Below, piece by piece: positions 1-61,290 of a DNA stretch of 61,290 nucleotides. The notes under the pieces were generated by a model. The model made no database searches. It was not told the DNA's origin and saw only the letters and a program-made list of their open reading frames with translations. Every line of letters starts with the position of its first letter. Positions within the stretch are counted from its first letter, which is position 1. The position numbers and the translations under genes are program-made. Source of the DNA: an uncultured Bdellovibrionales bacterium (GTDB lineage Bacteria > Patescibacteriota > Minisyncoccia > Moranbacterales > UBA1568); contig CAZUWR010000004.1 in the NCBI GenBank assembly GCA_964624415.1, positions 1-61,290 of the forward strand, written 5' to 3'.

Positions 1-1493
<1,493 letters not shown>

Positions 1494-1552
1494 TTAATCT
1501 GTTACAACCGATCATTCGCAAAACGCACAACTCGCATACCAACCGGTACCGA

Positions 1553-1993
1553 TCACTTCTGTTTCAATCGAAAGTGACGTCCTCCAGATACGGGCTTTGC
1601 TTTCTGCATATGCTCATTTCGTGCCGTATGATGCGCGAAGTATAATTCTACCAATAAAATCGCTCCGCCGGCGAGACAACCACTCCACCATGCCAACACT
1701 TTAAAATATTGAAGTGCCAGAAGCGAAAGAACAAAAAAAGCGATAAAACTGCTCCGCCTCATATTGGCGCCCAATGAGCCTGCTGCATACTCATCATCAA
1801 AAAGTTTCCGCTGCAGCCATGTCAGCACCACGGTGCACATACCGGCGAGCCAAAGGAAAAGCGTGATGAAAAAAAGACTTTTCCCGAGTATGCCGGATGT
1901 TTCGGGATCGATATACAGCACCACCGACGCCCACGCGAAAAAAGCGAACATCGTGCTCATCTTCAAACCGAAAAGATAGCCTTGGAGCGACAT
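1553..1993 (-). CDS. small integral membrane protein, unknown function
   Basis: 146-aa ORF with about four hydrophobic helices (FAFFAWASVVLYI, LFFITLFLWLAGMCTVVLTWL, FIAFFVLSLLALQYF, GCLAGGAILLVELYF). No family recognised. The start could be the internal Met at 1960. Confidence 0.5.
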   Translation of the reverse strand: MSLQGYLFGLKMSTMFAFFAWASVVLYIDPETSGILGKSLFFITLFLWLAGMCTVVLTWLQRKLFDDEYAAGSLGANMRRSSFIAFFVLSLLALQYFKVLAWWSGCLAGGAILLVELYFAHHTARNEHMQKAKPVSGGRHFRLKQK

Positions 1994-2247
1994 AAGGAAT
2001 GCTTTTTATATACGCTTGATACATGACTGAAAGATGCACTCTTCCATTACTCAAGTTCTCTACCATTATAGCCTTTTTTGAAGCGACGAGCAAGCGACTG
2101 TCCGCCCTTGACTAAGCCGCCGAGATGTGCTACTCTGAAAGGTCTTGATACGGGATGTTTATCCGATTTCAAGCGCAACACAACCCTTTGTTTTTTAACA
2201 ATTCCGTTTCGCATATCGCGAGACACCCTGCCTTCGGGAGAAGTACC

Positions 2248-2946
2248 ATGAATTATCATGTCGAAATACTCATCTATTACGTTATTTACATTATCGCTCT
2301 TTACTATTTGTTTTATAGCGGATCGAAATTCCTTAAAGAAAAGTTTGACTTAGATAAAAGGGGTATTGATTATAAAGAGGCTTATCTTCAAGAAAAACGA
2401 GTCAACATAATCAATACTGTATCGTTTACGATTTGCACGCTTATCTTCATTGTATCAGCGGTATTTCTCATCTTTCCGACACCGCTGTCAGTTCCATTGG
2501 TTCAAATAACTAAGCAAGGTGAAATGATTCCATTACCCTATGGCGCTTGGCTGCCAAACATCCTCGAAAACGAAAGTTCTTATGTCCGTCTGGAGCCGAC
2601 ATATTCAGACTGTAATATATGGCAAAAGATGCATGGCATTACTCGTGACGGCGTCTACGTTGAAGGATTGAGTGCAATAGCATTTGTCAATATTGGAACA
2701 CCGACCTTTTATTTTACGGATCATAAAGCCTTCTATAAGCACTATAAAACAGAAGGAGTGAACGGTTTCTGCGAAGATCTGCAAGATATAGTGTTCAATG
2801 AAGTTTTTTCCAGGCAGCTCATTTATCCGCAATCGACATTCTCAGAAGAGGAGATCGATCAGGCGCAAAAAAATCTCAAAGCACGACTCTTACAAGTATT
2901 CACCAAAAAATTCCAAGACAAGGGTATCGTCCCGGTTACGGAATAA
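2248..2946 (+). CDS. hypothetical membrane-anchored protein (two N-terminal TM helices plus ~150-aa soluble domain)
   Basis: ORF 2155..2946 trimmed to the ATG at 2248 (MNYHVEILIYYVIYIIALYYLFY...). It is followed by a strong terminator. The region is visibly more AT-rich than its neighbours. No family recognised. Confidence 0.55.
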   Translation: MNYHVEILIYYVIYIIALYYLFYSGSKFLKEKFDLDKRGIDYKEAYLQEKRVNIINTVSFTICTLIFIVSAVFLIFPTPLSVPLVQITKQGEMIPLPYGAWLPNILENESSYVRLEPTYSDCNIWQKMHGITRDGVYVEGLSAIAFVNIGTPTFYFTDHKAFYKHYKTEGVNGFCEDLQDIVFNEVFSRQLIYPQSTFSEEEIDQAQKNLKARLLQVFTKKFQDKGIVPVTE

Positions 2947-2962
2947 ACCGATTTTTCAGCCA

Positions 2963-3009
2963 CCCCACCCTCATCGACAGGAAGTTGATCGACGGGTGGG
3001 GCTTTTTTT
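2963..3009 (+). terminator. rho-independent terminator of the 2248..2946 gene
   Basis: CCCCACCC (2963-2970) pairs with GGGTGGGG (2994-3001), followed by a run of seven T (3003-3009). Confidence 0.75.
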
Positions 3010-3014
3010 ATATC

Positions 3015-3047
3015 AAAAAAACAGACGCCTGACGGAGTCTGTTTTTT
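3015..3047 (-). terminator. rho-independent terminator downstream of efp (bidirectional A/T-flanked hairpin)
   Basis: AAAAAACAGAC ... GTCTGTTTTTT: stem ACAGAC (3021-3026) / GTCTGT (3037-3042) flanked by an A-run and a T-run. It lies 23 nt past the efp stop. Confidence 0.7.
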
Positions 3048-3069
3048 AATTCATCATATAGGGCAACAC

Positions 3070-3627
3070 TTAGGCCCGCGAGACATAGGTCCCCTGCTCG
3101 GTGTTGATGACGATGCGGTCGCCTTCTTTGACGAAAAGCGGCGTTGTCACTTTCAGCCCCGTTTCCACCGTCACCACTTTGTCACCGCCGGATACAGAAT
3201 CCCCCTTGATTCCCGGAGGCGCATCGGTCACGAGCAATGTCATCTTGATCGGCAGCTCCATATTGACCGGCTGTCCATTGAACTGCAGGATGGTCACCTC
3301 TGTCCCTTCCACTAGATACGAAGCATTCTGACCGAGCGTTTCCTTGGACAAGAAGAACTGATCGTACGTCTCATTGTTCATAAAGACATAGTTTTCTCCC
3401 TCCTGGTACAGGTATTGGGCCTTAGCCTTGGACATATCGGCATTGTCAATCTTTTCCGATCCCTGGAAGGTCTTGTCGATGACTGCACCCGTCAGCAAGT
3501 TCTTGAGTTTCGTGCGCAGCACCGCACCGGCACGACCGGTCTTGGAATGTTCATGATGCAGCACGACGTATGGCTGGTCTTCCCAAAGGATGTTTTTTCC
3601 TGTTTTGATTTCGCTGAGATTCAACAT
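3070..3627 (-). CDS. efp: elongation factor P
   Basis: ORF 3070..3669 trimmed to Met15: MLNLSEIKTGKNILWEDQPYVVLHHEHSKTGRAGAVLRTKLKNLLTG... with VTDAPPGIKGDSVSGGDKVVTVETG. Length of 185 aa and three-domain EF-P layout. Confidence 0.93.
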   Translation of the reverse strand: MLNLSEIKTGKNILWEDQPYVVLHHEHSKTGRAGAVLRTKLKNLLTGAVIDKTFQGSEKIDNADMSKAKAQYLYQEGENYVFMNNETYDQFFLSKETLGQNASYLVEGTEVTILQFNGQPVNMELPIKMTLLVTDAPPGIKGDSVSGGDKVVTVETGLKVTTPLFVKEGDRIVINTEQGTYVSRA

Positions 3628-3637
3628 AGGATTATAT

Positions 3638-3790
3638 AACTGAACTATCACAATTTTTTCCGCCCCCAAGACTCGAAGGCCTTTGCGTTACCTGAAAATA
3701 TCCCTCACTCGACACAATCAATGGCTATTTTCAGAACGCAGAAAGCCGTCTCAGACATATTGGGTTCGGAAAAATTGTAATAATTCAGTT
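3638..3790 (-). ncRNA. candidate structured RNA element, copy 1 (~153-nt extended hairpin between rpsR and efp)
   Basis: - Outer arms 3638-3662 / 3767-3790 pair over 24 positions.
- Inner stem CTGAAAATA/TATTTTCAG closes a 25-nt apex.
- The 37-nt core 3695-3731 is identical to 38724-38760.
- Both non-Watson-Crick positions of the outer stem are C:A on the plus strand but G:U in a minus-strand transcript. Confidence 0.55.
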
Positions 3791-3806
3791 CTTTGAGTAA
3801 CGAGGA

Positions 3807-4013
3807 TTATCGAATGACATACGGGATCAACGCCATAAAACGGGCGCGCTTGATCGCCTGCGTCAGCTCACGCTGCTGCTTGGTGCTCAGACCGTACTTC
3901 TTCGGTGGGTAAATCTTCCCCTGCGAGTTCAGGAAACGGCGCAAAAAATACGCGTCCTTGTAATCGATATTGTCGAGCTTCTCGGAAGAAGCGGTATTTT
4001 TAGTGTCTATCAT
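3807..4013 (-). CDS. rpsR: 30S ribosomal protein S18
   Basis: 68 aa, DYKDAYFLRRFLNSQGKIYPPKKYGLSTKQQRELTQAIKRARFMALIPY. Last gene of the rpsF-ssb-rpsR arrangement. Confidence 0.93.
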   Translation of the reverse strand: MIDTKNTASSEKLDNIDYKDAYFLRRFLNSQGKIYPPKKYGLSTKQQRELTQAIKRARFMALIPYVIR

Positions 4014-4017
4014 AGTG

Positions 4018-4141
4018 AAACTTCTTATAATTAATGCTTTGCGGATCCCTATTTTTCATAGGGTTTAAAACTCTTTCAAGGCTTATGAAGTGACCACATG
4101 CGTACTCGCATCGGTCACGAGTAAGCACTTGGAAGAAGTTT
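4018..4141. other. branched intercistronic secondary structure between ssb and rpsR
   Basis: Closing stem AAACTTCTT (4018-4026) / AAGAAGTTT (4133-4141) encloses two local hairpins: CCCTAT-TTTTC-ATAGGG (4047-4063) and GTGACC..ATGCG-TACT-CGCAT..GGTCAC (4090-4118). Confidence 0.4.
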
Positions 4142-4154
4142 TATATCCATTTAC

Positions 4155-4649
4155 CTAAAAAGGAACGTCCTCGATGCGAATCTCATCGCGCTCATCATCG
4201 AGATTGATGGTAGGAATCTCCTCTTCCATCGGTGCTTGCTGCTTCATCTGCGGCGTTGGCCTCTGCTGCTGCATAGGAGCAGCTTGCCGTGGAGCGCCGC
4301 CCATCGGAGCGCTTGATCCTTGCGGACGGCTGCCGAGCTGCATCGTGCTAGCGATGATGTCCACCGCTTTCTTCTCCACACCGGCCTTGTCGGTATACAC
4401 TCGCGACTGCAGTCTCCCTTCGAAGAACGCCTCTTGCCCCTTTGTCAGGTACTGCCCTGCGATTTCTGCGAGCCTTCCCCATACGACGACCGTATGAAAC
4501 TCCGTGCGCTCCTGCTTTTGCCCGCTCTTGTCATTCCAGCGATCGCTGGTTGCCAAGCCGATAGTAGCCACAGTTTGTCCTGACGGCGTGGTGCGGATCT
4601 CCGGATCGCGAGTCAATCGTCCCACGAGTATCACTTTATTCACATTCAT
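4155..4649 (-). CDS. ssb: single-stranded DNA-binding protein
   Basis: OB-fold N-terminus MNVNKVILVGRLTRDPEIRTTPSGQTVATIGLATSDRW...FHTVVVWGRLAE, then a Gly/Pro/Gln-rich linker and an acidic tip DDERDEIRIEDVPF. Confidence 0.93.
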   Translation of the reverse strand: MNVNKVILVGRLTRDPEIRTTPSGQTVATIGLATSDRWNDKSGQKQERTEFHTVVVWGRLAEIAGQYLTKGQEAFFEGRLQSRVYTDKAGVEKKAVDIIASTMQLGSRPQGSSAPMGGAPRQAAPMQQQRPTPQMKQQAPMEEEIPTINLDDERDEIRIEDVPF

Positions 4650-4738
4650 AGGTTTGGGACACAGTGCATCAATAGTTTGCTGTAATACTCTATTGATGCG
4701 CGGTGTTGTTTAGATGTGTATTGGTGTAAGGTTTTTCT

Positions 4739-5311
4739 TTAGATGTGAAGCACTTCCTCCAATTGCTTGTCGAGATCTGCCTCGCTCATAGTCTCTGCTT
4801 TTGCAGTTGTCTCTTTCTTAGTAGTAGCAGCAACTTCTTCAACCTTTTTTTCCTGCGGCGTTTCAACAGCTTGCGCCTTCGGTGCGCGTACCACCTTTTT
4901 CTCGATAGCTACCTTCTTGGCCTGAGCCTCTTTGGCGACTTCTGCTACCACCTTGGCCGTACCCTCTTCTTCGGGCAAGAGTGCTGGAAGATTCTCCGCA
5001 CGCACGGTAATGAATCGCAGTACATCGCGATACAGTGTCAGCTTGTGATTGATGCGTCCGAGAATGCTCGGTTCACCAGCCTCGACGCTCACCTCGCGAT
5101 CATTACGATCAGGAGTGGTGAATCGCTGTGCGATATAGGTACCACGAACCTCTCGCTTGATAGCATAAGCCAGCTTACGCTTCTCCAACTTCTCGGCACC
5201 GGTATAGGTACCCCCCTCAGCCTCAACAATCGCTTTGACCTCTTCCCTGATACGCGTAAGATCCACTTCTTTGGACTCAGCGATCAGATAGAGCAGTTCG
5301 TATTCTATCAT
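4739..5311 (-). CDS. rpsF: 30S ribosomal protein S6 with ~85-aa Lys/Glu/Ala-rich C-terminal extension
   Basis: MIEYELLYLIAESKE...EKLEKRKLAYAIKREVRGTYIAQRF...HKLTLYRDVLRFITV matches S6. First gene of rpsF-ssb-rpsR. Residues ~106-190 are low complexity. Confidence 0.88.
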   Translation of the reverse strand: MIEYELLYLIAESKEVDLTRIREEVKAIVEAEGGTYTGAEKLEKRKLAYAIKREVRGTYIAQRFTTPDRNDREVSVEAGEPSILGRINHKLTLYRDVLRFITVRAENLPALLPEEEGTAKVVAEVAKEAQAKKVAIEKKVVRAPKAQAVETPQEKKVEEVAATTKKETTAKAETMSEADLDKQLEEVLHI

Positions 5312-5335
5312 ATTCGTTTTCTCAACTCATGAATT

Positions 5336-5367
5336 AAAAAACTGTCGCCAAGAAACCCTGGCGACAG
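5336..5367 (-). terminator. terminator-like hairpin inside the rpsF leader (possible attenuator)
   Basis: CTGTCGCCA (5342-5350) / TGGCGACAG (5359-5367). On the minus strand it is followed by TTTTTTAATT. It ends only ~25 nt upstream of the rpsF ATG (5311). Confidence 0.5.
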
Positions 5368-5457
5368 ATCATATATATGTCGGACATTCATCCTATCTTT
5401 TAACTTCCCAAAAGGCGTAAAAGCGGGATAAACCAGGTCTTTCTCAGTTGTATTTAC

Positions 5458-5486
5458 AGCATATCACACCAAAGCAGATTTGACAA
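5458..5486 (-). promoter_or_regulatory. sigma70-like promoter for the rpsF-ssb-rpsR operon
   Basis: Minus strand reads TTGTCA-17 nt-TATGCT (-35 at 5481-5486, -10 at 5458-5463), with TG two nt upstream of the -10. It sits just downstream of the preceding gene's stop. Confidence 0.5.
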
Positions 5487-5493
5487 GTCAATA

Positions 5494-6747
5494 CTAATTC
5501 TTCTCATATCCGGCTGCCAAGCGCTGCACGTTTTGAGCGTAGGTATTGCATTTGTTATTCCAGTAGGCTGATCCTGGTCCGCCGCAATAATAACGCTTGG
5601 AAGCGATAATCTCACCGCTTTTACTCGTAGCGCCAGCATTGGCAAGCTTGATCGCCATACCCACTACACCGTCCGTCACACTCCATGGATCCGGCGGATT
5701 GTGCCCGGTCATAGCAGAAATTTTCGCTTTATATCCCATCCATGTGGTCGGCATAAACTGAGCAATACCCATCGCTCCGCCATAACCATAGCCGGGCGAA
5801 CATGAAATCTTCTTCTTATTCACATCATACCCAAGCTCCTTCATAATCGATTCAAATGCTGTTTTATCAGCCGGCTTGACCCGTGTATTTTTATACAAGC
5901 ATCCGCCTGTAAATCTTCCTAATCCGCTTTCCTGCGTCAACTCACCCAGTATAAAAGCCTTGCGCACACCGGTTGCCCGAGAAGCAATAGCTGCTGCCTC
6001 CATTACATTGTCCGTACTCACGCTTTCACCCAGCAAACCGGACAAGTCGCTTTTCAACTTATTCATTTTTTTCTGCAGTTCGGCGATAGTTGCTTCCTGA
6101 TCGGCGATATCCCCCTGAGTAGCTGCCTGATCGCTCGCCAACGCCTGCTGTTGCTTGGCCTTTTCTGCGAGTACCTGCTCATTTTGCGCCTTCATAGCCT
6201 CCAGGTTGGCGCGCTCGCTTTCGGTCTGACCCTTCAGATCCTGCACCTCATCCAAGACCGTTTTTACCCTTTCTCCCAAATGCGCTACATTGGAGGCTTC
6301 GTCCAACGCTCCGGAAAAATCATTCTCGCCAAGCACTACTTCCGCCACCGACTTATCGGCATTGGAATAGATTTCCTGCATCAAAGCGGTGAGCATTTCT
6401 TTTTTCAACTGAATATTTTCTTCAAGCAACTGTACCTCGAGCTCTTTGCGCTTGATAGTATCGGTCGTATCCCGCAGCAGCGCCTTCGTTTTCCCGATAG
6501 CGGCGACGGTCGTGCTTAAAGAACTCTTGATCTGATTCAAATTACCCTCAAGCGCCTGTTTTTTTTTCGTGGCCTGTTCAAGTTTTTTCTGCAAACTATC
6601 CAAACTATCCTTGATACTCGCCGCCTTATCCTGATTCTGACCATACTGCTCCGCTGTCGAAACAGTAGCAAAAACAAGCGCCGTATCATGCACGGCAAAA
6701 ACGACCACCAATAAAACGCTCACGATAAAAGTCGGTATTCTTTTCAT
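5494..6747 (-). CDS. secreted coiled-coil protein with C-terminal lytic transglycosylase-like domain
   Basis: Signal/anchor MKRIPTFIVSVLLVVVFAV, then ~240 aa of heptad-rich coiled coil. The C-terminus has ELTQESGLG ... GGAMGIAQFMPTTW, typical of lytic murein transglycosylases. ORF track start 6774; I prefer Met10 at 6747. Confidence 0.7.
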   Translation of the reverse strand: MKRIPTFIVSVLLVVVFAVHDTALVFATVSTAEQYGQNQDKAASIKDSLDSLQKKLEQATKKKQALEGNLNQIKSSLSTTVAAIGKTKALLRDTTDTIKRKELEVQLLEENIQLKKEMLTALMQEIYSNADKSVAEVVLGENDFSGALDEASNVAHLGERVKTVLDEVQDLKGQTESERANLEAMKAQNEQVLAEKAKQQQALASDQAATQGDIADQEATIAELQKKMNKLKSDLSGLLGESVSTDNVMEAAAIASRATGVRKAFILGELTQESGLGRFTGGCLYKNTRVKPADKTAFESIMKELGYDVNKKKISCSPGYGYGGAMGIAQFMPTTWMGYKAKISAMTGHNPPDPWSVTDGVVGMAIKLANAGATSKSGEIIASKRYYCGGPGSAYWNNKCNTYAQNVQRLAAGYEKN

Positions 6748-6809
6748 ACACACAGTATAGCATATTTTTCGCATCCTCCATCAAGCGTTCTCACGCGCAA
6801 GAGGAATCA

Positions 6810-8495
6810 CTAGCCAAGCGCCTTTACTGCTTTTTCATAATATCCCATTTTCCCATACCCAAGACTGCTGAGCACCGATGTCGTCTTATTAAATACGCGT
6901 CCATTCTGCTTGAGTCTATGATAATGCTTGGAGTGGCTGAGCATAGTCTCCACCAGCTGATTGACTCCGCTTACATAGACCTGCTTGCCTTTGCGTTCCA
7001 CTATATCCACAATCTCATCGAAGGCATCGACGCCGTCAAGATCGATAAAGGAGAGTTCGCGAAAACGCAAAATGACATGCTCATAATCCGTTAATTTCTT
7101 TTCAAACCGATCGATATGCGCCAAAGCATTCAAATACGCCAACTGCCCTTTGAGTGAATAGACCATCGTGTGACACTGCTCGAAAGTATGATCCTCCGAC
7201 ATAACCACCGATTTATCACCCATCACCGAGCCGAGCACATGCTGGTCCGGATTATTGAAAACCAATTCAAATTGACCCTGCGACATTTTTTCCATAAAGA
7301 GCACGAGTGCAATAGCCGTACCCGCCAAAATACCCATCATCGGATCATGATACACTGTCAGGAAAGCCACGAGAATCATAATCCAAAAGCCGTGTCGATC
7401 GAAATCATACGCTCGTCGATAATGATGCAGTTCTACCATACGGATGGCGGCGAATACCAAAATAGCAGCAATGACCGCGAGCGGGATGTATTTGAAATAC
7501 CCGAACAGAAAAATGGAAATAAGCGCCACGAAAACGCTCTGCAAAAAACACGCCGTCCTATCGGTCGCACCGGTCTTTACATTCAATGCTGTACGCGCGA
7601 AAACACCCGTCGCAGGAAGGCCACCGAAAATGCCGGAAGCAATATTAGCGAATGCCAAAGCCTTCATTTCCTTTCGACGACCGTACTTGTGTTTTGTCTT
7701 GGCCATACCATCCGCGATATTGGCGGAAATGAGCGTCTCAAGAATCGCCACGAATGCCACGGTCAGGGCGGTGATAACAATATCCCACGAAACGGTCGGT
7801 TGCGTGAAAGCAAATAATCGCATCTGCACATCACCGTATGTCGATTGCAGGGTCTGCAATGCAAAAGGAATCATCCCCTTGGAAGAAAGCATACCGATAA
7901 TGATACCGATAGGCGCCAAAATGACTGCGCCAGGCATCTTCGGTGTCCACCTCGAAAACAAGAACAGTCCAGCGAGGAAAACAAGGAAAACCACAGAAGT
8001 TATCGGCGAGGCAGCGCTGATATGATGGAACGATTCACTGAGATTATCTACCAGCTTCTCATGTTTCGGAAGGCCGGAAAGGCCGAAAGCGAAATTAAAC
8101 TGCCCGAGTCCGATAGTGAGCGCCACACCGAGCGTAAATCCATGCAAAGCGCTGGCGGGCACAAATACCAAGTATCGTTCAAGTTTCAAAAAGTATGCTA
8201 CGAGAATAAAAAGCCCTGTGATGACAGCAAGCGAAGGTAAGGCCTCAAATCCGTGCGCGAAAGCAAACAAGGCTAAAATACCGGAAAGCGCTCCGGCCGG
8301 ACCCACAACATTGTACTTGCTGCCCGCAAAAAACGAATATACCAGACCAGCCCAGACAGCTGTCAGAATACCCTGAAGAGGAGTCGCTCCGGAAGCGATG
8401 GCCAATGAAAGGGAGAGCGGTATGGATATGAGCGCGACTGTCAATCCGGATTTCCAATTAGACTTCATTTTTTCCAATGAAAGAAACGTTGCCAT
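6810..8495 (-). CDS. SulP-family anion transporter with C-terminal STAS domain
   Basis: 561 aa. N-terminus SGLTVALISIPLSLSLAIASGATPLQGILTAVWAGLVYSFFAGS and more than 10 TM helices. C-terminal ~130 aa are STAS-like (ILRFRELSFIDLDGVDAFDEIV). Confidence 0.88.
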   Translation of the reverse strand: MATFLSLEKMKSNWKSGLTVALISIPLSLSLAIASGATPLQGILTAVWAGLVYSFFAGSKYNVVGPAGALSGILALFAFAHGFEALPSLAVITGLFILVAYFLKLERYLVFVPASALHGFTLGVALTIGLGQFNFAFGLSGLPKHEKLVDNLSESFHHISAASPITSVVFLVFLAGLFLFSRWTPKMPGAVILAPIGIIIGMLSSKGMIPFALQTLQSTYGDVQMRLFAFTQPTVSWDIVITALTVAFVAILETLISANIADGMAKTKHKYGRRKEMKALAFANIASGIFGGLPATGVFARTALNVKTGATDRTACFLQSVFVALISIFLFGYFKYIPLAVIAAILVFAAIRMVELHHYRRAYDFDRHGFWIMILVAFLTVYHDPMMGILAGTAIALVLFMEKMSQGQFELVFNNPDQHVLGSVMGDKSVVMSEDHTFEQCHTMVYSLKGQLAYLNALAHIDRFEKKLTDYEHVILRFRELSFIDLDGVDAFDEIVDIVERKGKQVYVSGVNQLVETMLSHSKHYHRLKQNGRVFNKTTSVLSSLGYGKMGYYEKAVKALG

Positions 8496-8695
8496 ACTAT
8501 GATACTTAATACTTAGTAATCGAGTGATTGAACGGCCAAAAAAACATCCTCCTTAAAACAGTTCTCTATTTCTTATAACCAGAACTAAAACAAGAAAGAT
8601 TCATTCGAAGAAATACACCTCTCATCAGAAAACGAGATCCCATTGTTTTCAAATAAAAGACATATTCCTAAGCGGCTGCGCAAGGCACCTCTGTA

Positions 8696-8724
8696 GTTAT
8701 ACTCCTTCCCGTATAACCTGTCAA
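8696..8724 (-). promoter_or_regulatory. sigma70-like promoter, implies a ~200-nt leader for the SulP gene
   Basis: Minus strand reads TTGACA-17 nt-TATAAC (-35 at 8719-8724, -10 at 8696-8701). Confidence 0.45.
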
Positions 8725-8731
8725 AATATAC

Positions 8732-8764
8732 AAACAAACCCGCGAGAATACCGCGGGTTTGTTT
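8732..8764 (-). terminator. rho-independent terminator of recA
   Basis: AAACAAACCCGCG (8732-8744) / CGCGGGTTTGTTT (8752-8764), a 13-bp stem 23 nt past the recA stop, with a T-rich tail on the minus strand. Confidence 0.8.
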
Positions 8765-8786
8765 CTGTTTGGATTATATTGAGAGA

Positions 8787-9824
8787 CTATATCACCTCTT
8801 TCACCTTATCCATAATCGCCTTTTCTATCTCCTGCAAAATAGGTTGATTGGCCTTCAGGAAAGTTTTAGCGACTTCACGCCCTACACCGAGCTTCACCTC
8901 GCCGAAGAGATATGAATTGCCGGACTTCTTGATGACTTCGAGTTTCACGCCGGTATCGAGAATATCGCCGGACTGCGAGATACCCTCATTGTACATGATA
9001 TCGAATTCAGCTGTACGGAAAGGCGGCGCTACTTTGTTCTTGACTACTTTAACATTCACGCGATTTCCCACCACACTATCATCCTTTTTGATCTGAGCTG
9101 CACGGCGAATCTCGATACGGACAGACGCGTAGAATTTGAGCGCATTGCCACCGGTCGTCGTCTCCGGATTGCCAAACATCACGCCGATCTTCATACGGAT
9201 CTGATTGATGAAGATGACCGTCACATTGGAACGCGCTATGATAGCGGTCAGCTTACGCAAAGCCTGAGACATCAATCTCGCTTGGCGCCCTACATGCTGA
9301 TCGCCCATCTCGCCTTCAATTTCCGCCTTAGGGACAAGCGCTGCCACCGAGTCGACTACGATCACCGCCACGGAATTCGAACGCACCAGTGTCTCGACGA
9401 TATCGAGTGCCTGCTCTCCGGTATCAGGCTGAGAAATCAGAAGGTTGTTGATATCGACTCCGATTTTTTTGGCATACTCAGGATCAAGCGCGTGCTCAGC
9501 ATCGACAAAGGCCGCAATACCACCTGCCTTCTGAGCACTGGCCACGATATGAAGCGTCAGTGTCGTCTTTCCGGAAGATTCCGGTCCATAGATCTCGATA
9601 ATTCTTCCTCGGGGCACGCCACCGATACCGAGCGCCATATCCAGCGACACTGATCCGGTCGGAATAGCCTCCACGTCCACCTTGCGCACATCACCCAGCC
9701 GCATAATAATCCCCTCACCGAATTTTTCCTGCAGATCATCCACCAAAGCATCGATAGTCTTGTCCCCTTTGACACTCATCACCTTATCCGGTGTTTTTTC
9801 TTTTGCTCCGAATTTTGCTGCCAT
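8787..9824 (-). CDS. recA: recombinase RecA
   Basis: [18 protein letters not shown] (Walker A), [40 protein letters not shown]. 345 aa. Confidence 0.97.
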
Positions 9825-9903
9825 AACTGTTTGTATTAAAATTTACTCCGTACTTTCATTATACTCGGTATGTAATATATGTAAACACCTGAGGACAAAG
9901 GCT

Positions 9904-10863
9904 CTATTGAGGGCCGAAATTTTCAGGCGTGAATACCTCATCCTTCACCGCCCCGCCCGTAGGGCGTATCGGTTTTGCAGGAGTGTTTTCGCCCATCCGC
10001 ACAAAAGTTCTGCTTCCGTCTTCCGAGCTTACTTTCAATTCCCTTTCCACTTCGAAAACCTGCTTATTATCCGCTGCCAGTATGCCATTGTATGCCTTGT
10101 TTCCATCAGTCTCCACACTGACCGTAAGCGGCTTGCCCTGTACGGATACCTCGAATTTCGTTTTCGTGACAGGCTCAGTGGTTGTAAGGTTCAGGTCGCT
10201 CTCCTGAGATACTGCTGAGACTTCATAGTTTGCCTGCACCGAAAACGTGATTACTTTCTCCTTTTTAAATTTATTCGATGAAACGACCGTAAACGTGTTC
10301 AGTCCCGGTTGCAAGCCCACCTGCTCAGAAAATTCGCCATTGTCATGAACGAGCACCGATTGTCCATTGATAATCACACTAGCATCCTTTTCCGTTGTAC
10401 CACGCACAGACACATCATGAGTGTTGATAACCTGCCCATCGGATGGTTCGAGTATAACCAATCTCGGTACCGATGCAAAAGACTGAAACTCCCGATACAG
10501 ATAGATAAAACCACTCAAAGCAACTACAATGACGCCACTTACGATAAAAAGCTTGGGCGTCACTATGAAATGCGGAAAATTGAACGTGCTTTTGGTTTGT
10601 TCCTGAAACTGTTCTTTCTTCAGATTTTTCTGAATATTTCTCTCACGCTCGTACATTTTCACCAAAACTTCCTCATCCGTTCCAAGAAACTGAGCGTAAC
10701 TGCGTACGAATCCACGGACATACACTTCCGCGGGAAGCTTCTCATATTCACCATTTTCCAGGTATTCGAGATACTTGACCTGAATCTTTGTTTGTTTGTA
10801 AACCTCATTCAAACTGATCCGATATTCACTTCGAATCTTTTTCAATTTCTCACCCAGAGTCAT
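9904..10863 (-). CDS. RodZ-like cytoskeleton protein (HTH domain, TM helix, C-terminal DUF4115-like beta domain)
   Basis: MTLGEKLKKIRSEYRISLNEVYKQTKIQVKYLEYLENGEYEKLPAEVYVRGFVRSYAQFLG, then TM FIVSGVIVVALSGFIYL, then beta-rich repeats. ORF track start 10902; Met14 at 10863 preferred. Confidence 0.7.
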   Translation of the reverse strand: MTLGEKLKKIRSEYRISLNEVYKQTKIQVKYLEYLENGEYEKLPAEVYVRGFVRSYAQFLGTDEEVLVKMYERERNIQKNLKKEQFQEQTKSTFNFPHFIVTPKLFIVSGVIVVALSGFIYLYREFQSFASVPRLVILEPSDGQVINTHDVSVRGTTEKDASVIINGQSVLVHDNGEFSEQVGLQPGLNTFTVVSSNKFKKEKVITFSVQANYEVSAVSQESDLNLTTTEPVTKTKFEVSVQGKPLTVSVETDGNKAYNGILAADNKQVFEVERELKVSSEDGSRTFVRMGENTPAKPIRPTGGAVKDEVFTPENFGPQ

Positions 10864-10974
10864 CGACTCCACTTTTTTTCGTGTAAATCCTGCATTCACC
10901 ATACCGGCAGTATAGCAATTTCAAGCCAAAAAGCAAGGGCTCAGTAACTATCCCAAATCTCATGCCGAGCTATA

Positions 10975-11070
10975 CATTTGAAAATTCCGAGCGAAAAAGC
11001 TGAAAAGTGCGAAGGGCTATCAGGATAACTCGACAAGCTTTTCGGTTTTTACAGCCGGAATTTTCGAATG
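10975..11070. other. ~96-nt imperfect intercistronic hairpin (ftsK | rodZ-like)
   Basis: CATTTGAAAATTCCG (10975-10989) pairs with CGGAATTTTCGAATG (11056-11070). An inner stem CGAAAAAGCT / AGCTTTTCG is also present. Confidence 0.45.
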
Positions 11071-11127
11071 TTAGCCGGTAAGCAGTGTTTTTTGTTTCAC
11101 ATGCGCGGTGAGATTCGAGATAGTTAC

Positions 11128-13560
11128 TTACATTTGCCACCGATCGCGCTTCTCTTGTTCGGAGAAAACATCCTCTTCCTGATGATCCGCATCATCGGAA
11201 ACCGCAGCGCCATCCGCATACACTTCTCTGGGCTTGGCGCCATCGGACGGACCGATAATACCATCCTCTTCGAGGAGATCAAGGATACGCGCCGCACGGG
11301 AATACCCCACGCGCAAACGTCGTTGTAGCAAAGATGCGGACGCCTTGCCTGCTTGTATGACCAGGGCTTTAGCTTCCATATAGAGGTCATCTTCCGAGGA
11401 ATGATTACCTTCCGATGCATCATCCATATCGAAGGCCATCTCGCCGGGCGCGGACGATGACTGTCCTAATCCGAGCGAAGCGATCTCATCGGGAATATCT
11501 TCTTCATTGCCATCCTCACGCTTTTGCTGTTTCAGAAAATCCACCACGCGCTTCACCTCTTCTTCAGTAATCAAAACGCCCTGCAAACGTTTCGGTTGAT
11601 TGGATCCCGTGGAGAGATAGAGCATATCGCCGCGTCCGAGGAGTTTTTCCGCCCCGCCCTGATCCAAGATAGTGCGCGAATCGATCTGTGTCGCCACCTG
11701 AAAGGCGATGCGCGTCGTGATATTGGCTTTGATCAATCCCGTCAAAACTTCGACACTCGGCCGCTGCGTCGCCAAGATCAAGTGAATACCGACTGCACGC
11801 GACATCTGTGCCAAGCGCACAATCAAACCCTCTACATCCTTGCCATGCGCCATAATAAGATCCGCCATTTCATCGATGACAATAACGATATACGGCAGCT
11901 TCTCAAGATCTTCTTCGGAACTCTTATTTGTTTTGACATTGACCACCGTGCGTTTCTCTCCTTTGTCGTACTTCTGTTTATACGAAGCAAGGTCACGCGA
12001 TCCTACTTCCTGCAGCACCTTATACCGTCGTTCCATTTCATCCACCGCCCATTTCAAAACCTTGACCACCTTTTTATTTTCCACGATAACCGGTGTCAAA
12101 AGATGCGGGATGCCATTATACAAAGACAATTCCACGCGCTTCGGATCCACCAGGATAAATTTGAGATCATCCGGTGAATTCTGATACAAAAGCGAAATCA
12201 AGAGCGTATTGACGCACACACTTTTTCCAGAATTGGTCGCTCCCGCTACTAGCAAGTGCGGCATTTTTCGCAAATCGCTCAACACATACTCCCCCATCAC
12301 ATCCTCTCCCAACACCAGCATCATATTCCCCTCCCGCTTGGTAAATCCTGGTTTTTTGAGTATGGATTTCATGCGCACCATAGAAGACGACTGATTCGGC
12401 ACCTCTATGCCCACCAATGACTTTCCCGGAATAGGCGCCTCGATACGGATAGACTGCGCTGCGAGTTCCAAAGCGAGGTCATTGCTCAAAGACGTAATGC
12501 GGGAAAGCTTGACACCTGCTGTCGGACGGAACGTATACTGCGTCACAGTCGGCCCCGTCTGAATCTCGCCGAGCTCTACGGAAATACCGAAATGCTTAAG
12601 TGTTTTTTGAATAATGATCGCATTATGCTCGTTTTTGGCGCCCTTGTCCCGAGGCATTTCCGTATCCAAAAGATCCATCGATGGCAAAACCCAGTGCCGC
12701 TTCACAGTCCTCTTCTTGCGAGGCTTTACTTTCTCAGTAAAAGTATCGTCGTCCTCACTCTCAGACACCCCATTATCAGCCGTTTCTCCCACAAACTCGA
12801 TATGGCGGATATTTTCCGCTTCCAGCATCGCGGATTCATCATAAGGAAGTGCTGACGCTTCCATTGGAAAAGGCATCTCCATCGGTGACTCTTGCACCGA
12901 ATCTCGAGAAAGCGGCGACTCCATATCCAGAACGCTTTCGGATTCATCCGTAATTTCATGTTCAACATCCAATTGTTTATCGCGCTTCAAGCGTGATTGC
13001 AGACGTTCAAAAAAATGGATAAGTGAAACATTGAAAGCTGTCATCAAACCGGTAAGCAACAGCGTGGCCAAAATAAGTGTCCCGGCCACCGTACCCGTAA
13101 ACTTCTGTAGCACGAAAGCGAGCGCGAATCCGATATAACCACCACCAATACCCGACTGTGCCGCCTTAAGCAAATCCTCACGCAAATACAAATGGAAAAA
13201 ACCAAGCAGACTTATAAAGGCAACTGTCAGTCCTGCAAGTTTCAAAAACTCCGCCAAAGAACTCTGACGACGATGTAGTAAAAAGACACTCGCTGTCATA
13301 AGAACCGGAGGGAAAGCCCACTTACCCCATCCGAAGAGTTTTCCGAGCACGCTATTGAGAAAACTCCCTAAAAGGCCGGCGCCCTCGAAAAATCCCAACA
13401 CAAACAATACCGCTAATGCGAAAAGTACAACTGCAATAATACTTCGCTTAGTATCCCCGTGCAGCAAAGGAACCTCTTCTTCCTCAAGGGTTTCCTCGTC
13501 TTCCAACGGAATCTCGGCGTACTTTTTTTTTCGTCCCATAAAAATATGTGTATACGACAT
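11128..13560 (-). CDS. ftsK: DNA translocase FtsK/SpoIIIE
   Basis: N-terminal TM helices, acidic linker, motor domain with AGATNSGKSV (Walker A) and VIVIDEMADL (Walker B), and a gamma winged helix ASLLQRRLRVGYSRAARILDLLEEDGIIGP. Confidence 0.93.
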   Translation of the reverse strand: MSYTHIFMGRKKKYAEIPLEDEETLEEEEVPLLHGDTKRSIIAVVLFALAVLFVLGFFEGAGLLGSFLNSVLGKLFGWGKWAFPPVLMTASVFLLHRRQSSLAEFLKLAGLTVAFISLLGFFHLYLREDLLKAAQSGIGGGYIGFALAFVLQKFTGTVAGTLILATLLLTGLMTAFNVSLIHFFERLQSRLKRDKQLDVEHEITDESESVLDMESPLSRDSVQESPMEMPFPMEASALPYDESAMLEAENIRHIEFVGETADNGVSESEDDDTFTEKVKPRKKRTVKRHWVLPSMDLLDTEMPRDKGAKNEHNAIIIQKTLKHFGISVELGEIQTGPTVTQYTFRPTAGVKLSRITSLSNDLALELAAQSIRIEAPIPGKSLVGIEVPNQSSSMVRMKSILKKPGFTKREGNMMLVLGEDVMGEYVLSDLRKMPHLLVAGATNSGKSVCVNTLLISLLYQNSPDDLKFILVDPKRVELSLYNGIPHLLTPVIVENKKVVKVLKWAVDEMERRYKVLQEVGSRDLASYKQKYDKGEKRTVVNVKTNKSSEEDLEKLPYIVIVIDEMADLIMAHGKDVEGLIVRLAQMSRAVGIHLILATQRPSVEVLTGLIKANITTRIAFQVATQIDSRTILDQGGAEKLLGRGDMLYLSTGSNQPKRLQGVLITEEEVKRVVDFLKQQKREDGNEEDIPDEIASLGLGQSSSAPGEMAFDMDDASEGNHSSEDDLYMEAKALVIQAGKASASLLQRRLRVGYSRAARILDLLEEDGIIGPSDGAKPREVYADGAAVSDDADHQEEDVFSEQEKRDRWQM

Positions 13561-13606
13561 TAATACCTACAGTATACTACACAATCATATGAAACTATAG
13601 TGCACA

Positions 13607-13769
13607 TATACTGAAACTTACACCTAACTGCGTGTACCATTCCAATATTTCGGCTGCGACTTTGAGAAAATCACTCAACGTATCTACGGATATGTCTTCT
13701 CATTTTCACTTCGTCTCGCTCGAAATATCAAAATAGTCCTGTACGCAGTTAGGTGTAAGTTTCAGTATA
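13607..13769. other. 163-nt hairpin with 27-bp perfect stem upstream of ftsK
   Basis: TATACTGAAACTTACACCTAACTGCGT (13607-13633) is the exact reverse complement of ACGCAGTTAGGTGTAAGTTTCAGTATA (13743-13769). The interior has further pairing (AATATTTCG / CGAAATAT). Confidence 0.6.
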
Positions 13770-13770
13770 A

Positions 13771-13794
13771 CACAAAACCCGCTTGTGGCGGGTT
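13771..13794 (-). terminator. rho-independent terminator of the CAP-domain gene
   Basis: AACCCGC (13776-13782) / GCGGGTT (13788-13794), followed on the minus strand by TTTTGTG. It lies 8 nt past the stop at 13802. Confidence 0.65.
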
Positions 13795-13801
13795 CGTGTC
13801 G

Positions 13802-14578
13802 TTATCCTCGGTGACTTGCAAACACATCCGAATGCAACCACACGAAATACGGCACTTTTTGGCTTCGTAGGATAGTCTTCAAGCCGATGCCTATGATAAG
13901 CATCACGATAAGCAGTCCTATCCACTCAATCAAAAGCACTTTTGTTGCCGTGTGATCCGGAGATATTTCAGGTGTTGTCATCATTTGAGATGAACCCAAA
14001 GACAAAGACCTAGCGGATGCTATAATCGTATTTTCCTGTACTTGAGCTATCGGAGATATCGTCCGTTCAGATACGCTTGAAAGCACTATACCCGATGGAA
14101 AACCGAACATCTGCACGGTGATAATAGCTGACTGTCCGTTACGCATCGTCTCTTTGACCGCCACACCGATATCTTGATACTTTGGATTCAAAAGGTTTTC
14201 ACGATGTTTCACGCTTTCCATCCACGCCTTTTCCTGATCCCTCGCATCCGTAAAATGGATAGCAAGATTTTCTCCGGCGAAACGATAGTCATACCCGGAC
14301 TGCTCTATCCAGTGCCACGGCGTGACACCGCTAGGTGAAGTATGAGCAAAATAATCATTCTTAGCCATATCATCAGCCTTGGCCTGGGCTGCATGAGTCA
14401 ATGCTTCATTGACCGTAAGCGGAGATACTCCCTGACTGATGCGATCACGATTTACCAATTCCACAACCGTATCAGGAGTGATAGCATCAGCTTTGGCTAC
14501 AGCAAAGGACGAAAAAGCAAAGCTCAGCACGAAAAAACTGAAAGCTATGTGGATAAGTTGTGGATAAATACGTTTCAT
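13802..14578 (-). CDS. CAP/SCP (PR-1-like) domain protein with signal peptide and C-terminal TM anchor
   Basis: VELVNRDRISQGVSPLTVNEALTHAAQAKADDMAKNDYFAHTSPSG...GENLA...W..S..HRENLLNPKYQDIGVAV matches the CAP/YkwD pattern. C-terminal helix LLIEWIGLLIVMLIIGIGL. Confidence 0.75.
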   Translation of the reverse strand: MKRIYPQLIHIAFSFFVLSFAFSSFAVAKADAITPDTVVELVNRDRISQGVSPLTVNEALTHAAQAKADDMAKNDYFAHTSPSGVTPWHWIEQSGYDYRFAGENLAIHFTDARDQEKAWMESVKHRENLLNPKYQDIGVAVKETMRNGQSAIITVQMFGFPSGIVLSSVSERTISPIAQVQENTIIASARSLSLGSSQMMTTPEISPDHTATKVLLIEWIGLLIVMLIIGIGLKTILRSQKVPYFVWLHSDVFASHRG

Positions 14579-14591
14579 AAGTATGTTGTAT

Positions 14592-14628
14592 AAAAAAAAA
14601 CGGGTTCCCTCGAAAGGGCACCCGTTTT
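14592..14628 (-). terminator. rho-independent terminator of trxB (bidirectional)
   Basis: AAAAAAAAACGGGTTCCC-TCGAAA-GGGCACCCGTTTT, about 50 nt past the trxB stop. Confidence 0.75.
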
Positions 14629-14678
14629 CATCTATCTGATACCATTATAGCGTATTTTTTGATTGTTGTCAAATACAC

Positions 14679-15608
14679 CTACACCCCGCGTTGCAGATAC
14701 TGCAAGATGCTATTGGCAGCGATAGCGCCTTCAGAGGCGGCTGTCACGATTTGACGGAAATGATTGGACGCGGTGGTGGCATCACCCGCGGCATACACTC
14801 CGGGGATAGTCGTCGCCTGATCAGGCATTACCTGGACATATCCTTGCTCATCCAAAGTCACTCCAAGCGATTTCAGAAATCCAGTATTGGGCGTCAATCC
14901 AATTTCTACGAACAGTCCGTCGGTTTTCAAAAGGTTTGTTCCCTGATATTCCTTATCGAGCACAAGATTGTCGATACGGTTTTCACCTTTAATTTCTGTT
15001 ATATTGGTCTCGAAAATCATTTCGATATTAGTTTTCTTCGCGAGCAGGTCCTGCCAAAATTGTTCCGCGCGCATTTCTTTGCCACGCACCACGATATACA
15101 CCTTGGCACAAATGTCAGACAGATAGGCGCCGGCTTCGGCGGCGCTGTCCCCTCCTCCCGCTATAGTCACTATTTTTTGCTTGAAGAAAAATCCGTCGCA
15201 GGTCGGGCAATACGAAACGCCTTTTCCAGCCAATTCTTTTTCACCAGGTACATTAAGATACCGATGATGCGTCCCTGTCGCTGAAAGAATGGTTTTTGCC
15301 GAAAGCACCTTGCCATCCGCAAGAGTGAGAAGGAATCCGCCTTCATCTTGTTTAGCGATATCGGTCACGATAGCGGAGCGGATTTCCGCACCATAACTAC
15401 GGACATGCGCCGCGGAGGCATCAGCGAACGCTTGTCCAGCGATATTTTCAGTGCCAAGCCAATTACCGATTTCAAATGTCTGCGTCATAAGTCCGCCCGT
15501 CACTTCACCGATGACCAAGTGCTTGATGCCATAACGCGACGCATAAATACTCGCTGAAAGTCCCGCTGGACCCGCTCCGATAATCACTAAATCAAATGTT
15601 TCTGTCAT
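14679..15608 (-). CDS. trxB: thioredoxin-disulfide reductase
   Basis: DLVIIGAGPAGLSASIYASR (FAD site), redox-active CPTCDG, IAGGGDSAAEAGAYL (NADPH site), GVYAAGD. 309 aa. Confidence 0.9.
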   Translation of the reverse strand: MTETFDLVIIGAGPAGLSASIYASRYGIKHLVIGEVTGGLMTQTFEIGNWLGTENIAGQAFADASAAHVRSYGAEIRSAIVTDIAKQDEGGFLLTLADGKVLSAKTILSATGTHHRYLNVPGEKELAGKGVSYCPTCDGFFFKQKIVTIAGGGDSAAEAGAYLSDICAKVYIVVRGKEMRAEQFWQDLLAKKTNIEMIFETNITEIKGENRIDNLVLDKEYQGTNLLKTDGLFVEIGLTPNTGFLKSLGVTLDEQGYVQVMPDQATTIPGVYAAGDATTASNHFRQIVTAASEGAIAANSILQYLQRGV

Positions 15609-15631
15609 AGATATTACTATAAGAGTATGAA

Positions 15632-17050
15632 TTACAGCTGTTTTACTTGGGTACGGAACTGATTCCCTCGATCAAACTCATTTTCAAAAAGGCCAAAACT
15701 CGTCGCACCCGGAGATAAAAGCACCGTATCGCCTGAACTGGCTTTTTCGGATGCGATCCGCACCGCATCTTCCATGGAATCAACTCTATCAAACACTCTT
15801 TCTTTCTGTGTATCCGGAAGATGACTGCGCAGAGCTTTGATAATCTTTTCCGTTGCCTCACCGCTTAAGAAAACCACATCTTTCGTATGATGAGCGATTG
15901 CATCGCCGAAAGCATCGAATTCCAATCCCTTATTACTGCCCCCCGCGATGAGAATAACAGGGGTCTTCTCAAACGAACGAAGTGCCATAATGGCAGCCTG
16001 AGGAACCGTGGCCGCCGTATCATTATAGTACTTGACGCCGTTTTTTTCGCAAATATATTCCAATCGATGCGCCACACCTGAAAAACGCATGACGGCCTTA
16101 CGAATAGCTTGAGCATTGACGCCGTACGCCAAAGCGCCGCCGATAGCCGCTAAGACATTACTCAGATTATGCTCCCCTCGCAAAGCGATTTCGGAAAGCC
16201 CTATAATTTTCGTACACACATCATCAAGAACGCACACGATATTTCCGTTTTCGATAAAAACGCCTTGATCCGAGAGTGTCTCATGCTCCGAAAATCCCAG
16301 TGTCTGGGCTCGCGCATCCGCTACTACCTCCACGACATCGGTACTCTCTCTATTAAAAATCAGCCAATCCTTCGACGTCTGGAAAGCCAAGATATTCTTC
16401 TTATCCCTCGCGTATGCTGCCATGCTTTTATAGTAGTTAAGGTGATCGGGAAAAAGATTGGTGAATACGGCGATATGCGGACTCTTTTGTATATGCGAAA
16501 GCGACGAAAGTCTCCAACTGGAAAGCTCGAATACGACTACCGATTTCGCTTTCACGGTATCGAGAGCATCGAGTATGGGCGCCTGTTCGACGCCTGCCCG
16601 TACGACGTGATAACCCGCAGTTTTAAGAATATCCGCTAAAAGCATAGCCGTCGTGGTCTTGCCTTTCGTGCCAGTGATGCCGATAATCGGTCGCGGGCAA
16701 AGTTGAAAAAAAAGACTGACATCCATCTCGACCGGGATATTGTTTTTAAGTGCGATCTTCACATACTCATTGGTCCATGATATACCCGGATTGAGAATGA
16801 CCATATCGACGCGCGAAAAATCCTCCGGTCGATGTTGACCCAATACATACGTGATATTTTTTACCCCTTTAAGCAATGCTACGGATACGGCTAATTCGGA
16901 CCGCTTCTTGATATCGGTCACAATGATTTCTCGAGCACCGCATTTTGCCAAAAACTGCACTGTTGAGACACCGCCGCCATTGAGTCCCAAACCGAAAACC
17001 GTGATGCGCTTATTCTTGAAAAATTGTCTTGTAATCATACCTGTAATCAT
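15632..17050 (-). CDS. murD: UDP-N-acetylmuramoylalanine--D-glutamate ligase
   Basis: KRITVFGLGLNGGGVSTVQFL Rossmann N-domain, IIGITGTKGKTTT P-loop and the Mur ligase middle/C-terminal layout. 472 aa. Confidence 0.88.
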   Translation of the reverse strand: MITGMITRQFFKNKRITVFGLGLNGGGVSTVQFLAKCGAREIIVTDIKKRSELAVSVALLKGVKNITYVLGQHRPEDFSRVDMVILNPGISWTNEYVKIALKNNIPVEMDVSLFFQLCPRPIIGITGTKGKTTTAMLLADILKTAGYHVVRAGVEQAPILDALDTVKAKSVVVFELSSWRLSSLSHIQKSPHIAVFTNLFPDHLNYYKSMAAYARDKKNILAFQTSKDWLIFNRESTDVVEVVADARAQTLGFSEHETLSDQGVFIENGNIVCVLDDVCTKIIGLSEIALRGEHNLSNVLAAIGGALAYGVNAQAIRKAVMRFSGVAHRLEYICEKNGVKYYNDTAATVPQAAIMALRSFEKTPVILIAGGSNKGLEFDAFGDAIAHHTKDVVFLSGEATEKIIKALRSHLPDTQKERVFDRVDSMEDAVRIASEKASSGDTVLLSPGATSFGLFENEFDRGNQFRTQVKQL

Positions 17051-17056
17051 CTCTAT

Positions 17057-17179
17057 TAGGACTTACGCGTTTGAGCGTAGTTCTAGGCGCGAATGAGGAC
17101 ACGGAGTAAGCCGTATATATGATACGGTGTCGAGTACCGGAATTCGGAACGACGAAATGCGCCAAACGCGTAAGTCCTA
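17057..17179. other. 123-nt hairpin with 17-bp perfect closing stem, ending 6 nt upstream of the murD start codon
   Basis: TAGGACTTACGCGTTTG (17057-17073) is the exact reverse complement of CAAACGCGTAAGTCCTA (17163-17179). Internal hairpin CCGTAT-ATATG-ATACGG. Confidence 0.6.
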
Positions 17180-17247
17180 TGTGTATAAAAGAGTCTCCAT
17201 CGTCCGAACACTTTGTCGAGAATACTTATTGTAGAGCGTGCTGAAGT

Positions 17248-18837
17248 CTAAAACCACGAGGATACTGATTTTCGAAGCACTTCTCCGGCGCGCTTACCTG
17301 TATAGGCGCCCTCTTCAATAGATACGGTTCCATTGACCAGTACCCACCCGATACCCTGAGCATACTGATAGGGATTCTCAGCCGAAGCCAAAGATCGTAT
17401 GTTTTCCGGGTGAAATACCACTATATCAGCATAGTTTCCCTCGCGCAAGATACCTCGATCCTTAATGCCGAAAATCTCCGCCGGTTTACCGCTCATCTTA
17501 TGAATCGCTTCTTCCCAACTCAAGAGCTTCTTTTCTCTGACATATCGTGAAAGCACCAGAGGGAATGTCCCGAAACTTCGCGGATGCACACGCTCTCCTG
17601 TCTTTTCATAATCGATCGAATACCCCGATCCATTACTGCTGATGAGAGAAAACGGATGCTTTATAGCTTTGCTGATGTTTTCTTCGCTTACCGCTTCCAT
17701 GGAAGCGATGGCTCGTCCGCCACTGGCAATGAGCACATATATCAGCGCTTCTTCCGGCGAAGTATTCTGATTTTTAGCGATAGCTGCGATACTTTGGCGC
17801 ACAAGCATCTGATTGAGCGGCGAGGTGAGAATAATTATCTTTGTGTAATCTCTTTTTTTCTCACGCAGCTCGACGATAATTTCTTGCCGCATCTCAGGAT
17901 CTTTGAGCCTTTGGAGCATCATACGCTTACCGCCTTCCGTCACCCAGTCAGGAAGCAGTGTATAAAGAACCGTTCCTGTATTGATATACGGGTATATATC
18001 GAAGGTAATATGAATCCCGCTCGACTGGGCCGCTTCGATAAGATAGAGCGCTTTTTCCATAAGATGCCAATGCTCCTCCTCGGAAGCCTTCAAGTGAGAA
18101 ATATGCATTCGACATCCAGTCGTGCGCGCGATCTGCACCACCTCTTCGATCGATTCTAACAGATGCGTCCCCTCATCACGAAGGTGTACTGTAGAAATAC
18201 CCTCTTGTTTACGGATGAGTGCGCCCAGTGCCTCAAGCTCGCTTGCTGAAGCAGACTTGGCATGGGTATATTCCAATCCCAACGAACATCCCAAAGAGCC
18301 TTCCTTAAGAGACTGCTTAAGCATGGCTATAAGAGATGACACCTCGCCAGACTGCAATGGGCGCGATTCATCCTTGACCAAACCGCGACGCAAGGTACCA
18401 TGCCCGGAGAGCGTCGCGAAATTTACCGACAAGGCATGATGCTCGATTTGAACCAAAAAATCCTTCATGGTCAGCCAGTTAAGGTTGATGTGACGAATAT
18501 CCACCCACTTTTGAATCGACTGTAACATAGAAGCATTAACCAAAGGCGCAAGCGAAGAACCGCAATTGCCCCCAATCACTGTCGTAATACCCTGGTATAT
18601 GAGACTTTCCAAATGCGGATTGGAAAAAATCTGCCAATACGTGTCCGAGTGATTATTAACATCGATAAAGCCGGGCGCCACATAACAGCCCGTCGCATCG
18701 ATTATTCTTTTGGTCGCATCATTATGAAGATTGCCGATACTGACTATTTTTTCTTCCTTGATACCGACATCTGCACGAAACATGCGAGCACCCGTACCAT
18801 CGATAATCGTCCCGTTTTTAATGATGACATCGTACAT
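17248..18837 (-). CDS. amidohydrolase-family protein, N-acyl-D-amino-acid deacylase (D-aminoacylase)-like
   Basis: MYDVIIKNGTIIDGTGARMFRADVGIKEEKIVSIG...IDATGCYVAPGFIDVNNHSD is the typical D-aminoacylase N-terminus. 529 aa. The first metal-ligand motif reads NNH rather than HxH. Confidence 0.72.
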   Translation of the reverse strand: MYDVIIKNGTIIDGTGARMFRADVGIKEEKIVSIGNLHNDATKRIIDATGCYVAPGFIDVNNHSDTYWQIFSNPHLESLIYQGITTVIGGNCGSSLAPLVNASMLQSIQKWVDIRHINLNWLTMKDFLVQIEHHALSVNFATLSGHGTLRRGLVKDESRPLQSGEVSSLIAMLKQSLKEGSLGCSLGLEYTHAKSASASELEALGALIRKQEGISTVHLRDEGTHLLESIEEVVQIARTTGCRMHISHLKASEEEHWHLMEKALYLIEAAQSSGIHITFDIYPYINTGTVLYTLLPDWVTEGGKRMMLQRLKDPEMRQEIIVELREKKRDYTKIIILTSPLNQMLVRQSIAAIAKNQNTSPEEALIYVLIASGGRAIASMEAVSEENISKAIKHPFSLISSNGSGYSIDYEKTGERVHPRSFGTFPLVLSRYVREKKLLSWEEAIHKMSGKPAEIFGIKDRGILREGNYADIVVFHPENIRSLASAENPYQYAQGIGWVLVNGTVSIEEGAYTGKRAGEVLRKSVSSWF

Positions 18838-18906
18838 AAAGTTTGTTTTCTAGGATTTTTTGCATCCGAATACGGTTTCAATCAAACCGCACGTAAGAAG
18901 ATATAT

Positions 18907-19905
18907 TTAGGCTATCAATTGAGCCATCTCAATCAAACGATTCGAATAACCCCATTCGTTATCATACCATGCGATCACCTTGACCATGTTGCCGCCAACA
19001 ACCTTAGTAAGAGAGATATCCGCAATGCTCGAATACGGGTTACCGATAAAATCAGAGGATACCAGCGGTTCATCGGTCACGGTAAAGACACCTTGATATC
19101 GAGACTCTTTCGAGGCCTTAACCAAAACATCATTCACCTCTTCAACAGTGACATCGCGTTTAAGGAGAAAAGTAAAATCCGTCAATGATACCACAATCGT
19201 CGGCACACGAACCGCCAATCCATCGAATAATCCGACAAGTTCAGGAATCACCTCGGTAACCGCGATAGCTGCACCCGTTGTCGTCGGGACGATATTGCCG
19301 GCAGCGGCACGAGCCCGACGCAGATCCTTATGCGGCCCATCCTGGAGGTTCTGGTCCGCGGTATAGGAATGAATAGTAGTCATCATCGCTTTCTCGATAC
19401 CGAATGCCTCTTGGATAATCTTGGCAACAGGAGCGATACAGTTGGTGGTGCAAGACGCATTGGAGAGAATTGTCGTGTCACTAGCATACTTATCATCATT
19501 GACACCCAAAAGAAACGTGGGTACATCGCCGCCTTCTTTAGCTGGAGCCGACAAAATCACCTTTTTAGCACCGGCTTCGATATGAGATCGCATAGCATCG
19601 CCGTTCACGAATCGTCCCGTGCATTCAAGTACGACATCCACACTGAGCGTGCCCCAGGGCAGTTTCTTTGGATCCGGCTCCGCATACACCGGAATGGTCC
19701 TGCCATCGATAATCAAATTATTCCCTTCCACCTCAACGATCTGATGATACCGTCCGTACGCGGTATCATAGCGCAATAGATGTGCCAAAGTCTTGGCATC
19801 CGTCAGGTCATTGATAGCGACTACTTCGATATCAGCCTTGGTGCAAGCTATTTTAAGCGCTGCCCGACCGATGCGTCCAAATCCATTGATAGCGATTTTT
19901 TTCAT
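18907..19905 (-). CDS. gap: glyceraldehyde-3-phosphate dehydrogenase
   Basis: MKKIAINGFGRIGR, SNASCTTNCIAP (catalytic Cys), WYDNEWGYS. 332 aa. Confidence 0.96.
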   Translation of the reverse strand: MKKIAINGFGRIGRAALKIACTKADIEVVAINDLTDAKTLAHLLRYDTAYGRYHQIVEVEGNNLIIDGRTIPVYAEPDPKKLPWGTLSVDVVLECTGRFVNGDAMRSHIEAGAKKVILSAPAKEGGDVPTFLLGVNDDKYASDTTILSNASCTTNCIAPVAKIIQEAFGIEKAMMTTIHSYTADQNLQDGPHKDLRRARAAAGNIVPTTTGAAIAVTEVIPELVGLFDGLAVRVPTIVVSLTDFTFLLKRDVTVEEVNDVLVKASKESRYQGVFTVTDEPLVSSDFIGNPYSSIADISLTKVVGGNMVKVIAWYDNEWGYSNRLIEMAQLIA

Positions 19906-19973
19906 AATTATGTGTATTTTGATATTTTATTGAAAAATCGTACGTGTTTTGAGTGAAATATCCCCTAAAATAC

Positions 19974-20831
19974 CTAGGCTTTTCCAGCACTTCCGAAGGA
20001 TTTCATTTTTTCTTTAACAGTCTCCTTGGTAGCATCCTTGGCGGCACCAAGAAGTTTACGAAGGTCTGTTTCATCGCTATTTTCAAGCGACTGCCTCAAC
20101 TGACCGATAAACGACAATCGTATACTCGTATCAACATTAAAACAACTCACGCCACGCTTGATCACCTCACTGACCCGGTCACTTTCCCAATCCGAGGCGC
20201 CATGCATCACAAGCGGAATGGATACCGACTGCGCGATCGATACCAATCGATCATAATCGGGCGTCGGACGCTCTCGGAAAAAACCATGGGCATTGCCAAT
20301 CGCGACCGCTAGCACATCGATACCGGTTTGCTCCACAAAGTCTTTCGCTTGTAGCGGATCGGTCATATATTCATCCCAATTGATTTCCTGCATTGAAAGC
20401 TCTCCTAAATACGGGACATTGCCGAGCTCCGCCTGAACACTTACCCCCTGCGCATGACAAAAATCAACCACTTTCTTCGTGATGGCGAGGTTGTCCGCGT
20501 AAGCATGGCGCGATCCATCATACATCACGGACTTGAAACCGATTTCAGTCACACGTTGCACTATTTCAAAACTCTTACCATGATCCAAATGGATACCGAC
20601 GGGAATATCGGACATATAGCAATCAGCAACGGTCCGCACTAGATTATACATGGCGCGACCACCGGCATAGTCAAGCGTTTTCTCGGTCATCTGAACCACG
20701 ACAGGGCTTTTCATCTCCAAGGCCGCCTCCAAAATGCCTCGCGTTGTCTCAAGATTGACCGTATTGAAAGCCCCTACCGCATATCCTCCCGCTCTTGCTT
20801 TCACCAACATTTCTTTAACATCGACGATCAT
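19974..20831 (-). CDS. fba: class II fructose-bisphosphate aldolase
   Basis: LVKARAGGYAVGAFNTVNLETTRGILEAALEMKSPVVVQ, HLDHG, MYDGS, HGASD. 285 aa. Confidence 0.9.
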   Translation of the reverse strand: MIVDVKEMLVKARAGGYAVGAFNTVNLETTRGILEAALEMKSPVVVQMTEKTLDYAGGRAMYNLVRTVADCYMSDIPVGIHLDHGKSFEIVQRVTEIGFKSVMYDGSRHAYADNLAITKKVVDFCHAQGVSVQAELGNVPYLGELSMQEINWDEYMTDPLQAKDFVEQTGIDVLAVAIGNAHGFFRERPTPDYDRLVSIAQSVSIPLVMHGASDWESDRVSEVIKRGVSCFNVDTSIRLSFIGQLRQSLENSDETDLRKLLGAAKDATKETVKEKMKSFGSAGKA

Positions 20832-20837
20832 ACGCTT

Positions 20838-21605
20838 TTATTTAAACAGTTTATCAAAAATTTTCATCAATTCGACAGGGTTGAGACTTTCGCGCCCTAC
20901 CAAGACACCGTCCATATCCGCCTCAATACATACCGCATCCATCAACGAATCTTTAACCGAGCCCCCGTACAAGATAGGTACTTTGTGTCCAAATGCTTCG
21001 CCATACTTCTGCAAAAGCATTCTGCGAATCATAATGCGCACCTGCATGATATCTGCTGTCGATGGCACCGCATCAGTACCAATAGCCCACCTTGGTTCAT
21101 AGGCAATAATAATGCTGTCGAGCTGATCCTCTGAGACAATACTCATCGCTGAAGCGATCTGCTCCGCAATAACAACTCCCGTTTCTTCATTCTCCCGCTC
21201 CTCTTTGGTTTCACCGACGCAGATGAGAGCTGTCATATAATTACCCAGAACCGTTCCAATTTTTTTCGATATCTGTTCGTTGGTTTCACCGAAATATAAA
21301 CGCCTTTCGCTATGACCACAAAGAACGGTTTCTACTCCGGACTGCCTGAGCGTAAGCGCCGATACTTCTCCGGTAAACGAACCTCGCGTTTCCCAAAAAA
21401 CATTCTGACTCCCTAAAAATACACCCTGAGGGAGGCTTTTTGAAAATCGCTCCACAAAAAACATCGGCGGACATACGACCAGACGCACTGATTCACTCTG
21501 ATATTCCGATTTCCAAGACTTCTGCAAAACACTGAGGTATTCATCGCATTCTTTCGCGGTAACAAGATTCATCTTCAAATTCGCAATCACGTATTTCATA
21601 CTCAA
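20838..21605 (-). CDS. tpiA: triosephosphate isomerase
   Basis: VIANLKMN, VLCGHSERR, CVGE, IAYEPRWAIGT, YGGSV. 255 aa. Confidence 0.93.
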   Translation of the reverse strand: MSMKYVIANLKMNLVTAKECDEYLSVLQKSWKSEYQSESVRLVVCPPMFFVERFSKSLPQGVFLGSQNVFWETRGSFTGEVSALTLRQSGVETVLCGHSERRLYFGETNEQISKKIGTVLGNYMTALICVGETKEERENEETGVVIAEQIASAMSIVSEDQLDSIIIAYEPRWAIGTDAVPSTADIMQVRIMIRRMLLQKYGEAFGHKVPILYGGSVKDSLMDAVCIEADMDGVLVGRESLNPVELMKIFDKLFK

Positions 21606-21619
21606 TGCATTTCAATCAT

Positions 21620-22657
21620 TTATTTTTCCTCCAGTTGTTCCCTTAAAAACGCAGCCGCCACTTCCGGCTGGATAGTGGAGATTTCAACTCCCGTAGAAAG
21701 CTCGAATCCGGCCCAGACGGCGGTATGGGGCAATATCTCGATATGCCAGTGATATGCATGATAGTCTTTGCCGTCGCACGGAGAGGTATGGAGATAGAAA
21801 TTGTACGGCGGATCACCCAGACCCTTATAGAGGGCTATCATTGCCTTCTGAAATACTTCCGCCAAGGCGAATTTTCCTTCATCGGTGATGCGCTCGAAAT
21901 AAGGACTGTGCTTCTTGGGCATCACCCACACCTCGAAAGCAGCCCGAGAAGCGAAGGGACAAAAAGCGATGAAGTGCTCGTTCTCATAGATGACACGCTT
22001 ACCGGTTTCGCTTTCATACTCCACCATCACCGAATACACCTTGTGTTTATGACTGCGCCAGTAATTCTCAGCACCCTTCAACTCCAACTGTACATACGGC
22101 GAAATGATAGGCACAGCCATCAACTGCGAATGCGGATGAGCGATGGATGCGCCCACTTCCGTGCCATGATTATGAAAAATTTGGATATACTTAACGTTTT
22201 TCTTCTTCATCAAGGATAGGTATCGATCCTGATAGGCATCGAAAATTTCCGCGATTTGCCACGTCTCCAACAAAGCTATGTGCTTATGGTGATCACGTGT
22301 GACGATAAGTTCATGATAACCTGTTCCCGTCATCGCGAAATAAGGCCCTTCCTCAAGAGAACTCGGTACTTTTCCGCGCGACACGGCCGGATACTTATTG
22401 GGAAATACGCGCAAACTCCAATCATGCTCGCCGGAATTGTAAATGAGAACATCCTTTTCCTGTCCGGTCTCTTCCGGATGCTCAAACAAGCACTCGTGTT
22501 CGGAAGCCCTTTCATGAGAACGCTTAAACGAAGCGAATTCGTCCGGGCGTTTCGCTCGAGCAGTCGCGATGATCACCCAATCCCCCGTCACGATATCTTG
22601 CCTCAATTCGGATTCGGTCGCAGTTGATTTGTGTATTTTTTTACCTGTGCGATTCAT
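21620..22657 (-). CDS. galT: galactose-1-phosphate uridylyltransferase (HIT superfamily)
   Basis: RVFPNKYPA, IQIFHNHGTEVGASIAHPHSQLMA (His-x-His-x-Gln active site), and a duplicated HIT-like half. 345 aa. Confidence 0.8.
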   Translation of the reverse strand: MNRTGKKIHKSTATESELRQDIVTGDWVIIATARAKRPDEFASFKRSHERASEHECLFEHPEETGQEKDVLIYNSGEHDWSLRVFPNKYPAVSRGKVPSSLEEGPYFAMTGTGYHELIVTRDHHKHIALLETWQIAEIFDAYQDRYLSLMKKKNVKYIQIFHNHGTEVGASIAHPHSQLMAVPIISPYVQLELKGAENYWRSHKHKVYSVMVEYESETGKRVIYENEHFIAFCPFASRAAFEVWVMPKKHSPYFERITDEGKFALAEVFQKAMIALYKGLGDPPYNFYLHTSPCDGKDYHAYHWHIEILPHTAVWAGFELSTGVEISTIQPEVAAAFLREQLEEK

Positions 22658-22748
22658 ACGCGTGATTATGTGTTTTGGTCACCCCTTTACCGAAACCATA
22701 GTTATTTATGAAAAGATGCCCTGACCACATCGGCAGAGCGCTTCATTT

Positions 22749-23516
22749 TTAAGCGCTATCTTGTTTTTTGATTTTATAACGACCCATCATAAGGCGAAAC
22801 CTCGTTGCGAATAAATCCTTCAAAACTTGTAAGTATCCGTTCGGACCAAAAAGCTTCACGGTCGATCCTTGTGCCTCATCAAGCCAACGGACTGGAAGCT
22901 GTTTTACCCGAAATCCCAAGGCGTGAGCCAAGGCCAAAAGCTCGAAATCAAAACCGAAGCGATCGACGACCATCCGTGAAGCAATCGCATCCGAAGCCTT
23001 TGCCGAAAGCATTTTAAAACCGCACTGCGTATCAGGATATTCCCATAGTCCGAGTATGGATTTGATAGCGACATTTCCCATATTCCCCAACCATTCACGG
23101 TATTTTGCCTGGTGCTTTTCGATATTGGCACCTTCGATATCGCGAGACCCGATCACCACATCAAAACCCTCTGTTTCGAATTCGGGTAAAAAAGTGTCAA
23201 CATGATCGATAGACGTCGAACCATCAGCATCCATAAATACTCGGTATTTACCCTTCGCTTCAAGTAAGCCTTGTCTTACCACATACCCCTTGCCATGATT
23301 TTCTTTGTTTTCAATGACGCGAAGATTGGTTATTTGATCAGCAAAACCTCTGGCCACATCGCCCGTCGCATCCGATATGCCGTCGATAACCACCAGCACT
23401 TCAAAGGAAAATCCTTTCGTTTGAAGAAACTTTTCAATATCAAGCAGTGTCGATCCGATGCGATCCTGCTCTTTATAGGCGGGTATAATAACCGAAAGAT
23501 AGATATCTTGTTCCAT
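22749..23516 (-). CDS. family 2 glycosyltransferase (polyprenyl/dolichyl-phosphate glycosyltransferase-like)
   Basis: LSVIIPAYKEQDRIGSTL, VVIDGISDAT, RVFMDADGST (DxD region). 255 aa. Confidence 0.8.
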   Translation of the reverse strand: MEQDIYLSVIIPAYKEQDRIGSTLLDIEKFLQTKGFSFEVLVVIDGISDATGDVARGFADQITNLRVIENKENHGKGYVVRQGLLEAKGKYRVFMDADGSTSIDHVDTFLPEFETEGFDVVIGSRDIEGANIEKHQAKYREWLGNMGNVAIKSILGLWEYPDTQCGFKMLSAKASDAIASRMVVDRFGFDFELLALAHALGFRVKQLPVRWLDEAQGSTVKLFGPNGYLQVLKDLFATRFRLMMGRYKIKKQDSA

Positions 23517-23636
23517 ACACGTTCTTTACGAGAGAAATCCGAGCGATGAGACACCGATAAAGATTCACTCAATACTTATGTTCCCATTGTACCACACGCA
23601 TCAAAAAAGAAACATATTTTCAGCATAATCCTCACA

Positions 23637-23665
23637 TTGCGAAAGATTCTCAAAAAAGATACAAT
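23637..23665 (+). promoter_or_regulatory. sigma70-like promoter for dprA-topA
   Basis: TTGCGA (23637-23642)-17 nt-TACAAT (23660-23665), 34 nt upstream of the dprA TTG start. Confidence 0.45.
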
Positions 23666-23698
23666 ACAGATATTTCCATTTTCGTAAAAAATACATCT

Positions 23699-24787
23699 TT
23701 GACCCCTCACCATTATCTTCATGCGCTTCATACGATTCCTCAGGTGAATTCGCAAACTATGCGAAAACTTTTGGAGTATTTCGATACGCCAGAGGCTATA
23801 TGGGAAGCATCTCCAGCAGCTCTCAAAGCATCCGGCATCGGCGAAAAGACACTTCTCGCCATACTTCATCATCGACCGAATATACTGATAGATACAGCAT
23901 GGGAGTCACTACGGATATCTGAAATCACGCCTCTGCTTGAAAATGATCCGGGCTATCCGAAACTCCTCAAAGAAATACCCGCCCCGCCACCTCTTATCTA
24001 TAAACGGGGTGTGTATGATTGGAATAGTGCTCCTATTATAACGATAGTCGGATCGCGACACCCCACAGCATATGGCATACGCGTCGCTGAAACCTTCGCT
24101 CAAGAATTGGCCTCGATCGGTATCTGCGTCGCATCCGGATTAGCCTTCGGTATCGATAGTGCGGCGCACAAAAGCGCAATCGAAGCGAAAGGAAATACCA
24201 TAGCTGTGCTAGGCAATAGTCTCGACGATGCGTCCATCTCGCCTCGATCTCATCTCCCTCTTACTCACACCATTCTTCGTCAAAATGGCGCTCTTCTGAG
24301 TGAGTACCCGCCCGTTACAGCGGCCACACCCTATACCTTTCCTGCTCGCAACCGTATCCTAGCGGGTATCAGCCAAGGAACCATCGTCATTGAAGCCGCC
24401 ACTCGAAGCGGAAGCCTTATCACTGCCCGCTATGCTCTCGAATTCAACCGCGAAGTCTTCGCCGTACCAGGATCTATCTTTTCCGATGCCTCTGCCGGGC
24501 CTCATGAGCTCATCCGATCAGGGGCCAAAATCGCCACATCTATCCGAGATATTCTCGAAGAAATCAAGCTTCAGATCGCTCCAAAACAAACTTCTTCAGC
24601 CACATCGCTCTTACTTTCTCCGCATGAGGAGACAATCCTTTCGATACTCTCTTCCGAACCCTTCCATATTGACAAGATTCTCAAAACCACTACACTGGAA
24701 ACGTCTCAAGTCCAATCTACTCTAGTATTCCTTGAGGTCAAAGGGCTCATCAAAAACATCGGTGGTATGTGCTATATACGGCTCTAA
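23699..24787 (+). CDS. dprA: DNA-processing protein DprA (Smf)
   Basis: ITIVGSRHPTAYGIRVAETFAQELASIGICVASGLAFGIDSAAHKSAIEAKGNTIAVLG...FPARNRILAG, plus a C-terminal winged-helix-like tail. TTG start per the ORF track. Confidence 0.9.
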   Translation: MTPHHYLHALHTIPQVNSQTMRKLLEYFDTPEAIWEASPAALKASGIGEKTLLAILHHRPNILIDTAWESLRISEITPLLENDPGYPKLLKEIPAPPPLIYKRGVYDWNSAPIITIVGSRHPTAYGIRVAETFAQELASIGICVASGLAFGIDSAAHKSAIEAKGNTIAVLGNSLDDASISPRSHLPLTHTILRQNGALLSEYPPVTAATPYTFPARNRILAGISQGTIVIEAATRSGSLITARYALEFNREVFAVPGSIFSDASAGPHELIRSGAKIATSIRDILEEIKLQIAPKQTSSATSLLLSPHEETILSILSSEPFHIDKILKTTTLETSQVQSTLVFLEVKGLIKNIGGMCYIRL

Positions 24788-24822
24788 TAAAACACAAATA
24801 AGTCATCAATACCTACATTTTT

Positions 24823-27012
24823 ATGAAACTTCTCATTGTCGAATCCCCTGCTAAAGCGAAGACCATTTCCAAATATCTCGACAATAAATACAAGGTCGTA
24901 GCCTCTATCGGGCATATCCGCGACCTTCCGAAAAGCAATAAGTCCGCCATCGACATCGAGGCGGGATTTGTGCCGCGCTACGAAATTTCAGTAGGCAAGG
25001 AAAAAGTGGTCTCCGAAATCAAAAGATTAGCTAAAGGATCCGACGAGATTCTCCTCGCAACCGACCCCGACCGCGAAGGAGAGGCTATCGCCTGGCATGT
25101 CGCGGAGGCTTGCGGTATCAAGAATCCGAAACGCGTCGTTTTTTATGAAATCACCAAAAGCGCCGTCCAAAAAGCAGTTACGCAGCCGCGTCTTATTGAT
25201 CAGGATCTGCGTAAAGCGCAGGAGGCTCGCCGTGTCCTGGATCGGCTCGTCGGTTATGATCTGAGCGGACTTATTTGGAAAAAACTGCGCTACGGACTCT
25301 CTGCTGGAAGAGTGCAATCTCCGGCACTTCGGATCCTCGCCGAGCGAGAACGCGCTATTCATGCATTTATTCCCGAAGATTTCTGGGTACTGACCGCCCG
25401 AGTGCAAACCGGCAAGCATATTTCATTCAACCTTGTATGTTCCGAAGAACCCAAAACAAAAGAACGCTCAGATGCCATCATTGCGCTCGCCAAAAAAGAA
25501 TCCTGGCATGTGGTCGATATCAAAGAAAGCGAAATCAAGCGCACTCCAAAACCACCCTTCACTACCTCTACCCTGCAACAGACAGCTAGCTCACGACTGG
25601 GATTTTCACCGAGCAATACGATGCGCATCGCTCAAAAGCTCTATGAATCCGGTTTGATCACCTACATGCGTACCGATAGCACGACTATCAGCACGGAAGC
25701 GCAGGCTGCAGCACTTGCGAAAATCGAAAAAAATTATGGCAAGGATTATGCTACGCTGCGCACCTTCCAGACCAAGAGTAAAAATGCTCAGGAAGCGCAT
25801 GAGGCTATCCGCCCAACCGATATGTCTGTCGAACAAGGAGGGCTTACCGATGAACAAAAAAGATTGTATCGCCTCATTTGGCAACGTACTATCTGTTCTC
25901 AGATGAGCGATGCGAAGCTTTTGCGTACTAAAATCACTGCCAACACCCAAAGCGATTCACTCCCGAATTTTTTCATCAACGGTTCCCGTCTTCTTTTTGC
26001 CGGTTGGCTCACAGTCGATACGGATGCTCGTTCCGAAGACATCGAATTACCGAAAGTCACCATCGGTGAAATGCTTTCACTTATCGATATCGCATCCGAA
26101 GGAAAACAAACCGAACCGCCGCATCGCTACTCGGAAGCCGGCCTTATCAAGGAGCTGGAAAAACGCGGTATCGGTCGACCAAGTACCTATGCCAGTATCA
26201 TCAAAACGCTTGCGGATCGTGAGTACACTATCAAGGAAGGTAAGGCCCTGCGCGTTACCGATACGGGCGAAATCGTCAGTGAATTTCTTGAAAAACACTT
26301 TGCCGAAATCGTCAGCGATTCATTTACCGCCGAAATGGAACAAGAGCTCGACGATATATCCAATGGCAAAAGGGATTACACTGAAACACTCCGCAATTTC
26401 TATACACCCTTTACTAAACAAGTGAAATCAAAAGAAAAAATGGAAAAAATAAATACACTCGAAGACGCTCCATCAGACATCCTCTGCCCTAAGTGTGATG
26501 GTCCTATGGTGGTCAAGCTTGGCCGTACCGGTAAATTTTACAGCTGTATGAAATTCCCGGAATGTGTCGGTGCTCGCACTATGGAAGGTAATGAATTGCA
26601 AGGACCGAAAGAAACCGGGGAGAATTGCCCGAAATGCGAAAGTAAACTCGTGGAGCGAGAAGGAAAATTCGGAAAATTTATTTCCTGCTCCAATTATCCG
26701 AAATGCAAGTATATCAAAAAGGAAGAAGGTCAATCCATCCCTACCACCGGCATCAAGTGTCCGCTCTGCAAAGATGGTGAAATGGCTGAAAGACGAGGCC
26801 GCTTCGGTATTTTCTACAGCTGCTCCAATTATCCGAAATGCAAGCACGCCATCAAAACCAAACCGACCGGTAACATCTGTCATTTCATCCGTCCGGACAA
26901 GGGTGATCAAGAATGCGGCGCACTGATGATGGAGGGCACCAAAACCATCCCCGAGCGCTGCTCCGATAAGACCTGTCCCAACCACAATCCGCACAAGCTA
27001 CTCAAAAAGTAA
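24823..27012 (+). CDS. topA: DNA topoisomerase I
   Basis: TOPRIM MKLLIVESPAKAKTISKYL, active-site Tyr region GLITYMRTDST, and four C-terminal Cys4 zinc ribbons (CPKCDG..C..C repeated). 729 aa. Confidence 0.97.
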   Translation: MKLLIVESPAKAKTISKYLDNKYKVVASIGHIRDLPKSNKSAIDIEAGFVPRYEISVGKEKVVSEIKRLAKGSDEILLATDPDREGEAIAWHVAEACGIKNPKRVVFYEITKSAVQKAVTQPRLIDQDLRKAQEARRVLDRLVGYDLSGLIWKKLRYGLSAGRVQSPALRILAERERAIHAFIPEDFWVLTARVQTGKHISFNLVCSEEPKTKERSDAIIALAKKESWHVVDIKESEIKRTPKPPFTTSTLQQTASSRLGFSPSNTMRIAQKLYESGLITYMRTDSTTISTEAQAAALAKIEKNYGKDYATLRTFQTKSKNAQEAHEAIRPTDMSVEQGGLTDEQKRLYRLIWQRTICSQMSDAKLLRTKITANTQSDSLPNFFINGSRLLFAGWLTVDTDARSEDIELPKVTIGEMLSLIDIASEGKQTEPPHRYSEAGLIKELEKRGIGRPSTYASIIKTLADREYTIKEGKALRVTDTGEIVSEFLEKHFAEIVSDSFTAEMEQELDDISNGKRDYTETLRNFYTPFTKQVKSKEKMEKINTLEDAPSDILCPKCDGPMVVKLGRTGKFYSCMKFPECVGARTMEGNELQGPKETGENCPKCESKLVEREGKFGKFISCSNYPKCKYIKKEEGQSIPTTGIKCPLCKDGEMAERRGRFGIFYSCSNYPKCKHAIKTKPTGNICHFIRPDKGDQECGALMMEGTKTIPERCSDKTCPNHNPHKLLKK

Positions 27013-27017
27013 TCATC

Positions 27018-27047
27018 AAAAAACTCATCCAGAGGATGAGTTTTTTT
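27018..27047. terminator. bidirectional rho-independent terminator shared by topA (+) and pyk (-)
   Basis: AAAAAACTCATCC-AGA-GGATGAGTTTTTTT between the convergent stops at 27012 and 27081. Confidence 0.85.
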
Positions 27048-27080
27048 GTATCTATAAGGAGATTAAATATCCTTATGCGA

Positions 27081-28502
27081 TTATACCGTCTCCACCATCA
27101 TAAGATTGGTGCTGCCCGACTGCCCGAACGGCATACCGGCAACGATAACGAAATGCTCACCTTTCTCAGCGAAGTCCTTTTCGACAAGCGCCTTGCGGGC
27201 TTCGGTGATAACCTGATCCAATTGCTGGAACGGGTCGGTCACATACGCGTAGCATCCGAATGAAAGCGCCATCTTGCGAGCCACACGTTCATTGGGAGTA
27301 AAGACAACGATATGCTGTGCCGGTCGATGACGAGCTACCATACGAGGGGTGAAGCTTGATTCGGTCAAAGCAACGATCACCTTAGCATCGATATCATGCG
27401 CGGTGTTGGTAACAGCGCTGGTCACTGAATCCACAACCTCACTCGATCCATCTGTTCCATCCTGGATGATATGCTTGTGAGGATAGTGTTTTTCCGTAAA
27501 AAGAGCGATACGGGTCATAGTCGTCACGGCTTCAACCGGAAACTTTCCCAAGGTGCTTTCTTCGGAAAGCATCACTGCGTCTGCACCATCCAAAATAGCA
27601 TTTGCGATATCATTCACCTCTGCGCGAGTCGCTACAGGGGAATTAATCATAGATTCAAGCATCTGTGTGGCCACGATAACCGGCTTGCCCACCTGACGGG
27701 TCTTTGAAACAATCATTTTCTGCAAAACCGGCACCTGCTCCATCGGCACTTCCACAGCCAAGTCTCCTCGGGCCACCATAATACCGTCGGTCGCGGCCAA
27801 GATGGCATCGAAATCTGCGATAGCCTGGGGTGTCTCGATTTTCGCGATAATCTGAGCCTTCGATCCGCGCTCTTTTAAAATGGCTCGCAATTCCTCGATA
27901 TCGCTCGCCTTACGAACGAATGACAATGCCATAAATTCCACATCGTTAGCGATACCGAATTCCAAATCCTTGCGGTCCTTTTCGGTCAAACAACTCATTT
28001 TGATATCCGTACCCGGAAGATTGACACCGCGGCGACCTTTGGTATCACCACCTACGATAATCTTACAAATAATTTCCTGTCCTTCGACACGAACAACTTC
28101 CAGTCGCTTCTTACCATCATCGAGCAACACCGGCTCGCCAGGCTTGATTTCATTGATCAAATTGACATAACTGATAGATGCTTTGTGTTCATCACCTACG
28201 CAAGACTGATCTGTCGTCAGAACGAACTCTTCACCGGATGTCAAAGTCACACGTTCCTGATAGAATTCACCGATGCGAATCTTCGGACCGGAAAGATCCT
28301 GCAACACAGCAACAGCTCGTCCGAGTTTCTTGGAAAACTTGCGTACCATATCGAATGAGCGCTGATGCTCCTCGAAATTTCCATGCGAAAAATTCAAACG
28401 GGCCACATTCAAACCCGCTTCGATCATTTTCGGCAACACATCTTCCTGGGCCGATGCCGGTCCGAGCGTCGCTACGATCTTCGTTTTTTTGACGTGCTTC
28501 AT
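27081..28502 (-). CDS. pyk: pyruvate kinase
   Basis: KKTKIVATLGPAS, NVARLNFSHG, IAKIETPQA, MVARGDLAVE, ATQMLESM. 473 aa. Confidence 0.96.
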   Translation of the reverse strand: MKHVKKTKIVATLGPASAQEDVLPKMIEAGLNVARLNFSHGNFEEHQRSFDMVRKFSKKLGRAVAVLQDLSGPKIRIGEFYQERVTLTSGEEFVLTTDQSCVGDEHKASISYVNLINEIKPGEPVLLDDGKKRLEVVRVEGQEIICKIIVGGDTKGRRGVNLPGTDIKMSCLTEKDRKDLEFGIANDVEFMALSFVRKASDIEELRAILKERGSKAQIIAKIETPQAIADFDAILAATDGIMVARGDLAVEVPMEQVPVLQKMIVSKTRQVGKPVIVATQMLESMINSPVATRAEVNDIANAILDGADAVMLSEESTLGKFPVEAVTTMTRIALFTEKHYPHKHIIQDGTDGSSEVVDSVTSAVTNTAHDIDAKVIVALTESSFTPRMVARHRPAQHIVVFTPNERVARKMALSFGCYAYVTDPFQQLDQVITEARKALVEKDFAEKGEHFVIVAGMPFGQSGSTNLMMVETV

Positions 28503-28504
28503 AA

Positions 28505-28555
28505 CATACTGTCAATCAATAATAAAAAGGGTTCGCACCCTGAAATCCCAGTATG
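28505..28555 (-). other. nested hairpin with terminator-like core immediately upstream of the pyk start codon
   Basis: Outer stem CATACTG (28505-28511) / CAGTATG (28549-28555). Inner stem AGGGT-TCGC-ACCCT (28528-28541) is followed on the minus strand by TTTTTATTATT. The outer stem ends 3 nt from the pyk ATG (28502). Confidence 0.45.
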
Positions 28556-28646
28556 TACCCAAAAACAAAGTTTCCTTTATTTCCTTGTTCCATACCAGGA
28601 ATAACACCTCAAATCCTACTCCTTATCGTAGAAAAAGTCAATTCTG

Positions 28647-30395
28647 TTACTCCTTGGTGACACGCAGTATTTCCTCAAGCGAAGTAATTCCTGAAACGGC
28701 TTTCATAAAGCCATCCTGTACCATCGTCGCCATCCCGGATTTCTGCGCTTGATTATCCAAAGCTTCGGTGGTTGCGGATTGCGTTACCAGTTTTTTGATC
28801 TCGGTCGTCATCTCAAGCACCTCATAGATACCCATTCGACCATGATATCCCTCGCCACCGCACTGATCGCAACCCTTTGCGCGATAAAAAGCGATTGACT
28901 CCCAGCCCTTCTTGATATCGAGTTTTTCTTTCAGGGTATCTTGTTTCGCCAAGAACGCCATAAGATTATCCATATCGAAAGTCTTGGCGAAAGTTTCAAC
29001 CTCCTTTGCATCGAGATGATATTCTTCACGACATTCGGGACATAATCGCCGTGTCAGTCGCTGAGCGATAATGACATTGACGGTAGATGCGATCAAGAAC
29101 GGCTCAGCACCCATATCAAGCATACGCGGCAGCGTCGCGGCAGCGCTGTTGGTGTGAAGCGTGGAAAGTACGAGATGCCCGGTCATAGCGGCGTGCAAGG
29201 CGATTTCAAGCGTCTCTTCATCGCGGATTTCCCCCACCATGATGATATCTGGATCCTGACGAAGAAGCGAACGGAGTGCCGCGGCGAAGGTCATATTGAT
29301 CTTCGGATTGACCTGGGTCTGATTGACGCGTGGCATACGATATTCTACCGGATCTTCGACCGTACTAATATTCACCTCGGGCGTATTGAGAATATCGAGT
29401 ATCGTATACAACGTCGTGGTTTTTCCACTTCCTGTCGGACCTGTTACCAGTACCATACCGTTTGGCTTACGGATTTCCCGATGAATCGCCTCCAACGAAT
29501 CACCCGAAAATCCCATTTTCTCAAGCGTCAAACCATGCGAGCCTTCATCGAGCAAACGCATCACGATTTTTTCACCATCAAAAACGGGCAAGATGCTTAC
29601 GCGAAAAGAAATCTTATACTCATCATTATGGATTTTAAAACGGCCATCCTGAGGCAGACGATGTTCATCGAGTTTCAAATTGGAAAGCACTTTGATACGA
29701 GCCACCAAACCGAGCGCCACATCTTTTGGCAGTGTCATCGCATCATGCAAGATACCGTCGATACGATACCGCACATGCACTTCCTTATCGGACGGTTCGA
29801 TATGGATATCACTCGCAGACTGCAAAATAGCATGCTTGAGCAGCGTATCTACCACGCGAATAACCGACATACCGCGTGCCGCCTTCTCAAGATTTTCCTC
29901 CGTTTCCTCGGTTGCAAGCGATTCGACGTCACCGCTTATCATTTCCCCGAAATCAGCCTGGAGGCTTTTCTCGTACTGCTTGAGAATTTCTTGTATGTTT
30001 TCCTGGGTTGTTAGACACGGCACTATCTTGAATCCTGTCTTTTTCTTGATGAAATCGATAGTCTGCAAGTCATCGGGATTAAGCATGGCCACCTTGATAT
30101 TGGCGCCCGTTTTCTCGAATGCCACGATACGATACTTCTTCGCGATCGGCTCCGGAATAAGCTGGAGTATCTCCGTAGGGATCACGCTTTTGTGCAGATC
30201 GACAAAAGGTATGCCTAAAATATAGGCATACATCTTTTGTATATCCATTTCGCTCAAAAGCTTCCTTTCTAAAAGCACATCACCCATCGGCTTCCCGCTC
30301 GAAATCGATTCCTGATAGACACTCTCAACAACATCCTTACCGATAAGACCGGCATCAAGGAGAAACTCTTGTAATTGTGTATTGCCTATGCGCAT
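28647..30395 (-). CDS. pilB: type IV pilus / type II secretion assembly ATPase (PilB/GspE family)
   Basis: Two N-terminal T2SSE_N-like segments, LVTGPTGSGKTTTLY (Walker A), IMVGEIRD, and a tetracysteine motif CPECREEY...CDQCGGEGYHGR. 582 aa. Confidence 0.9.
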   Translation of the reverse strand: MRIGNTQLQEFLLDAGLIGKDVVESVYQESISSGKPMGDVLLERKLLSEMDIQKMYAYILGIPFVDLHKSVIPTEILQLIPEPIAKKYRIVAFEKTGANIKVAMLNPDDLQTIDFIKKKTGFKIVPCLTTQENIQEILKQYEKSLQADFGEMISGDVESLATEETEENLEKAARGMSVIRVVDTLLKHAILQSASDIHIEPSDKEVHVRYRIDGILHDAMTLPKDVALGLVARIKVLSNLKLDEHRLPQDGRFKIHNDEYKISFRVSILPVFDGEKIVMRLLDEGSHGLTLEKMGFSGDSLEAIHREIRKPNGMVLVTGPTGSGKTTTLYTILDILNTPEVNISTVEDPVEYRMPRVNQTQVNPKINMTFAAALRSLLRQDPDIIMVGEIRDEETLEIALHAAMTGHLVLSTLHTNSAAATLPRMLDMGAEPFLIASTVNVIIAQRLTRRLCPECREEYHLDAKEVETFAKTFDMDNLMAFLAKQDTLKEKLDIKKGWESIAFYRAKGCDQCGGEGYHGRMGIYEVLEMTTEIKKLVTQSATTEALDNQAQKSGMATMVQDGFMKAVSGITSLEEILRVTKE

Positions 30396-30509
30396 ACTTT
30401 TTTATTTTTGTTTACACATTCAAGTATCTTTCTTGTCCTCAGTATACCATATTTTTAAAGACAGAAGACACCTTCAAAAAGTCGTTACGCTCTACTATCG
30501 CCTGAAAAA

Positions 30510-32171
30510 TTATTTGGTCAAGATGATGCTATTGGTCGATGCGTCATCACTTGATTGCGGAGATACTACGGCAACAGGATTCGCTTCGACTGAGAAAGTA
30601 TCCATCTTGTCGGTCCGTGGAGGCGGAGCAGGAGGATATACATTAAAGTTTATAGGAAGCGGTTTGGCGGGTACGATCGGCTGTGATGAATCCGATTGAT
30701 GTGTAGCCTCTTCATTGGTGATGCGCTCTTCCAAATGATGCATCGCGTCCTCTTCCTTGCGCATTTTTTTCAACAATACAACGATAATCACTATAAGAAC
30801 GATTACCGCGAAAACGCCTCCGGCAATAAACCAGCGTGTCGAAGTAGGCATAGATGAGAAAGCCTCCTTCTTTTCATCCCAACGAGTATCCACTGAACGA
30901 CCTTCTGCCATCATCGCCTTGCACTGATCGATATGGGACTGCACATACGTACGGGTTCCGAAAGAATTATTACTTTTCGCTGCCAACTCGAATTCATCTA
31001 CGGCATCCTTGCAGTGACGCTGCTCTTTATAGGACAACCCTGCCAAATAATGCCTCGGATAAGAAGATGTATTGATTGATGATGGCATATTTGCATCCGG
31101 CAAGGCGAATTGTTGAGCTGAAGCGATCAGAACACTCGCCGGCAAGGCGAATGCGAAATTATCCCCTTCCTGGCGATCGCTATTGTCCGCCTGAAAAGTG
31201 ACCAATCCTACAACTTCGCCCTTATCATTCACCATCGGCCCACCGCTGGAACCGTGCGAAACCTTAGCGTCCGTTTGAAAAATCTTGAAATCCTTTTTCT
31301 GAGAATCCTTGATAGCGCTCAGCACGCCCTGCGTGAGCGTCGATTCCAAAAGATTCTTTTGATTGAATTCGGCCGATGCCGGAAAACCGAAAATGGAAAC
31401 CTTGTTCCCCTGGGTCAAACCATCCGAAGTGCCTATTTTCAAGGTAGGAAGATTGGTTTGATCGATTTTTATCAAAGCAACGTCCTTGTCATCTTTTGAA
31501 AAATCATCATTGACGCTTATCATTTTTGCCGGAAAACCGCTCTGGAACAAATCTTTCAATTCTTCCTGCGGAGATTTCGGATCCAATACGACGATATTTT
31601 TATCTATCGTGAACTGGCTATTGGTAGCGATGTAATCCCGTGCCTGATCACCCATACCCTTCACTATTTTTTTCAATGACTCTTGATCCTTATACTTTTC
31701 CAGGACTTCAGGAGAAACATCTTTCGGATTCCTGGAAATCTCCTGCACGGCAGCATTAGCTACCAATGCCATCACCTGAGCAGCAACTACCTCTTTGATA
31801 GTTTGTCTTGAGACGACGTGGGAGTTTGTCATGATATATCCATCAGAATTCACCACAAAACCACTTCCTTCGATATACGTATCGAATGGCACATCGAGTT
31901 TGTTCGGGCTCTCGGACATCGGCGTAAATGAAAGCGTCTTGAGGCTGATATTGAAATTCGGCACGACAGCATGGCCTTTTACACGCTCCACAATACGCAC
32001 TACCCCTGGCTTGGTCAGTGCCACAACATCTTCTTGACTGATATTTTTCGGAACCGCTGAAACCTCAGCTGAAGGTTGCTTCTTCAAAAAAGAGACATAC
32101 CAAAAACAACCTCCGGCTATAGCGAACACTGCACCGAAAACCGCTATCACAATCCACCATTTTTTTTGCAT
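30510..32171 (-). CDS. membrane-anchored trypsin-like (S1C/HtrA-like) serine protease with second TM helix and Pro-rich cytoplasmic tail
   Basis: N-terminal TM WWIVIAVFGAVFAIAGG. Triad contexts GSGFVVNSDGYIMTNSHVV, DVALIKID and SHGSSGGPMVNDKGEVVGL. Second TM WFIAGGVFAVIVLIVIIVVLL. Tail PAKPLPINFNVYPPAPPPR. No PDZ domain seen. Confidence 0.8.
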   Translation of the reverse strand: MQKKWWIVIAVFGAVFAIAGGCFWYVSFLKKQPSAEVSAVPKNISQEDVVALTKPGVVRIVERVKGHAVVPNFNISLKTLSFTPMSESPNKLDVPFDTYIEGSGFVVNSDGYIMTNSHVVSRQTIKEVVAAQVMALVANAAVQEISRNPKDVSPEVLEKYKDQESLKKIVKGMGDQARDYIATNSQFTIDKNIVVLDPKSPQEELKDLFQSGFPAKMISVNDDFSKDDKDVALIKIDQTNLPTLKIGTSDGLTQGNKVSIFGFPASAEFNQKNLLESTLTQGVLSAIKDSQKKDFKIFQTDAKVSHGSSGGPMVNDKGEVVGLVTFQADNSDRQEGDNFAFALPASVLIASAQQFALPDANMPSSINTSSYPRHYLAGLSYKEQRHCKDAVDEFELAAKSNNSFGTRTYVQSHIDQCKAMMAEGRSVDTRWDEKKEAFSSMPTSTRWFIAGGVFAVIVLIVIIVVLLKKMRKEEDAMHHLEERITNEEATHQSDSSQPIVPAKPLPINFNVYPPAPPPRTDKMDTFSVEANPVAVVSPQSSDDASTNSIILTK

Positions 32172-32237
32172 AGTTTTATTTTTGTATGATCGATGTTAAA
32201 CCACATATATCCATCATACCCCATATCATACAAAGGC

Positions 32238-32278
32238 AAAAGAAAAATCACCCCGATACCGAGAGTACCGGAGTGATT
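32238..32278 (-). terminator. rho-independent terminator of groEL
   Basis: AATCAC.CCG ... CGG.GTGATT stem, followed on the minus strand by TTTTTCTTTTG. It lies ~25 nt past the groEL stop. Confidence 0.6.
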
Positions 32279-32302
32279 CCACGAAAAGTCCGTCCTGTGA
32301 TA

Positions 32303-33997
<1,695 letters not shown>

Positions 33998-34101
33998 TCA
34001 TGTTTGGCACATTTCGTCGTTCTCCCGACGCGTCGGGACGCCTAAACAAAACTCAAACCTGAACATCCTTTGAGATTACTTTAACAGCTTACCTTTTCAT
34101 A

Positions 34102-34128
34102 TTAGCACTCTTTCATAGAGACTGCTAA
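34102..34128. promoter_or_regulatory. CIRCE operator (HrcA binding site) upstream of groEL
   Basis: TTAGCACTC-N9-GACTGCTAA versus the consensus TTAGCACTC-N9-GAGTGCTAA (one mismatch). It starts 4 nt downstream of the -10 box. Confidence 0.8.
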
Positions 34129-34132
34129 TATC

Positions 34133-34161
34133 ATTGTAGGAAAATCAAAAAAGACTGTCAA
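34133..34161 (-). promoter_or_regulatory. consensus-like sigma70 promoter of groEL
   Basis: Minus strand reads TTGACA-17 nt-TACAAT (-35 at 34156-34161, -10 at 34133-34138). Confidence 0.65.
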
Positions 34162-34218
34162 GAATATCATCTACTCTCAATCAGTCTTTTTCTCTCTATC
34201 CTTACTATCCCTCGAAAC

Positions 34219-35226
34219 TTAACGCTGTTCTTTGTATTGCTTGTTCAACCGCACAAACAAAGACCCAACCGCGATCATGGCAAATCCAGCCAAAATAAGC
34301 GCTAATGGCCACCCGAAACTGTCGGCGAAGTATTCTCCTGTGATCTTGAAAATATACCCGACGAGTGCGAGTGATCCAATAATCAGGAAGGATCGGCTCC
34401 GTAATGGCAAACTCAAGAAAACCGAACCGAGCGAAAGTCCTGGAAAAATGAGTTCCCAAAAAATACTCTGATCCGGAGCGTATCCACCCAAAGTAAGCGC
34501 CGCACCGAAAAAGAATACGAGCCCGAATGAGTACAAATACTGAGTCAAGAGTACAAGACGATTCTGGACAAACGCATGTCCGAGCAATACATAGACCAAA
34601 CCGATAATCAGGAATTGATACGAAGCGAAATCACCTTCCGAAAAGATCGCCGTTCCGGAAGCGAGCCAACCGGTGATGCTCCAAAACAATCCCGTACCGA
34701 ACACGATACCAAAAAACGCGAAGAGGTCTTTGACAAATACCCTATACGAAACCACATATGCTGCAAAAAGCGCCGCATAAATCACGCTCATCGCCCCGAA
34801 TCCGGACGTATCTGCACCCATTTCATCCAGTGTCACAAACAATCCTATCGGCAAAACGAAAGCCGCGATCAAGTGAAACGCCTGCCCTATGGTAACGCGT
34901 GCCTCCTCACGGGAAAACATCACACCCAAAAAGTATGCCAATACACCCGAGCCGAGCGTCGACACAATCCGGGTAAATACACTGAGCTCATCCCAATGCT
35001 GCGAAAGAAAAATACCGATACCGATCACGACAATACCTCCGCCCAAATAGTACAAGATGTCCGCCATATGAAACGCTGGTGCGGATACGACTTCCGTAGA
35101 TGCAGCCCCCTCGTCATATGCCCTCACCACTTCTTCGCGCGATACCTGTTTTTCCTGAGATAACAGCGTTATCCCCTGGAGCAATTCTTCTTTATTCATA
35201 CAAGGATATCTTATTGGTTTATCCAC
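34219..35226 (-). CDS. polytopic membrane protein, DUF2157-like
   Basis: Short soluble N-terminus (NKEELLQGITLLSQEKQVSREEVVRAYDEG) followed by ~9 TM helices. The family call rests on overall architecture only. An alternative start at Met10 (35199) would remove the 16-nt overlap with the upstream gene. Confidence 0.5.
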   Translation of the reverse strand: MDKPIRYPCMNKEELLQGITLLSQEKQVSREEVVRAYDEGAASTEVVSAPAFHMADILYYLGGGIVVIGIGIFLSQHWDELSVFTRIVSTLGSGVLAYFLGVMFSREEARVTIGQAFHLIAAFVLPIGLFVTLDEMGADTSGFGAMSVIYAALFAAYVVSYRVFVKDLFAFFGIVFGTGLFWSITGWLASGTAIFSEGDFASYQFLIIGLVYVLLGHAFVQNRLVLLTQYLYSFGLVFFFGAALTLGGYAPDQSIFWELIFPGLSLGSVFLSLPLRSRSFLIIGSLALVGYIFKITGEYFADSFGWPLALILAGFAMIAVGSLFVRLNKQYKEQR

Positions 35227-35732
35227 CCGACAAACTCGAAATCATACGCATTATTGACTCCGCGCAATTCCAGCTTCTGACTGACCAAATGCCCAGTCAG
35301 ATATAAAGCCGGTACGGAGCTACCCCCGAATGGCCCGCTATACCCACCACTTTGAGAAACCTTGAAGCCATCAGACGATTGAATACGGTCATCAAGCTTC
35401 AACTGCGCCGCCTCATCAAAAGCAATACTCCTGCTTTCGCCAGTCGCCACATCATAGCGATACAGATGCGGTTCGACATACTGAGCCTTCATCGTCTCCG
35501 GTACTGAATCATCTCTTCGTGTCTCTTCTTTCACCAACTTACCGTTCACGACACGCACCGCATATGAGGGAATGACATACCCTTTCGTTGTATCGTTGGC
35601 AACATACACAAAACCATACGCGGGCTTCGGCGCCCACAAGCGAGGCAGATAGATACTCCCCGCCACGAAAAGTATCATCGCCACAGGCAATGCGACTGCC
35701 AACCACACCGACCAATTCTTTTTGATATCCAT
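35211..35732 (-). CDS. hypothetical signal-anchored extracytoplasmic protein
   Basis: 173 aa. MDIKKNWSVWLAVALPVAMILFVAGSIYLPR anchor, then a beta-rich domain. No family recognised. The N-terminal 29 aa are shared with the next gene. Confidence 0.6.
   Translation of the reverse strand: MDIKKNWSVWLAVALPVAMILFVAGSIYLPRLWAPKPAYGFVYVANDTTKGYVIPSYAVRVVNGKLVKEETRRDDSVPETMKAQYVEPHLYRYDVATGESRSIAFDEAAQLKLDDRIQSSDGFKVSQSGGYSGPFGGSSVPALYLTGHLVSQKLELRGVNNAYDFEFVGWINQ
35644..35732 (-). repeat. duplicated signal-anchor module, copy 1
   Basis: ~89 nt, roughly 85 percent identical by eye to 36190-36278, ending in the identical GCCAACCACACCGACCAATTCTTTTTGATATCCAT. Encodes MDIKKNWSVWLAV.LPVA.I.FVAGS.YLPR. 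Confidence 0.8.
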
Positions 35733-35783
35733 AGAAATAAAAAATAATAGTTTATGCTAGCTATTGCACTTTGCGTTTAGAAA

Positions 35784-36278
35784 CTAATTTACGAAAACAT
35801 CTGTTTCTCCTGTATCATCAAGGTTTAATACGGATTGACTCTCAGCTCTGATTATTATCCGGAAAGCGCCTACTATTTCCGCCGGAATTTCAATCTCTGT
35901 TTTAATATCCATAGATTTTCCAGGTTTTAAAAATACGGTTTCCGGAATATTTTTAATATTTATCCGTACCGGTAAGGTCAAATTTTTATCAATATTATAA
36001 ACGGATGCATCCGCACTAAGATGATAGGTGTCTGCATTCAGACCTAAATTAGTTACTTTAAATTCGTACGAATTCATCCCTTTCTGAAAATTTGACTTAT
36101 ATGGAGCTTTTACGCTTACACTATAAGGGGTCTCTATTTTTGAATTCTCTTCAAATGATATCCCTACATTAGAATCATTCGAGTGCCTTGGTAGATACAT
36201 ACTCCCCGCCACAAATATGATTATGGCCACAGGTAACACGACCGCCAACCACACCGACCAATTCTTTTTGATATCCAT
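35784..36278 (-). CDS. hypothetical signal-anchored protein with Ig-like/beta-sandwich-looking domain (AT-rich cassette)
   Basis: ORF 35784..36338 trimmed to Met21 (MDIKKNWSVWLAVVLPVAIIIFVAGSMYLPR). The remainder (FKVTNLGLNADTYHLSADAS...LKPGKSMDIKTEIEIPAEIVGAFRIIIRAES) resembles CARDB/NEW3-type beta-sandwich repeats. The body of the gene is markedly AT-rich. Confidence 0.55.
   Translation of the reverse strand: MDIKKNWSVWLAVVLPVAIIIFVAGSMYLPRHSNDSNVGISFEENSKIETPYSVSVKAPYKSNFQKGMNSYEFKVTNLGLNADTYHLSADASVYNIDKNLTLPVRINIKNIPETVFLKPGKSMDIKTEIEIPAEIVGAFRIIIRAESQSVLNLDDTGETDVFVN
36190..36278 (-). repeat. duplicated signal-anchor module, copy 2
   Basis: See 35644-35732. Similarity stops abruptly downstream of the anchor. 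Confidence 0.8.
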
Positions 36279-36387
36279 AAAGATAAAGCTTAATAAAATA
36301 CAAATGCTTCCTAATGCCAGTATATCACCTTCGGACACATCTTCAAGAAATTGAAAGACTCCTCCATTACTGAAAGAGCCTTTATAC

Positions 36388-37008
36388 TTACGGGTATTTT
36401 ACCCACAAAATCATCGTTGCCGTATAAACGGCACAAAATGACGCGAAAAGAAAGAAGAGTGACATATTGCCAAACCATAATGCATACGCCATCCAGCATA
36501 TGACGCTGAGGTTATACACGGTAATCATGCCTATAGATACACTACCTCTCGTTTTATTCTTGACTATCAAATACGGTTGATGACACGTCATCACGACACC
36601 TGTATAGCCAAGGACTTGAAACAAAACGCTCCGCCACTCATCATGCAAAATCATAATGAGAAGCGTGCTCCAAAGCACAAGGTACAACAATAGCTCGGAT
36701 TTCCGCATCCGATATCCGTACATCATCACACCCACAATAATAGGGACATACAGGATACACCGTACGATGCCCTGAAACTGCATGACGTAATCCTTGGTTG
36801 CCAATCCCTGCACAATGAATCCGGCAAACATAACCGTAAAGGTCATTGTCCAAATCAAAGAAACGCTCTTCGGATTTTTGGTCCAAATTCTCCAGGCCTG
36901 ATCAAGCTGACCAAAGCCTCCGATGATACCGAACAGTATCACCATTAAACCGGAAATAAATCCGGGTACATCTTGTACATACGCACTCATTTCCCCACCT
37001 CGCTTCAT
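36388..37008 (-). CDS. seven-TM membrane protein with two PQ-loop-like repeats (SWEET/PQ-loop-like)
   Basis: Two internally similar halves, each with a helix followed by Q..(I/V)...K....VS: GQLDQAWRIWTKNPKSVSLIW and HQPYLIVKNKTRGSVSIGM. 200-206 aa. Assignment is tentative. Confidence 0.4.
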   Translation of the reverse strand: MKRGGEMSAYVQDVPGFISGLMVILFGIIGGFGQLDQAWRIWTKNPKSVSLIWTMTFTVMFAGFIVQGLATKDYVMQFQGIVRCILYVPIIVGVMMYGYRMRKSELLLYLVLWSTLLIMILHDEWRSVLFQVLGYTGVVMTCHQPYLIVKNKTRGSVSIGMITVYNLSVICWMAYALWFGNMSLFFLFASFCAVYTATMILWVKYP

Positions 37009-37082
37009 TGATTGTTAATATACTATCACGACCCCTTATTGTAGCATACTCACAGCAAAAAGTCAAGCAAAACAGGGCGCAA

Positions 37083-37111
37083 TTGGCTAAACTACCGACA
37101 TTGGCTATACT
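37083..37111 (+). promoter_or_regulatory. sigma70-like promoter for the 37142 gene
   Basis: TTGGCT (37083-37088)-17 nt-TATACT (37106-37111), 30 nt upstream of the ATG. Confidence 0.45.
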
Positions 37112-37141
37112 GGAAAAAGATTCATCACAACGACAATAACT

Positions 37142-37549
37142 ATGGAAACATTCCCGGAAACACCTCAACAGATATCAAAAACTGAGCTCTTCTACCAAGA
37201 ACTCCTCGAAAAAGCGCTCGCGTCCATTCCTGAGTCCGGAGCCGTCATGGTCATAGGACCGCTTTTCATCTTGCGTCCCACTACGGAAAATCTTTCGATA
37301 CTGCAAAAAGCCCAACAGGATTTGCGCAAGCAAGGCCAGGAAGTCTTCGATCAGCGTCCTTTCTTGGATATCTCCCTCCCTGACGCGCCTTTCGACTACC
37401 AGGTGAAATTCCCGCTCTTTTTCAAAAAACTCATTCAATCAGGAAAAATAACCGCCTGTTACCTCATGGACGATTGGGAAAAGTCTGAGGGTACTCGAAC
37501 CGAAGTGGAGTATTGCAAAGAAGCCGGCATCCCGATTTTCAAACTCTAA
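37142..37549 (+). CDS. DUF4406 / nucleoside 2-deoxyribosyltransferase-like protein
   Basis: 135 aa. The C-terminal ACYLMDDWEKSEGTRTEVEYCKEAGIPIF resembles the DUF4406 signature (W..S.G...E...A...G.P). One of the few plus-strand genes. Confidence 0.4.
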   Translation: METFPETPQQISKTELFYQELLEKALASIPESGAVMVIGPLFILRPTTENLSILQKAQQDLRKQGQEVFDQRPFLDISLPDAPFDYQVKFPLFFKKLIQSGKITACYLMDDWEKSEGTRTEVEYCKEAGIPIFKL

Positions 37550-37582
37550 GAACCTGTCGATAACCTCATATCAAGTATCGGG

Positions 37583-38635
37583 CTACACCTTGAAAATCAT
37601 CACATCGCCATCCTTGACGATATATTCTTTACCCTCAAGACGAAGCTTGCCGGTCTCGCGTGCCTTGCCCCAGGCTCCGGCATCGAGCAGGTCCTGCCAA
37701 TGGATCACTTCCGCGCGGATGAATTTGTCTTCGAAGTCGCTGTGGATGGCTGCGCCTGCCTGCGGCGCGGTCGAGCCCTGCTTGATCGTCCAAGCACGCG
37801 TCTCCTGTTCGCCCGTGGTGAAAAAAGTCATCAGTCCCAAAAGCGAATAGGCTTTGCGGATCAAATCGTGAATATGCGATTGCAATTCCAACTCCTGTTT
37901 ATCCTCCTCGGACATATCCATCAATTCCTCCTCGATCTTGATATCCAATCGCACATACGGCTTTTCCTCCAAGTGTGCCGGAAGCGTCGCCTCAAGATCC
38001 GACATATTATACACATACAAAAACGGCTTGGCGGTCAAGAGCGACAACTCGATCATCAGCTTCCTCACGGCTTCGTCCTGCATATTGACGGGCACGGTAT
38101 TGGCGAGCTGTCCTTTGGACAACCCTGTTTCCAAAGCCTCAAGCACCCCGAACTGCGCGATCGCTTCCTTGTTGCCGGCGCGCACTTCCTTGATACTGCG
38201 AACTTTGCGCTTGGCGATGGTTTCCATATCCGCCAAAATAAGCTCGGTATTGACGATATCGATATCGTGCTCACCATCCACCTTGTTGTGCACGTGGATG
38301 ATATTCGGATTTTCGAACAAACGCACCACCTGCACAATGGCATCCACCTCGCGGATATTGGCCAAAAATTTATTCCCCAATCCCTCGCCCTGACTTGCCC
38401 CTTTGACGAGTCCCGCGATATCCACAAATTCCACCACGGCCGGTACGATCTTTTTCGTCTTGGACATATCCGACAATTGCTGCAAACGGGTGTCCGGCAC
38501 TTCCACGATGCCCACATTGGGCTCGATAGTGCAGAATGGATAATTGTTGATATCCACCGTTTTGCGCGTCAATACCTTGAACAGGGTTGATTTCCCCACA
38601 TTCGGCAGCCCCACGATTCCAACTTGCAATGCCAT
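37583..38635 (-). CDS. ychF: ribosome-binding ATPase YchF
   Basis: [23 protein letters not shown] (G1), [20 protein letters not shown], and a TGS-like C-terminus [15 protein letters not shown]. 350 aa. Confidence 0.95.
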
Positions 38636-38664
38636 AAGAGTAGTATTAAAAAAATATCTTGTTT

Positions 38665-38819
38665 CTTGCTCGGGTATTCAAAATTTTTGTCCAAATAGAC
38701 TCGGGCTGTATGTTTTTTATCTAAAAATATCCCTCACTCGACACAATCAATGGCTATTTTTAGAAAAAACATACGCCCTTAAACAATATTTGACCAAAAA
38801 TTTCAAACACCCAAGCGAG
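38665..38819 (-). ncRNA. candidate structured RNA element, copy 2 (~155-nt extended hairpin upstream of ychF)
   Basis: - Outer arms 38665-38688 / 38796-38819.
- Nearly continuous helix down to CTAAAAATA/TATTTTTAG, which closes the same 25-nt apex.
- The core 38724-38760 is identical to 3695-3731.
- Of five non-Watson-Crick outer-stem positions, four become G:U only in the minus-strand transcript. Confidence 0.55.
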
Positions 38820-38983
38820 AAAATGTAAGCGTGACTATACCCCATTCTAGCGGAAAAATGGGGAAAAGTAAAGGTTTCGGCATTGTGAGGCAAAGTAAAA
38901 AGCGCCGGGAAGATACATTGTCTCTATATTATTATAGAGACATATCTTCATCGACGCTTCGGTGCTCGGTTTCGAGCAGAAAC

Positions 38984-39466
38984 TTAGTACATATAATGCA
39001 CATACGAAAAAGTGGGTAAACACAGGTAATAGTAATGACTCGTTGATTTGTAGCCATTTTTTACCGCTGTCACTGTGCTGGTTTTGCCATCGCACGATGA
39101 ACCAAAAGTGAGCGTTCCGCCAAACAGATGAAACTTTTTTTGCCCAGACGCAGGCTCGAATTTTTTTATTGACTGTGTTTTTGACCTTTGTCCCCAATCT
39201 TCTGGGATTTTCATCATCGTTCCCGCCGGCGTTACCTGGATTTGATGTTTTCTTTCTTGCTGATATTTCTGGTGTTGCTGATCAATCAGCGCACCGATAC
39301 CATTTTTTTTATACTGTTCATGCTGCGCTAAAATACCAAGCGCCACTACTACTGCTACACTTACTGCAGTAAGTGTAATCACGAGTACCCGCAAAAATTC
39401 GGCTAATGTATACTCGCCCATGTTTTTTATTTTGAAACTACGTGTTTTCATAACAAAGCCCTCCAC
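38984..39466 (-). CDS. hypothetical membrane-anchored protein, weakly pilin-like N-terminus
   Basis: MKTRSFKIKNMGEYTLAEFLRVLVITLTAVSVAVVVALGIL resembles a class III (prepilin) signal, G-x-Y-T-L-A-E, but with one extra residue. Two Cys near the C-terminus. Start codon uncertain (39466, 39451 or 39421). Confidence 0.45.
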   Translation of the reverse strand: MEGFVMKTRSFKIKNMGEYTLAEFLRVLVITLTAVSVAVVVALGILAQHEQYKKNGIGALIDQQHQKYQQERKHQIQVTPAGTMMKIPEDWGQRSKTQSIKKFEPASGQKKFHLFGGTLTFGSSCDGKTSTVTAVKNGYKSTSHYYYLCLPTFSYVHYMY

Positions 39467-39698
39467 AGGCTGGTAAAAAAATTTAATTTGTTAAAGAGTC
39501 TTCGAGTGTTATTTCTTATAATATAAGTCACTGCTCGAAAAAATAGTTTAGCATAAAAAAGAGTCGATGTCAAGCAATTTCATCGATTATGGCTTATAAA
39601 AGCCACTCAGAAATGACGCTTTTCGAGCCGGTATTCTCAATCCATCTATCTTGCCCTATAATGCCCATACAAGCCTAATTTACTTCATACGAAACGTT

Positions 39699-41039
39699 AT
39701 GATCAATAAGTCCATATTCAAAGCCTATGACATCCGAGGTGTCTATCCGAGCGAAATCAACGAAGAAGCCGCCTACGCCATCGGTCGCGCCGCCGCCCAG
39801 CATTTCAAGGCCAAGACCATCGCCATCGGGCGCGATGCGCGACAGTCGAGCCCAGCGCTGTTTGCAGAGCTCTCCCGAGGTATTATGGACGCCGGCTGCG
39901 ATGTCATCGATCTAGGCATCCTCACCACCCCGATGGTGTACTTCGCCGCTTGGAAAGTGGCGCAGGCGGATATGGTGATTTCCGTCACCGCCTCGCACAA
40001 TCCCCCACAGTACAACGGTATGAAATTTGCGCTCAAAAACGCTATCCCCGTCGGCGAGAACAGCGGACTCAATGAAATCCGAGATATCGCGCTCGCAGGA
40101 ACATTTGAAGAAGTGTCCACGCAAGGCACACTCTCCGCTCAGGACATCAAGCCGGAATACTATGACTATTTCGCTTCCTTCGCGAATTTCGGCGACAAGC
40201 AATTCACCATCGTCATCGACACAGCCAATGCTATGGGCGTGCTTGAGCTGGAAGTCTACAAACGCTTCCCGAACAACCTGCACATCGTCAACCTCTACGA
40301 TGATCTGGAGCATCCCTTCTCCGCGCACGAAGCCAACCCTCTCCGATTAGACACCCTTGAAGAACTTCAGGCCAAGGTGGTGGAAATCGGTGCGGACTTC
40401 GGCATCGCGTTCGACGGTGATGCTGACCGTGTCGGCTTCGTCGATGAAAAAGGAGAGATCATCCCGATGGATTTCGCCACCGGTATGCTCGCTAAAGAAA
40501 TCCTACGCACCAATGCGGGGGCAACCGTTCTCTACGACCTGCGATCTTCCAAAGCCGTCAAAGAGGTCATCGAAGAAAACGGTGGTGTGGCTATCGAATG
40601 CCGCGTCGGACACTCCAATATCAAAAAACAGATGCGCGAAGACGGCGCGCTCTTTGCCGGCGAGCTTTCGGGCCACTACTATTTCAAAGAAAACTCCTAC
40701 GCCGAAGCGGGAACGCTCGCATCCCTCATCCTCCTCAATCTGATGACAGAAACCGGCAAGAAAATGTCCGAGCTCTCTTCGGATCTCAAGCGCTATTTCC
40801 ATTCCGGAGAAATCAACAGTGATGTCGAAGATAAAGATGCTGTCCTCGCTACCCTCAAAGAAAAATATGCTGATGGCGAGATGCATGAGCTTGACGGCCT
40901 CAAGGTGACCTATCCGACCTGGTGGTTCAATGTCCGCCCTTCCAACACCGAGCCGCTCCTGCGCCTCAATATGGAAGCCGATACCAAGGAATTAATGGAA
41001 GAGAAGCGCAACGAACTCCTCGCTATCATCCGAGGCTAG
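39699..41039 (+). CDS. phosphomannomutase/phosphoglucomutase
   Basis: ORF 39651..41039 trimmed to MINKSIFKAYDIRGVY. Phosphoserine loop VTASHNPPQYNGMKF, metal loop FDGDADRVGF, GELSGHYYF. 446 aa. Confidence 0.9.
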   Translation: MINKSIFKAYDIRGVYPSEINEEAAYAIGRAAAQHFKAKTIAIGRDARQSSPALFAELSRGIMDAGCDVIDLGILTTPMVYFAAWKVAQADMVISVTASHNPPQYNGMKFALKNAIPVGENSGLNEIRDIALAGTFEEVSTQGTLSAQDIKPEYYDYFASFANFGDKQFTIVIDTANAMGVLELEVYKRFPNNLHIVNLYDDLEHPFSAHEANPLRLDTLEELQAKVVEIGADFGIAFDGDADRVGFVDEKGEIIPMDFATGMLAKEILRTNAGATVLYDLRSSKAVKEVIEENGGVAIECRVGHSNIKKQMREDGALFAGELSGHYYFKENSYAEAGTLASLILLNLMTETGKKMSELSSDLKRYFHSGEINSDVEDKDAVLATLKEKYADGEMHELDGLKVTYPTWWFNVRPSNTEPLLRLNMEADTKELMEEKRNELLAIIRG

Positions 41040-41228
41040 TCAAAAGAAAAATCTTAGGGTATACTAGAAGCGAAAAGCCTTCAGAACAGAGATTCGAAAA
41101 ACTGAAACCCACCTGTTAGTCAGGGAAAATTATTTTTTCCGATGTTATAATTTTTGGGATTCATCCGTTTCTCTCGCATTGAGGGCTTTTTACTTACAAA
41201 ACCCTCCGCATAAAACTTATTCTTCCTT

Positions 41229-42392
41229 ATGACTCATACATGGCTCCAGAAACTCACTGCCAAATTTGATCGCACCATTCACCGTGTGCAACTCGCGCAC
41301 GCCCTGCACTCCGTTGCACTTTCTTTTGTCGGCATCTATGTGCCGGTCTTTTTGCTGACACATGGCTTTTCACTCATCGGAACCATTTTCTTTTTCATTG
41401 TCTTCCATCTCGTCGGTCTCGCTCTCGGACTCACACTCTGCCCCTTTCTTATGCGTCGATGGGGACTCGTACAAACACTGCGTCTTTCGTATCCGATACA
41501 GATAGCCTTCTTTATCACGCTCAATCTGATGCCGACTGCAGATATTCCTTGGTATGTGGTCGCATCATTGGGAGGAATGGCCACCTTTTTGTACTGGATG
41601 CCGCTCAATATCCTCCTCGTCAAGTATGCGGATGAGAAAAAAATGGGAAGCGATATGGGGATGTTCTTCGCTCTGCCGAAAATATTCGGTGTCGCTGGGC
41701 CACTTATCAGCGCTCTCCTTATACCGTTTTTCGGATTTTGGCCGATGTTCATCGTCAGCGGCATCGGACTGCTCATCGCCTATACGCCGTTACTGGGTCT
41801 TCAAAAAGAAAATCTCTCAGTGGATTTTAGATTTTCGCAAGCCCTTGAGAAAATAAAGAAACGCAAGCTTCTCTTTTTTCTGGAAGGCTTCGACAATATC
41901 ATCGAAGAATCCGAATGGTTTTGGGGCATCCTCGTCTTCTTGGTCATCGGCTCACTCTCGGCACCGGGCATTGTCGGCGGATTAGAATCCCTGGGCGGCG
42001 CACTCTTCGCCCTTCTTGTTGGAAAACACGCCAATAAAAGCGCGCTCAAGCTCATTCCCCTCGCCTCCGTCGGATTGATCATTCTCTGGATATCGCGATT
42101 CTTTATCGAAAGCCCTCTGTCGGCGTACCTCATCACCATCGTCACCTCATTTGTCATGACACTCTTCCTTGTTTCATACTTCAGCCTCATTTACAAAAAT
42201 ATCAAGAATGATGACGAGGAAACATTCCTTATTCTTCGAGAAATCCCCACGGTGATCGGCCGTATGATAGTGTTTGGCATCATTATCCTGGTCGCCTCCC
42301 ATCCGAAACAATTCTTCATCCTTCCGATCGCGACTATACTCTTTTTATTGTTGTTTTTCTTTATCAAACGAAAAAGGCTCTTAGCAGTATAA
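41229..42392 (+). CDS. MFS-type transporter-like polytopic membrane protein
   Basis: 387 aa with ~11-12 TM helices and a two-half architecture around a central loop (KIKKRKLLFF). No substrate can be inferred. Confidence 0.5.
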   Translation: MTHTWLQKLTAKFDRTIHRVQLAHALHSVALSFVGIYVPVFLLTHGFSLIGTIFFFIVFHLVGLALGLTLCPFLMRRWGLVQTLRLSYPIQIAFFITLNLMPTADIPWYVVASLGGMATFLYWMPLNILLVKYADEKKMGSDMGMFFALPKIFGVAGPLISALLIPFFGFWPMFIVSGIGLLIAYTPLLGLQKENLSVDFRFSQALEKIKKRKLLFFLEGFDNIIEESEWFWGILVFLVIGSLSAPGIVGGLESLGGALFALLVGKHANKSALKLIPLASVGLIILWISRFFIESPLSAYLITIVTSFVMTLFLVSYFSLIYKNIKNDDEETFLILREIPTVIGRMIVFGIIILVASHPKQFFILPIATILFLLLFFFIKRKRLLAV

Positions 42393-42422
42393 ATACCCGC
42401 AAGAGCCTTCGATACTCGCATA

Positions 42423-42746
42423 TCATTGTCCTCGTGTAATCTCAAAGCCAAGCTTCGTCCATTCATTGAGACCGCCCGTCACATTGACCGCATTCTCAAT
42501 TCCTAAATCTTCCAGGTTAGCGCAAGCTCTTTGACTACGATTGCCGCTTTGGCAATGTATATACACAGTATCGTATCGTCTGAGGTTTTCAAGATGTTTC
42601 TCGATCTCATCCAGTGGCATACTCACCACACCCGGAATACGTACCGTGGTATATTCCTCCGGTGTCCGCACATCGATGACCAGGATATTACCTCGCTCCT
42701 TGGTTTCTAAAACAGCCTGAAGTTCCTGAATGGAAATGTGTTTCAT
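42423..42746 (-). CDS. rhodanese-like domain protein
   Basis: ORF trimmed to MKHISIQELQAVLE...ILVIDVRTPEEY...VYIHCQSGNRSQRA (active-site Cys loop) ...GGLNEW. 107 aa. Confidence 0.85.
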   Translation of the reverse strand: MKHISIQELQAVLETKERGNILVIDVRTPEEYTTVRIPGVVSMPLDEIEKHLENLRRYDTVYIHCQSGNRSQRACANLEDLGIENAVNVTGGLNEWTKLGFEITRGQ

Positions 42747-42780
42747 AGTATAAAAATTACTGCTTACGCTTGTTCTTTGA

Positions 42781-42913
42781 GTAACTGTCTGCAATATTTT
42801 CGTTTTTTGCTTTTGCAGAGTGTTTTTTCGAACTGCCGGGTCAAAGACGAAAGGCGAGAAAAAATACTATACAAAAGCCAAAAAATAAGAGGAAAAAGAT
42901 TTTAGACAGTTAC
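42781..42913. other. ~133-nt imperfect hairpin upstream of the rhodanese gene
   Basis: GTAACTGTCT (42781-42790) is the exact reverse complement of AGACAGTTAC (42904-42913). Interior pairings include TTTTTGCTTTTG / CAAAAGCCAAAAA and TCTGCAA / TTGCAGA. Confidence 0.4.
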
Positions 42914-42945
42914 CAAAACGATTTTACTGATCCATATATGATAGC

Positions 42946-42986
42946 ACAAAAAAATAAGGAGGGTGTCAAATAACGACGCCCTCCTT
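42946..42986 (-). terminator. rho-independent terminator of the CDP-alcohol phosphatidyltransferase gene
   Basis: Minus strand reads AAGGAGGGCGTC-GTTATTT-GACACCCTCCTT followed by ATTTTTTTG. It starts ~10 nt past the stop at 42996. Confidence 0.7.
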
Positions 42987-42995
42987 TTCTTATCT

Positions 42996-43679
42996 TCACC
43001 CAAGGAGTTTTCTCCAATGGGCGAAACCATATGCCAATAAAGCGACTTCGCTCGCTATAACCATAAGAGCGAGCGGTATAATGGTATACTCGACGGATAG
43101 CCGATCAAACCAGTAGACCTGTGCGATGATGAAAAATGAACAGATCTGATGCATCATCATACGCAGCTTGCCAGCCCAATGAACTTCCACGGCTTCACGT
43201 TTCCGTATACGCAGCAGCCATGCTCCCGAAAACATGATAATGCCCTCGAAGATACCTATACCTGCCATAGGAATCAGTATATCGGAACCGAAAAGCCACC
43301 ACATATTCACGAGCGTAACGCCGACATCGCAACGATCCCGAAAAGGATCGATACGCTTACCCAGATAGGTATGTCGCTTATCAAACTTATCAGCTACCCA
43401 TCCATCGAGAGCATCTGAAACCGCCACAAAAATCTGCAACACCGGAATCCATATTTTATGTGTTCCAGTCACAAAAAAATACATCCGGACGAATACGGCG
43501 ATAAGCCCGGAAACTGTAATCGCATTTGCGGCTGTGAGCTTCTCGTCTGTTACAGGAAAGGTAGATGCATTCCTTCCCGTAAAACGATCTGTAAGGAAGC
43601 TCCAAGTCCTGTATACTTTTCCGTTAAGATCAATTGTTGTTAAAAAACTATACCTCTGTGCAATATTCATATCCCTCAC
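42996..43679 (-). CDS. CDP-alcohol phosphatidyltransferase family protein
   Basis: DALDGWVADKFDKRHTYLGKRIDPFRDRCD fits D-x2-D-G-x2-A-R/K...G-x3-D-x3-D. Multiple TM helices. 227 aa. Confidence 0.78.
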   Translation of the reverse strand: MRDMNIAQRYSFLTTIDLNGKVYRTWSFLTDRFTGRNASTFPVTDEKLTAANAITVSGLIAVFVRMYFFVTGTHKIWIPVLQIFVAVSDALDGWVADKFDKRHTYLGKRIDPFRDRCDVGVTLVNMWWLFGSDILIPMAGIGIFEGIIMFSGAWLLRIRKREAVEVHWAGKLRMMMHQICSFFIIAQVYWFDRLSVEYTIIPLALMVIASEVALLAYGFAHWRKLLG

Positions 43680-43770
43680 CCCTCGTCGATTTGAAAAAAT
43701 TTATTTCTTGTATGGAAACAAGCTCACAACTACCAATTACGGTAGACTGCGCGACTCATTTCGTAATAGA

Positions 43771-43799
43771 ACCATACTCCATATCACGTATTTTGTCAA
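43771..43799 (-). promoter_or_regulatory. sigma70-like promoter for the 42996..43679 gene
   Basis: Minus strand reads TTGACA-17 nt-TATGGT (-35 at 43794-43799, -10 at 43771-43776). Confidence 0.5.
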
Positions 43800-43821
43800 G
43801 TATCTTCCCCTCACGAAACGC

Positions 43822-43854
43822 AAAAACACCCCGACCGAAGCCGGGGCGTTTTTT
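43822..43854. terminator. rho-independent terminator of rnj (A/T-flanked, bidirectional)
   Basis: AAAAACACCCCGAC-CGAA-GCCGGGGCGTTTTTT, ending 14 nt from the rnj stop. Confidence 0.8.
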
Positions 43855-43867
43855 GAATGTGGCAGGA

Positions 43868-46129
43868 TTACACCTCGATCACGACCGGGAGCACCATCGG
43901 GCGCCTTTCGGTTTTGGTGAAGAGGAATTGTCCGACCACCTCGCGGATATTGTTTTCGATCGTGCGCCAATCGATAGAGGTGTCTTTGGACGTATTGTCC
44001 TTGACCACCTTGAGGACTTTACGCTTCGTCTCATTGACGAGGTCGAAGTTTTCCTTGACGTGGATGAAGCCGCGGGACGTGATCTGCACATTACCGAGCA
44101 CCTTCTTGGTCTTGTGATCCACAAGCACCGTGATGGCGATCATGCCGTCTTGCGACAGCATCTGTCGGTCGCGGAGCACCACATGCCCGATATCGCCGAT
44201 ACCCAGTCCATCCACGAAGACATAGCTGGTGTCGATTTTCTTGGGCAAGAGCTTGACGGATTGTCCGTCGTTCTCCAGGATATGCCCGTTGTCCATCACG
44301 AAGACCTTGTCTTTCGAATAGCCGTTCTTGTAGGCCAATTTCGCGGCTTCCTTGAGGAAGAAGTGATTACCGTACACCGGGATGAAATAGGTCGGCTTGA
44401 CCTGATGAAGCATCTCGATGATACCGCTCGCGGTACTGTGGCCGCCGATATGGATGTCCATGATATCGCTGTGGATGACATTTTCGCACTTACGGTAGAG
44501 ATTGTCCTTCAATCGCTGGACGCTACGCTCATTGCCCGGGATGACTGAAGATGAGAAGACGACCGTATCGGTACGCTGCAATTTAATGAAGCGATGATTG
44601 TCCGTCACCATACGAGACAGGGCCGCGTTCACTTCGCCCTGCGCACCCGTACAGATGACCACGACTTTATTATCGGGATACTTGTGGATATCGCTGGTTG
44701 GGATAAGTGTGTCTTGTTTGATCTTGATATAGCCGAGTTCTTTGGCAATCTCGACATTGTTTTTCATACTGTAGCCCTCAAGTGCCACTTTCTTGCCAAG
44801 CTGTTCAGCATATTCCAACAGATAGCTCACGCGACGCACTTGTGACGCGAAAGTCGCGATGATGAGTCGTCCGGGAGCTTGTTCCATCAATTGCTGGAAA
44901 TTCTTGTGCACCTGCGTCTCTGACGGTGGCAGGCCTTTCTTGACCGCTCCGAGGCTTTCAAGCATCAAAAAGGTCGGCTTTGGCAAAAGTGCCAGATGTT
45001 CATAGCTGAGCGGATGCGGATCGATTGGCTCATTGCTGATGGTCCAATCACCCATATGAATAACGGTTCCGACCGGTGTCTCCAACGTAATACCGATAGC
45101 ATCCATAATGGAGTGCTCGACTTCGAAGAACTTCACGGTAAAGATACCGAGCTTCATCACATCATCGAGCGTCTTAACGCGGATCATCTTGAGGCGCGCT
45201 GCCGCTCCCCGTTCCTGATCATCCACCTTGTGCTTGATAAGCGCGAGCGTAAAATCACGACCGATAATAGTCGGGTAATTGAGCTGTCGCAAAAGAATCG
45301 GTGCGGCTCCGATATGGTCGAGGTGTCCGTGCGTAAAGATAACGCCGCGGATCAGATGCTCCTTGCCTTTCAGGTAGCTTACATTCGGGACGATATAGTC
45401 GATACCTGGCATATCTTCCTCACCGAACTGCAATCCCATATCGATAATGACGATATCGTTACCGTATTCAAAGATGGTCATATTGCGACCCACTTCCTCT
45501 TGTCCTCCGACAGGAATGATGCGCAATTTATTCTTGCCACTACCCAAAGTCACAGGCTTTCGAGCTGGTATAATGCGAGGCGTCTGCCCTTCGGATACAA
45601 CAGGACGCGCCGGCCTTGGTGCTTGCGGCATACGCGGAGACGAAAATTTCTTATCCGGCTCAAATGAAAGCGCTGGAATTTCTTCACGCTTCGGTGCTGG
45701 TGTCTGTGCTATTTTCCCAACCGACTTAAGGCTCTGCACGATCGCTGCCGCACTTCGCACCGGCGCTACCGGAGCTGAGGCAGGAACGGTCGTTGTCAGA
45801 GGTCGCTCTGGAGTTTTTTCCTGAAAACGCCTTGGTTCGTTGCTTTTGAATGCAGGACGTCCTTGCACTGGCCGCGCTTGACGCTGGGCCGGTGCCGGAA
45901 CAAGAGGCGCCTTTTGAACCGATGGCGCTACCTGAGGCGCGACTCCGGTTCGCTTTGAAATGAGATTATCAAAAAACGCTTCGCTTGAATCTCTGTCACT
46001 ACCGTGTTGTGGTGCTACAGCACCTTCCTTTTTAAAGGGACGATTGCCGCTTTGCGGTGTATTGTTTCTACTAAACATATATTTTCTTCTTTTTCTCTCT
46101 TTATCCCAGGAAAAGGTATCGTACGCCAA
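43868..46129 (-). CDS. rnj: ribonuclease J with ~200-aa low-complexity N-terminal extension
   Basis: From residue ~201: LRIIPVGGQEEVGRNMTIFEYGNDIVIIDMG, VIFTHGHLDHIGA (metallo-beta-lactamase HxHxDH), then beta-CASP and the RNase J C-terminal domain. TTG start per the ORF track, preceded by GGGGAGG. Residues 1-200 are Pro/Ala/Gln/Arg-rich. Confidence 0.9.
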   Translation of the reverse strand: MAYDTFSWDKERKRRKYMFSRNNTPQSGNRPFKKEGAVAPQHGSDRDSSEAFFDNLISKRTGVAPQVAPSVQKAPLVPAPAQRQARPVQGRPAFKSNEPRRFQEKTPERPLTTTVPASAPVAPVRSAAAIVQSLKSVGKIAQTPAPKREEIPALSFEPDKKFSSPRMPQAPRPARPVVSEGQTPRIIPARKPVTLGSGKNKLRIIPVGGQEEVGRNMTIFEYGNDIVIIDMGLQFGEEDMPGIDYIVPNVSYLKGKEHLIRGVIFTHGHLDHIGAAPILLRQLNYPTIIGRDFTLALIKHKVDDQERGAAARLKMIRVKTLDDVMKLGIFTVKFFEVEHSIMDAIGITLETPVGTVIHMGDWTISNEPIDPHPLSYEHLALLPKPTFLMLESLGAVKKGLPPSETQVHKNFQQLMEQAPGRLIIATFASQVRRVSYLLEYAEQLGKKVALEGYSMKNNVEIAKELGYIKIKQDTLIPTSDIHKYPDNKVVVICTGAQGEVNAALSRMVTDNHRFIKLQRTDTVVFSSSVIPGNERSVQRLKDNLYRKCENVIHSDIMDIHIGGHSTASGIIEMLHQVKPTYFIPVYGNHFFLKEAAKLAYKNGYSKDKVFVMDNGHILENDGQSVKLLPKKIDTSYVFVDGLGIGDIGHVVLRDRQMLSQDGMIAITVLVDHKTKKVLGNVQITSRGFIHVKENFDLVNETKRKVLKVVKDNTSKDTSIDWRTIENNIREVVGQFLFTKTERRPMVLPVVIEV

Positions 46130-46320
46130 TGGCGACGACCTCCCCTTGAACAGAGAAATGTTTTTACTAAAAAATTATTACTGTCCGTTCTATTTGAAAG
46201 AACGAACGTGATTATCAAGTGAAATGTCAAAAATTCAAGAATATATTCTTTCTTCTTCAAAGATTGATCGACAACAAGAAAAGAGAACAGCTCTCTTGAG
46301 ACATATTTACACTGAGAAAG

Positions 46321-46367
46321 TGCCTTGAGGGAGACTCGAACTCCCATTCCCTTGCGGGATCCTTCTG
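46321..46367 (-). pseudogene. tRNA-derived 3' fragment (anticodon-stem 3' strand, long variable arm, T arm, acceptor 3' strand, discriminator A)
   Basis: Minus strand reads CAGAA-GGATCCCGCAAGGGAAT-GGGAG TTCGAGT CTCCC-TCAAGGC-A. It has a canonical T arm and a GNRA-capped variable arm typical of type-II tRNAs. No matching 5' acceptor strand lies within the adjacent 70 nt. Confidence 0.6.
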
Positions 46368-46393
46368 ATTTCTTTCTTTTTTGCAGATATCGG

Positions 46394-46477
46394 TGGGGAT
46401 AGAGAGACTCGAACTCTCACAGTATCGCTACCACTGGCACCTGAAGCCAGCGTGTCTACCAATTCCACCATATCCCC
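46394..46477 (-). tRNA. tRNA-Leu (anticodon CAG)
   Basis: Hand-folded cloverleaf:
- acceptor GGGGATA/TATCCCC
- D arm GTG-GAATTGGTAGA-CAC
- anticodon arm CTGGC-TTCAGGT-GCCAG (CAG)
- long variable arm
- T arm GAGAG-TTCGAGT-CTCTC
- discriminator A; CCA not encoded. Confidence 0.9.
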
Positions 46478-46667
46478 AATATACGCAGAAATCATCGGGA
46501 TGCGGATTACCTCTTCCGCTATTCAAGGCAAAATGCAACCAAAGCCACCAGACTGAACGGTTACATTATGCGATTGTGCTAAAGAAAACCAAGAAACTCT
46601 TTACATGAGTGTAGCATGCTCTGTGCAAAAAGTCAATGAAAAAACCGAATAAAGGCTAATAATAGCT

Positions 46668-48053
46668 CTATTTCCTGTTATACTGGTCGTCGTATCGGAC
46701 GATATCATCCTCCTCCAGATACGTCCCGGTCTGCACTTCGATAATCTCTAACACTTCCTTTCCTGGATTTTCCAGGCGATGCTTATGCGTCTTTGGCACA
46801 TAGGTACTCTCCGATTCGCTCAAAAAAGTCTCCGTTTCACCATTGACGATCTTGGCTGTCCCCTTCACCACCACCCAGTGCTCGGCACGGTGAAAGTGTG
46901 ATTGTAAGCTCAATTTCGCACCAGGATACACGATGATTTTTTTCACTTTATGTGTCGGGGTATCCAAGAGTATTTCATACCTCCCCCACGGACGGTATCC
47001 GATCAACTGCTGATCAACCTCTTTAGCCCCATCCGCTTTCAACTTCGCGACCACTTTTTTTACATCCTCGCTTCGGCCGCGTTTTTGAATCAAGATGCTA
47101 TCATTGTTTTCGATCACGATCAAATCCTCGACACCAAGTGTCGCCACCAAACGATTGCTCGTACTGTGCACGAAGACGTTCTTAGAATCGATCTCGATAT
47201 GGCGCGTCTCGATCGAATCGTTTTTCTCCGCGATTTCCGCCAAGCTGTCGAAGGATCCGATATCGTTCCAATCAAAACTCCCCTCAAAAACGACCACCTT
47301 ATCGGATTTTTCCGAAAGCGCATTATCAATAGAAAGCTCTGGAAGCGCCGTGAAGGTTTCAAGAAAATCTTCCAAAGGCTGTTCGACTGCCAACGTATAC
47401 TCCGGGGCATGCTTTTGCAATTCTTTGAAAAAGGTCTGCGCATTAAACAAATACATTCCCGAATTCCAAACATACTCGCCCGAAGCGATATACTGCTCTG
47501 CAGTTGTGTGATCCGGTTTTTCCTTAAACTCCGCTACCTGCGCATATCCCTTGTGCTTAGCGCCTTTCTTGATATATCCATACCCGGTTTCCGGTTTGGT
47601 AGCGACGATGCCGATCGTACCGATGGCATCTCCCACGCATTCACCTGCCTTTTCCAGCACTTCCGCAAAGGCTTCTTTATTACCGATATAGTGATCCGCC
47701 GGCAGAAAGACTACGGGCGTATCGAGTGATGCGCCGCCTTTCTCGATCAGGTGTTTCATAGCATAGAGAATCGCCGGGGCGGTATTGAGGCTGGCCGGCT
47801 CAATCAAGACACGACTCTGATCGAAGTGTTCGTCGATATCGCGTATCTGATTGATGACATTGAACAAATTCTGATCATTGGTCACGAAAAAAATATGCTT
47901 GCTGGGCACGACCTGTCGCACACGAAGGTAAGTTTCTTGCAATAAAGACTTATCACTGTACAGGCTAAGGAATTGCTTGGGAAAATTCTTACGAGAAAGC
48001 GGCCACAAACGCGTTCCGAATCCACCGCACAAAATGACAGCATACATAGGCAT
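46668..48053 (-). CDS. mannose-1-phosphate guanylyltransferase / mannose-6-phosphate isomerase (bifunctional type)
   Basis: MPMYAVILCGGFGTRLWPLSRKNFPKQFL nucleotidyltransferase N-terminus. C-terminal cupin RPWGRYEIL...LSLQSHFHRAEHWVVVKG. ORF track start 48158 trimmed to the Met just before the G-rich loop. Confidence 0.88.
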   Translation of the reverse strand: MPMYAVILCGGFGTRLWPLSRKNFPKQFLSLYSDKSLLQETYLRVRQVVPSKHIFFVTNDQNLFNVINQIRDIDEHFDQSRVLIEPASLNTAPAILYAMKHLIEKGGASLDTPVVFLPADHYIGNKEAFAEVLEKAGECVGDAIGTIGIVATKPETGYGYIKKGAKHKGYAQVAEFKEKPDHTTAEQYIASGEYVWNSGMYLFNAQTFFKELQKHAPEYTLAVEQPLEDFLETFTALPELSIDNALSEKSDKVVVFEGSFDWNDIGSFDSLAEIAEKNDSIETRHIEIDSKNVFVHSTSNRLVATLGVEDLIVIENNDSILIQKRGRSEDVKKVVAKLKADGAKEVDQQLIGYRPWGRYEILLDTPTHKVKKIIVYPGAKLSLQSHFHRAEHWVVVKGTAKIVNGETETFLSESESTYVPKTHKHRLENPGKEVLEIIEVQTGTYLEEDDIVRYDDQYNRK

Positions 48054-48200
48054 TGGTTTTACAAGAGTTATATTCACCATAGACAAACCTGTACACTCAA
48101 TGTATCCGAATGGAAGCCCCCTGTCAAACGAGCGCGACAGATTGGTGACTCTCTGCAAAATATGCTACAATGCGCGCATAAACCCTTCAATGAACACGCT

Positions 48201-49118
48201 ATGGAAACACTTCCCGATTTGGACGCTATCGTGACACAGACGCTGGATTTTTTCGACAAGAATACGCCGCCGGTATTCAACCTCGATGCCTATGATTTCC
48301 CTTTCGTCGTCGGATCCGGCAATGCATATAACACCGGTACCATTCTCTTCTCCGGAAGGGCTGCCGTTTTCGCTGATGAGAGCACTTTTCGCAGTAGCAT
48401 CGAGTCTTACAGCGAAGCCATACAAAAAGGCCTCATAACTCAAGCTATCATCATTTCCGCTTCCGGTGAAAAAGACTCCGTCTGGGAAATCGAACTCGCC
48501 AAACAATATGGCCTCTCAACAACACTTCTCACCTGCGATGCCGACTCATCTGCGGCTAAGATCGCCGATCGGGTATTTGTCTACCGAAAAATCGCCGAGC
48601 CCTACACCTACAATACCTCCACCTATCTGGGCATGGTACTCTCAGCTACACATGAATCCGTAAAGAGCATTCGGCATACCATAGACACTCTTGCATTGCC
48701 TGAAAACTTCTCTCAATACAGCGCGTACGCCTTCATACTCCCCGATCGTTTCGCTCCTATCTGTCCGATGATCGATATCAAAAACAATGAGCTTTTCGGA
48801 CCATTCTCCTTGCTAAGAGCTTTTCCGGAAGGTCATGCTCGCCATGCCAAATTCGTCATCCCTACCGACAAGGAGCTTGTGATTGGTATCGGAGCCAGCA
48901 CCGATTATTTCGGACATCCGGATCATCGCTTTATTATCGATCTTCCGGCAGATGCCGACTTTGGGCTCGTGCTTGCTCTTACCTATTTCATTGCCGGAAA
49001 GATCCAATCGTCCAAACCGCCCTACTTTAAGGAAAATATCGCCAACTACTGCAATGGCTACGGTCCGAAAGCCTATGGAAAAGCGGGCACCTTCGATACT
49101 ATCGTCCCGGGAAATTAA
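48201..49118 (+). CDS. SIS-domain sugar-phosphate isomerase-like protein
   Basis: ORF 47973..49118 trimmed to the ATG at 48201 (METLPDLDAIV). The upstream part overlaps manC. FVVGSGNAYNTG ... IIISASGEKDS ... LLTCDADSSAAKIADRVF resembles the SIS fold pattern. It is divergent from manC. Confidence 0.45.
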   Translation: METLPDLDAIVTQTLDFFDKNTPPVFNLDAYDFPFVVGSGNAYNTGTILFSGRAAVFADESTFRSSIESYSEAIQKGLITQAIIISASGEKDSVWEIELAKQYGLSTTLLTCDADSSAAKIADRVFVYRKIAEPYTYNTSTYLGMVLSATHESVKSIRHTIDTLALPENFSQYSAYAFILPDRFAPICPMIDIKNNELFGPFSLLRAFPEGHARHAKFVIPTDKELVIGIGASTDYFGHPDHRFIIDLPADADFGLVLALTYFIAGKIQSSKPPYFKENIANYCNGYGPKAYGKAGTFDTIVPGN

Positions 49119-49144
49119 ATATTCTCCTTCGCACAAAAAATCCC

Positions 49145-49176
49145 GCTTCTGCAAGCGGGATTTTTTGATACCGGAA
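49145..49176. terminator. bidirectional rho-independent terminator (SIS gene + / SBP gene -)
   Basis: AAAAAATCCCGCTT-CTGC-AAGCGGGATTTTTT between the convergent stops at 49118 and 49185. Confidence 0.85.
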
Positions 49177-49184
49177 AAAGATGG

Positions 49185-50783
49185 TTATTTCCTTACTCGT
49201 GAAGTCTTCATATACCATGAGGCGATATTCTGAAGACGGGCGCTTGGCGTATTGATATTCTCCGTATCGATACCCTGCACCGCAGAATTCACCACATACA
49301 AATACGATGGACTATAGAGAAATACCGCCGGCATTTCATCCATCAAAATATCACGGAATTGTTTGTATTTTTCCAATCGATTCTCATCACTCAGTATCTC
49401 GCGCGCTGCTGCCAAGATGTCATCCGCATCCTTGTTATCGAATAACGAAAGGTTAAGCCCCGGGTCATGTTTTTGGCTGGAATGCCAAAAAGAATACGGA
49501 TCGGGATTGAAACTGGTCGCCTCACCGAAAAGCAACGCATCGTATTCCCTTGGTCGCAAAGCATTCTGTTGAAGATCAGACACGCTCAAAACGCGCACGT
49601 CTACCTTGATACCGATCGATTCCCACTGGGTACGCAAAATATCGGCAGTTTTGACAAGTTCCGGCCAATCCGGTGTCGTGAGAGTAAAAGAAAGCTGCAC
49701 GCCGCCTTTTTCACGGACACCATCCTGAAGCACCCAACCATTATCTTCCAAGAGGGCAATCGCTTTATCTTTATCAAAAACATCCCTGCCATCATCATCG
49801 GAGAATCCTTTCATCTGAGATAAGAACGGTGATGACAATGCCTCTCCTCGTCCACCCAAGACCGACGTGATAATTTCCTGCCGATTCGTGCCGTATGCAA
49901 GAGCCTGCCGCACTTCCTTATGCGCCAAAGCTACGCTCTTGATGCCATTGAGAAATACGGCGAACAAGCGCGGTTGATGCAACTCGAAAATATGAATGCT
50001 CTTACGATCCTGCAGTTGTGACTCCTGCTCTGTCACGATATTGCTGATGCCGAGGACTTCCCGGCGATTATATGCATCTATAGCTTCATCGCCATCGGTA
50101 TAAAAATGAAAGATGACTTTAGCGATATAAGGAGCCTTCATAAAATAACCCGGAAAAGCGCGGACTTCATAGGTCAAAATATTGCCATTGGAATCCTTTT
50201 TGAAATCATAAAACTGATACGGTCCGGATCCTACCGGCGAAAGATTGTACTCGGCCAAAGAAAACTTTTCCGGTGCGATATTTTCCCAAATATGCTTCGG
50301 CAAGATACCTACGGTAAGATTTTCCAAAAATCCGAAATACGGTTTTTTCAAAGCAAAAACAAGAGTGTGTGCATCGCTCGCCGTCACATCAACACCCTGC
50401 CAGTTAGGACGCAGAGGACTCTTGTATGCTGGATCCTTAACAATATTGAGCGTAAAAGCGACGTCTTCGGCAGTCAAGTCCTCTCCATCATGCCACTTCA
50501 CGCCATTTTTCAGTATCACGGTATACGTCATACCATCTTCGGATACCTCGTAGTGATCAGCAAGATTCGGCTGCAATTGGCCCTGCGCATCATACGAGAA
50601 AAGTCCGCTATACACGATGCTGGCAATATCGGCATCAGCATCGCTCGTCTGTGAAAGCAATGGATTAATATAGGTCGGCTGTCCTACCACACCTTCGGTG
50701 TAGGTGCCGCCAGGAGCAGGAACCGGTTTCGTAAGAGACATATAAATAGCACCCGCCCAAAAAAGCAAAGCACCGACGCCCAA
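49185..50783 (-). CDS. ABC transporter substrate-binding protein, family 5 (peptide/nickel type), orphan
   Basis: ~530 aa with the SBP_bac_5-like layout (GGTYTEGVVGQPTYINPLL..., YKSPLRPNWQGV, PYQF). No permease or ATPase genes are adjacent. The track start is a TTG inside a TM helix. The frame stays open upstream to ~50886, so the true start is unresolved. Confidence 0.75.
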   Translation of the reverse strand: MGVGALLFWAGAIYMSLTKPVPAPGGTYTEGVVGQPTYINPLLSQTSDADADIASIVYSGLFSYDAQGQLQPNLADHYEVSEDGMTYTVILKNGVKWHDGEDLTAEDVAFTLNIVKDPAYKSPLRPNWQGVDVTASDAHTLVFALKKPYFGFLENLTVGILPKHIWENIAPEKFSLAEYNLSPVGSGPYQFYDFKKDSNGNILTYEVRAFPGYFMKAPYIAKVIFHFYTDGDEAIDAYNRREVLGISNIVTEQESQLQDRKSIHIFELHQPRLFAVFLNGIKSVALAHKEVRQALAYGTNRQEIITSVLGGRGEALSSPFLSQMKGFSDDDGRDVFDKDKAIALLEDNGWVLQDGVREKGGVQLSFTLTTPDWPELVKTADILRTQWESIGIKVDVRVLSVSDLQQNALRPREYDALLFGEATSFNPDPYSFWHSSQKHDPGLNLSLFDNKDADDILAAAREILSDENRLEKYKQFRDILMDEMPAVFLYSPSYLYVVNSAVQGIDTENINTPSARLQNIASWYMKTSRVRK

Positions 50784-50961
50784 ACCGGTAAGCGTAAATA
50801 CAAGAAGCTTCTCTTTAAAACCTAAAGTGTGAATAAAGAGTATCCATTTTCTATATGAGAGCCATTGAAATCGTTCTGGAGTAAAAATATGGTTGTATTA
50901 CGAATTATCATATTCATCACCATCCGCCAAAAAACACCGTAACGGATACTTTCGTCCGCGA

Positions 50962-51189
50962 CTACTGTATTCCCTGGACGATAAAGACGTTGATGCCGGA
51001 CAAAACAATGAACAGCACGGTGAGAAACATGGATGTGTAGAGAAGAAACTTCTCAAAGCCACGCTTGGAATAATAGCTTCCACCATCGCCTCCGAATCCG
51101 GCGCCCAAACCGGTACCGCGACTTTGCATCAGGATAGAAATTACCAATAAGATGGCAACGATAACCTGAAAAACAACTATATGTTTCAT
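50962..51189 (-). CDS. secG: preprotein translocase subunit SecG
   Basis: ORF trimmed to MKHIVVFQVIVAILLVISILMQSRGTGLGAGFGG...FEKFLLYTSMFLTVLFIVLS. Two TM helices with the Gly-rich loop. 75 aa. Confidence 0.75.
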   Translation of the reverse strand: MKHIVVFQVIVAILLVISILMQSRGTGLGAGFGGDGGSYYSKRGFEKFLLYTSMFLTVLFIVLSGINVFIVQGIQ

Positions 51190-51392
51190 ATGTTTAGTAT
51201 ACATCAATAAGCGGCTTTCTACCAGGAATTCACCCGATAAAAAAAGCATACCTTACGAGTATATGAAAAGAGAACGGTTTAAGAATGGCTAACTTAAACA
51301 TTGTAACGAAAAACCAGTATAGTGTCAACTCACTCTAACACTTTAGACTCTTTTTTTCAGTAAATAAACCTTGTACCGAAACCTTCAGAAAA

Positions 51393-51421
51393 TTGACATT
51401 TTGTCGCTTTAAAAATACAAT
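51393..51421 (+). promoter_or_regulatory. consensus-like sigma70 promoter of clpC
   Basis: TTGACA (51393-51398)-17 nt-TACAAT (51416-51421), 32 nt upstream of the ATG. Confidence 0.6.
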
Positions 51422-51453
51422 GAAGGGTACTCAAATATGATCCTTCAATCCCT

Positions 51454-53949
51454 ATGCTCGAATCAAAAATATCCCGAAAACTCACCTTTCATGCCAGGCA
51501 CAGCCTCAAAGAGGCTGCTGAAATAGCTGTTTTCTGCAAAGACACCGCTATCAAGCCCAAACACCTCCTTTTTGCCGTGCACAGCGAAAAAGGCAGTCTT
51601 GGGAGTGTTTTGCTTGAAAATATGGGTTTTACGCAAAAAATACTCACCAAATTCTGCATCGACAAACCCAAAACGAAAGCGGGTGTATCGAAAAAATCAT
51701 CGCGATCAATCGCGAAAGTCACCTTTTCCGAGGGAACAAAAGATATTATCACCCGAGCATATTCGATTGCCAGTCAGTTCGCTTATCCTTATGTCGGATC
51801 CGAACACCTCGTCTATGCTCTTATCGAATCGTCCGATGCCGATATCGCGGCCCTCATCGAAACGATGCATATCAAAAAACAGGATATGAAAGCAGCTCTC
51901 ACATCTCATATTAATATGTCCGATATCCCAAACCTTTCCAAGATATTCAATCTGCCATCCACCGGTCTCTCCAAAACCAAGCAGACCAAACAATCTTCCG
52001 AAACACCATTCCTCGACCAGTACGGCATAGATCTGACCGAGGAAGCTAAACACAACCCTGAAATCATCACCGGGCGGACAGTGGAAATCGAACGGATGAT
52101 ACAGATTCTCGGACGTCGCAGCAAGAACAATCCCCTTCTGATCGGCGAACCGGGCGTGGGCAAGACAACTCTTGTAAGCGCTTTGGCTAAGAAAATGGCT
52201 CAAGGGGGTGCTGGACATCAATTCCTGAATAAGCGAATCATCGGTCTCGATTTGGCACTCGTAGTCGCAGGCACGAGCTTTCGCGGCGAATTTGAAGCGC
52301 GCCTTAAGGAAATCATCTACGAGGCTTCCGACAACCCGGATATCATCTTATTTATCGATGAAATCCATACCATTGTCGGTGCCGGTAACACGTCCGGAGG
52401 ATTGGACGCAGCCAATATTCTCAAACCTGCTCTCTCTCGCGGCGACCTGCAGTGCATCGGCGCCACCACCTTTGCCGAATACAAAAAGCATATTGAGAAA
52501 GATCCAGCTTTCGAAAGACGTTTTCAAGCTATCACGATAGCGGAACCAACTGCCCAAGAAGCCAAGCGCATTCTTGAAGAAAGCAAGGTTTTGTATGAGA
52601 CCTATCACAATACCATCATCACTCAAGAAGCGATAACGGCGGCGGTAGATTTTTCTATACGATTTATGCCTGATCGTTTTCTCCCTGACAAAGCCTTCGA
52701 CCTGATTGACGAGACCGCTTCGGCGCTGCGTCAGAAAAAACCGATCAGCCCGCTCCTCAAAACGATGCATGCCTTAAAGGAGGAACGGAAAGAACAGATC
52801 AAACTCAAAGAAGAACTGGTACAGCAAGATCGATTCGAAGAAGCCATCGCCCTGCAAAAAGCGGAAAAACTCCTGCGGCAGAAAATCAAAAAGCTGTCAG
52901 CGAAACTGAAAAAGAATCATAAACAAGACGCTATCACCGTACACGCCGTCGATATCGCTCGCGTCGTCGCTCAAATCACGCATATCCCCCTCAATAAAAT
53001 CATGTCCCAACGACAAGAATCACTCAGAGGACTTGAAAAAAACCTGGACAAGTATATTATCGGACAACCCGAAGTGGTCGGGAAACTTTCCAAAACGCTT
53101 CTGCGTTCGCTCAGCGGTGTTAGCCACCCTGATCGACCTCTTGGATCATTCCTCTTCCTTGGCCCGAGCGGTGTCGGAAAGACTTTGGCTGCCAAGATAC
53201 TTTCTGAGACGCTCTTTGGAGACAAGCACTCCCTTATCCGTCTGGATATGAGCGAATTCATCGAGCGTCACAGTATCGCGCAAATCATCGGTGCGCCCGC
53301 CGGCTACATCGGCTACGGCGAGGGCGGAAAACTGACCGAAAAAGTCCGCCGCAAACCCTACAGCGTCATCTTATTCGATGAAATCGAGAAGGCGCACCCG
53401 GACGTCTTCAATATTCTCTTGCAAATTCTCGATGAGGGTATGCTGACCGATGCCGAAGGACGCAAAGTAAGCTTCCGCAATACTATCATCATTCTGACAT
53501 CCAATATCGGTACCCAGGCCTTCACGCAAACCGCACGCATCGGTTTCCACGACCATCTGCCGCACCAGGCTTTGCAGGAACAATTCGAAACCATTCAAAA
53601 AGATGTCCTTGTCGAGCTCAAACAACAACTTCGCCCGGAGCTTCTCAATCGTCTGGACAATATTATCGTCTTCCAGCCGCTCGATAAAGAGGGTATGCGC
53701 AAGATAGCCAAGCTCGAACTGCAAGCGCTCGTAGCCCGATTAGCTGCTCAATCCATTACACTCCGCTACAAAAAAGACACCGTCGACTTCATTACGGAAA
53801 AAAGCTTCACGCCCGAGCAAGGCGCTCGGCTGGTACGCAAAAATATCCAGGACTTCGTGGAAAATGCCGTCGCAGAAAGACTGCTCGCGCAGCCGACAGC
53901 CAACACCGTAACGCTTGCAATCGTGAAGGGTATCGTCGTGGTGAAGTAA
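51454..53949 (+). CDS. clpC: ATP-dependent Clp protease ATP-binding subunit (ClpC-type class I AAA+)
   Basis: Clp_N repeats, AAA-1 GEPGVGKTTLV / ILFIDEIH, a short UVR-like linker (EELVQQDRFEEAIALQKAEKLL), and AAA-2 GPSGVGKTLAA / ILFDEIEKAH. 831 aa. Confidence 0.88.
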   Translation: MLESKISRKLTFHARHSLKEAAEIAVFCKDTAIKPKHLLFAVHSEKGSLGSVLLENMGFTQKILTKFCIDKPKTKAGVSKKSSRSIAKVTFSEGTKDIITRAYSIASQFAYPYVGSEHLVYALIESSDADIAALIETMHIKKQDMKAALTSHINMSDIPNLSKIFNLPSTGLSKTKQTKQSSETPFLDQYGIDLTEEAKHNPEIITGRTVEIERMIQILGRRSKNNPLLIGEPGVGKTTLVSALAKKMAQGGAGHQFLNKRIIGLDLALVVAGTSFRGEFEARLKEIIYEASDNPDIILFIDEIHTIVGAGNTSGGLDAANILKPALSRGDLQCIGATTFAEYKKHIEKDPAFERRFQAITIAEPTAQEAKRILEESKVLYETYHNTIITQEAITAAVDFSIRFMPDRFLPDKAFDLIDETASALRQKKPISPLLKTMHALKEERKEQIKLKEELVQQDRFEEAIALQKAEKLLRQKIKKLSAKLKKNHKQDAITVHAVDIARVVAQITHIPLNKIMSQRQESLRGLEKNLDKYIIGQPEVVGKLSKTLLRSLSGVSHPDRPLGSFLFLGPSGVGKTLAAKILSETLFGDKHSLIRLDMSEFIERHSIAQIIGAPAGYIGYGEGGKLTEKVRRKPYSVILFDEIEKAHPDVFNILLQILDEGMLTDAEGRKVSFRNTIIILTSNIGTQAFTQTARIGFHDHLPHQALQEQFETIQKDVLVELKQQLRPELLNRLDNIIVFQPLDKEGMRKIAKLELQALVARLAAQSITLRYKKDTVDFITEKSFTPEQGARLVRKNIQDFVENAVAERLLAQPTANTVTLAIVKGIVVVK

Positions 53950-53980
53950 ATCAATGAGAGCGAACAAGCCTTGTATGAAA

Positions 53981-54062
53981 ATACGAAGTGTCGCAAGGAT
54001 TTTTCATGACCACTTTGCGTAGTCGCTCTGGTCTTGAAAAATTTCTTGCGTACACTTCGTAT
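53981..54062 (+). other. ~82-nt three-tier hairpin between clpC and comF
   Basis: ATACGAAGTGT (53981-53991) / ACACTTCGTAT (54052-54062), then CGCAAG..TTTTTCA / TGAAAAA..CTTGCG, then GACCA / TGGTC. No U-tract follows. It ends 14 nt before the comF ATG. Confidence 0.5.
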
Positions 54063-54075
54063 ACGATCAATCGCT

Positions 54076-54798
54076 ATGCGAATGTTTACAAAAATACAAA
54101 CGTTCATTTTCGACACCCTCTTCCCTATCGAGTGCATCGGATGCGGCCGGTCGAAGACCTATCTGTGCGAAGTATGCCTTTCGATTCTTCCGATTCATAC
54201 GGATCAAAGATGCCCCGTCTGCACCAAACGTGATACTATGCACGGCCAGGTCTGTTTCGATTGTCTCGGACAAACATCGCTCGATGGTCTTTTGGTTGCA
54301 TCATCATACAAAAATCCGCTTCTTTCCAAAGCTATTCATCTCTACAAATACCGTTTCATACAACCATTGAGTCATCCGCTCGGGCAGCTCCTCGTGCAAT
54401 CCGTCACGCATTCGGAAATACCACTCCCGGATATGCTCTGTCCCGTCCCACTCCATCCCCTACGTCTTCGGTGGCGCGGCTTCAATCAATCCTATCTCCT
54501 TGCCCAAGCACTCAGCACCGCGCTCATCCCGCAACTCCCTATCCCGCTTACGAAGAGACTTTCGCGTACACGCTTCACATTGCCTCAAATGAGCATTCGC
54601 GATGCCGACGAACGGAAGAATAATATCCGCGATGCTTTTGCCTGGAAACCTTCCACTTCCGATACAGCAGACATTCAAGGAAAATATATCTGGCTCATCG
54701 ACGATGTCGCCACCACCACCTCCACCCTCGATGAGTGCGCCAAAATCCTCAAAAAAAACGGCGCCAAGAAAGTCTTTGGCGTCGTCTTGGCACGATAA
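54076..54798 (+). CDS. comF: ComF-family protein (ComFC-like phosphoribosyltransferase)
   Basis: N-terminal Cys pairs (CIGCG..CEVC, CPVC..CFDC) and a C-terminal PRTase motif YIWLIDDVATTTSTL. Trimmed from the TTG at 54034 to the ATG at 54076. Confidence 0.8.
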   Translation: MRMFTKIQTFIFDTLFPIECIGCGRSKTYLCEVCLSILPIHTDQRCPVCTKRDTMHGQVCFDCLGQTSLDGLLVASSYKNPLLSKAIHLYKYRFIQPLSHPLGQLLVQSVTHSEIPLPDMLCPVPLHPLRLRWRGFNQSYLLAQALSTALIPQLPIPLTKRLSRTRFTLPQMSIRDADERKNNIRDAFAWKPSTSDTADIQGKYIWLIDDVATTTSTLDECAKILKKNGAKKVFGVVLAR

Positions 54799-54808
54799 GA
54801 TCAGCGAA

Positions 54809-56140
54809 TCAGTATATCTCCAACATTGCTTCGCGAAGCGAGCTGATACGAGCGAGGACATCATCGATAAATTTCCATGATAGAGCTATCTCTTTGGAAT
54901 TGATAAAGATGGATTGATCCTTGGTGAACAAATCCCTCAAGGCGTTTTCATACGGCTCATTGAGGATATACTGATTGTTTTGAAATCCGAAACGAAGCTC
55001 CGTCGGGAAAGCGCACTTTTTCTGGAGGTCGAAATCGGAGTTAAGCGTCAGACGGATGTCATTGTCCGGCGCCACATTGATCCGAATGACATTTTCTTGC
55101 AGAGAGCACCCGCTCGCATCCCACATACTGTGCGGGCGCTTCTTGAAGTATATCGTGATGTCGGTCGTTTTCTTGTCCAGTTTTTTGCCCGATACTACCG
55201 TGATCGGCACCGTGCGCCAAGCAGGCGTATCGATACGCACCTTCAGCGACGCTTTGGTTTCCGTGAGCGAAGCAGGGGCGACATAAGGCTCATTACGATA
55301 TCCTGCATACTGCCCGATAGCGACAGCCTGCACACTGTCATCCCACAGCCGTATTTTTTTCAACACGGCGATTTTTTCCTTATGAATACTTTCGGCGGAG
55401 ACCGTGTCTGGCTGCCTCATCACTGTAAAGGCCAGAAGTTGCAGCGCGTGATTCTGGATCATATCACGCATCGCTCCCGAACTATCATAGTACTGCCCGC
55501 GATTGCGGATGCCTTCCGTTTCCTTGATTTCAATCTCGATACGATCGATATATTTCCCATTCCATACGGGTTCGAATACCGGATTGGCAAACCGAAGCGC
55601 CAACAAATCCTGCACCAAATCTTTGGCCAGATAATGATCGATACGGTAGGTCTGCTGCTCAGTAAAATACCGCGCCAAAAAACGATTGATTTTTTTCGCC
55701 GACGCATAATCGAAACCGAACGGCTTTTCCAAAACGATGGCCGACTGGTTATCAATCAGCCCGTGTTTCTTCAGTCCGCGGACGATCGACATGATAAGCT
55801 CTTCGCCCGATGGGATGGACAGGTAGAAAAATCGCTCCACCGATTCAGTGCCATCCTCGCACTGTGCGATCTGCCCGATGCCTTTCGCATCATATGATCC
55901 GGACACATAGGTCCAGGCTAACACAAAGGCCTCAAGTTTGGCGCTGTCCGCATTTTTATCCTGTGTCAGCACGGACGCTCGCACGATATCGTGAAATACC
56001 GATGCGATCATCTCACTACGCGCAAATCCGATATACCGCATCGGCGCAGTTACATCGAACAGGTGAAATAATGCCGGATACAATTTCTGCCGTGCCAAAT
56101 CCCCGCTTGCCCCGAAGAGAATGAATTCTTTCTTGCTCAT
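54809..56140 (-). CDS. zwf: glucose-6-phosphate dehydrogenase
   Basis: FILFGASGDLARQKLYPALFHL, RIDHYLAKD, EKPFG, QNHALQLL. 443 aa. Confidence 0.92.
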   Translation of the reverse strand: MSKKEFILFGASGDLARQKLYPALFHLFDVTAPMRYIGFARSEMIASVFHDIVRASVLTQDKNADSAKLEAFVLAWTYVSGSYDAKGIGQIAQCEDGTESVERFFYLSIPSGEELIMSIVRGLKKHGLIDNQSAIVLEKPFGFDYASAKKINRFLARYFTEQQTYRIDHYLAKDLVQDLLALRFANPVFEPVWNGKYIDRIEIEIKETEGIRNRGQYYDSSGAMRDMIQNHALQLLAFTVMRQPDTVSAESIHKEKIAVLKKIRLWDDSVQAVAIGQYAGYRNEPYVAPASLTETKASLKVRIDTPAWRTVPITVVSGKKLDKKTTDITIYFKKRPHSMWDASGCSLQENVIRINVAPDNDIRLTLNSDFDLQKKCAFPTELRFGFQNNQYILNEPYENALRDLFTKDQSIFINSKEIALSWKFIDDVLARISSLREAMLEIY

Positions 56141-56182
56141 ATCGGTATTTTTAATGGAAGTACCTCGACTGCACTCATTATA

Positions 56183-57355
56183 CTATCGAATCGCGGAAGC
56201 CACCGCCTTCACCACCGCTTTATCAAATGGGCTCGGAATGATTTTGGTTGTGGTTGGCTTCTTGATAATTCCCGCCAGATTTTCCGCTGCCTGTACCAGC
56301 ATCGCATCGGTAATATCGGTCACATTGTGATCGAGAGCACCGCGAAAAATACCCGGGAATCCCAGGGCATTATTGATCTGATTCGGGAAATCCGAACGTC
56401 CCGTGGCCACCACTAAAGCGCCCGCTTCCAAAGCCTCATCCGGATAGATTTCCGGTACCGGATTGGCCAGAGCAAAAATGATCGGGTGCGTATTCATACC
56501 GCGTACCATATCCTGTTTGAGGACACCACCCTTACTCACACCGATAAATATATCCGCCCCCTGAAGCGCTGTTTTCAAATCCCCTTTGATGCAAAGCGCA
56601 CTTTCTTGATCCGTATGACACACCATATTGGTCTGCGCCGCGAGCTGATTCTTTTCTTCCGTCATATCAGTCCGACCCGTATGGATAGCGCCCTGGCTAT
56701 CCACCACCACGATGTGCTCGAAACCGTATCGCAAGAGCAATTCCACAATAGCCGTACCCGCGGCACCCGCGCCATTCACCACCACGCGCACTTCGTTTTT
56801 CTTACTCCCTCGCACCTTGAGCGCATTGATCAGTCCCGCCAGCACCACCATCGCCGTTCCATGTTGATCATCATGCATCACTGGGATGTGCATACTCTCA
56901 CGCAGACGGCGCTCGATTTCAAAACACCTCGGCGCTGCGATATCCTCCAAATTAATAGCACCAAAAGACGGCTCAAGCGCCTGAACTATCGCCACGATAG
57001 CATCGGTATCCTGCGTGTTCAGCACGATCGGGAAGGCATCCACGCCAGCCAACGCCTTGAACAGCATCGCCTTGCCCTCCATCACCGGAAGCGCTCCGAG
57101 CGGTCCGATATTCCCCAATCCCAGCACGGCCGATCCATCCGATACCACCGCGACCGTATTGCCGCGGAGCGTCATCGTCTTGGCATCCTCGGGATGCTCT
57201 GCGATATGAGTCGAAACAGCTCCGACACCGGGCGTGTAAAACAGACCGAGGCTTTTTTTAGTAAGCTTGGCCTTCGGAGTAATCTCTATTTTCCCTCGTA
57301 ATTTTGTGTGGATAGCGAGCGCCTCTTGGTGGATATCTTGTTTCATACTGTGCAT
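56183..57355 (-). CDS. NAD(P)-dependent malic enzyme (short form)
   Basis: [64 protein letters not shown]. 387-390 aa. Confidence 0.92.
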
Positions 57356-57464
57356 ATTATCGATTCATTATATTCATTCTACAGCTGTCCTCTGAGCATA
57401 TACCCAAAGAGCGTATCTATCAATACGCTCCAACCTCCGATTTCCTTACACATATGCCACAATC

Positions 57465-57776
57465 CTATCTTCTCAGTATAACTCTTGTCTTGGTAAGGAA
57501 TTCGACTTTTTCCTGTCTGAGCAAATGTATCTTCGCCGCCGTTCCGCCTCGATTATACTCACCCACCTCACCATCAGATCTGACCACCCGATGGCACTGC
57601 ACCGACTCATCGAAGTTGCGCTTCATCGTCGTCCCCACCGCCCGAGCCGCACCAGGATTCCCAGCAAGCGCTGCCACCTGCTTATAGCTCAAAACCTGGC
57701 CGCAAGGAATCTGTCGCACCACCTCGCGCACTTTGTCGGAAAAAGATAATTTTTTATCCTGCGTGTAAGCAATCAT
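57465..57776 (-). CDS. MGMT-family (methylated-DNA--protein-cysteine methyltransferase DNA-binding domain) protein
   Basis: 103 aa. IPCGQVLSYKQVAALAGNPGAARAVGTTM...VQCHRVV contains the helix-turn-helix and the CHRV active-site context, with no N-terminal domain. Confidence 0.8.
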   Translation of the reverse strand: MIAYTQDKKLSFSDKVREVVRQIPCGQVLSYKQVAALAGNPGAARAVGTTMKRNFDESVQCHRVVRSDGEVGEYNRGGTAAKIHLLRQEKVEFLTKTRVILRR

Positions 57777-57803
57777 AGTTCTGCCCTTTACGCGAATTCC
57801 GTA

Positions 57804-58202
57804 TTACTTGTTCAAATACGTAATCGTCAATTGCAGAATCGTCGCAAAAGAAACCCACAATAAGTATGGAACTTGAATGTAGGCAATCCAGCGGGTGTGC
57901 GGATAGATAGCGATAATCGCCCACACAAGCGTCCCAAGAATCAGCAGGATGTCAGCCGAAGCTAAGAGATTGTTTTTCAAACCGAATTGTATCGGTGTGA
58001 AAGCGAGATTGAAAACAATGTTGAGAGCGAACGGCAAAGCGACGACAAACGGCAACTGCCGCTGCCATACCATCAGAAAAACCTTCCCGAAGGAGACGGC
58101 GATCAGCACATACAGAAACGTCCACACCGGTCCGAAAAGAAATGAGGGCGGCGCCCACGTCGGTTTGATAAGCTGCGAGTACCAATTATAGGTATTATTC
58201 AT
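57804..58202 (-). CDS. tspO: TspO/MBR family tryptophan-rich sensory protein
   Basis: YSQLIKPTWAPPSFLFGPVWTFLYVLIAVSF ... five TM helices. Trimmed to Met10 (58202). Confidence 0.85.
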   Translation of the reverse strand: MNNTYNWYSQLIKPTWAPPSFLFGPVWTFLYVLIAVSFGKVFLMVWQRQLPFVVALPFALNIVFNLAFTPIQFGLKNNLLASADILLILGTLVWAIIAIYPHTRWIAYIQVPYLLWVSFATILQLTITYLNK

Positions 58203-58275
58203 ATGTTTATTGTTATACAGTACATCCAACCGAGAAAAAGAGTGCGATCCGCTCCTTCTTATTCTCAGTAAAAAA

Positions 58276-58713
58276 TCAGCTTTCTCTAAGCTCTACATGG
58301 AGCGCTGCAAGGCCACTATTCACATCGCGAATAAAAAATATCAACCCGAGTATGAGACATACCAGAGATACGACGAAACAAACGATATAGAGCCAAGCCA
58401 TCTCGAAACCGAACAATGCGGCTATAAAAAGCGAAATAATAAGAACCGATGACGCCAGAGCACTTCCTATCGTATACACGATTGAGCGTCGAATCAATTC
58501 CGCACGGCGATAAATAATCTTGACCTCGGAATCGATTTTTTCCTTCAGTTTTCCGGATGCAGTGGCGCTTTCTCGAGAGAGAGACCGTGCACGATCGATA
58601 CTGTGCGCTATACGATTATTAAGTGTCAACAGAAGCAATCCCACTGCAGAAATGAGAATTACCGGGCTTACAGCAAGCTGCAAAACAGGGGTTATGGCGC
58701 TTGTGGTTATCAT
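58276..58713 (-). CDS. DUF2721-like membrane protein
   Basis: 145 aa. AITPVLQLAVSPVILISAVGLLLLTLNNRIAHSIDRARSL then a coiled segment and two C-terminal TM helices, which is the DUF2721 pattern. Confidence 0.6.
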   Translation of the reverse strand: MITTSAITPVLQLAVSPVILISAVGLLLLTLNNRIAHSIDRARSLSRESATASGKLKEKIDSEVKIIYRRAELIRRSIVYTIGSALASSVLIISLFIAALFGFEMAWLYIVCFVVSLVCLILGLIFFIRDVNSGLAALHVELRES

Positions 58714-58778
58714 AAGGCTGTATCATTAACCATTTACACTCTTAGTATATACCCCTCACAACCATTTTCATACCACCA

Positions 58779-60059
58779 TCACAAGCTCGTTTCATTGTTA
58801 CACAAATCCTCCAAATAGAAATGCTCGATACCGAAAAGCTGTTTCAAGGCAATCATCTTTTCGAGACTTTCCGAAGCATCTTTTTTGGCAGCCTGTTTGA
58901 CCCCGACAATCATCACATTCTTGTGCGTGTGCTCATCGGTGATAAATTCGAAAATCCTGGTTTTGTAGCCATGCGCTTCCAAAATAAGCCCTCGCAGCGT
59001 ATCCGTCACTATCTCCGCCTGTCGCTCTTCCAAAATACCGTGAGAGACGATACTACCGAGTGCATCACCCACATGCAATTCTTTGCGAATCTGACGATGG
59101 CAGCACGGCGCCGTAATAATAATCTCGGCACCGGAGGTGATGCCCTGATAGATCGCGTCATCGGTCGCAGTATCACAGGCATGCAGGGCAATCAATATGT
59201 CCATCGCGCTTTTTGGGAAACTCGCAATATCTCCCTGATGGAAATGTAGATGCTTGAAACCGCATTTCTGTGCAATGCCCTCGCACATTACCACCAACTC
59301 CTCGCGCATCTCAACGCCCGTTACCCGTGCATCCTTCTTGAGCGTGTTGGTCAGATAGTCATACAGAGCAAAGGTCAGATAACCCTTGCCCGATCCCATA
59401 TCCACCACCTCGATTTTTTCCCTCTCTTTCAATCCGGAAGATGCGAGCAGCGTATCGATGGTTTCGATATACCGATTGATCTGACGGAACTTGCTGCGCA
59501 TATTGTACGACAACTGCCCACCCTCGATCACCACGCCCAAATCCTGAAGGTACTGATTGTTGTCGATGCTGATAAATCGTTCCTTGCGAGCATCGTGCTC
59601 AATCGAAGACGGCAGCGCGCAAGTCGGCTTGCTGTAGCGGATATTGGATTTCCTTTTCCGATTGAAGCTCAAACGCATATCCTTTTGCATCGTAAACAGC
59701 ACCGCATTGGAAAATACCAGCCCAAGCACAACCGCAAGTTCTGCCAGAGCTTCTTTGAGCGAGTAATTCTTGGTGATGTGTTTGGTCGGATACTTGTATA
59801 CAAACGAAAGTTTCTTCTCCTCGCGTATTTCCACCGCCCGCACCACGATTCGCTGCACGACCTCCTCGTCGCTTGATACCGGTTTGCCGATGGTGAGCTT
59901 GATAAACACACCCGTCTCGAAAGATAGCCTCAATTCCTCGATAAACTTCGTCGTGTATGCATCCATAGCTCTGTTGATAGTGTATAAAAAATGGGATTCC
60001 CTTGATTGTTCATTCTCCTCTTTTCCAGCTCGAAAGTCAAGAAATATCACCCGATTCAC
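58779..60059 (-). CDS. class I SAM-dependent methyltransferase (Methyltransf_32-like)
   Basis: Motif I VVDMGSGKGYLTFALY, then ILIALHACDTATDDAI. A likely true start is Met32 at 59966, preceded on the minus strand by TTGACT-17-GAGAAT, giving 395 aa. Confidence 0.72.
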   Translation of the reverse strand: MNRVIFLDFRAGKEENEQSRESHFLYTINRAMDAYTTKFIEELRLSFETGVFIKLTIGKPVSSDEEVVQRIVVRAVEIREEKKLSFVYKYPTKHITKNYSLKEALAELAVVLGLVFSNAVLFTMQKDMRLSFNRKRKSNIRYSKPTCALPSSIEHDARKERFISIDNNQYLQDLGVVIEGGQLSYNMRSKFRQINRYIETIDTLLASSGLKEREKIEVVDMGSGKGYLTFALYDYLTNTLKKDARVTGVEMREELVVMCEGIAQKCGFKHLHFHQGDIASFPKSAMDILIALHACDTATDDAIYQGITSGAEIIITAPCCHRQIRKELHVGDALGSIVSHGILEERQAEIVTDTLRGLILEAHGYKTRIFEFITDEHTHKNVMIVGVKQAAKKDASESLEKMIALKQLFGIEHFYLEDLCNNETSL

Positions 60060-60069
60060 AAGCCATTTC

Positions 60070-60098
60070 TTGACTTTTTACACAATCAGTGCCATAAT
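60070..60098 (+). promoter_or_regulatory. sigma70-like promoter of the small Cys-containing ORF
   Basis: TTGACT (60070-60075)-17 nt-CATAAT (60093-60098). Confidence 0.5.
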
Positions 60099-60177
60099 AG
60101 CGCCATGTGACCCTTGCTCAAAGAGTTTTGCGCCACACAAACAACTTTTTCAACACAAGGCACAAAGGGGGCTCCAC

Positions 60178-60420
60178 ATGAACAATTCTGTTCCCAGCGG
60201 AGCTTCTCAAGCTTCGCAAGTATCCAACTGCCTATATCATCGACGTATGGAGACAACGTCGATCGGCATGGCAATACCATTATCATTCGATATTTGTCGT
60301 GACTGGTGTGGTGTGAAAAAAAGTAACTGCCCATACCATATCAATTACACAGGAACGAAAAATATCGACCTGTGTGATTTCTCTGAATTATTCGAATCAT
60401 TCGGATATTCAGAAGAATAA
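60178..60420 (+). CDS. hypothetical 80-aa protein with five Cys
   Basis: This is the tail of track ORF 59770..60420. The ATG at 60178 is preceded by AAAGGGGG 6 nt upstream, with its own promoter upstream and terminator downstream. MNNSVPSGASQASQVSNCLYHRRMETTSIGMAIPLSFDICRDWCGVKKSNCPYHINYTGTKNIDLCDFSELFESFGYSEE. No family recognised. Confidence 0.45.
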   Translation: MNNSVPSGASQASQVSNCLYHRRMETTSIGMAIPLSFDICRDWCGVKKSNCPYHINYTGTKNIDLCDFSELFESFGYSEE

Positions 60421-60421
60421 G

Positions 60422-60454
60422 TGACCAGACTATCCGTGATAGACTGGTCATTTT
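60422..60454 (+). terminator. rho-independent terminator of the 80-aa ORF
   Basis: TGACCAGACTA (60422-60432) / TAGACTGGTCA (60440-60450), one central mismatch, followed by TTTT. It starts 2 nt after the stop. Confidence 0.65.
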
Positions 60455-60555
60455 CATGTCGCCATGCCACAAAACTGCTTGATGCGAATCAATAAAGCGC
60501 ACAATAGTGTATACTGAAAACACTATGAACTCATAATTCATTTTTCATCACCCCT

Positions 60556-60702
60556 ATGTTCGATCAATTCGACAAAGAATTCTTCAAGGAAGTCCCCTCG
60601 AAAGTCTGGACTATTCTCGCACTCGCCCTGGTCAATGTCATCCTTCTCGGAGGCGTCGCCTGGTTCGCCACTCAGGAGGTTTACACACGGCTGGTGGGAT
60701 AA
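60556..60702 (+). CDS. hypothetical 48-aa single-TM peptide
   Basis: Below the ORF-track size cutoff. MFDQFDKEFFKEVPSKVWTILALALVNVILLGGVAWFATQEVYTRLVG. It is followed within 10 nt by a strong terminator, and its codon and GC style match the host genes. Confidence 0.35.
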   Translation: MFDQFDKEFFKEVPSKVWTILALALVNVILLGGVAWFATQEVYTRLVG

Positions 60703-60712
60703 AAGCAAGGTC

Positions 60713-60749
60713 AAAAAAACACGGGCTCATTTTGAGTCCGTGTTTTTTT
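60713..60749. terminator. bidirectional rho-independent terminator
   Basis: AAAAAAACACGGGCTC-ATTTT-GAGTCCGTGTTTTTTT. It serves the plus-strand small ORF and possibly the convergent 60853..61236 gene. Confidence 0.8.
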
Positions 60750-60852
60750 ATGACTACAAACATTATCATTTTTGAGCTTTTAAACGCCATTGATGGATTT
60801 GTTATGGACATTGTCCGTATAACAAATTCGAATGCACAAATTAGACTTTCTA

Positions 60853-61236
60853 CTATCCTTTTTTGTAATATTCTAAAGCTGTATAAATTGCCGTAACGAT
60901 CGTAGCAACACTCACTAAAAACCCAACAACTACTGGCCAATTCCGAAATAACCCGATTTTAAGTTCATTTCTTCCTGTAGGTGAAAGGAAAAATGATCTT
61001 CCTTGAATTTCCCTTCCTTCAATAAAGTTTTCCTTGTTTCCAGATGTCGTTTGAATCCATCCATCACGATACAACTCCACAAGCACATTAACAATATTTT
61101 GTGTACCACAACCTTTAAGCTTCCATTCTTGAGGTATGCATTTCTCAATCTCAGAGGAATCCGTGTAAGGTTTTTCGTAAGTTAATTCAGAAATTATCTT
61201 CAAAACTTTTCTTTTATCTGGATTAAAATATGTCAT
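60853..61236 (-). CDS. hypothetical protein with C-terminal TM helix, in an AT-rich segment
   Basis: 127 aa. The N-terminal ~60 aa may be winged-helix-like (KVLKIISELTYEKPYTDSSEIEKCIP...NIVNVLVELYRDGWI). C-terminal helix WPVVVGFLVSVATIVTAIYTAL. Composition clearly differs from the rest of the window. Confidence 0.5.
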   Translation of the reverse strand: MTYFNPDKRKVLKIISELTYEKPYTDSSEIEKCIPQEWKLKGCGTQNIVNVLVELYRDGWIQTTSGNKENFIEGREIQGRSFFLSPTGRNELKIGLFRNWPVVVGFLVSVATIVTAIYTALEYYKKG

Positions 61237-61290
61237 AAAATATAAATTATATTAAAATCCGAAAAGCTTTACTAGAGCACCCGAATCTAG

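Follow-up and report, generated by a model that had tools for sequence, protein, structure and literature searches.

Two long hairpins in the window

The window, by which we mean the whole stretch of 61,290 nucleotides that was analysed, contains two copies of a long hairpin element. Copy A (3636..3792, minus strand; subfamily 1) occupies the spacer between rpsR and efp and has the same orientation as both genes. The upstream gene, rpsR (3807-4013, minus strand), encodes ribosomal protein S18 (Pfam PF01084, E = 4e-22), and the downstream gene, efp (3070-3627, minus strand), encodes elongation factor P, whose homologues have EFP_N, EFP and C-terminal domains. The efp start codon lies 10 nt past the base of hairpin A. 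Copy B (38663..38821, minus strand; subfamily 2) is found in the 5' untranslated region of ychF, a ribosome-binding ATPase gene assigned by homology (37583-38635, minus strand), which lies downstream of it. The initial annotation had placed the two hairpins in these same positions, between rpsR and efp and upstream of ychF, and homology verified the genes. The limits it gave, 3638-3790 and 38665-38819, located the elements correctly and fell slightly short of their true extents, which are about 3636-3792 and 38663-38821.

The two copies share the 37-mer AAAATATCCCTCACTCGACACAATCAATGGCTATTTT, found on the plus strand at 3695-3731 and at 38724-38760 and nowhere else in the window. This exact match is as previously claimed, and no such repeat is expected by chance (100 shuffles). 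Each 37-nt stretch includes a 24-nt conserved apical module, at 3701..3724 in copy A and 38730..38753 in copy B (both minus strand). When the 37-mer is excluded, the arms of copies A and B are only 42% identical (51/121 aligned columns), and each copy still forms one long hairpin of ~155 nt, consistent with the earlier description of arms that have diverged and remain self-complementary. The arm sequences quoted in that description are present as written, and the pair beside the apex covaries from G:C to A:T as described (CTGAAAATA...TATTTTCAG versus CTAAAAATA...TATTTTTAG).

The minus strand is the coding strand of the genes flanking both copies, and it is also the strand that folds better. 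The minus-strand fold is -68.6 kcal/mol for copy A (z = -8.8) and -66.7 kcal/mol for copy B (z = -10.5), and in neither case was any of 200 shuffled sequences as stable. The plus-strand folds are weaker, at -50.0 kcal/mol for copy A and -52.4 kcal/mol for copy B, because A·C mismatches on the plus strand correspond to G·U pairs on the minus strand. Thus, the hairpins recognized in the initial annotation are real, but the better-folding and likely functional strand is the minus strand. Similarly, the 'invariant 25-nt loop' reported there is identical in both window copies but is partly structured on the minus strand. Under a covariance model of the family (see below), copy A scores 87.4 bits and copy B 104.6 bits.

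We then investigated the transcription context. A promoter-like site, TTTACT-17 nt-TAGAAT (38844..38872, minus strand), lies ~22 nt upstream of copy B. The corresponding sequence CTTTACT...CGCTAGRAT is kept at the ychF loci of relatives (L029-L032, L018 and L024), whether or not these have a hairpin element, and judging from this conservation the site is probably the ychF promoter. Copy B would therefore be within the ychF leader. No promoter-like site was found in the rpsR-efp spacer, so copy A would belong to the rpsR-efp transcript. When the open reading frames (ORFs) of the window were compared with Pfam, all assigned families were housekeeping families, and about a quarter of the ORFs had no Pfam match. 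Four other long hairpin insertions are present in the same window.

A hairpin family in Candidatus Moranbacteria

We found about 25 further copies of the element in metagenomes and in metagenome-assembled genomes (MAGs) of Candidatus Moranbacteria, a group of ultra-small bacteria within the CPR (Patescibacteria). The collections were scanned with exact 19-21-mer patterns, and the other genomes were read as 8-21-kb pieces. Among species-representative genomes, a scan with a 21-nt core identified five copies in MAG CAYVME01 and one in a Moraniibacteriota MAG, while a metagenome scan with a 19-nt core added 18 further loci. The exact 21-mer core had no match in viral contigs. One locus (L017) was rejected as a chance match inside a coding sequence. 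All other exact-core loci are long hairpins that are more stable on the apex-sense strand. A covariance model, proposed as a check in the initial annotation and free of the exact-core requirement, was then used to search for further copies, and it added copies with variant apexes. Placement by EF-P, YchF and trigger-factor homologues assigns all hosts to Candidatus Moranbacteria/Moraniibacteriota, including the MAG labelled 'Bdellovibrionales'. The copies can be grouped into subfamily 1 (copy A, L005, L010, L016 and L023), subfamily 2 (copy B, L018, L024, L029 and L032) and subfamily 3, a low-GC group in AMFJ01/CAYVME01 and Ga0172380.

The element is about 155-165 nt long, non-coding, multi-copy and dispersed. 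The ORFs inside it are non-conserved and have only 10-19 codons. The copies span whole spacers, ending 3-30 nt from the adjacent genes, and the family alignment shows no conserved promoter or terminator flanking the hairpins. With respect to the flanking ORFs (simple ORF calls at the relatives' loci), about nine copies are sense and eight are antisense. The genes beside copies other than A and B include an xerC-like gene, genes for a heavy-metal-associated-domain protein and thioredoxin reductase, nusA, recJ and glycosyltransferase genes. An Rfam 15 scan of the whole window at gathering thresholds detected one tRNA and had no match at either hairpin, and relaxed scans of copies A, B and L002 gave only miRNA-precursor-shaped noise (13-32 bits against thresholds of 43-195). 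This bears out the initial statement, in which the hairpin was not recognised as a named RNA family, as no Rfam score reached the gathering threshold. Full-text literature searches found no description of a Moranbacteria hairpin repeat family, and the family is previously undescribed.

Each copy is a single long imperfect hairpin of about 65-70 base pairs. Its conserved centre is an asymmetric 24-nt apical module, CCAUUGAUUGUGUCGAGUGAGGGA. A 2-nt bulge on the 3' side of the apical stem, GAG-containing internal loops or bulges on both arms, and an A/U-only helix (AAUUUUU/AAAAAUU) are also conserved. The other stem sequence differs from copy to copy, with pairing retained in each. About 25 copies, drawn from at least five assemblies, have identical apical modules, an apparent invariance that is inflated because the collection scans demanded an exact 19-21-mer core. 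Among the four copies found by the covariance model or by synteny, only L029, the orthologue of copy B, has the canonical apex. L032 has the variant CCUAUGGAUGCCGUUGAGAGAGGGA, with about eight positions changed, L003:7171-7280 has five differences from the canonical apex, and L020:9015-9144 combines a recognisable lower stem with a different, branched apex. What remains in the variant apexes is CC...GAU...YGAG.GAG, and the GAU...UGA core is retained in those of L032 and L003:7171-7280.

Several simpler identities were considered for these conserved features and rejected. A promoter within the apex (TTGATT...TATTTT) would have a spacing of 15 nt in the window copies, and its hexamers are lost in the low-GC subfamily. 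A terminator made of the hairpin and a U-tract does not fit either, since the low-GC copies have GGAUUUUUC after the inner stem and copy A has an A-run there. Two small ORFs, one of 17 codons ending in the copy A apex and one of 19 codons on the other strand, are not conserved between subfamilies in start, frame or length. No features matching a type I toxin-antitoxin system, a retron, 6S RNA, SRP RNA or ribozymes (hammerhead and others) were seen, and the copy number and context are wrong for them. Subfamilies 1 and 2 have a GANTC (GAGTC) methylation motif in their 3' arm, which subfamily 3 lacks. Genome-wide avoidance of GTYGAGT fails in relatives (44 occurrences against 55 expected).

The predicted stems of 17 full copies contain 1041 Watson-Crick pairs, 109 G·U pairs and only five single A·C mismatches. 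A G·U pair on one strand reads as A·C on the other, and the two counts should be similar if there were no strand preference; the ratio thus indicates one. The wobble pairs number 6-11 per stem, about 9% of all pairs. For 27 upper-stem pairs, 96.1% of the alignment cells are paired, compared with 83.0% in shuffles, and 14 of the 27 pairs have changed on both sides. None of 500 shuffles matches the observed percentage paired or the covariation score, and one reaches 14 pairs. This alignment was fitted to the structure by the covariance model and leans towards it, but sliding the 3' partner by 1-3 columns lowers the pairing to 47-61%, and a raw MAFFT alignment agrees with the result. The L032 copy, which is inverted relative to copy B, has 10 G·U and no A·C on its own strand, where it folds with -84.4 kcal/mol, compared with -60.4 kcal/mol on the opposite strand. 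The random decay without covariation that had been named as a possible outcome for further copies is therefore not what was seen, given the 14 covarying pairs.

Thus, a single-strand fold has been maintained on one strand, both before and after insertion. Selection on one strand, the G·U content of about 9% and the location of the window copies in transcribed spacers together argue that the selected form is read as RNA, and from this pattern of pairing the selected single strand is most likely RNA. On the other hand, the strand bias is kept in copies placed antisense to their neighbours, where read-through mRNA cannot supply the selected strand. At these copies the bias could reflect transcription, whether autonomous or antisense, or else a DNA intermediate that is single-stranded.

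Insertion and divergence of the element

The rpsR-efp spacer is 179 nt long in the window. The site is empty in three relatives (L025, L026 and L027), whose spacers are 78, 17 and 10 nt and whose EF-P sequences are 94, 87 and 83% identical to that of the window, respectively. The 78-nt spacer of L025 contains an unrelated 60-nt hairpin. The ychF site is filled alike in the window, L029, L018 and L024 and is empty in L030 and L031, and the empty sites put the insertion point in the middle of TTTAAA (between TTT and AAA). The more distant L032 has a subfamily-2 copy at its ychF site, inverted relative to copy B and 67% identical to it. That both window loci have empty counterparts in close relatives, and that L032 has an inverted copy, indicates that the element is inserted, mobile DNA.

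Rearrangements and uneven occurrence are seen elsewhere in the family. In L022, one gene lies between inverted copies. In L003, a 5.5-kb segment lies between direct copies, and a XerC-like tyrosine recombinase gene starts 10 nt past one of them. Several contigs terminate within copies. With the covariance model, 72 kb of sequence from relatives of the window genome and 78 kb from four low-GC Moranbacteria (150 kb and eight loci together) gave no copy. The distribution of the family is patchy, as for mobile repeats.

Copy A is bracketed by an 8-nt direct repeat, ATAATCCT. One copy of the repeat (3803..3810, minus strand; left) overlaps the rpsR stop codon, and the other (3628..3635, minus strand; right) is immediately upstream of the efp ATG; on one side the repeat is offset by 12 nt from the hairpin base. 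The pair may be a target-site duplication of copy A, an assignment that we regard as uncertain. A search for target duplications at 18 copies gave only this 8-mer, with nothing comparable at the 17 others. The outer arms vary from copy to copy, so the family has no conserved termini. As no recurrent target duplication was found either, the family lacks the features that define a MITE driven by a transposase. A Pfam search of the ORFs showed no transposase or insertion sequence encoded in the window, and on this basis the family is read as non-autonomous.

We then compared the divergence of copy B with that of neighbouring sites. Relative to the window, the Jukes-Cantor distance of copy B is 0.066 in L029, 0.059 in L018 and 0.122 in L024, whereas that of the third codon positions of the adjacent PGM gene is 0.357 in L029 and 0.629 in L024. 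Copy B at ychF has therefore evolved about five times more slowly than neighbouring third codon positions, indicating purifying selection after insertion. The spacer beside copy B is barely alignable among the orthologues, the promoter-like motif excepted. Among the changed stem pairs of copy B, 15 are still paired and seven are broken, and some of the 'broken' ones are at the uncertain stem base. The four lineages with the common ychF insertion are the group nearest the window by PGM identity, and the simplest reading of this is one insertion followed by vertical descent. Alternatively, recent recombinational spread could explain the slow divergence of copy B. Taken together, the covariation, the 109:5 strand bias and the roughly five-fold slower evolution of the ychF copy agree with the original proposal of a selected structure rather than a decaying duplicate.

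Interpretation and comparison with known systems

We think it probable, with real room for doubt, that copies A and B are diverged members of a non-autonomous, mobile palindromic foldback family of the MITE-like kind, the selected fold of which is read as RNA. On this reading, both window copies would be sense-oriented insertions within transcription units. Once transcribed into mRNA, each would fold on its own into a stalk of double-stranded RNA with the conserved apex at its tip. A stalk of ~65-70 bp may keep the insertion from disturbing the neighbouring cistrons. The hairpin could be a substrate of double-strand-specific, RNase III-type processing, could protect an mRNA end, or might serve in both ways. 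The apex, possibly K-turn-like, would bind a protein, either a factor of the host or the enzyme by which the element is copied elsewhere. Expression of efp or ychF may be affected locally.

A rather speculative extension, to which we give limited credence, is that the element is more than selfish DNA that its host tolerates, namely a mobile functional RNA module, in which a protein-recruiting K-turn-like apex on a double-stranded RNA stalk processes, insulates or tunes transcripts at many loci. If this is true, CPR bacteria would have in this family a new class of dispersed element that regulates as RNA or forms RNPs. Moranbacteria, with small genomes and few regulators, would then use one RNA module at many loci, with selection holding even where it is antisense.

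The RNA reading can also take the form of independently transcribed, trans-acting sRNA genes, that is, sibling sRNAs whose apex is a surface for interaction with proteins or target RNAs. Strand-specific structural selection regardless of the orientation of neighbouring genes, the conserved apex with covarying stems, and the purifying selection on copy B would all be expected of such genes. Nevertheless, nothing conserved beside the hairpins could act as a promoter or terminator, the hairpins occupy the whole spacer to within 3-30 nt of the adjacent genes, and copy A lies within the rpsR-efp unit, where no promoter-like site was seen. Sites that are filled in one genome and empty in another, and patchy bursts confined to some genomes, are also more typical of a mobile repeat, and we regard sibling sRNAs as unlikely.

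Improbable as well, in our judgement, is a selected form that is single-stranded DNA, the substrate of a strand-specific recombinase or transposase that recognises the apex, with no RNA function; integron attC sites, IS200/IS605 ends and REP/RAYT are the models for this. Such a substrate would account for an orientation independent of transcription and for a mobile element that occupies the ychF spacer in both orientations across lineages. The XerC-like gene 10 nt after one copy in L003, with the second copy 5.5 kb away, also points in this direction. As for the wobble pairs, no mismatch destabilises DNA less than G·T, but wobble at ~9% of pairs is what structured RNA typically has and would be costly in a hairpin of DNA. 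Moreover, the hairpin base has no conserved R/L boxes or cleavage sites, and the window lacks arrays as well as genes for an integrase, a HUH enzyme or RAYT. Orientation is not tied to gene direction, a proxy for replication direction. Finally, copy B has been kept in place under purifying selection since the four lineages split, which a transposition substrate does not need.

Both window copies are sense and directly upstream of translation-related genes, as a cis-regulatory leader specific to translation-factor genes (efp and ychF) would be, for example a protein- or ligand-binding attenuator. We consider this very improbable and, as a general explanation, already refuted, because the other copies have unrelated genes beside them and about half are antisense to their neighbours; occurrence in both orientations relative to genes does not fit a leader for translation-factor genes, and efp and ychF are expressed without the element in close relatives. 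The reading that the resemblance comes from a chance palindrome, or from a segmental duplication in decay, without any selected structure has only the A+T-rich composition of the arms in its favour. It is already refuted by the 37-mer repeat not expected by chance, the z-scores of the two folds, the covarying stems with strand-biased wobble pairs, and the many copies in other genomes.

A large part of bacterial diversity belongs to the understudied CPR/Patescibacteria. The present family, together with the four other hairpin insertions of the window, suggests that Moranbacteria spacers are colonised by foldback elements of ~130-190 nt, at least one of which is kept under purifying selection after insertion. 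The family offers a tractable RNA structure with real covariation and a marker for strain-level genome dynamics and assembly breaks. Its invariant apex is a candidate handle for finding a binding or mobilising protein.

The apex can be drawn by hand in a K-turn-like form, with a CC/GG helix, a 3-nt AUU bulge, tandem G·A/A·G pairs and then U·U. The K-turn of box C/D RNAs, which binds L7Ae-family proteins, has sheared G·A pairs and no extra base opposite its bulge, whereas in the drawing the extended helix leaves a G without a partner on the strand that lacks the bulge. In L007, L015 and L024 there is variation at A3 and U4 of the bulge, as K-turn bulges may show. The K-turn-like positions do not vary in the canonical copies, so they provide no covariation by which to test them. 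Over the apex, two copies match the C/D snoRNA model weakly and far below threshold, with 19 and 13 bits where the gathering score is 43.

Integron attC sites resemble the element in being imperfect palindromes (57-141 nt) that fold on one strand and conserve structure over sequence. An attC site has conserved R/L boxes at the stem base (RYYYAAC...GTTRRRY) and a variable apex, and attC sites follow each gene cassette in same-orientation arrays beside intI. In contrast, the Moranbacteria element has a conserved apex and a variable base, occurs dispersed and in both orientations, and has no integrase in the window.

TIGR arrays, the stem-loop guide RNAs of Tas (Nop-domain) proteins, are reported in CPR bacteria and phages; their units are tandem, lie beside a tas gene and carry variable 8-12-nt guide spacers in the loops (PMC12045711). 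The likeness extends to CPR hosts and to units that form hairpins, with palindromic stems that vary and short motifs conserved close to the loop, and the Moranbacteria apex starts with CCA and contains UG, recalling the TIGR 'box C' and 'box D'. However, the Moranbacteria copies are single and dispersed, and the loop is their invariant part. No Nop-domain protein was found among the window ORFs with Pfam.

REP sequences and REPINs, mobilised by RAYT, are likewise interspersed, intergenic, single-strand-specific hairpins in either orientation. REPs are 20-40 nt long, and both their GTAG or CGTC head and the sequence of their stem are conserved (PMC3733652). The Moranbacteria element, at ~155 nt, is about four times longer and conserves the loop while the stem varies; no conserved tetranucleotide head appears in its alignments, and no RAYT gene was seen.

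The nearest known kind is the bacterial MITE-like palindromic repeats, which include Correia/NEMIS (Neisseria), ERIC/IRU (enterobacteria), RPE (Rickettsia) and CIR (Caulobacter/Brucella) (Delihas 2008, PMC2229807). These are non-coding, 100-200 bp, multi-copy and mostly intergenic, with filled and empty sites. Their transcripts are long stable stem-loops co-transcribed with adjacent genes, and some of them affect mRNA via RNase III or RNase E (PMC2229807). The 155-bp Correia element has a functional internal IHF site, and CIR has a conserved terminal-loop motif (PMC2229807). Our literature searches aimed at such repeats in the CPR lineage found no reports of them. The Moranbacteria element is similarly short (<300 bp), non-coding, multi-copy, dispersed and insertion-polymorphic. 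It differs in its extreme 109:5 wobble bias and its measurable purifying selection after insertion, and it has no 5'-TA-3' termini and no consistent target duplication. A classical MITE has terminal inverted repeats common to its copies and the parent IS; the outer arms of this family are not common to its copies, and it is not known to have a related IS. Instead, the family conserves its centre while the termini vary. A conserved centre with free arms reverses the usual MITE pattern, and this finding bears on how such elements get copied.

Paired copies, junctions and possible modularity of the palindromic repeats

Among the loci from other genomes and metagenomes, three carry the mobile palindromic repeat, represented in the window by hairpins A and B, in paired copies. 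In L003, two direct copies (1535-1723 and 7131-7320) enclose a 5.5-kb segment that starts with a XerC-like recombinase gene; these copies have the same 3' arm sequence, but one of them has a rewritten apex. In L022, inverted copies (1210-1398 and 3254-3442) lie on both sides of a gene for a 611-aa heavy-metal-associated-domain protein, and L014 is a 5.8-kb contig with inverted copies at both of its ends. The bracketed segments could be composite mobile units or could simply reflect assembly or recombination at repeats.

At L001, L007 and L019, one right flank is joined across a single copy to different left flanks. These junctions come from two assemblies of apparently one dataset; the left flank is a gene for a 791-aa protein in one assembly and for a 612-aa heavy-metal-associated-domain protein in the other. 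The difference stems either from recombination across the repeat or from chimeric assembly.

A hairpin in L020 (9015-9144) has the lower-stem features of subfamily 3, the low-GC group of the family (AUUUUUAAAAAA...UUUUUUACAAAAUAU, with CCGAG on the 3' arm), and carries a branched apex that differs from the conserved apical module. The element may be modular, consisting of a carrier stem and exchangeable apical inserts.

Start codons and other genes of the window

On the minus strand of the window, start codons lie just ~6 nt past a -10-like hexamer preceded by TG. One example is found upstream of an HTH-domain gene (TGCTATACT-GCCGGT-ATG, ~10900-10925), where the arrangement is also kept in the close relative L025, and the other upstream of ychF (TAATACT-ACTCTT-ATG, ~38636-38660). 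This short spacing suggests that mRNAs are leaderless or near-leaderless in the Moranbacteria lineage of the window.

The only Rfam match in the window is an 84-nt tRNA gene on the minus strand (46394-46477, 56.9 bits). The gene for ribosomal protein S6 (4739-5311, minus strand) encodes 190 aa, of which the Pfam S6 domain spans only residues 4-74, followed by a long charged C-terminal extension.

Other long hairpins in the window and in related Moranbacteria

Hairpins C (10940-11131) and F (42773-42921) are long and intergenic. Comparison with L025 indicates that hairpin C is a clean insertion of ~190 nt directly past the ftsK stop codon. Since both hairpins have the terminal sequence GTAACTRTCT, they are suggested to belong to a single element family. 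The 129-nt hairpin E (17054-17182), flanked by genes for a Mur ligase and an amidohydrolase, has perfect outer arms of 17 bp. The metagenomic or genomic locus L018 contains a weak relative of hairpin C (4418-4514) and a relative of hairpin E with 71% identity (5941-6055).

In other Moranbacteria, the same spacers (rpsR-efp, nusA-DHH and clpP-iPGM) hold unrelated long hairpins (L025 9941-9989; L033 8880-9001 and 12066-12225; L035 9904-9994 and 11983-12142), some of which consist of tandem heptamers, such as TAGGAAT and GAATCAA, mirrored on the opposite arm. Long spacer hairpins appear to be general in Moranbacteria genomes and to turn over fast.

The motif GTYGAGT occurs six times in the window (3707, 11028, 13673, 17129, 38736 and 43088) versus ~12 expected, a depletion that is absent in relatives (44 observed versus 55 expected). 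Five of the six, all but that at 43088, lie at or near the centres of hairpins A to E, an enrichment that is post hoc, as the motif was picked after being seen. GTYGAGT may be an apical signal common to several hairpin families.

Hairpin D (13604-13772) is a foldback element of ~165 nt, distinct from the family of hairpins A and B, with perfect terminal arms of 27 bp (TATACTGAAAC...). It occupies the spacer between a CAP-domain gene and ftsK. This site is empty in L025, which instead has a copy with 83% identity on the opposite side of the CAP gene (1265-1429). A TA/TATA duplication is found at the insertion sites. The element has a conserved centre, covarying inner arms and a strand bias (-85 versus -71 and -79 versus -57 kcal/mol), a pattern shared with the family of hairpins A and B.

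Follow-up and report, generated by a model that had tools for sequence, protein, structure and literature searches.

A dispersed hairpin repeat family with an invariant apical core as the probable source of two hairpins upstream of efp and ychF in a Moranbacteria genome

Described hairpin repeats and the family found here

REPINs, doublets of REP sequences that form hairpins, are mobilized by RAYT transposases (Bertels & Rainey 2011, PMC3116915). Two hairpins in the window, by which we mean the whole 61,290-nt stretch of DNA analysed here, lie upstream of efp (copy 1) and ychF (copy 2). We consider it likely, with moderate confidence, that both belong to a family of hairpin (foldback) repeats, dispersed and non-autonomous, which occurs in Moranbacteria and related bacteria with small genomes, and that they do not constitute a translation-factor leader. 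At least 21 independent insertions, each 150-190 nt long and all intergenic, represent the family in Moranbacteria and related metagenome-assembled genomes (MAGs). The likeness of the family to REPINs lies in a short, non-coding, dispersed and extragenic form, in a single long hairpin predicted in single-stranded DNA or mRNA, in long vertical persistence and in mobilization in trans by an enzyme that would be encoded elsewhere (PMC3116915). Compensatory changes across the hairpin are a further shared feature, seen here in 25 of 43 pairs. The two differ in architecture, as the inverted REP 16-mers at the ends of a REPIN are invariant and its spacer is variable, whereas the Moranbacteria family has an invariant centre and copy-specific ends, is about twice as long and carries no GTAG/REP motif. 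No RAYT (Y1 HUH) gene was found in the 61-kb window.

Similarly, the YPAL/RU-2 (Yersinia), ERIC, Correia/NEMIS, RUP and RPE families are non-coding and intergenic at 100-170 bp, and long-hairpin MITEs share with the present family the occurrence of filled and empty sites between relatives and co-transcription with neighbours into long RNA stem-loops (Delihas 2008, PMC2229807). For ERIC and Correia, the consequences at the mRNA level depend on orientation (RNase E, RNase III), and YPAL resembles our family in having internal instead of terminal conservation and no TA ends (PMC2229807). YPAL nevertheless has dyad-symmetric targets and duplications of 3-26 bp, neither of which is present at the two empty sites of the Moranbacteria family, and none of YPAL, ERIC, Correia/NEMIS, RUP or RPE combines an invariant apical loop with outer stems specific to each copy. 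Measured against MITEs, the family is small, non-coding, multicopy and dispersed, with empty and filled sites in related genomes (copy 1, copy 2 and a copy in L013), but the conserved terminal inverted repeats and target-site duplications of canonical MITEs are both missing, no terminal inverted repeat being common to all copies.

In the same kind of organisms, TIGR stem-loop arrays combine variable palindromic stems with a loop bearing short box C/D-like motifs, and their units stand in tandem beside a tas gene with variable loop spacers (Faure et al. 2025, PMC12045711). Assignment to TIGR was rejected on the basis that the copies studied here are solitary and dispersed, have an invariant loop without spacers, and have no adjacent Nop-domain gene and no tas gene nearby.

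IS200/IS605 elements keep a single orientation relative to the replication fork, insert on the 3' side of a conserved tetra- or pentanucleotide and make no duplication; the absence of duplication is the only one of these features consistent with the Moranbacteria family, which follows neither the orientation nor the flanking motif. Integron attC sites carry end boxes R''/L''...L'/R' (RYYYAAC...GTTRRRY) around a variable centre and form arrays beside intI, whereas the ends here are without boxes and not conserved, the centre is conserved and the copies are solitary. Compared with classical MITEs and REPINs, the element is built in reverse: its centre is invariant, its ends are free, and its strand bias is indifferent to the direction in which the host transcribes or replicates. 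We know of no mechanism for such an invariant-centre, free-end, strand-biased hairpin. Genomes of Patescibacteria (CPR) are about 1 Mb in size, dense, and considered to hold little mobile DNA and few known regulatory RNAs. A hairpin repeat that inserts into spacers down to 9 nt between essential genes could provide a handle on how small genomes tolerate, and perhaps exploit, insertions, and on a putative protein that reads the invariant loop.

The two window hairpins, their genes and the family core

The features of the two loci are as follows.
3070..3627, minus strand: efp, downstream of copy 1 (Pfam EFP_N, EFP, Elong-fact-P_C)
3638..3790, minus strand: copy 1, a complete long hairpin of subfamily A, whose sense is the window minus strand
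3702..3724, minus strand: apical core of copy 1, 23 nt, an exact match to the copy-2 core
3791..3806, minus strand: 16-nt spacer from the rpsR stop to the hairpin base, sense UCCUCGUUACUCAAAG, from comparison of the window with L002
3807..4013, minus strand: rpsR, upstream of copy 1 (Pfam Ribosomal_S18)
37583..38635, minus strand: ychF, downstream of copy 2 (Pfam YchF-GTPase_C, MMR_HSR1)
38662..38822, minus strand: copy 2, a complete long hairpin, whose sense is the window minus strand
38731..38753, minus strand: apical core of copy 2, 23 nt, sense CCAUUGAUUGUGUCGAGUGAGGG, the exact match common to both window copies
38844..38872, minus strand: promoter-like site of ychF from the promoter scan, with -35 TTTACT, 17 nt and -10 TAGAAT
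38919..38942, minus strand: terminator-like hairpin of the upstream gene from the terminator scan, the upstream limit of the ychF transcription unit

Direct reading bears out, position by position, the earlier claim that the outer stems hold seven non-Watson-Crick pairs, six of which favour the minus strand. Those six are C:A or A:C on the plus strand (3645c/3783a, 3649c/3779a, 38671c/38813a, 38676a/38808c, 38679c/38805a and 38680a/38804c) and G:U or U:G on the minus strand, and 38667t/38817g is the only one favouring the plus strand. The minimum free energies agree, with minus-strand RNA preferred by about 15 kcal/mol in both hairpins: -68.2 kcal/mol (z -9.3) vs -54.0 for plus-strand RNA in copy 2, and -68.6 kcal/mol (z -7.3) vs -52.3 in copy 1. 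None of 200 shuffles folded as well. Going by these predicted energies, both copies must form very stable RNA hairpins in their transcripts. A sliding-window energy scan for further hairpins was uninformative, as GC-rich coding DNA scores equally low.

The spacing agrees with the sequence-only reading that copy 1 has no room for a separate promoter. Its distance of 10 nt from copy 1 to the efp ATG stands, the interval from the rpsR stop to the hairpin is 16 nt where 17 had been given, and the gap from copy 2 to the ychF ATG is 26 nt, not about 30. No promoter-like site was found at copy 1 by the promoter scan and, given the lack of room, copy 1 would be co-transcribed with rpsR-efp. The situation at ychF is different in that a promoter-like site lies about 22 nt upstream of the copy-2 hairpin, and the motif ...CCGCTAGAATGGGGTAT is kept upstream of ychF in L032, L022, L033, L034 and L035, with or without the element. 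It therefore follows that copy 2 would be transcribed within the ychF 5'UTR in its favoured polarity. Both window copies happen to lie in the sense orientation of transcribed regions.

Copies 1 and 2 share a 49-nt core with 94% identity, 23 nt of which are identical, while their arms are unlike in sequence between the copies and complementary within each. A search with a 20-mer from the core retrieved six copies in two MAGs, a 19-base pattern retrieved 19 more in metagenome contigs, and the long-hairpin fold is present in all copies obtained in this way. The covariance model R1 scores family copies at 100-144 bits, including the window copies (copy 1, 3650-3779 on the minus strand, 121.7 bits; copy 2, 38678-38806 on the minus strand, 110 bits), and added one degenerate and one diverged copy. 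Each copy is one imperfect hairpin with a 23-nt apical loop, an asymmetric internal loop (UGAG opposite YGAG) and covarying stems. The 23-nt core is identical or nearly identical in copies from other genomes, an invariance that is partly a sampling effect of retrieving members by the core pattern; variation within the core is seen in L007b and L035. Conservation rises toward the hairpin centre, and the outermost 5-25 bp of the stems are wholly different from copy to copy, also in L016/L018/L024, which have an identical inner part. Within the stem alignment, 94.3% of cells are paired vs 80.9% in shuffles, and none of 500 shuffles reached the observed level of double-sided changes. Logan contigs break inside the core sequence, which counts as evidence of insertion polymorphism.

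The family appears to be previously uncatalogued among the RNA, phage and plasmid collections searched. At the gathering threshold, an Rfam 15 scan of the window returned only a tRNA, and the E-value mode added only generic miRNA-precursor hairpin models and other noise far below threshold, so a known RNA family was rejected. A phage or plasmid origin was likewise set aside, with no exact core in viral contigs and no blastn match in phage or plasmid collections. A small peptide gene was considered on account of a 17-codon ORF kept in subfamily A and a 12-codon ORF in copy 2 that ends in the core; as the same core is kept in subfamily B, which lacks a start codon and is interrupted by an in-frame stop, coding fails to explain the conservation. 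An IHF site was rejected from reading the core, in which AATCAATGGCTAT does not fit WATCAANNNNTTR.

A kink-turn consists of a C-stem, a 3-nt bulge, tandem sheared G.A/A.G pairs and then a non-canonical stem. Read by eye, the apex CC-AUU-GA-UUGUGUCGAGU-GA-GG, with 11 nt between the GA steps, fits this consensus with its variable positions in the terminal loop, and UGAUUG/GUGA resembles box C/D; in the L035 variant GA...GA-GGG is retained and the bulge has 4 nt. The C/D-box snoRNA model RF00344 gives a sub-threshold match over the copy-2 apex (19 bits, E 0.36). It could be speculated from these features that the copies are stand-alone small-RNA genes producing hairpin RNAs of about 110-160 nt from their own promoters, in which the kink-turn-like loop binds a protein or target. 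The strong conservation of the core in distant genomes, a strand asymmetry independent of host gene direction, and a TAnAAT-like hexamer seen in the alignment at a fixed place in the 5' arm of subfamily A would all be accommodated. Such genes are nonetheless very unlikely. Where the hairpin fills the spacer, an external promoter would sit inside the neighbouring gene, the promoter scan gave no site at copy 1, and a promoter within the 5' arm would exclude the outer stem from the RNA, yet outer stems stay complementary. Presence and absence between close relatives would be unusual for an essential RNA, and the kink-turn reading of the apex comes from its sequence.

A broader proposal, that the family is a new CPR-specific class of structured RNA whose kink-turn-like apex recruits a dedicated protein, either as an RNA-based mobile element or as a multicopy RNA gene cassette, is unlikely in our estimation. 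If true, it would account for the fold of a single fixed strand being kept, including where host transcription reads the opposite one.

Gain, loss and neighbours of the copies

Copy 1 is absent from four relatives in which EF-P is 83-100% identical and the rpsR-efp spacer measures 9-17 nt; the sequences with the empty site are L002 and L003 (spacer of 9 nt), L029 (17 nt) and L030 and L031 (10 nt). The L002 spacer is TATATTCCT only and matches window positions 3628-3637; as the 16 nt at 3791..3806 are also missing from the empty sites, they arrived with the insertion. Five relatives with 79-91% identical YchF (L033, L034, L036, L037 and L038) have no copy 2, of which orthologues are present in L032 and L022. 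In L035, a member of the copy-2 subfamily occupies the same ychF 5'UTR but is inverted. In L013, a family copy lies between clpC and the next gene, and the syntenic site in the window is empty. Comparison of these sequences suggests that the rpsR-efp spacer received copy 1 in one lineage only and that copy 2 entered the ychF 5'UTR earlier.

The genes that flank the copies by Pfam assignment are diverse, including clpC, hypD/hypE, recJ, cysS, xerC-like, trxB, a glycosyltransferase and metal-transport genes, along with DsbD/HMA, PMT_2, an exonuclease and an MBL-fold gene. The hairpins take up the spacers between stop and start codons apart from 5-20 nt on either side, and relative to co-oriented flanking genes four copies are sense and six antisense. 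These observations bear directly on the sequence-only reading, in which the hairpins were a leader shared by genes for ribosome-associated factors, a dedicated cis-regulatory RNA marking efp, ychF and similar genes. Both window copies do precede translation-related genes, one copy elsewhere precedes rsgA, one is beside infC and one beside cysS, and the ychF 5'UTR was struck twice, in the window clade and in L035. Unrelated genes nevertheless flank most copies, six of the ten informative copies are antisense, and orthologous efp and ychF are mostly without the element. A translation-related neighbour occurs at about 6 of 21 copies, which by a rough estimate is near chance in these gene-poor, translation-heavy genomes. 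The fixed position, in sense and before orthologous genes, that characterizes a gene-specific leader is not seen, and the expectation that homologues always precede efp, ychF or other translation genes gives way to random context and orientation, which the same reading had associated with a mobile repeat. The shared leader is accordingly extremely improbable, and the location before two translation-factor genes looks like coincidence, with no shared control switch. For annotation, the lesson is that long hairpins before efp or ychF in such organisms should not be taken for gene-specific leaders.

A more local form of regulation is conceivable, in which copy 2, and perhaps copy 1, was co-opted by ychF or efp as a functional RNA structure within the 5'UTR or between cistrons, acting as an RNase III processing site, mRNA stabilizer or protein-binding platform. 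The part of the earlier cis-regulatory proposal that could survive is here, as the 5'UTR position and conservation of copy 2 allow co-option even though the shared leader does not stand. Copy 2 follows a conserved promoter-like site in its favoured polarity, and it is 93-94% identical between the window and its orthologues in L032 and L022, above the flanking genes (76-89%) and next to non-coding DNA that cannot be aligned; within its inner 129 nt, the window and L022 differ at only 3 positions. Being more conserved than its flanking genes, copy 2 points to selection in place, which is not predicted for a purely selfish element. One outer-stem pair is G-C in the window, G.U in L022 and A-U in L032, a series that is the classic pathway of RNA-stem evolution. 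Stems of 22-24 bp suffice in length for RNase III, and the outer stems have this length. Co-option must be set against the five relatives that have similar YchF and lack copy 2, the absence of copy 1 next to a 100% identical EF-P, and the inverted L035 copy of the same subfamily in the same UTR, whose fold is weaker on the mRNA strand; gene conversion among family members could also give high conservation. We therefore regard co-option as a tentative possibility, less probable than not by a clear measure, and any effect of the hairpins on efp or ychF expression as secondary.

The hairpin is probably mobile, and the insertion sites and gene neighbourhoods were searched for marks of it. Comparison of filled and empty sites for copies 1 and 2 revealed no direct repeats at the junctions that would indicate a target-site duplication, and no conserved tetranucleotide or other motif flanks the insertions. 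Local alignment of flanks with arms is no better than shuffles, and an origin of the outer stems or duplications from the target was rejected because alignment of each flank with the adjacent arm end stays at shuffle level. Insertion into a pre-existing hairpin or terminator was also rejected, the empty sites of copy 1 (9-17 nt) and copy 2 being without dyad symmetry. Genes for a transposase, integrase, reverse transcriptase or HUH enzyme were found neither in the window nor beside most copies, and the 40 ORFs scanned for a partner enzyme in the window are all housekeeping or without a Pfam hit. Copy L007a has a xerC/D-like recombinase gene at a distance of 16 nt, and rve gives one weak hit in L038. 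The canonical marks of transposition are missing, given the non-conserved termini and the lack of a target-site duplication, and this counts against the reading as a mobile repeat.

Strand asymmetry and the active form

A strand-neutral alignment of arm against arm in 18 copies contains 80 G:T and 38 A:C pairs. The asymmetry thus persists with more copies aligned, a comparison that could have removed the wobble statistics on which the sequence-only reading relied. The excess is moderate and confined to one subfamily, at 45:10 in type A plus copy 2 and 35:28 in type B, and in antisense copies it is 29:11. The sense fold is the stronger in 12 of 12 family copies tested, six of which are antisense to their genes; for the L035 copy, inverted in the ychF 5'UTR, its own strand reaches -84.4 kcal/mol vs -60.4 for the mRNA strand. 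Host transcription as the source of G:U pairs is ruled out by the six copies antisense to operons, especially those of L013 and L035. A by-product of GC skew was likewise rejected, as by local GC skew the G-rich strand carries 10 copies and the C-rich strand 11 (n=21; the two in the window are both on the G-rich one), and the skew, +0.08 to +0.38 everywhere on the element's own sense strand, stays with that strand together with the stronger fold. The asymmetry is a property of the element, and not of the host transcript or local GC skew. Pairing that is strand asymmetric makes a symmetric DNA cruciform insufficient as an explanation, and to this extent the earlier interpretation of the wobble pairs holds; its rejection of a MITE or mobile repeat does not, as a mobile repeat is the better description.

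A single-stranded DNA element or site would also tolerate G.T pairs, whether as a transposition intermediate of IS200/IS605, REPIN or HUH type or as a strand-specific site of recombination or priming. Asymmetry remains under DNA parameters (-38.7 vs -33.0 kcal/mol for copy 2 and -45.2 vs -39.0 for L035), copies antisense to genes need no promoters, the lack of target-site duplication is shared with IS200/IS605 and IS91 elements, and REPINs are a precedent for hairpin repeats mobilized as single-stranded DNA (PMC3116915). In one MAG, moreover, six of six copies share one strand orientation with respect to GC skew. Across genomes, however, this orientation bias is absent (10 vs 11), on which ground replication-oriented, IS608-like insertion was rejected; no conserved tetranucleotide flanks the insertions, no Y1/HUH transposase was found in about 400 kb of sequence with annotated genes, and G.T pairs stabilize the DNA fold by a small amount, about 6 kcal/mol vs 14-24 in RNA. 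There is accordingly only a slim chance that single-stranded DNA accounts for the family.

A process at the DNA level is nevertheless suggested by the outer stem of L032, which is perfectly Watson-Crick, whereas four G.T wobbles occupy identical positions in the window and in L022, which is more distant. As the L032 stem was perfected in an apparent single event, recopying from arm to arm (template switching) probably keeps the arms paired, and the one-event change is also in keeping with a single-stranded DNA element.

For the dispersed repeat, we suggest that selection would act on the folding of one element strand itself, and that the invariant apex may be the recognition site of a putative trans-acting protein that propagates or maintains the element. 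The active strand would be RNA slightly in preference to single-stranded DNA. With RNA as the active form, the only explanation for copies antisense to operons and lacking promoter space would be that they were dead on arrival.

A second hairpin repeat of about 160 nt lies in the same window at 13607-13769, with -85.4 vs -71.4 kcal/mol between strands, a covarying mid-stem, and a homologue at another insertion site in the close relative L028. Its sequence is unrelated to the family studied here and its termini are conserved (TATACTGAAA...TTTCAGTATA) like those of a classical MITE, and its presence shows that several hairpin-repeat families are hosted by these genomes.

The two hairpins and their family

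The stretches 3688-3736 and 38717-38765 form a 49-nt direct repeat in the window (94% identity), with an identical 23-mer inside both copies. Each repeat is flanked by arms of ~55 nt that are unlike between copies, yet complementary within each copy, giving two long hairpins:

3638-3790, minus strand: copy 1, rpsR-efp spacer; -68.6 kcal/mol (z -7.3) as minus-strand RNA, -52.3 as plus-strand RNA
38662-38822, minus strand: copy 2, upstream of ychF; -68.2 kcal/mol (z -9.3) as minus-strand RNA, -54.0 as plus-strand RNA

Both hairpins bear out the sequence-only reading. Base reading confirmed each of its seven non-Watson-Crick positions (six C:A or A:C on the plus strand, one T:G), and Pfam agrees that the neighbouring genes rpsR, efp and ychF lie on the minus strand.

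The two hairpins belong to a dispersed hairpin repeat family, for which Rfam gave no match. A scan with a 20-mer of the core (the shared apical segment), using one genome per species, identified six copies: five come from CAYVME01, a MAG that carries the label 'uncultured Bdellovibrionales', and the sixth from a MAG of Candidatus Moraniibacteriota. Judging by its EF-P and YchF homologues, the window itself belongs to Moranbacteria. A 19-base core pattern gave 19 further matches among metagenome contigs and none among the viral contigs scanned. All matches fold as a hairpin of 150-190 nt. Family members score 100-144 bits with a covariance model derived from 18 of the copies. The model also recovered two more on comparison contigs, L007 7152-7289, whose core is degenerate, and the diverged L035 9818-9945. 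At least 21 independent insertions fall into three subfamilies. Copy counts are phylogenetically non-independent, so that binomial p-values based on them serve as a guide only, and recruitment by exact-pattern core scans biases both core invariance and taxonomic range.

Subfamily A: copy 1 and comparison loci L009, L013, L014, L019-L021 and L027
Copy-2 type: window, L032, L022 and L035
Subfamily B: CAYVME/AMFJ contigs and Ga0172380 contigs

Pairing and strand polarity

Standard pairs fill 94.3% of alignment cells, against 80.9% after shuffling, and pairing drops to 61-67% once the partner column is slid by one. Changes on both sides occur at 25 of 43 pairs, a level reached in none of 500 shuffles. 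Conservation peaks at the apex (CCAUUGAUUGUGUCGAGUGAGGG), drops to an intermediate level over the inner stems and the asymmetric internal loop (UGAG opposite YGAG), and is nil in the outermost stems, which remain complementary even among L016, L018 and L024, loci with identical inner ~110 nt. The apex, CC-AUU-GA...GA-GG, reads like a kink-turn.

Every subfamily-A copy also holds an open frame of 17 codons (in the window 3699-3752, minus strand) that starts with ATG or TTG, continues S/F-E-T-x-F-x-V-L-K-I-S/A-I-D-C-V-E and terminates at a TGA within the invariant core; copy 2 has a 12-codon version (38728-38766, minus strand). As subfamily B is without such a frame, it is probably incidental.

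The sense strand, as defined by the core, is the better fold in all 12 copies tested, including all six that are antisense to operons; the extreme is L035, at -84.4 kcal/mol versus -60.4 on the mRNA strand. When wobbles were counted in a strand-neutral way, by aligning each arm with its partner's reverse complement, G:T exceeded A:C by 80 to 38 overall and by 29 to 11 in antisense contexts. The ratio is 45:10 for subfamily A and copy 2 taken together, but only 35:28 for subfamily B. Sense-strand GC skew of the elements is positive in all cases (+0.08 to +0.38), and with DNA energy parameters the asymmetry is reduced to ~6 kcal/mol but still there. The strand asymmetry is a property of the element.

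GC skew is negative throughout the plus strand of the window (-0.06 to -0.22), where most genes lie on the minus strand; it is unchanged at the plus-strand genes (the block 51454-54798, which holds clpC and the gene after it, and a few others). A wobble excess arising merely from a G-rich leading strand was considered and rejected, as 10 copies occupy the strand that is richer in G at their locus and 11 the C-rich one.

Genomic sites, gain and loss

In L002 and L003, loci whose EF-P is identical to the window's, the rpsR-efp spacer is TATATTCCT only, and it measures 17 nt (L029) or 10 nt (L030, L031) in more distant relatives, so that the short spacer is ancestral. On this comparison, copy 1 is part of an insertion of ~170 nt that brought 16 further nucleotides with it; filled and empty sites show no recognisable target duplication. 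In L028 (EF-P 94% identical) the spacer is 78 nt (9923-10000), with an unrelated small hairpin in place of copy 1. This hairpin of 50 nt, GCGATATCTCATTGAGT...ACTCAATAAGATATCGC, contains in reverse complement TGAGTCTGTTGAAAGAAAAC, similar to the subfamily-A 3' arm (TGAGTCTTGTTTTTGAGAAAAA), and could be the remnant of another insertion after deletion; the covariance model did not detect it. L013, syntenic with the window over 49-60 kb, carries a family copy in the spacer that follows clpC; in the window, 127 nt of different sequence occupy this place. Within this clpC-downstream spacer, window 53985-54037 forms a hairpin of ~50 nt, AAGGATTTTTCATGACC...GGTCTTGAAAAATTTCTT, whose A/T-run stem is similar to the family mid-stem and which is without the core. 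Short-read contigs of the window's own sample end inside the core.

At ychF, a promoter-like motif (TTTACT, 17 nt, TAGAAT) is common to all upstream regions, with the element present or absent. As copy 2 starts ~22 nt past the -10 box, it would lie within the ychF 5'UTR.

Copy 2 in comparison loci, with identity to the window
L032, YchF 97%: present
L022, neighbouring genes 76-83%: present
L033, YchF 91%: absent
L034, YchF 89%: absent
L036, YchF 87%: absent
L037, YchF 83%: absent
L038, YchF 79%: absent

L035 (YchF 81%) has the copy-2 subfamily in the ychF UTR, inverted and with different outermost stems. Identity among the orthologous copies of the window, L032 and L022 is 93-94%, with 3 differences over 129 inner positions between window and L022, and the non-coding DNA beside them does not align, so that something constrains copy 2 in place. 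One outer-stem pair is G-C, G.U and A-U across the three genomes. Local co-option of copy 2, to serve the ychF leader as a structured RNA, is a less likely but live reading. In L032, four wobbles that the window shares with the less closely related L022 are now Watson-Crick. All four changes fall within 7 nt of one arm, and this arm is the exact complement of the other; it looks like one recopied from its partner by a DNA-level template switch.

Neighbours of family copies identified with Pfam include clpC/clpB, hypD-hypE, recJ, cysS, infC, rsgA and trxB, together with genes for a XerC/D-like recombinase, a DsbD/HMA protein, a PMT_2 glycosyltransferase and an exonuclease. The typical hairpin occupies the spacer up to 5-20 nt from stop and start codons. 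Where both neighbours run in one direction, the element is sense in four cases (copy 1, copy 2, L012, L021) and antisense in six (L006, L010, L013, L019, L027, L035). Such diverse neighbours and mixed orientation are what the sequence-only reading itself had named as overturning its proposal of a shared leader, and the data speak against one specific to translation-factor genes. The family is more probably a non-autonomous, dispersed hairpin repeat, in which selection would act on one strand of constant polarity, with the apex as its site of recognition. As to that strand, we lean slightly to RNA over single-stranded DNA, given the larger energetic effect of wobble pairs in RNA, the G.U-dependent pairs within the invariant apex, the kink-turn-like motif there and the transcription predicted with confidence for copy 2 in the favoured polarity; antisense copies without promoter room argue against RNA.

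No mobilising enzyme was identified beside the copies or among the ORFs of the window, the 61 kb of the source genome that the analysis covered. The subfamily-B copy L007 1556-1692 ends 16 nt upstream of a XerC/XerD-like tyrosine recombinase gene (1719-2630, 303 aa), the sole one seen adjoining a copy and probably housekeeping. In L026, inverted subfamily-B copies (1232-1367, plus; 3285-3420, minus) bracket one 611-aa metal-handling gene (HMA/DsbD_2/cupredoxin), an arrangement like a composite element.

Known elements and other repeats

The nearest in kind are REPINs (PMC3116915) and long-hairpin MITEs, foremost YPAL/RU-2, then ERIC and Correia (PMC2229807), which share with the family its size, dispersal, empty and filled sites and co-transcription into RNA hairpins. 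The family, however, lacks two defining marks, conserved termini and target duplication, and its conservation pattern is the reverse of a REPIN's.

A second, unrelated long hairpin repeat lies at window 13607-13769, with 27-bp perfect outer arms, conserved termini TATACTGAAA...TTTCAGTATA and -85.4 kcal/mol on the minus strand versus -71.4 on the plus strand. Its homologue at L028 1302-1429 (87.5% identical across 128 nt; its mid-stem covaries) sits on the far side of the CAP-domain gene, a different site. This second family therefore also moves, and these genomes hold several hairpin-repeat families. A 186-nt hairpin at L024 8985-9170 (-49.4 kcal/mol, z -6.6) has another apex and a weak family-model score (34 bits); it could be remotely related to the family or represent a third one. 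Finally, window 35644-35749 and 36190-36295 form a 106-nt direct repeat (84% identity) within two neighbouring hypothetical genes, 35211-35732 and 35784-36338; Pfam matches neither, and they look like tandem paralogues.

Follow-up and report, generated by a model that had tools for sequence, protein, structure and literature searches.

A working tRNA-Leu(CAG) gene is nested within an older, resident tRNA-Leu(CAG) gene on a chromosome of Moraniibacteria (Patescibacteria). In the window, by which we mean the whole 61,290-nucleotide stretch of DNA that was analysed, positions 46529-46501 and 46359-46321 of the minus strand make up the two ends of one class II tRNA, and these bracket an intact tRNA-Leu(CAG) at 46477-46394 (Table 1). 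We propose, with a probability of about 0.7, that an acquired tRNA cassette of ~140 bp replaced the anticodon arm of the resident gene, that the inner tRNA is released, and that the outer halves cannot decode. Replacement of this kind, with one tRNA inside another, recurs in related bacteria, and we found no bacterial case of one tRNA gene nested in another described in the literature.

Table 1. Features of the nested tRNA locus, listed 5' to 3' along the minus strand (positions are those of the window)
Feature	Position	Strand	Sequence	Remarks
Promoter-like site	46608..46636	minus	TTGACT-17 nt-TACACT	With TG extension; from consensus scan; putative use as promoter
Leader, promoter to outer 5' end	46530..46607	minus		51% identical to L001 leader
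Outer acceptor 5' strand	46523..46529	minus	GCCTTGA	7/7 identical to L001; exact complement of 46328-46322
Outer D-arm region	46501..46522	minus	ATA-GCGG-AAGAGGTAAT-CCGC-A	ATA 46522-46520, GCGG 46519-46516, AAGAGGTAAT 46515-46506, CCGC 46505-46502; altered relative to L001 (TG-GCGG-AATTGGTATA-CGC-G)
Closing helix 5' strand	46487..46500	minus	TCC-CGA-TGATTTCT	In place of the anticodon stem; minimum-energy fold
5' linker	46478..46486	minus	GCGTATATT	Unpaired in fold
Inner tRNA-Leu(CAG), intact, 'GGGGATA' type	46394..46477	minus		Rfam tRNA, 56.9 bits; ARAGORN 46477-46392
3' linker	46374..46393	minus	CC-GATATCTGCAAAAAAGAA	Unpaired in fold
Closing helix 3' strand	46360..46373	minus	AGAAATCA-GAA-GGA	Pairs with 46500-46487 in minimum-energy fold
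Outer variable arm	46346..46359	minus	TCCCGCAAGGGAAT	Homologous to L001 TCTCGAAAGGGATT, 3 differences (11/14 identical); folds as hairpin
Outer T arm	46329..46345	minus	GGGAG-TTCGAGT-CTCCC	
Outer acceptor 3' strand	46322..46328	minus	TCAAGGC	
Outer discriminator	46321	minus	A	

Results

An earlier note, made from the sequence alone, had offered three origins for the bracketing pieces: a type II tRNA gene disrupted by insertion of tRNA-Leu, an intervening sequence, or a pseudogene remnant plus coincidence. The coordinates and sequences that it gave for the tRNA pieces were all verified on the minus strand, and alignment with related genomes, a check that it had suggested, supported the first of these origins. 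L001, the closest relative found (RNase J 92% identical), shares the gene order ManC-tRNA-RNase J with the window, and carries at this syntenic site a single, uninterrupted, ancestor-like tRNA-Leu(CAG) with the same acceptor stem and T arm. All 25 positions of the outer T arm, acceptor 3' strand, and discriminator (46321..46345) are identical to this gene, and the trailer just past the outer 3' end is 46% identical. Because the fragments match the syntenic L001 tRNA exactly over these 25 positions and in the acceptor 5' strand (7/7), they represent the resident gene of the window. The idea of a remnant plus coincidence fails, since both halves match this single orthologous gene.

That the arrangement is an artefact, through mis-assembly of the tRNA-Leu genes of two strains or through an unrelated 3' remnant lying near a complementary 7-mer, is hardly credible. 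The window does come from a metagenome-assembled genome, and depth spikes at 46418-46491, where the tRNA words are common to many organisms of the same samples. However, both junctions recur in contigs assembled independently, and the depths agree: in run X1, from a wastewater sample, two contigs built separately (depths 24.6 and 25.4) contain one junction each with no differences from the window. The 5' junction was also found without differences in single contigs from X2 (another study) and X3 (the study of X1). A switch between strains at a common word would have joined two tRNAs into a hybrid and would not have produced nesting with unique linkers. The match of both halves to one orthologous gene and the presence of the same architecture, with other sequences, in many assemblies also argue against an artefact.

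We scrutinized the surroundings of the nested gene. A Pfam scan of 16 large ORFs between 36 and 57 kb matched the families ManC, RNase J, YchF, phosphoglucomutase, Clp ATPase, G6PD, and malic enzyme, all of which are housekeeping families, and 5 of the 16 ORFs had no family match. No recombinase or transposase family was among these matches, and the scan revealed no mobile-element gene within 10 kb on either side of the nested tRNA. An exact-protein look-up with the RNase J of the window gave no match. At related loci, tRNA-Leu(CAG) is located upstream of RNase J where flanking sequence is present, and ARAGORN called exactly one tRNA-Leu(CAG) in 72 of 80 related RNase J loci. The inner tRNA-Leu(CAG) would thus replace an essential, apparently single-copy gene. 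The promoter-like site upstream of the outer 5' half is the presumed promoter of the entire nested unit, judging from its resemblance to the consensus. Its −35 and extended −10 elements are kept in L001 (TTGACT ... TGCTATACT) amid non-coding DNA that is ~50% identical, and the consensus scan detected no promoter-like site between the outer 5' half and the inner tRNA.

The inner gene has its discriminator A at 46394 and does not encode CCA. Its acceptor, anticodon, and T stems and its variable arm all depart from those of the outer and L001 gene. The tRNA-Leu(CAG) genes of L013, L024, L066-68, and L076 match it at 95-98% identity, although RNase J in these genomes is only 71-76% identical. Among genomes with RNase J of 71-76% identity, genes of the inner type are 95-99% identical, whereas ordinary tRNA-Leu(CAG) pairs there average 78-82%. 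Because the inner type is also present in distantly related Moraniibacteria, these comparisons suggest that it was most likely acquired horizontally. A duplication in place, by which the resident gene would have been copied into itself with no contribution from another lineage, is very improbable in view of the differences between the inner and outer genes and the near identity of the inner gene to those of distant lineages. In L100 and L050, the inner and outer genes have nearly the same D arm, variable arm, and anticodon stem, and most of their differences lie in the acceptor stem (in L100 the T stem differs too), as would suit such a duplication. Gene conversion between adjacent direct copies can, however, account for this likeness. 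A phage origin of the inner tRNA was rejected: its T arm and acceptor gave 9 matches in a scan of viral contigs, all of which were other tRNAs with different bodies.

In the predicted structure, the 209-nt unit forms two nested cloverleaves (−84.4 kcal/mol, z = −5.4; none of 200 shuffles was as good). When the inner tRNA and both linkers were replaced by GAAA, the outer halves by themselves folded into a full class II cloverleaf (−45.2 kcal/mol, z = −5.7). Across the insert, pairing is best between TGATTTCT (46494-46487) and AGAAATCA (46373-46366), and the helix continues across a 3x3 internal loop with TCC (46500-46498) paired to GGA (46362-46360). This longer register supersedes the pairing of TTCTG with CAGAA (46367-46363 on the minus strand) that had been put forward before. 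The motif TCTGC does occur on both sides of tRNA-Leu, as had been pointed out (46489-46485 and 46387-46383), but a shared 5-mer within ~100 nt is at chance level; both copies lie inside the linkers and do not abut the helix ends. Taken alone, the perfect 8-nt complement between leader and trailer is only moderately unusual: it is tied for second place in a set of 71 related loci, which typically have 5-6 nt. Across lineages, 8 of 12 pairs of the closing helix changed on both sides, and 92% of cells were paired compared with 63% in shuffles, in an alignment that was built by hand from strands chosen because they pair.

The tRNA-in-tRNA arrangement recurs in scattered lineages of Moraniibacteria and in metagenome contigs, with nests of Leu(CAG), Leu(GAG), Leu(TAG), and Pro(CGG). 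The same nested architecture was found in L033, L100, L118, L113, L024, L027, and L050, and a second family of nests, in which the interruption lies in the D loop, was represented by L092, L115, L121, L124, and L109. The identity of the replacing gene is always that of the interrupted gene. Closing helices of different nests are often related. L033 has a helix of different sequence at the same position as the window, and the helices of L118, L100, L113, and L024 close the insert at other positions of the outer tRNA. Those of L033, L118, L024, and the Pro nest of L100 are longer (11-14 bp), and the L118 junction contains a 3x7 internal loop. In L033, L100, and L118, where the 5' stump is long enough to judge, the outer cloverleaf is undamaged outside the insertion site. 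Decaying remnants were found in L013, where the T arm and acceptor are broken, in L092, which has mismatches in its stems, in L018, which has lost the 3' half, and in L005, which has an internal deletion; genes of the 'GGG' type stand alone, with no remnants, in L012, L041, and L066-68.

On a neighbour-joining tree of a single protein, RNase J, the nested loci of the window, L013/L024, L033, and L050 are scattered, each with relatives bearing an intact 'GCC'-type gene. L017 and L018 have flanks that are 93-95% identical and tRNA-Leu alleles that are different, and L018 retains a 5' stump of the L017-type gene. Genomes with RNase J more than 90% identical can have tRNA-Leu(CAG) genes that are just 67% identical.

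The outer RNA of the window lacks an anticodon stem-loop: the helix and the inner gene stand in place of positions 27-43, and joining 46501 to 46359 yields no anticodon arm. Without this arm the outer halves are unable to decode, and they are best explained as a disrupted resident gene on its way out. The outer gene was called neither by Rfam nor by ARAGORN in standard mode or in the relaxed and intron-permitting modes that the earlier note had recommended; the inner tRNA was the sole ARAGORN call. It is most unlikely that the helix and inner tRNA are intron-like, with the outer halves forming a joined or split tRNA and one locus giving two working tRNAs. Such a reading would suit L115, L121, and L124 of the D-loop family as well as L113, in which the outer gene retains complete anticodon, variable, and T arms and a paired acceptor stem. 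It would also suit L100 and L118, in which positions 35 and 36 of the anticodon loop flank the insert, and the tRNA-Pro nest of L100, which likewise has its insert inside the anticodon loop. In the window, however, it fails on anatomy; here and in L033, no decoding outer tRNA is possible because there is no anticodon stem-loop. Rfam revealed no group I or other intron family, and on these grounds the intervening sequence suggested earlier is unlikely. Moreover, the intron mode of ARAGORN found nothing for the outer gene, and cleavage by RNase P and RNase Z would be expected to leave linkers that need trimming. We know of no tRNA splicing endonuclease in bacteria.

With L001 as the reference, the outer acceptor/T-arm helix shows 0/32 changes and the D region ~7/27 by hand count (Fisher p = 0.003), and the D region still folds into a 5-bp hairpin with GG retained in its loop. 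Even decay would be expected of a neutral remnant, so this pattern points either to a very recent insertion that brought the D region with it or to selection on the helix. By the latter account, the locus would encode a functional composite RNA, with selection maintaining an outer shell made up of the acceptor/T-arm helix, the D hairpin, the variable arm, and the closing helix. Such a shell might offer the inner tRNA a platform for processing or insulation. Alternatively, it might be a tRNA-like molecule in its own right, for instance a decoy or a substrate of LeuRS, the CCA-adding enzyme, RNase P, or RNase Z. The unchanged acceptor/T-arm helix, set against ~50% identity of the neighbouring non-coding DNA, agrees with such a role, as do the D-region changes, which keep and lengthen the hairpin, and the compensatory changes in the closing helix. 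In the window and in L033, the helix takes the place of positions 27-43 exactly and so preserves the cloverleaf geometry. The D-loop family has linkers that are conserved even between contigs with unalignable flanks, and no helix flanks the genes of the inner type that stand alone. These three observations also favour a function. Nevertheless, we consider a selected shell unlikely. Remnants are decaying or lost in the four loci listed above (L013, L092, L018, and L005) and absent at many stand-alone 'GGG'-type genes, the conservation relative to L001 would also follow if the insertion were recent and the gene had been functional up to that point, and the covariation comes from a hand-selected alignment.

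If, as we propose, an acquired cassette replaced the resident anticodon arm, the insert comprises a whole tRNA-Leu(CAG) gene of another sequence type, a short linker on either side of it, and the closing helix. The nested unit would be transcribed as a single precursor from the resident promoter. Folding predicts that the inner tRNA then sits atop an elongated 'anticodon arm' of a tRNA-like shell. By analogy with established tRNA processing, cleavage by RNase P and RNase Z (or trimming by exonucleases) and the subsequent addition of CCA would yield a free inner tRNA, which would take over decoding. The outer halves may remain annealed, and their intact acceptor/T-arm helix may possibly still be cut by RNase P and RNase Z. 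RNA runs matched the nested locus in generic tRNA words alone. One metatranscriptome contig (X26) covers the inner 5' part, the linker, and the 5' strand of the helix with 3 differences but diverges at its other end.

Discussion

The genes for tRNAs are among the most stable in bacteria. Contrary to this stability, an essential, apparently single-copy tRNA-Leu(CAG) appears to have undergone repeated, independent replacement from within across a candidate-phylum lineage. The constant match in identity between replacing and interrupted genes, and the frequent presence of a helix with related ends, likewise run against it. A dedicated mechanism, should there be one, would give translation components a new route between genomes and would be a bacterial counterpart of the disrupted tRNA genes of archaea. 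Since tRNA finders report the inner gene alone, nests are invisible in current annotation, and they could mislead methods that mark the borders of genomic islands by tRNA fragments.

Several known systems resemble the nested locus in part. Integrases have target sites in tRNA genes. Disruption of a tRNA gene by integrating mobile elements has been modelled for tRNA-Thr of Caldiarchaeum subterraneum (PMC3293823). As in such disruption, an old tRNA fragment adjoins an intact gene of the same identity, the locus varies within the population or clade, and a mobile event is deduced. Integrating elements, however, lie between fragment and gene as kb-scale, recombinase-coding elements and supply the matching part of the tRNA, whereas the window has ~140 bp with a whole, different tRNA gene and no recombinase nearby, and both old halves remain. 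A remnant of an integrase attachment site was considered and rejected. That model does not predict the orphan 5' half, and the orphan 3' part, which begins (46359) 34 nt beyond the inner discriminator (46394), is not a direct repeat of the inner 3' end (GGGAG..CTCCC-TCAAGGC versus GAGAG..CTCTC-TATCCCC). An island with an integrase was also rejected; the neighbours are housekeeping genes, and no integrase was among the families matched in the large ORFs scanned across 36-57 kb.

Group I introns occur in anticodon loops of bacterial tRNAs, for example in cyanobacterial tRNA-Leu(UAA). Like these introns, the insert lies in the anticodon region of a bacterial tRNA-Leu gene and is patchy among relatives. 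Unlike them, it carries a tRNA, which makes up 84 of its ~140 nt, and the 'exons' of the window form no anticodon arm. No group I core was found: Rfam at the gathering score matched the tRNA family alone, and with E-values up to 10 the region 45900-46900 gave far-sub-threshold chance matches and no intron family. There was no tmRNA call by ARAGORN, nor any Rfam match with an E-value up to 10 to tmRNA or another catalogued tRNA-like RNA.

The multiple-intron, split, and permuted tRNA genes of archaea and algae (PMC4390854, PMC3978253, PMC4033280) are likewise interrupted at loop positions and have helices that bring the pieces together. They need a bulge-helix-bulge motif, a splicing endonuclease, and a ligase, and yield one functional tRNA, whereas the window is from a bacterium and the interrupting sequence is itself the functional tRNA. 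Inspection of the junctions revealed no bulge-helix-bulge (3-nt bulge, 4-bp helix, 3-nt bulge); the predicted order is 3 bp, 3x3 loop, and 8 bp.

Correia elements of Neisseria and the palindromic elements of Rickettsia are small inverted-repeat elements, non-autonomous and transcribed together with host genes. Like the insert, they are short and non-coding, and their inverted repeats pair as a helix in the RNA; in the insert, terminal inverted repeats of 8 bp (perfect) plus 3 bp flank the inner gene. Both kinds of element are multi-copy, and Correia elements make a target duplication. Unlike these, the insert shows no target-site duplication, with no direct repeat abutting the helix ends, and the 61-kb window contains no second copy of either linker or helix strand and no CCTGC...GCAGG palindrome. 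To our knowledge, neither kind of element carries a tRNA gene. Polycistronic tRNA precursors are processed by RNase P and RNase Z, and the inner tRNA is similarly expected to be cut from a longer transcript by ordinary enzymes; unlike in those precursors, its flanks are the two halves of an enclosing tRNA-like fold, not spacers or other tRNAs.

We tentatively raise the possibility that the nests belong to an undescribed, small, non-coding mobile cassette of Patescibacteria, in which a complete tRNA gene within a helix-forming inverted repeat enters a loop of a resident tRNA gene of matching identity (Leu-CAG, Leu-GAG, Leu-TAG, or Pro-CGG) and replaces it. As the function of the interrupted gene would be taken over, such a cassette would rescue its own insertion, and its activity would drive rapid turnover of tRNA alleles between lineages. 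In a stronger variant, the enclosing tRNA-like shell would also stay a functional RNA. Hairpins with the same helix ends, CCCCGCACC...GGTGCGGGG, and no tRNA were found in related loci and contigs. Viral contigs contained no nested tRNAs, only tandem tRNA arrays, and a scan of them for CCCCGCACC...GGTGCGGGG gave 45 matches, about the number estimated for chance. Among these matches was a separate family of hairpins with CCTCCTT/AAGGAGG arms and no tRNA cargo.

Anatomy and predicted fold of the nested locus

To the minus strand of the window at 46321-46529 belongs a complete tRNA-Leu(CAG) gene, which lies between the two ends of a second, class II tRNA. Re-reading of this strand located all elements listed in the earlier note at the positions given there, and ARAGORN and Rfam call the inner tRNA alone at the locus. 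The pairing of TTCTG with CAGAA suggested across the insert gives way to a better register, TGATTTCT with AGAAATCA, and the TCTGC repeat on either side of tRNA-Leu is present at no more than chance level.

Features of the nested locus and its flanking genes
Feature	Position	Strand	Sequence or basis
ManC-type mannose-1-phosphate guanylyltransferase (flanking gene)	46668-48158	minus	
Outer 5′ half	from 46529	minus	GCCTTGA-ATA-GCGG-AAGAGGTAAT-CCGC-A
Closing helix 5′ strand and 5′ linker		minus	TCC-CGA-TGATTTCT-GCGTATATT
Inner tRNA-Leu(CAG)	46477-46394	minus	ARAGORN and Rfam
3′ linker and closing helix 3′ strand		minus	CC-GATATCTGCAAAAAAGAA-AGAAATCA-GAA-GGA
Outer 3′ half	to 46321	minus	TCCCGCAAGGGAAT-GGGAG-TTCGAGT-CTCCC-TCAAGGC-A
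RNase J (flanking gene)	43868-46129	minus	

The public sequencing run X1 contained 100% of the words of the locus stretch. Two independently built X1 contigs, 45900-46422 and 46396-47000, showed no differences and had equal depths (24.6 and 25.4), so that each junction lies inside one contig. The 5′ junction was crossed without differences by single 151-nt contigs of X2, from another study, and X3, from the study of X1. A strain switch at a shared word was considered and rejected, as it would give a hybrid tRNA and not a nested pair with unique linkers.

The predicted fold of the 215-nt stretch consists of two nested cloverleaves (-84.4 kcal/mol, z = -5.4). The outer one has an acceptor stem of 7-8 bp, a D hairpin, a variable arm and a T arm, and at its anticodon position a long arm of 3 bp, a 3x3 internal loop and 8 bp carries the inner tRNA at the tip. 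With the inner tRNA and both linkers swapped for GAAA, the outer sequence folded into a clean class II cloverleaf (-45.2 kcal/mol, z = -5.7), and none of the shuffles of this outer-only sequence folded as well. The perfect 8-nt leader/trailer complement of the window ranked joint second among 71 loci.

The outer halves match a resident tRNA-Leu(CAG) gene

RNase J relatives placed the window in Candidatus Moraniibacteriota (Patescibacteria), with the closest RNase J locus, L001, at 92% amino-acid identity. In related loci tRNA-Leu(CAG) lies upstream of RNase J wherever flank sequence was available, and ARAGORN found exactly one such gene in 72 of 80 related RNase J loci. L001 has the ManC-tRNA-RNase J order and promoter hexamers (TTGACT ... 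TGCTAYACT) of the window, and a single intact tRNA-Leu(CAG), GCCTTGA-TG-GCGGAATTGGTATACGC-G-CTCGC-TTCAGGT-GCGAG-TTCTCGAAAGGGATT-GGGAG-TTCGAGT-CTCCC-TCAAGGC-A. Compared with this gene, the outer halves show no change in the 5′ acceptor strand (7/7 identical) or across the T arm, 3′ acceptor strand and discriminator (25/25), are similar in the variable arm (11/14), and differ at about 7 of 27 D-region positions by hand count; the whole anticodon arm is absent. Because the fragments match the intact L001 gene at the same ManC-RNase J position, sequence comparison indicates that the outer halves are the resident tRNA-Leu(CAG) gene, split.

Among the explanations offered in the earlier note, disruption of a tRNA gene by insertion of tRNA-Leu is supported by the L001 match of both halves, and the uninterrupted gene found in this relative favours it. 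The intervening-sequence option, an intron-like reading, fails for the window on anatomy because the outer RNA has no anticodon arm; it is conceivable for L113 and the D-loop family described below, in which the outer anticodon arm is intact.

Ahead of its metallo-beta-lactamase domain, the flanking RNase J has an N-terminal extension (45530-46078, minus strand) some 180 residues long and rich in proline, alanine and basic residues; Pfam domains begin near ORF residue 215.

The inner gene and allele turnover

The inner gene is a canonical tRNA-Leu(CAG) of another sequence type, with acceptor strands GGGGATA/TATCCCC and T stem GAGAG/CTCTC. Copies in the window and in the related loci L013, L024, L066-68 and L076 share 95-99% identity, against only 71-76% for their RNase J proteins; ordinary tRNA-Leu(CAG) pairs at that RNase J identity average 78-82%. 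On a neighbour-joining tree built from one protein, RNase J, the nested loci (window, L013/L024, L033, L050) were scattered, each with close relatives carrying an intact 'GCC'-type gene (classed by the start of the acceptor stem), and stand-alone 'GGG'-type genes made up two further groups. Acceptor-stem types were interspersed on the tree across the set. Some genomes have RNase J more than 90% identical yet tRNA-Leu(CAG) as low as 67% identical. Between L017 (2338-2422) and L018 (2217-2380), flanking DNA is 93-95% identical and the tRNA-Leu(CAG) alleles only about 74%, and a 5′ stump of the L017-type gene persists in L018. Allele replacement at the tRNA-Leu(CAG) locus is common. The view that an acquired tRNA-Leu(CAG) gene has here taken the place of the resident one from inside it is supported.

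Recurrence of nesting in other loci

Genomes and metagenomes were scanned for nests in a single pass, with patterns biased toward Leu-type T arms.

Loci with nested genes of differing sequence
Locus	Outer gene	Site of insert	Closing helix
L033	GCCCTGG type, D arm intact	in place of positions 27-43, like window	12 bp, TCCCTCACTTGG/CCAAGTGAGGGA
L118, L100	GCCTTGG type	anticodon loop, between 35 and 36	at least 12 bp
L113	tRNA-Leu(GAG)	between the D and anticodon arms	12 bp, with a single bulge
L024	CTAGGGC as 3′ acceptor strand; contig start truncates the 5′ end	D-arm region	11 bp
L027	'GCC' type	after position 26	none evident
L050	'GCC' type	anticodon loop	none evident

In a second family, on metagenome contigs (L092, L115, L121, L124, and L109 for Leu(TAG)), the insert breaks the D loop, and its flanks lengthen the inner acceptor stem. 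Roles are swapped in L113, where the broken gene is of the GGGGATA type and the replacing gene of the GGGCATG type. On the reverse strand of L100 (693-898; plus-strand 1928-2133), a tRNA-Pro(CGG) lies within the anticodon loop of a tRNA-Pro-like shell with acceptor CGGAGCG/CGCTCCG. A helix of 14 perfect base pairs, CCCCGTCACCAAAA/TTTTGGTGACGGGG, closes this nest. It is related to the helix of the Leu nest that lies about 100 nt upstream on the contig, and the two have almost identical 3′ strands.

The closing helices of six loci have a (T/C)CCC...GGG(A/G) base in common, and the window helix shares with this family only TCC/GGA. In an alignment built by hand from strands picked because they pair, 8 of 12 pairs showed changes in both strands; 92% of cells were paired versus 63% in shuffles. 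Hairpins with CCCCGCACC...GGTGCGGGG ends and no tRNA were found elsewhere in L007 and L024. The locus in the window is one instance of nesting that recurs in Patescibacteria.

The literature searched gave no description of tRNA-in-tRNA nesting in bacteria. Among the nearest cases are group I introns that interrupt the anticodon loop of bacterial tRNAs, and small inverted-repeat elements co-transcribed with host genes. So are tRNA gene disruption by integrating elements in archaea (PMC3293823) and the archaeal and algal tRNA genes that are disrupted, split or permuted (PMC4390854, PMC3978253, PMC4033280). Unlike here, the interrupting sequence in each of these is not a complete tRNA gene of the same identity. 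The rRNA genes of CPR bacteria are known to be rich in introns (cited in PMC10714607).

Predicted expression and fate of the outer halves

Beyond the observed anatomy, predicted fold, outer-half orthology and scattered distribution, established tRNA biology suggests how the locus would be expressed. A single precursor would be transcribed from 46636-46608, the site of a conserved putative promoter; nothing resembling a promoter was found in the stretch that separates the inner gene from the outer 5′ half. RNase P would cut 5′ of 46477, RNase Z or exonucleases would trim after 46394, and CCA, which the gene lacks, would then be added. The outer halves, which are unable to decode, may remain annealed through 7 + 3 + 8 base pairs and, because their acceptor/T-arm helix is intact, are plausible RNase P and RNase Z substrates.

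Against L001, this helix has 0 of 32 nt changed versus about 7 of 27 in the D region (Fisher p = 0.003, D count by hand), while identity is 51% in the leader and 46% in the trailer. This pattern is at odds with a simple remnant: it points either to a very recent insertion that brought an altered D region along, or to selection on the outer helix. That selection keeps the outer RNA as an enclosing tRNA-like shell seems unlikely to us, for all that the unchanged helix speaks for it, as do D-region changes that preserve and lengthen the hairpin and, in the window and L033, a closing helix substituting exactly positions 27-43 with cloverleaf geometry kept. Outer remnants are decaying or lost in L013, L092, L018 and L005 and absent around stand-alone 'GGG' genes, which fits a resident gene on its way out.

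The RNA runs searched for the nested unit gave no supporting evidence. A 188-nt contig of the metatranscriptome X26 covers window 46431-46512 with 3 differences, spanning the 5′ part of the inner tRNA, the 5′ linker and the closing-helix 5′ strand; the variable arm and T arm that follow are different ones. Either another strain has a variant nest or this contig is chimeric.

Several relatives have a degenerate tRNA-like element downstream of tRNA-Leu(CAG), with a T arm and an acceptor-like 3′ end (L013:290-372, L024:275-362, L027:2354-2428, L031:1145-1235, L043:2360-2420, L046:60-130, L056:2265-2335). Uncalled by ARAGORN in these relatives and with no counterpart in the window, it may represent an older remnant, or else a tRNA-like RNA of its own.

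Possible routes of insertion

Within about 10 kb, the large ORFs scanned gave no recombinase or transposase match, and five of them matched no family. Neither a target duplication at the insert nor a second copy of the insert within the window was found, and viral-contig scans gave no sign of phage carriage of the nested tRNA. That nesting recurs, that the cargo matches the identity of the interrupted gene and that helix ends are related is compatible both with a small non-autonomous cassette moved by a trans-acting factor and with spread by recombination via conserved tRNA arms, although the 5′ arm of the D-loop family, only about 17 nt, is short for homologous recombination. A protein with a double zinc ribbon and a phosphoribosyltransferase domain, a pair typical of ComF-type competence proteins, is encoded at 54034-54798 (plus strand); it may matter should DNA uptake be a route by which tRNA alleles spread.

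Inside the D loop (flanked by GGAATT and GGTAGAC) or the T loop of broken tRNA copies, and also near other tRNA genes, there is a small palindrome, CCTGCCGGCAGGCAGG or a longer form, CCTGCCCGC...GCAGGCGGG: L018:2217-2290, L027:2177-2250, L113:5690-5760, L056:2349-2364, about 70 nt upstream of 2188 in L050, and the T loop of the outer tRNA-Pro of L100. The palindrome is absent from the window. In L013:150-200 and L024:170-225, a 41-nt hairpin (CCCCAGTAGTAGAAATGTTTTACATTTCACTACGGGG then CAGG) occupies the anticodon loop of the outer tRNA remnant, nearly identical between the two loci, with strongly different adjoining linkers.

Long hairpins without tRNA cargo, with CCCC(C/G)(A/C)CACC...GGTG(T/C)GGG(A/G) ends of the type closing several nests, lie downstream of RNase J, at about 1.5 kb in L007 (6201-6269) and about 100 nt in L024 (3059-3180). 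Large viral contigs (L129, L135, L137, L147, L149, L153 and others) carry a separate family of tRNA-free hairpins of 104-130 nt, with perfect arms of 12-21 bp, CCCCGCACCCC(C)TCCTT...AAGGAGGGG(G)GTGCGGGG.
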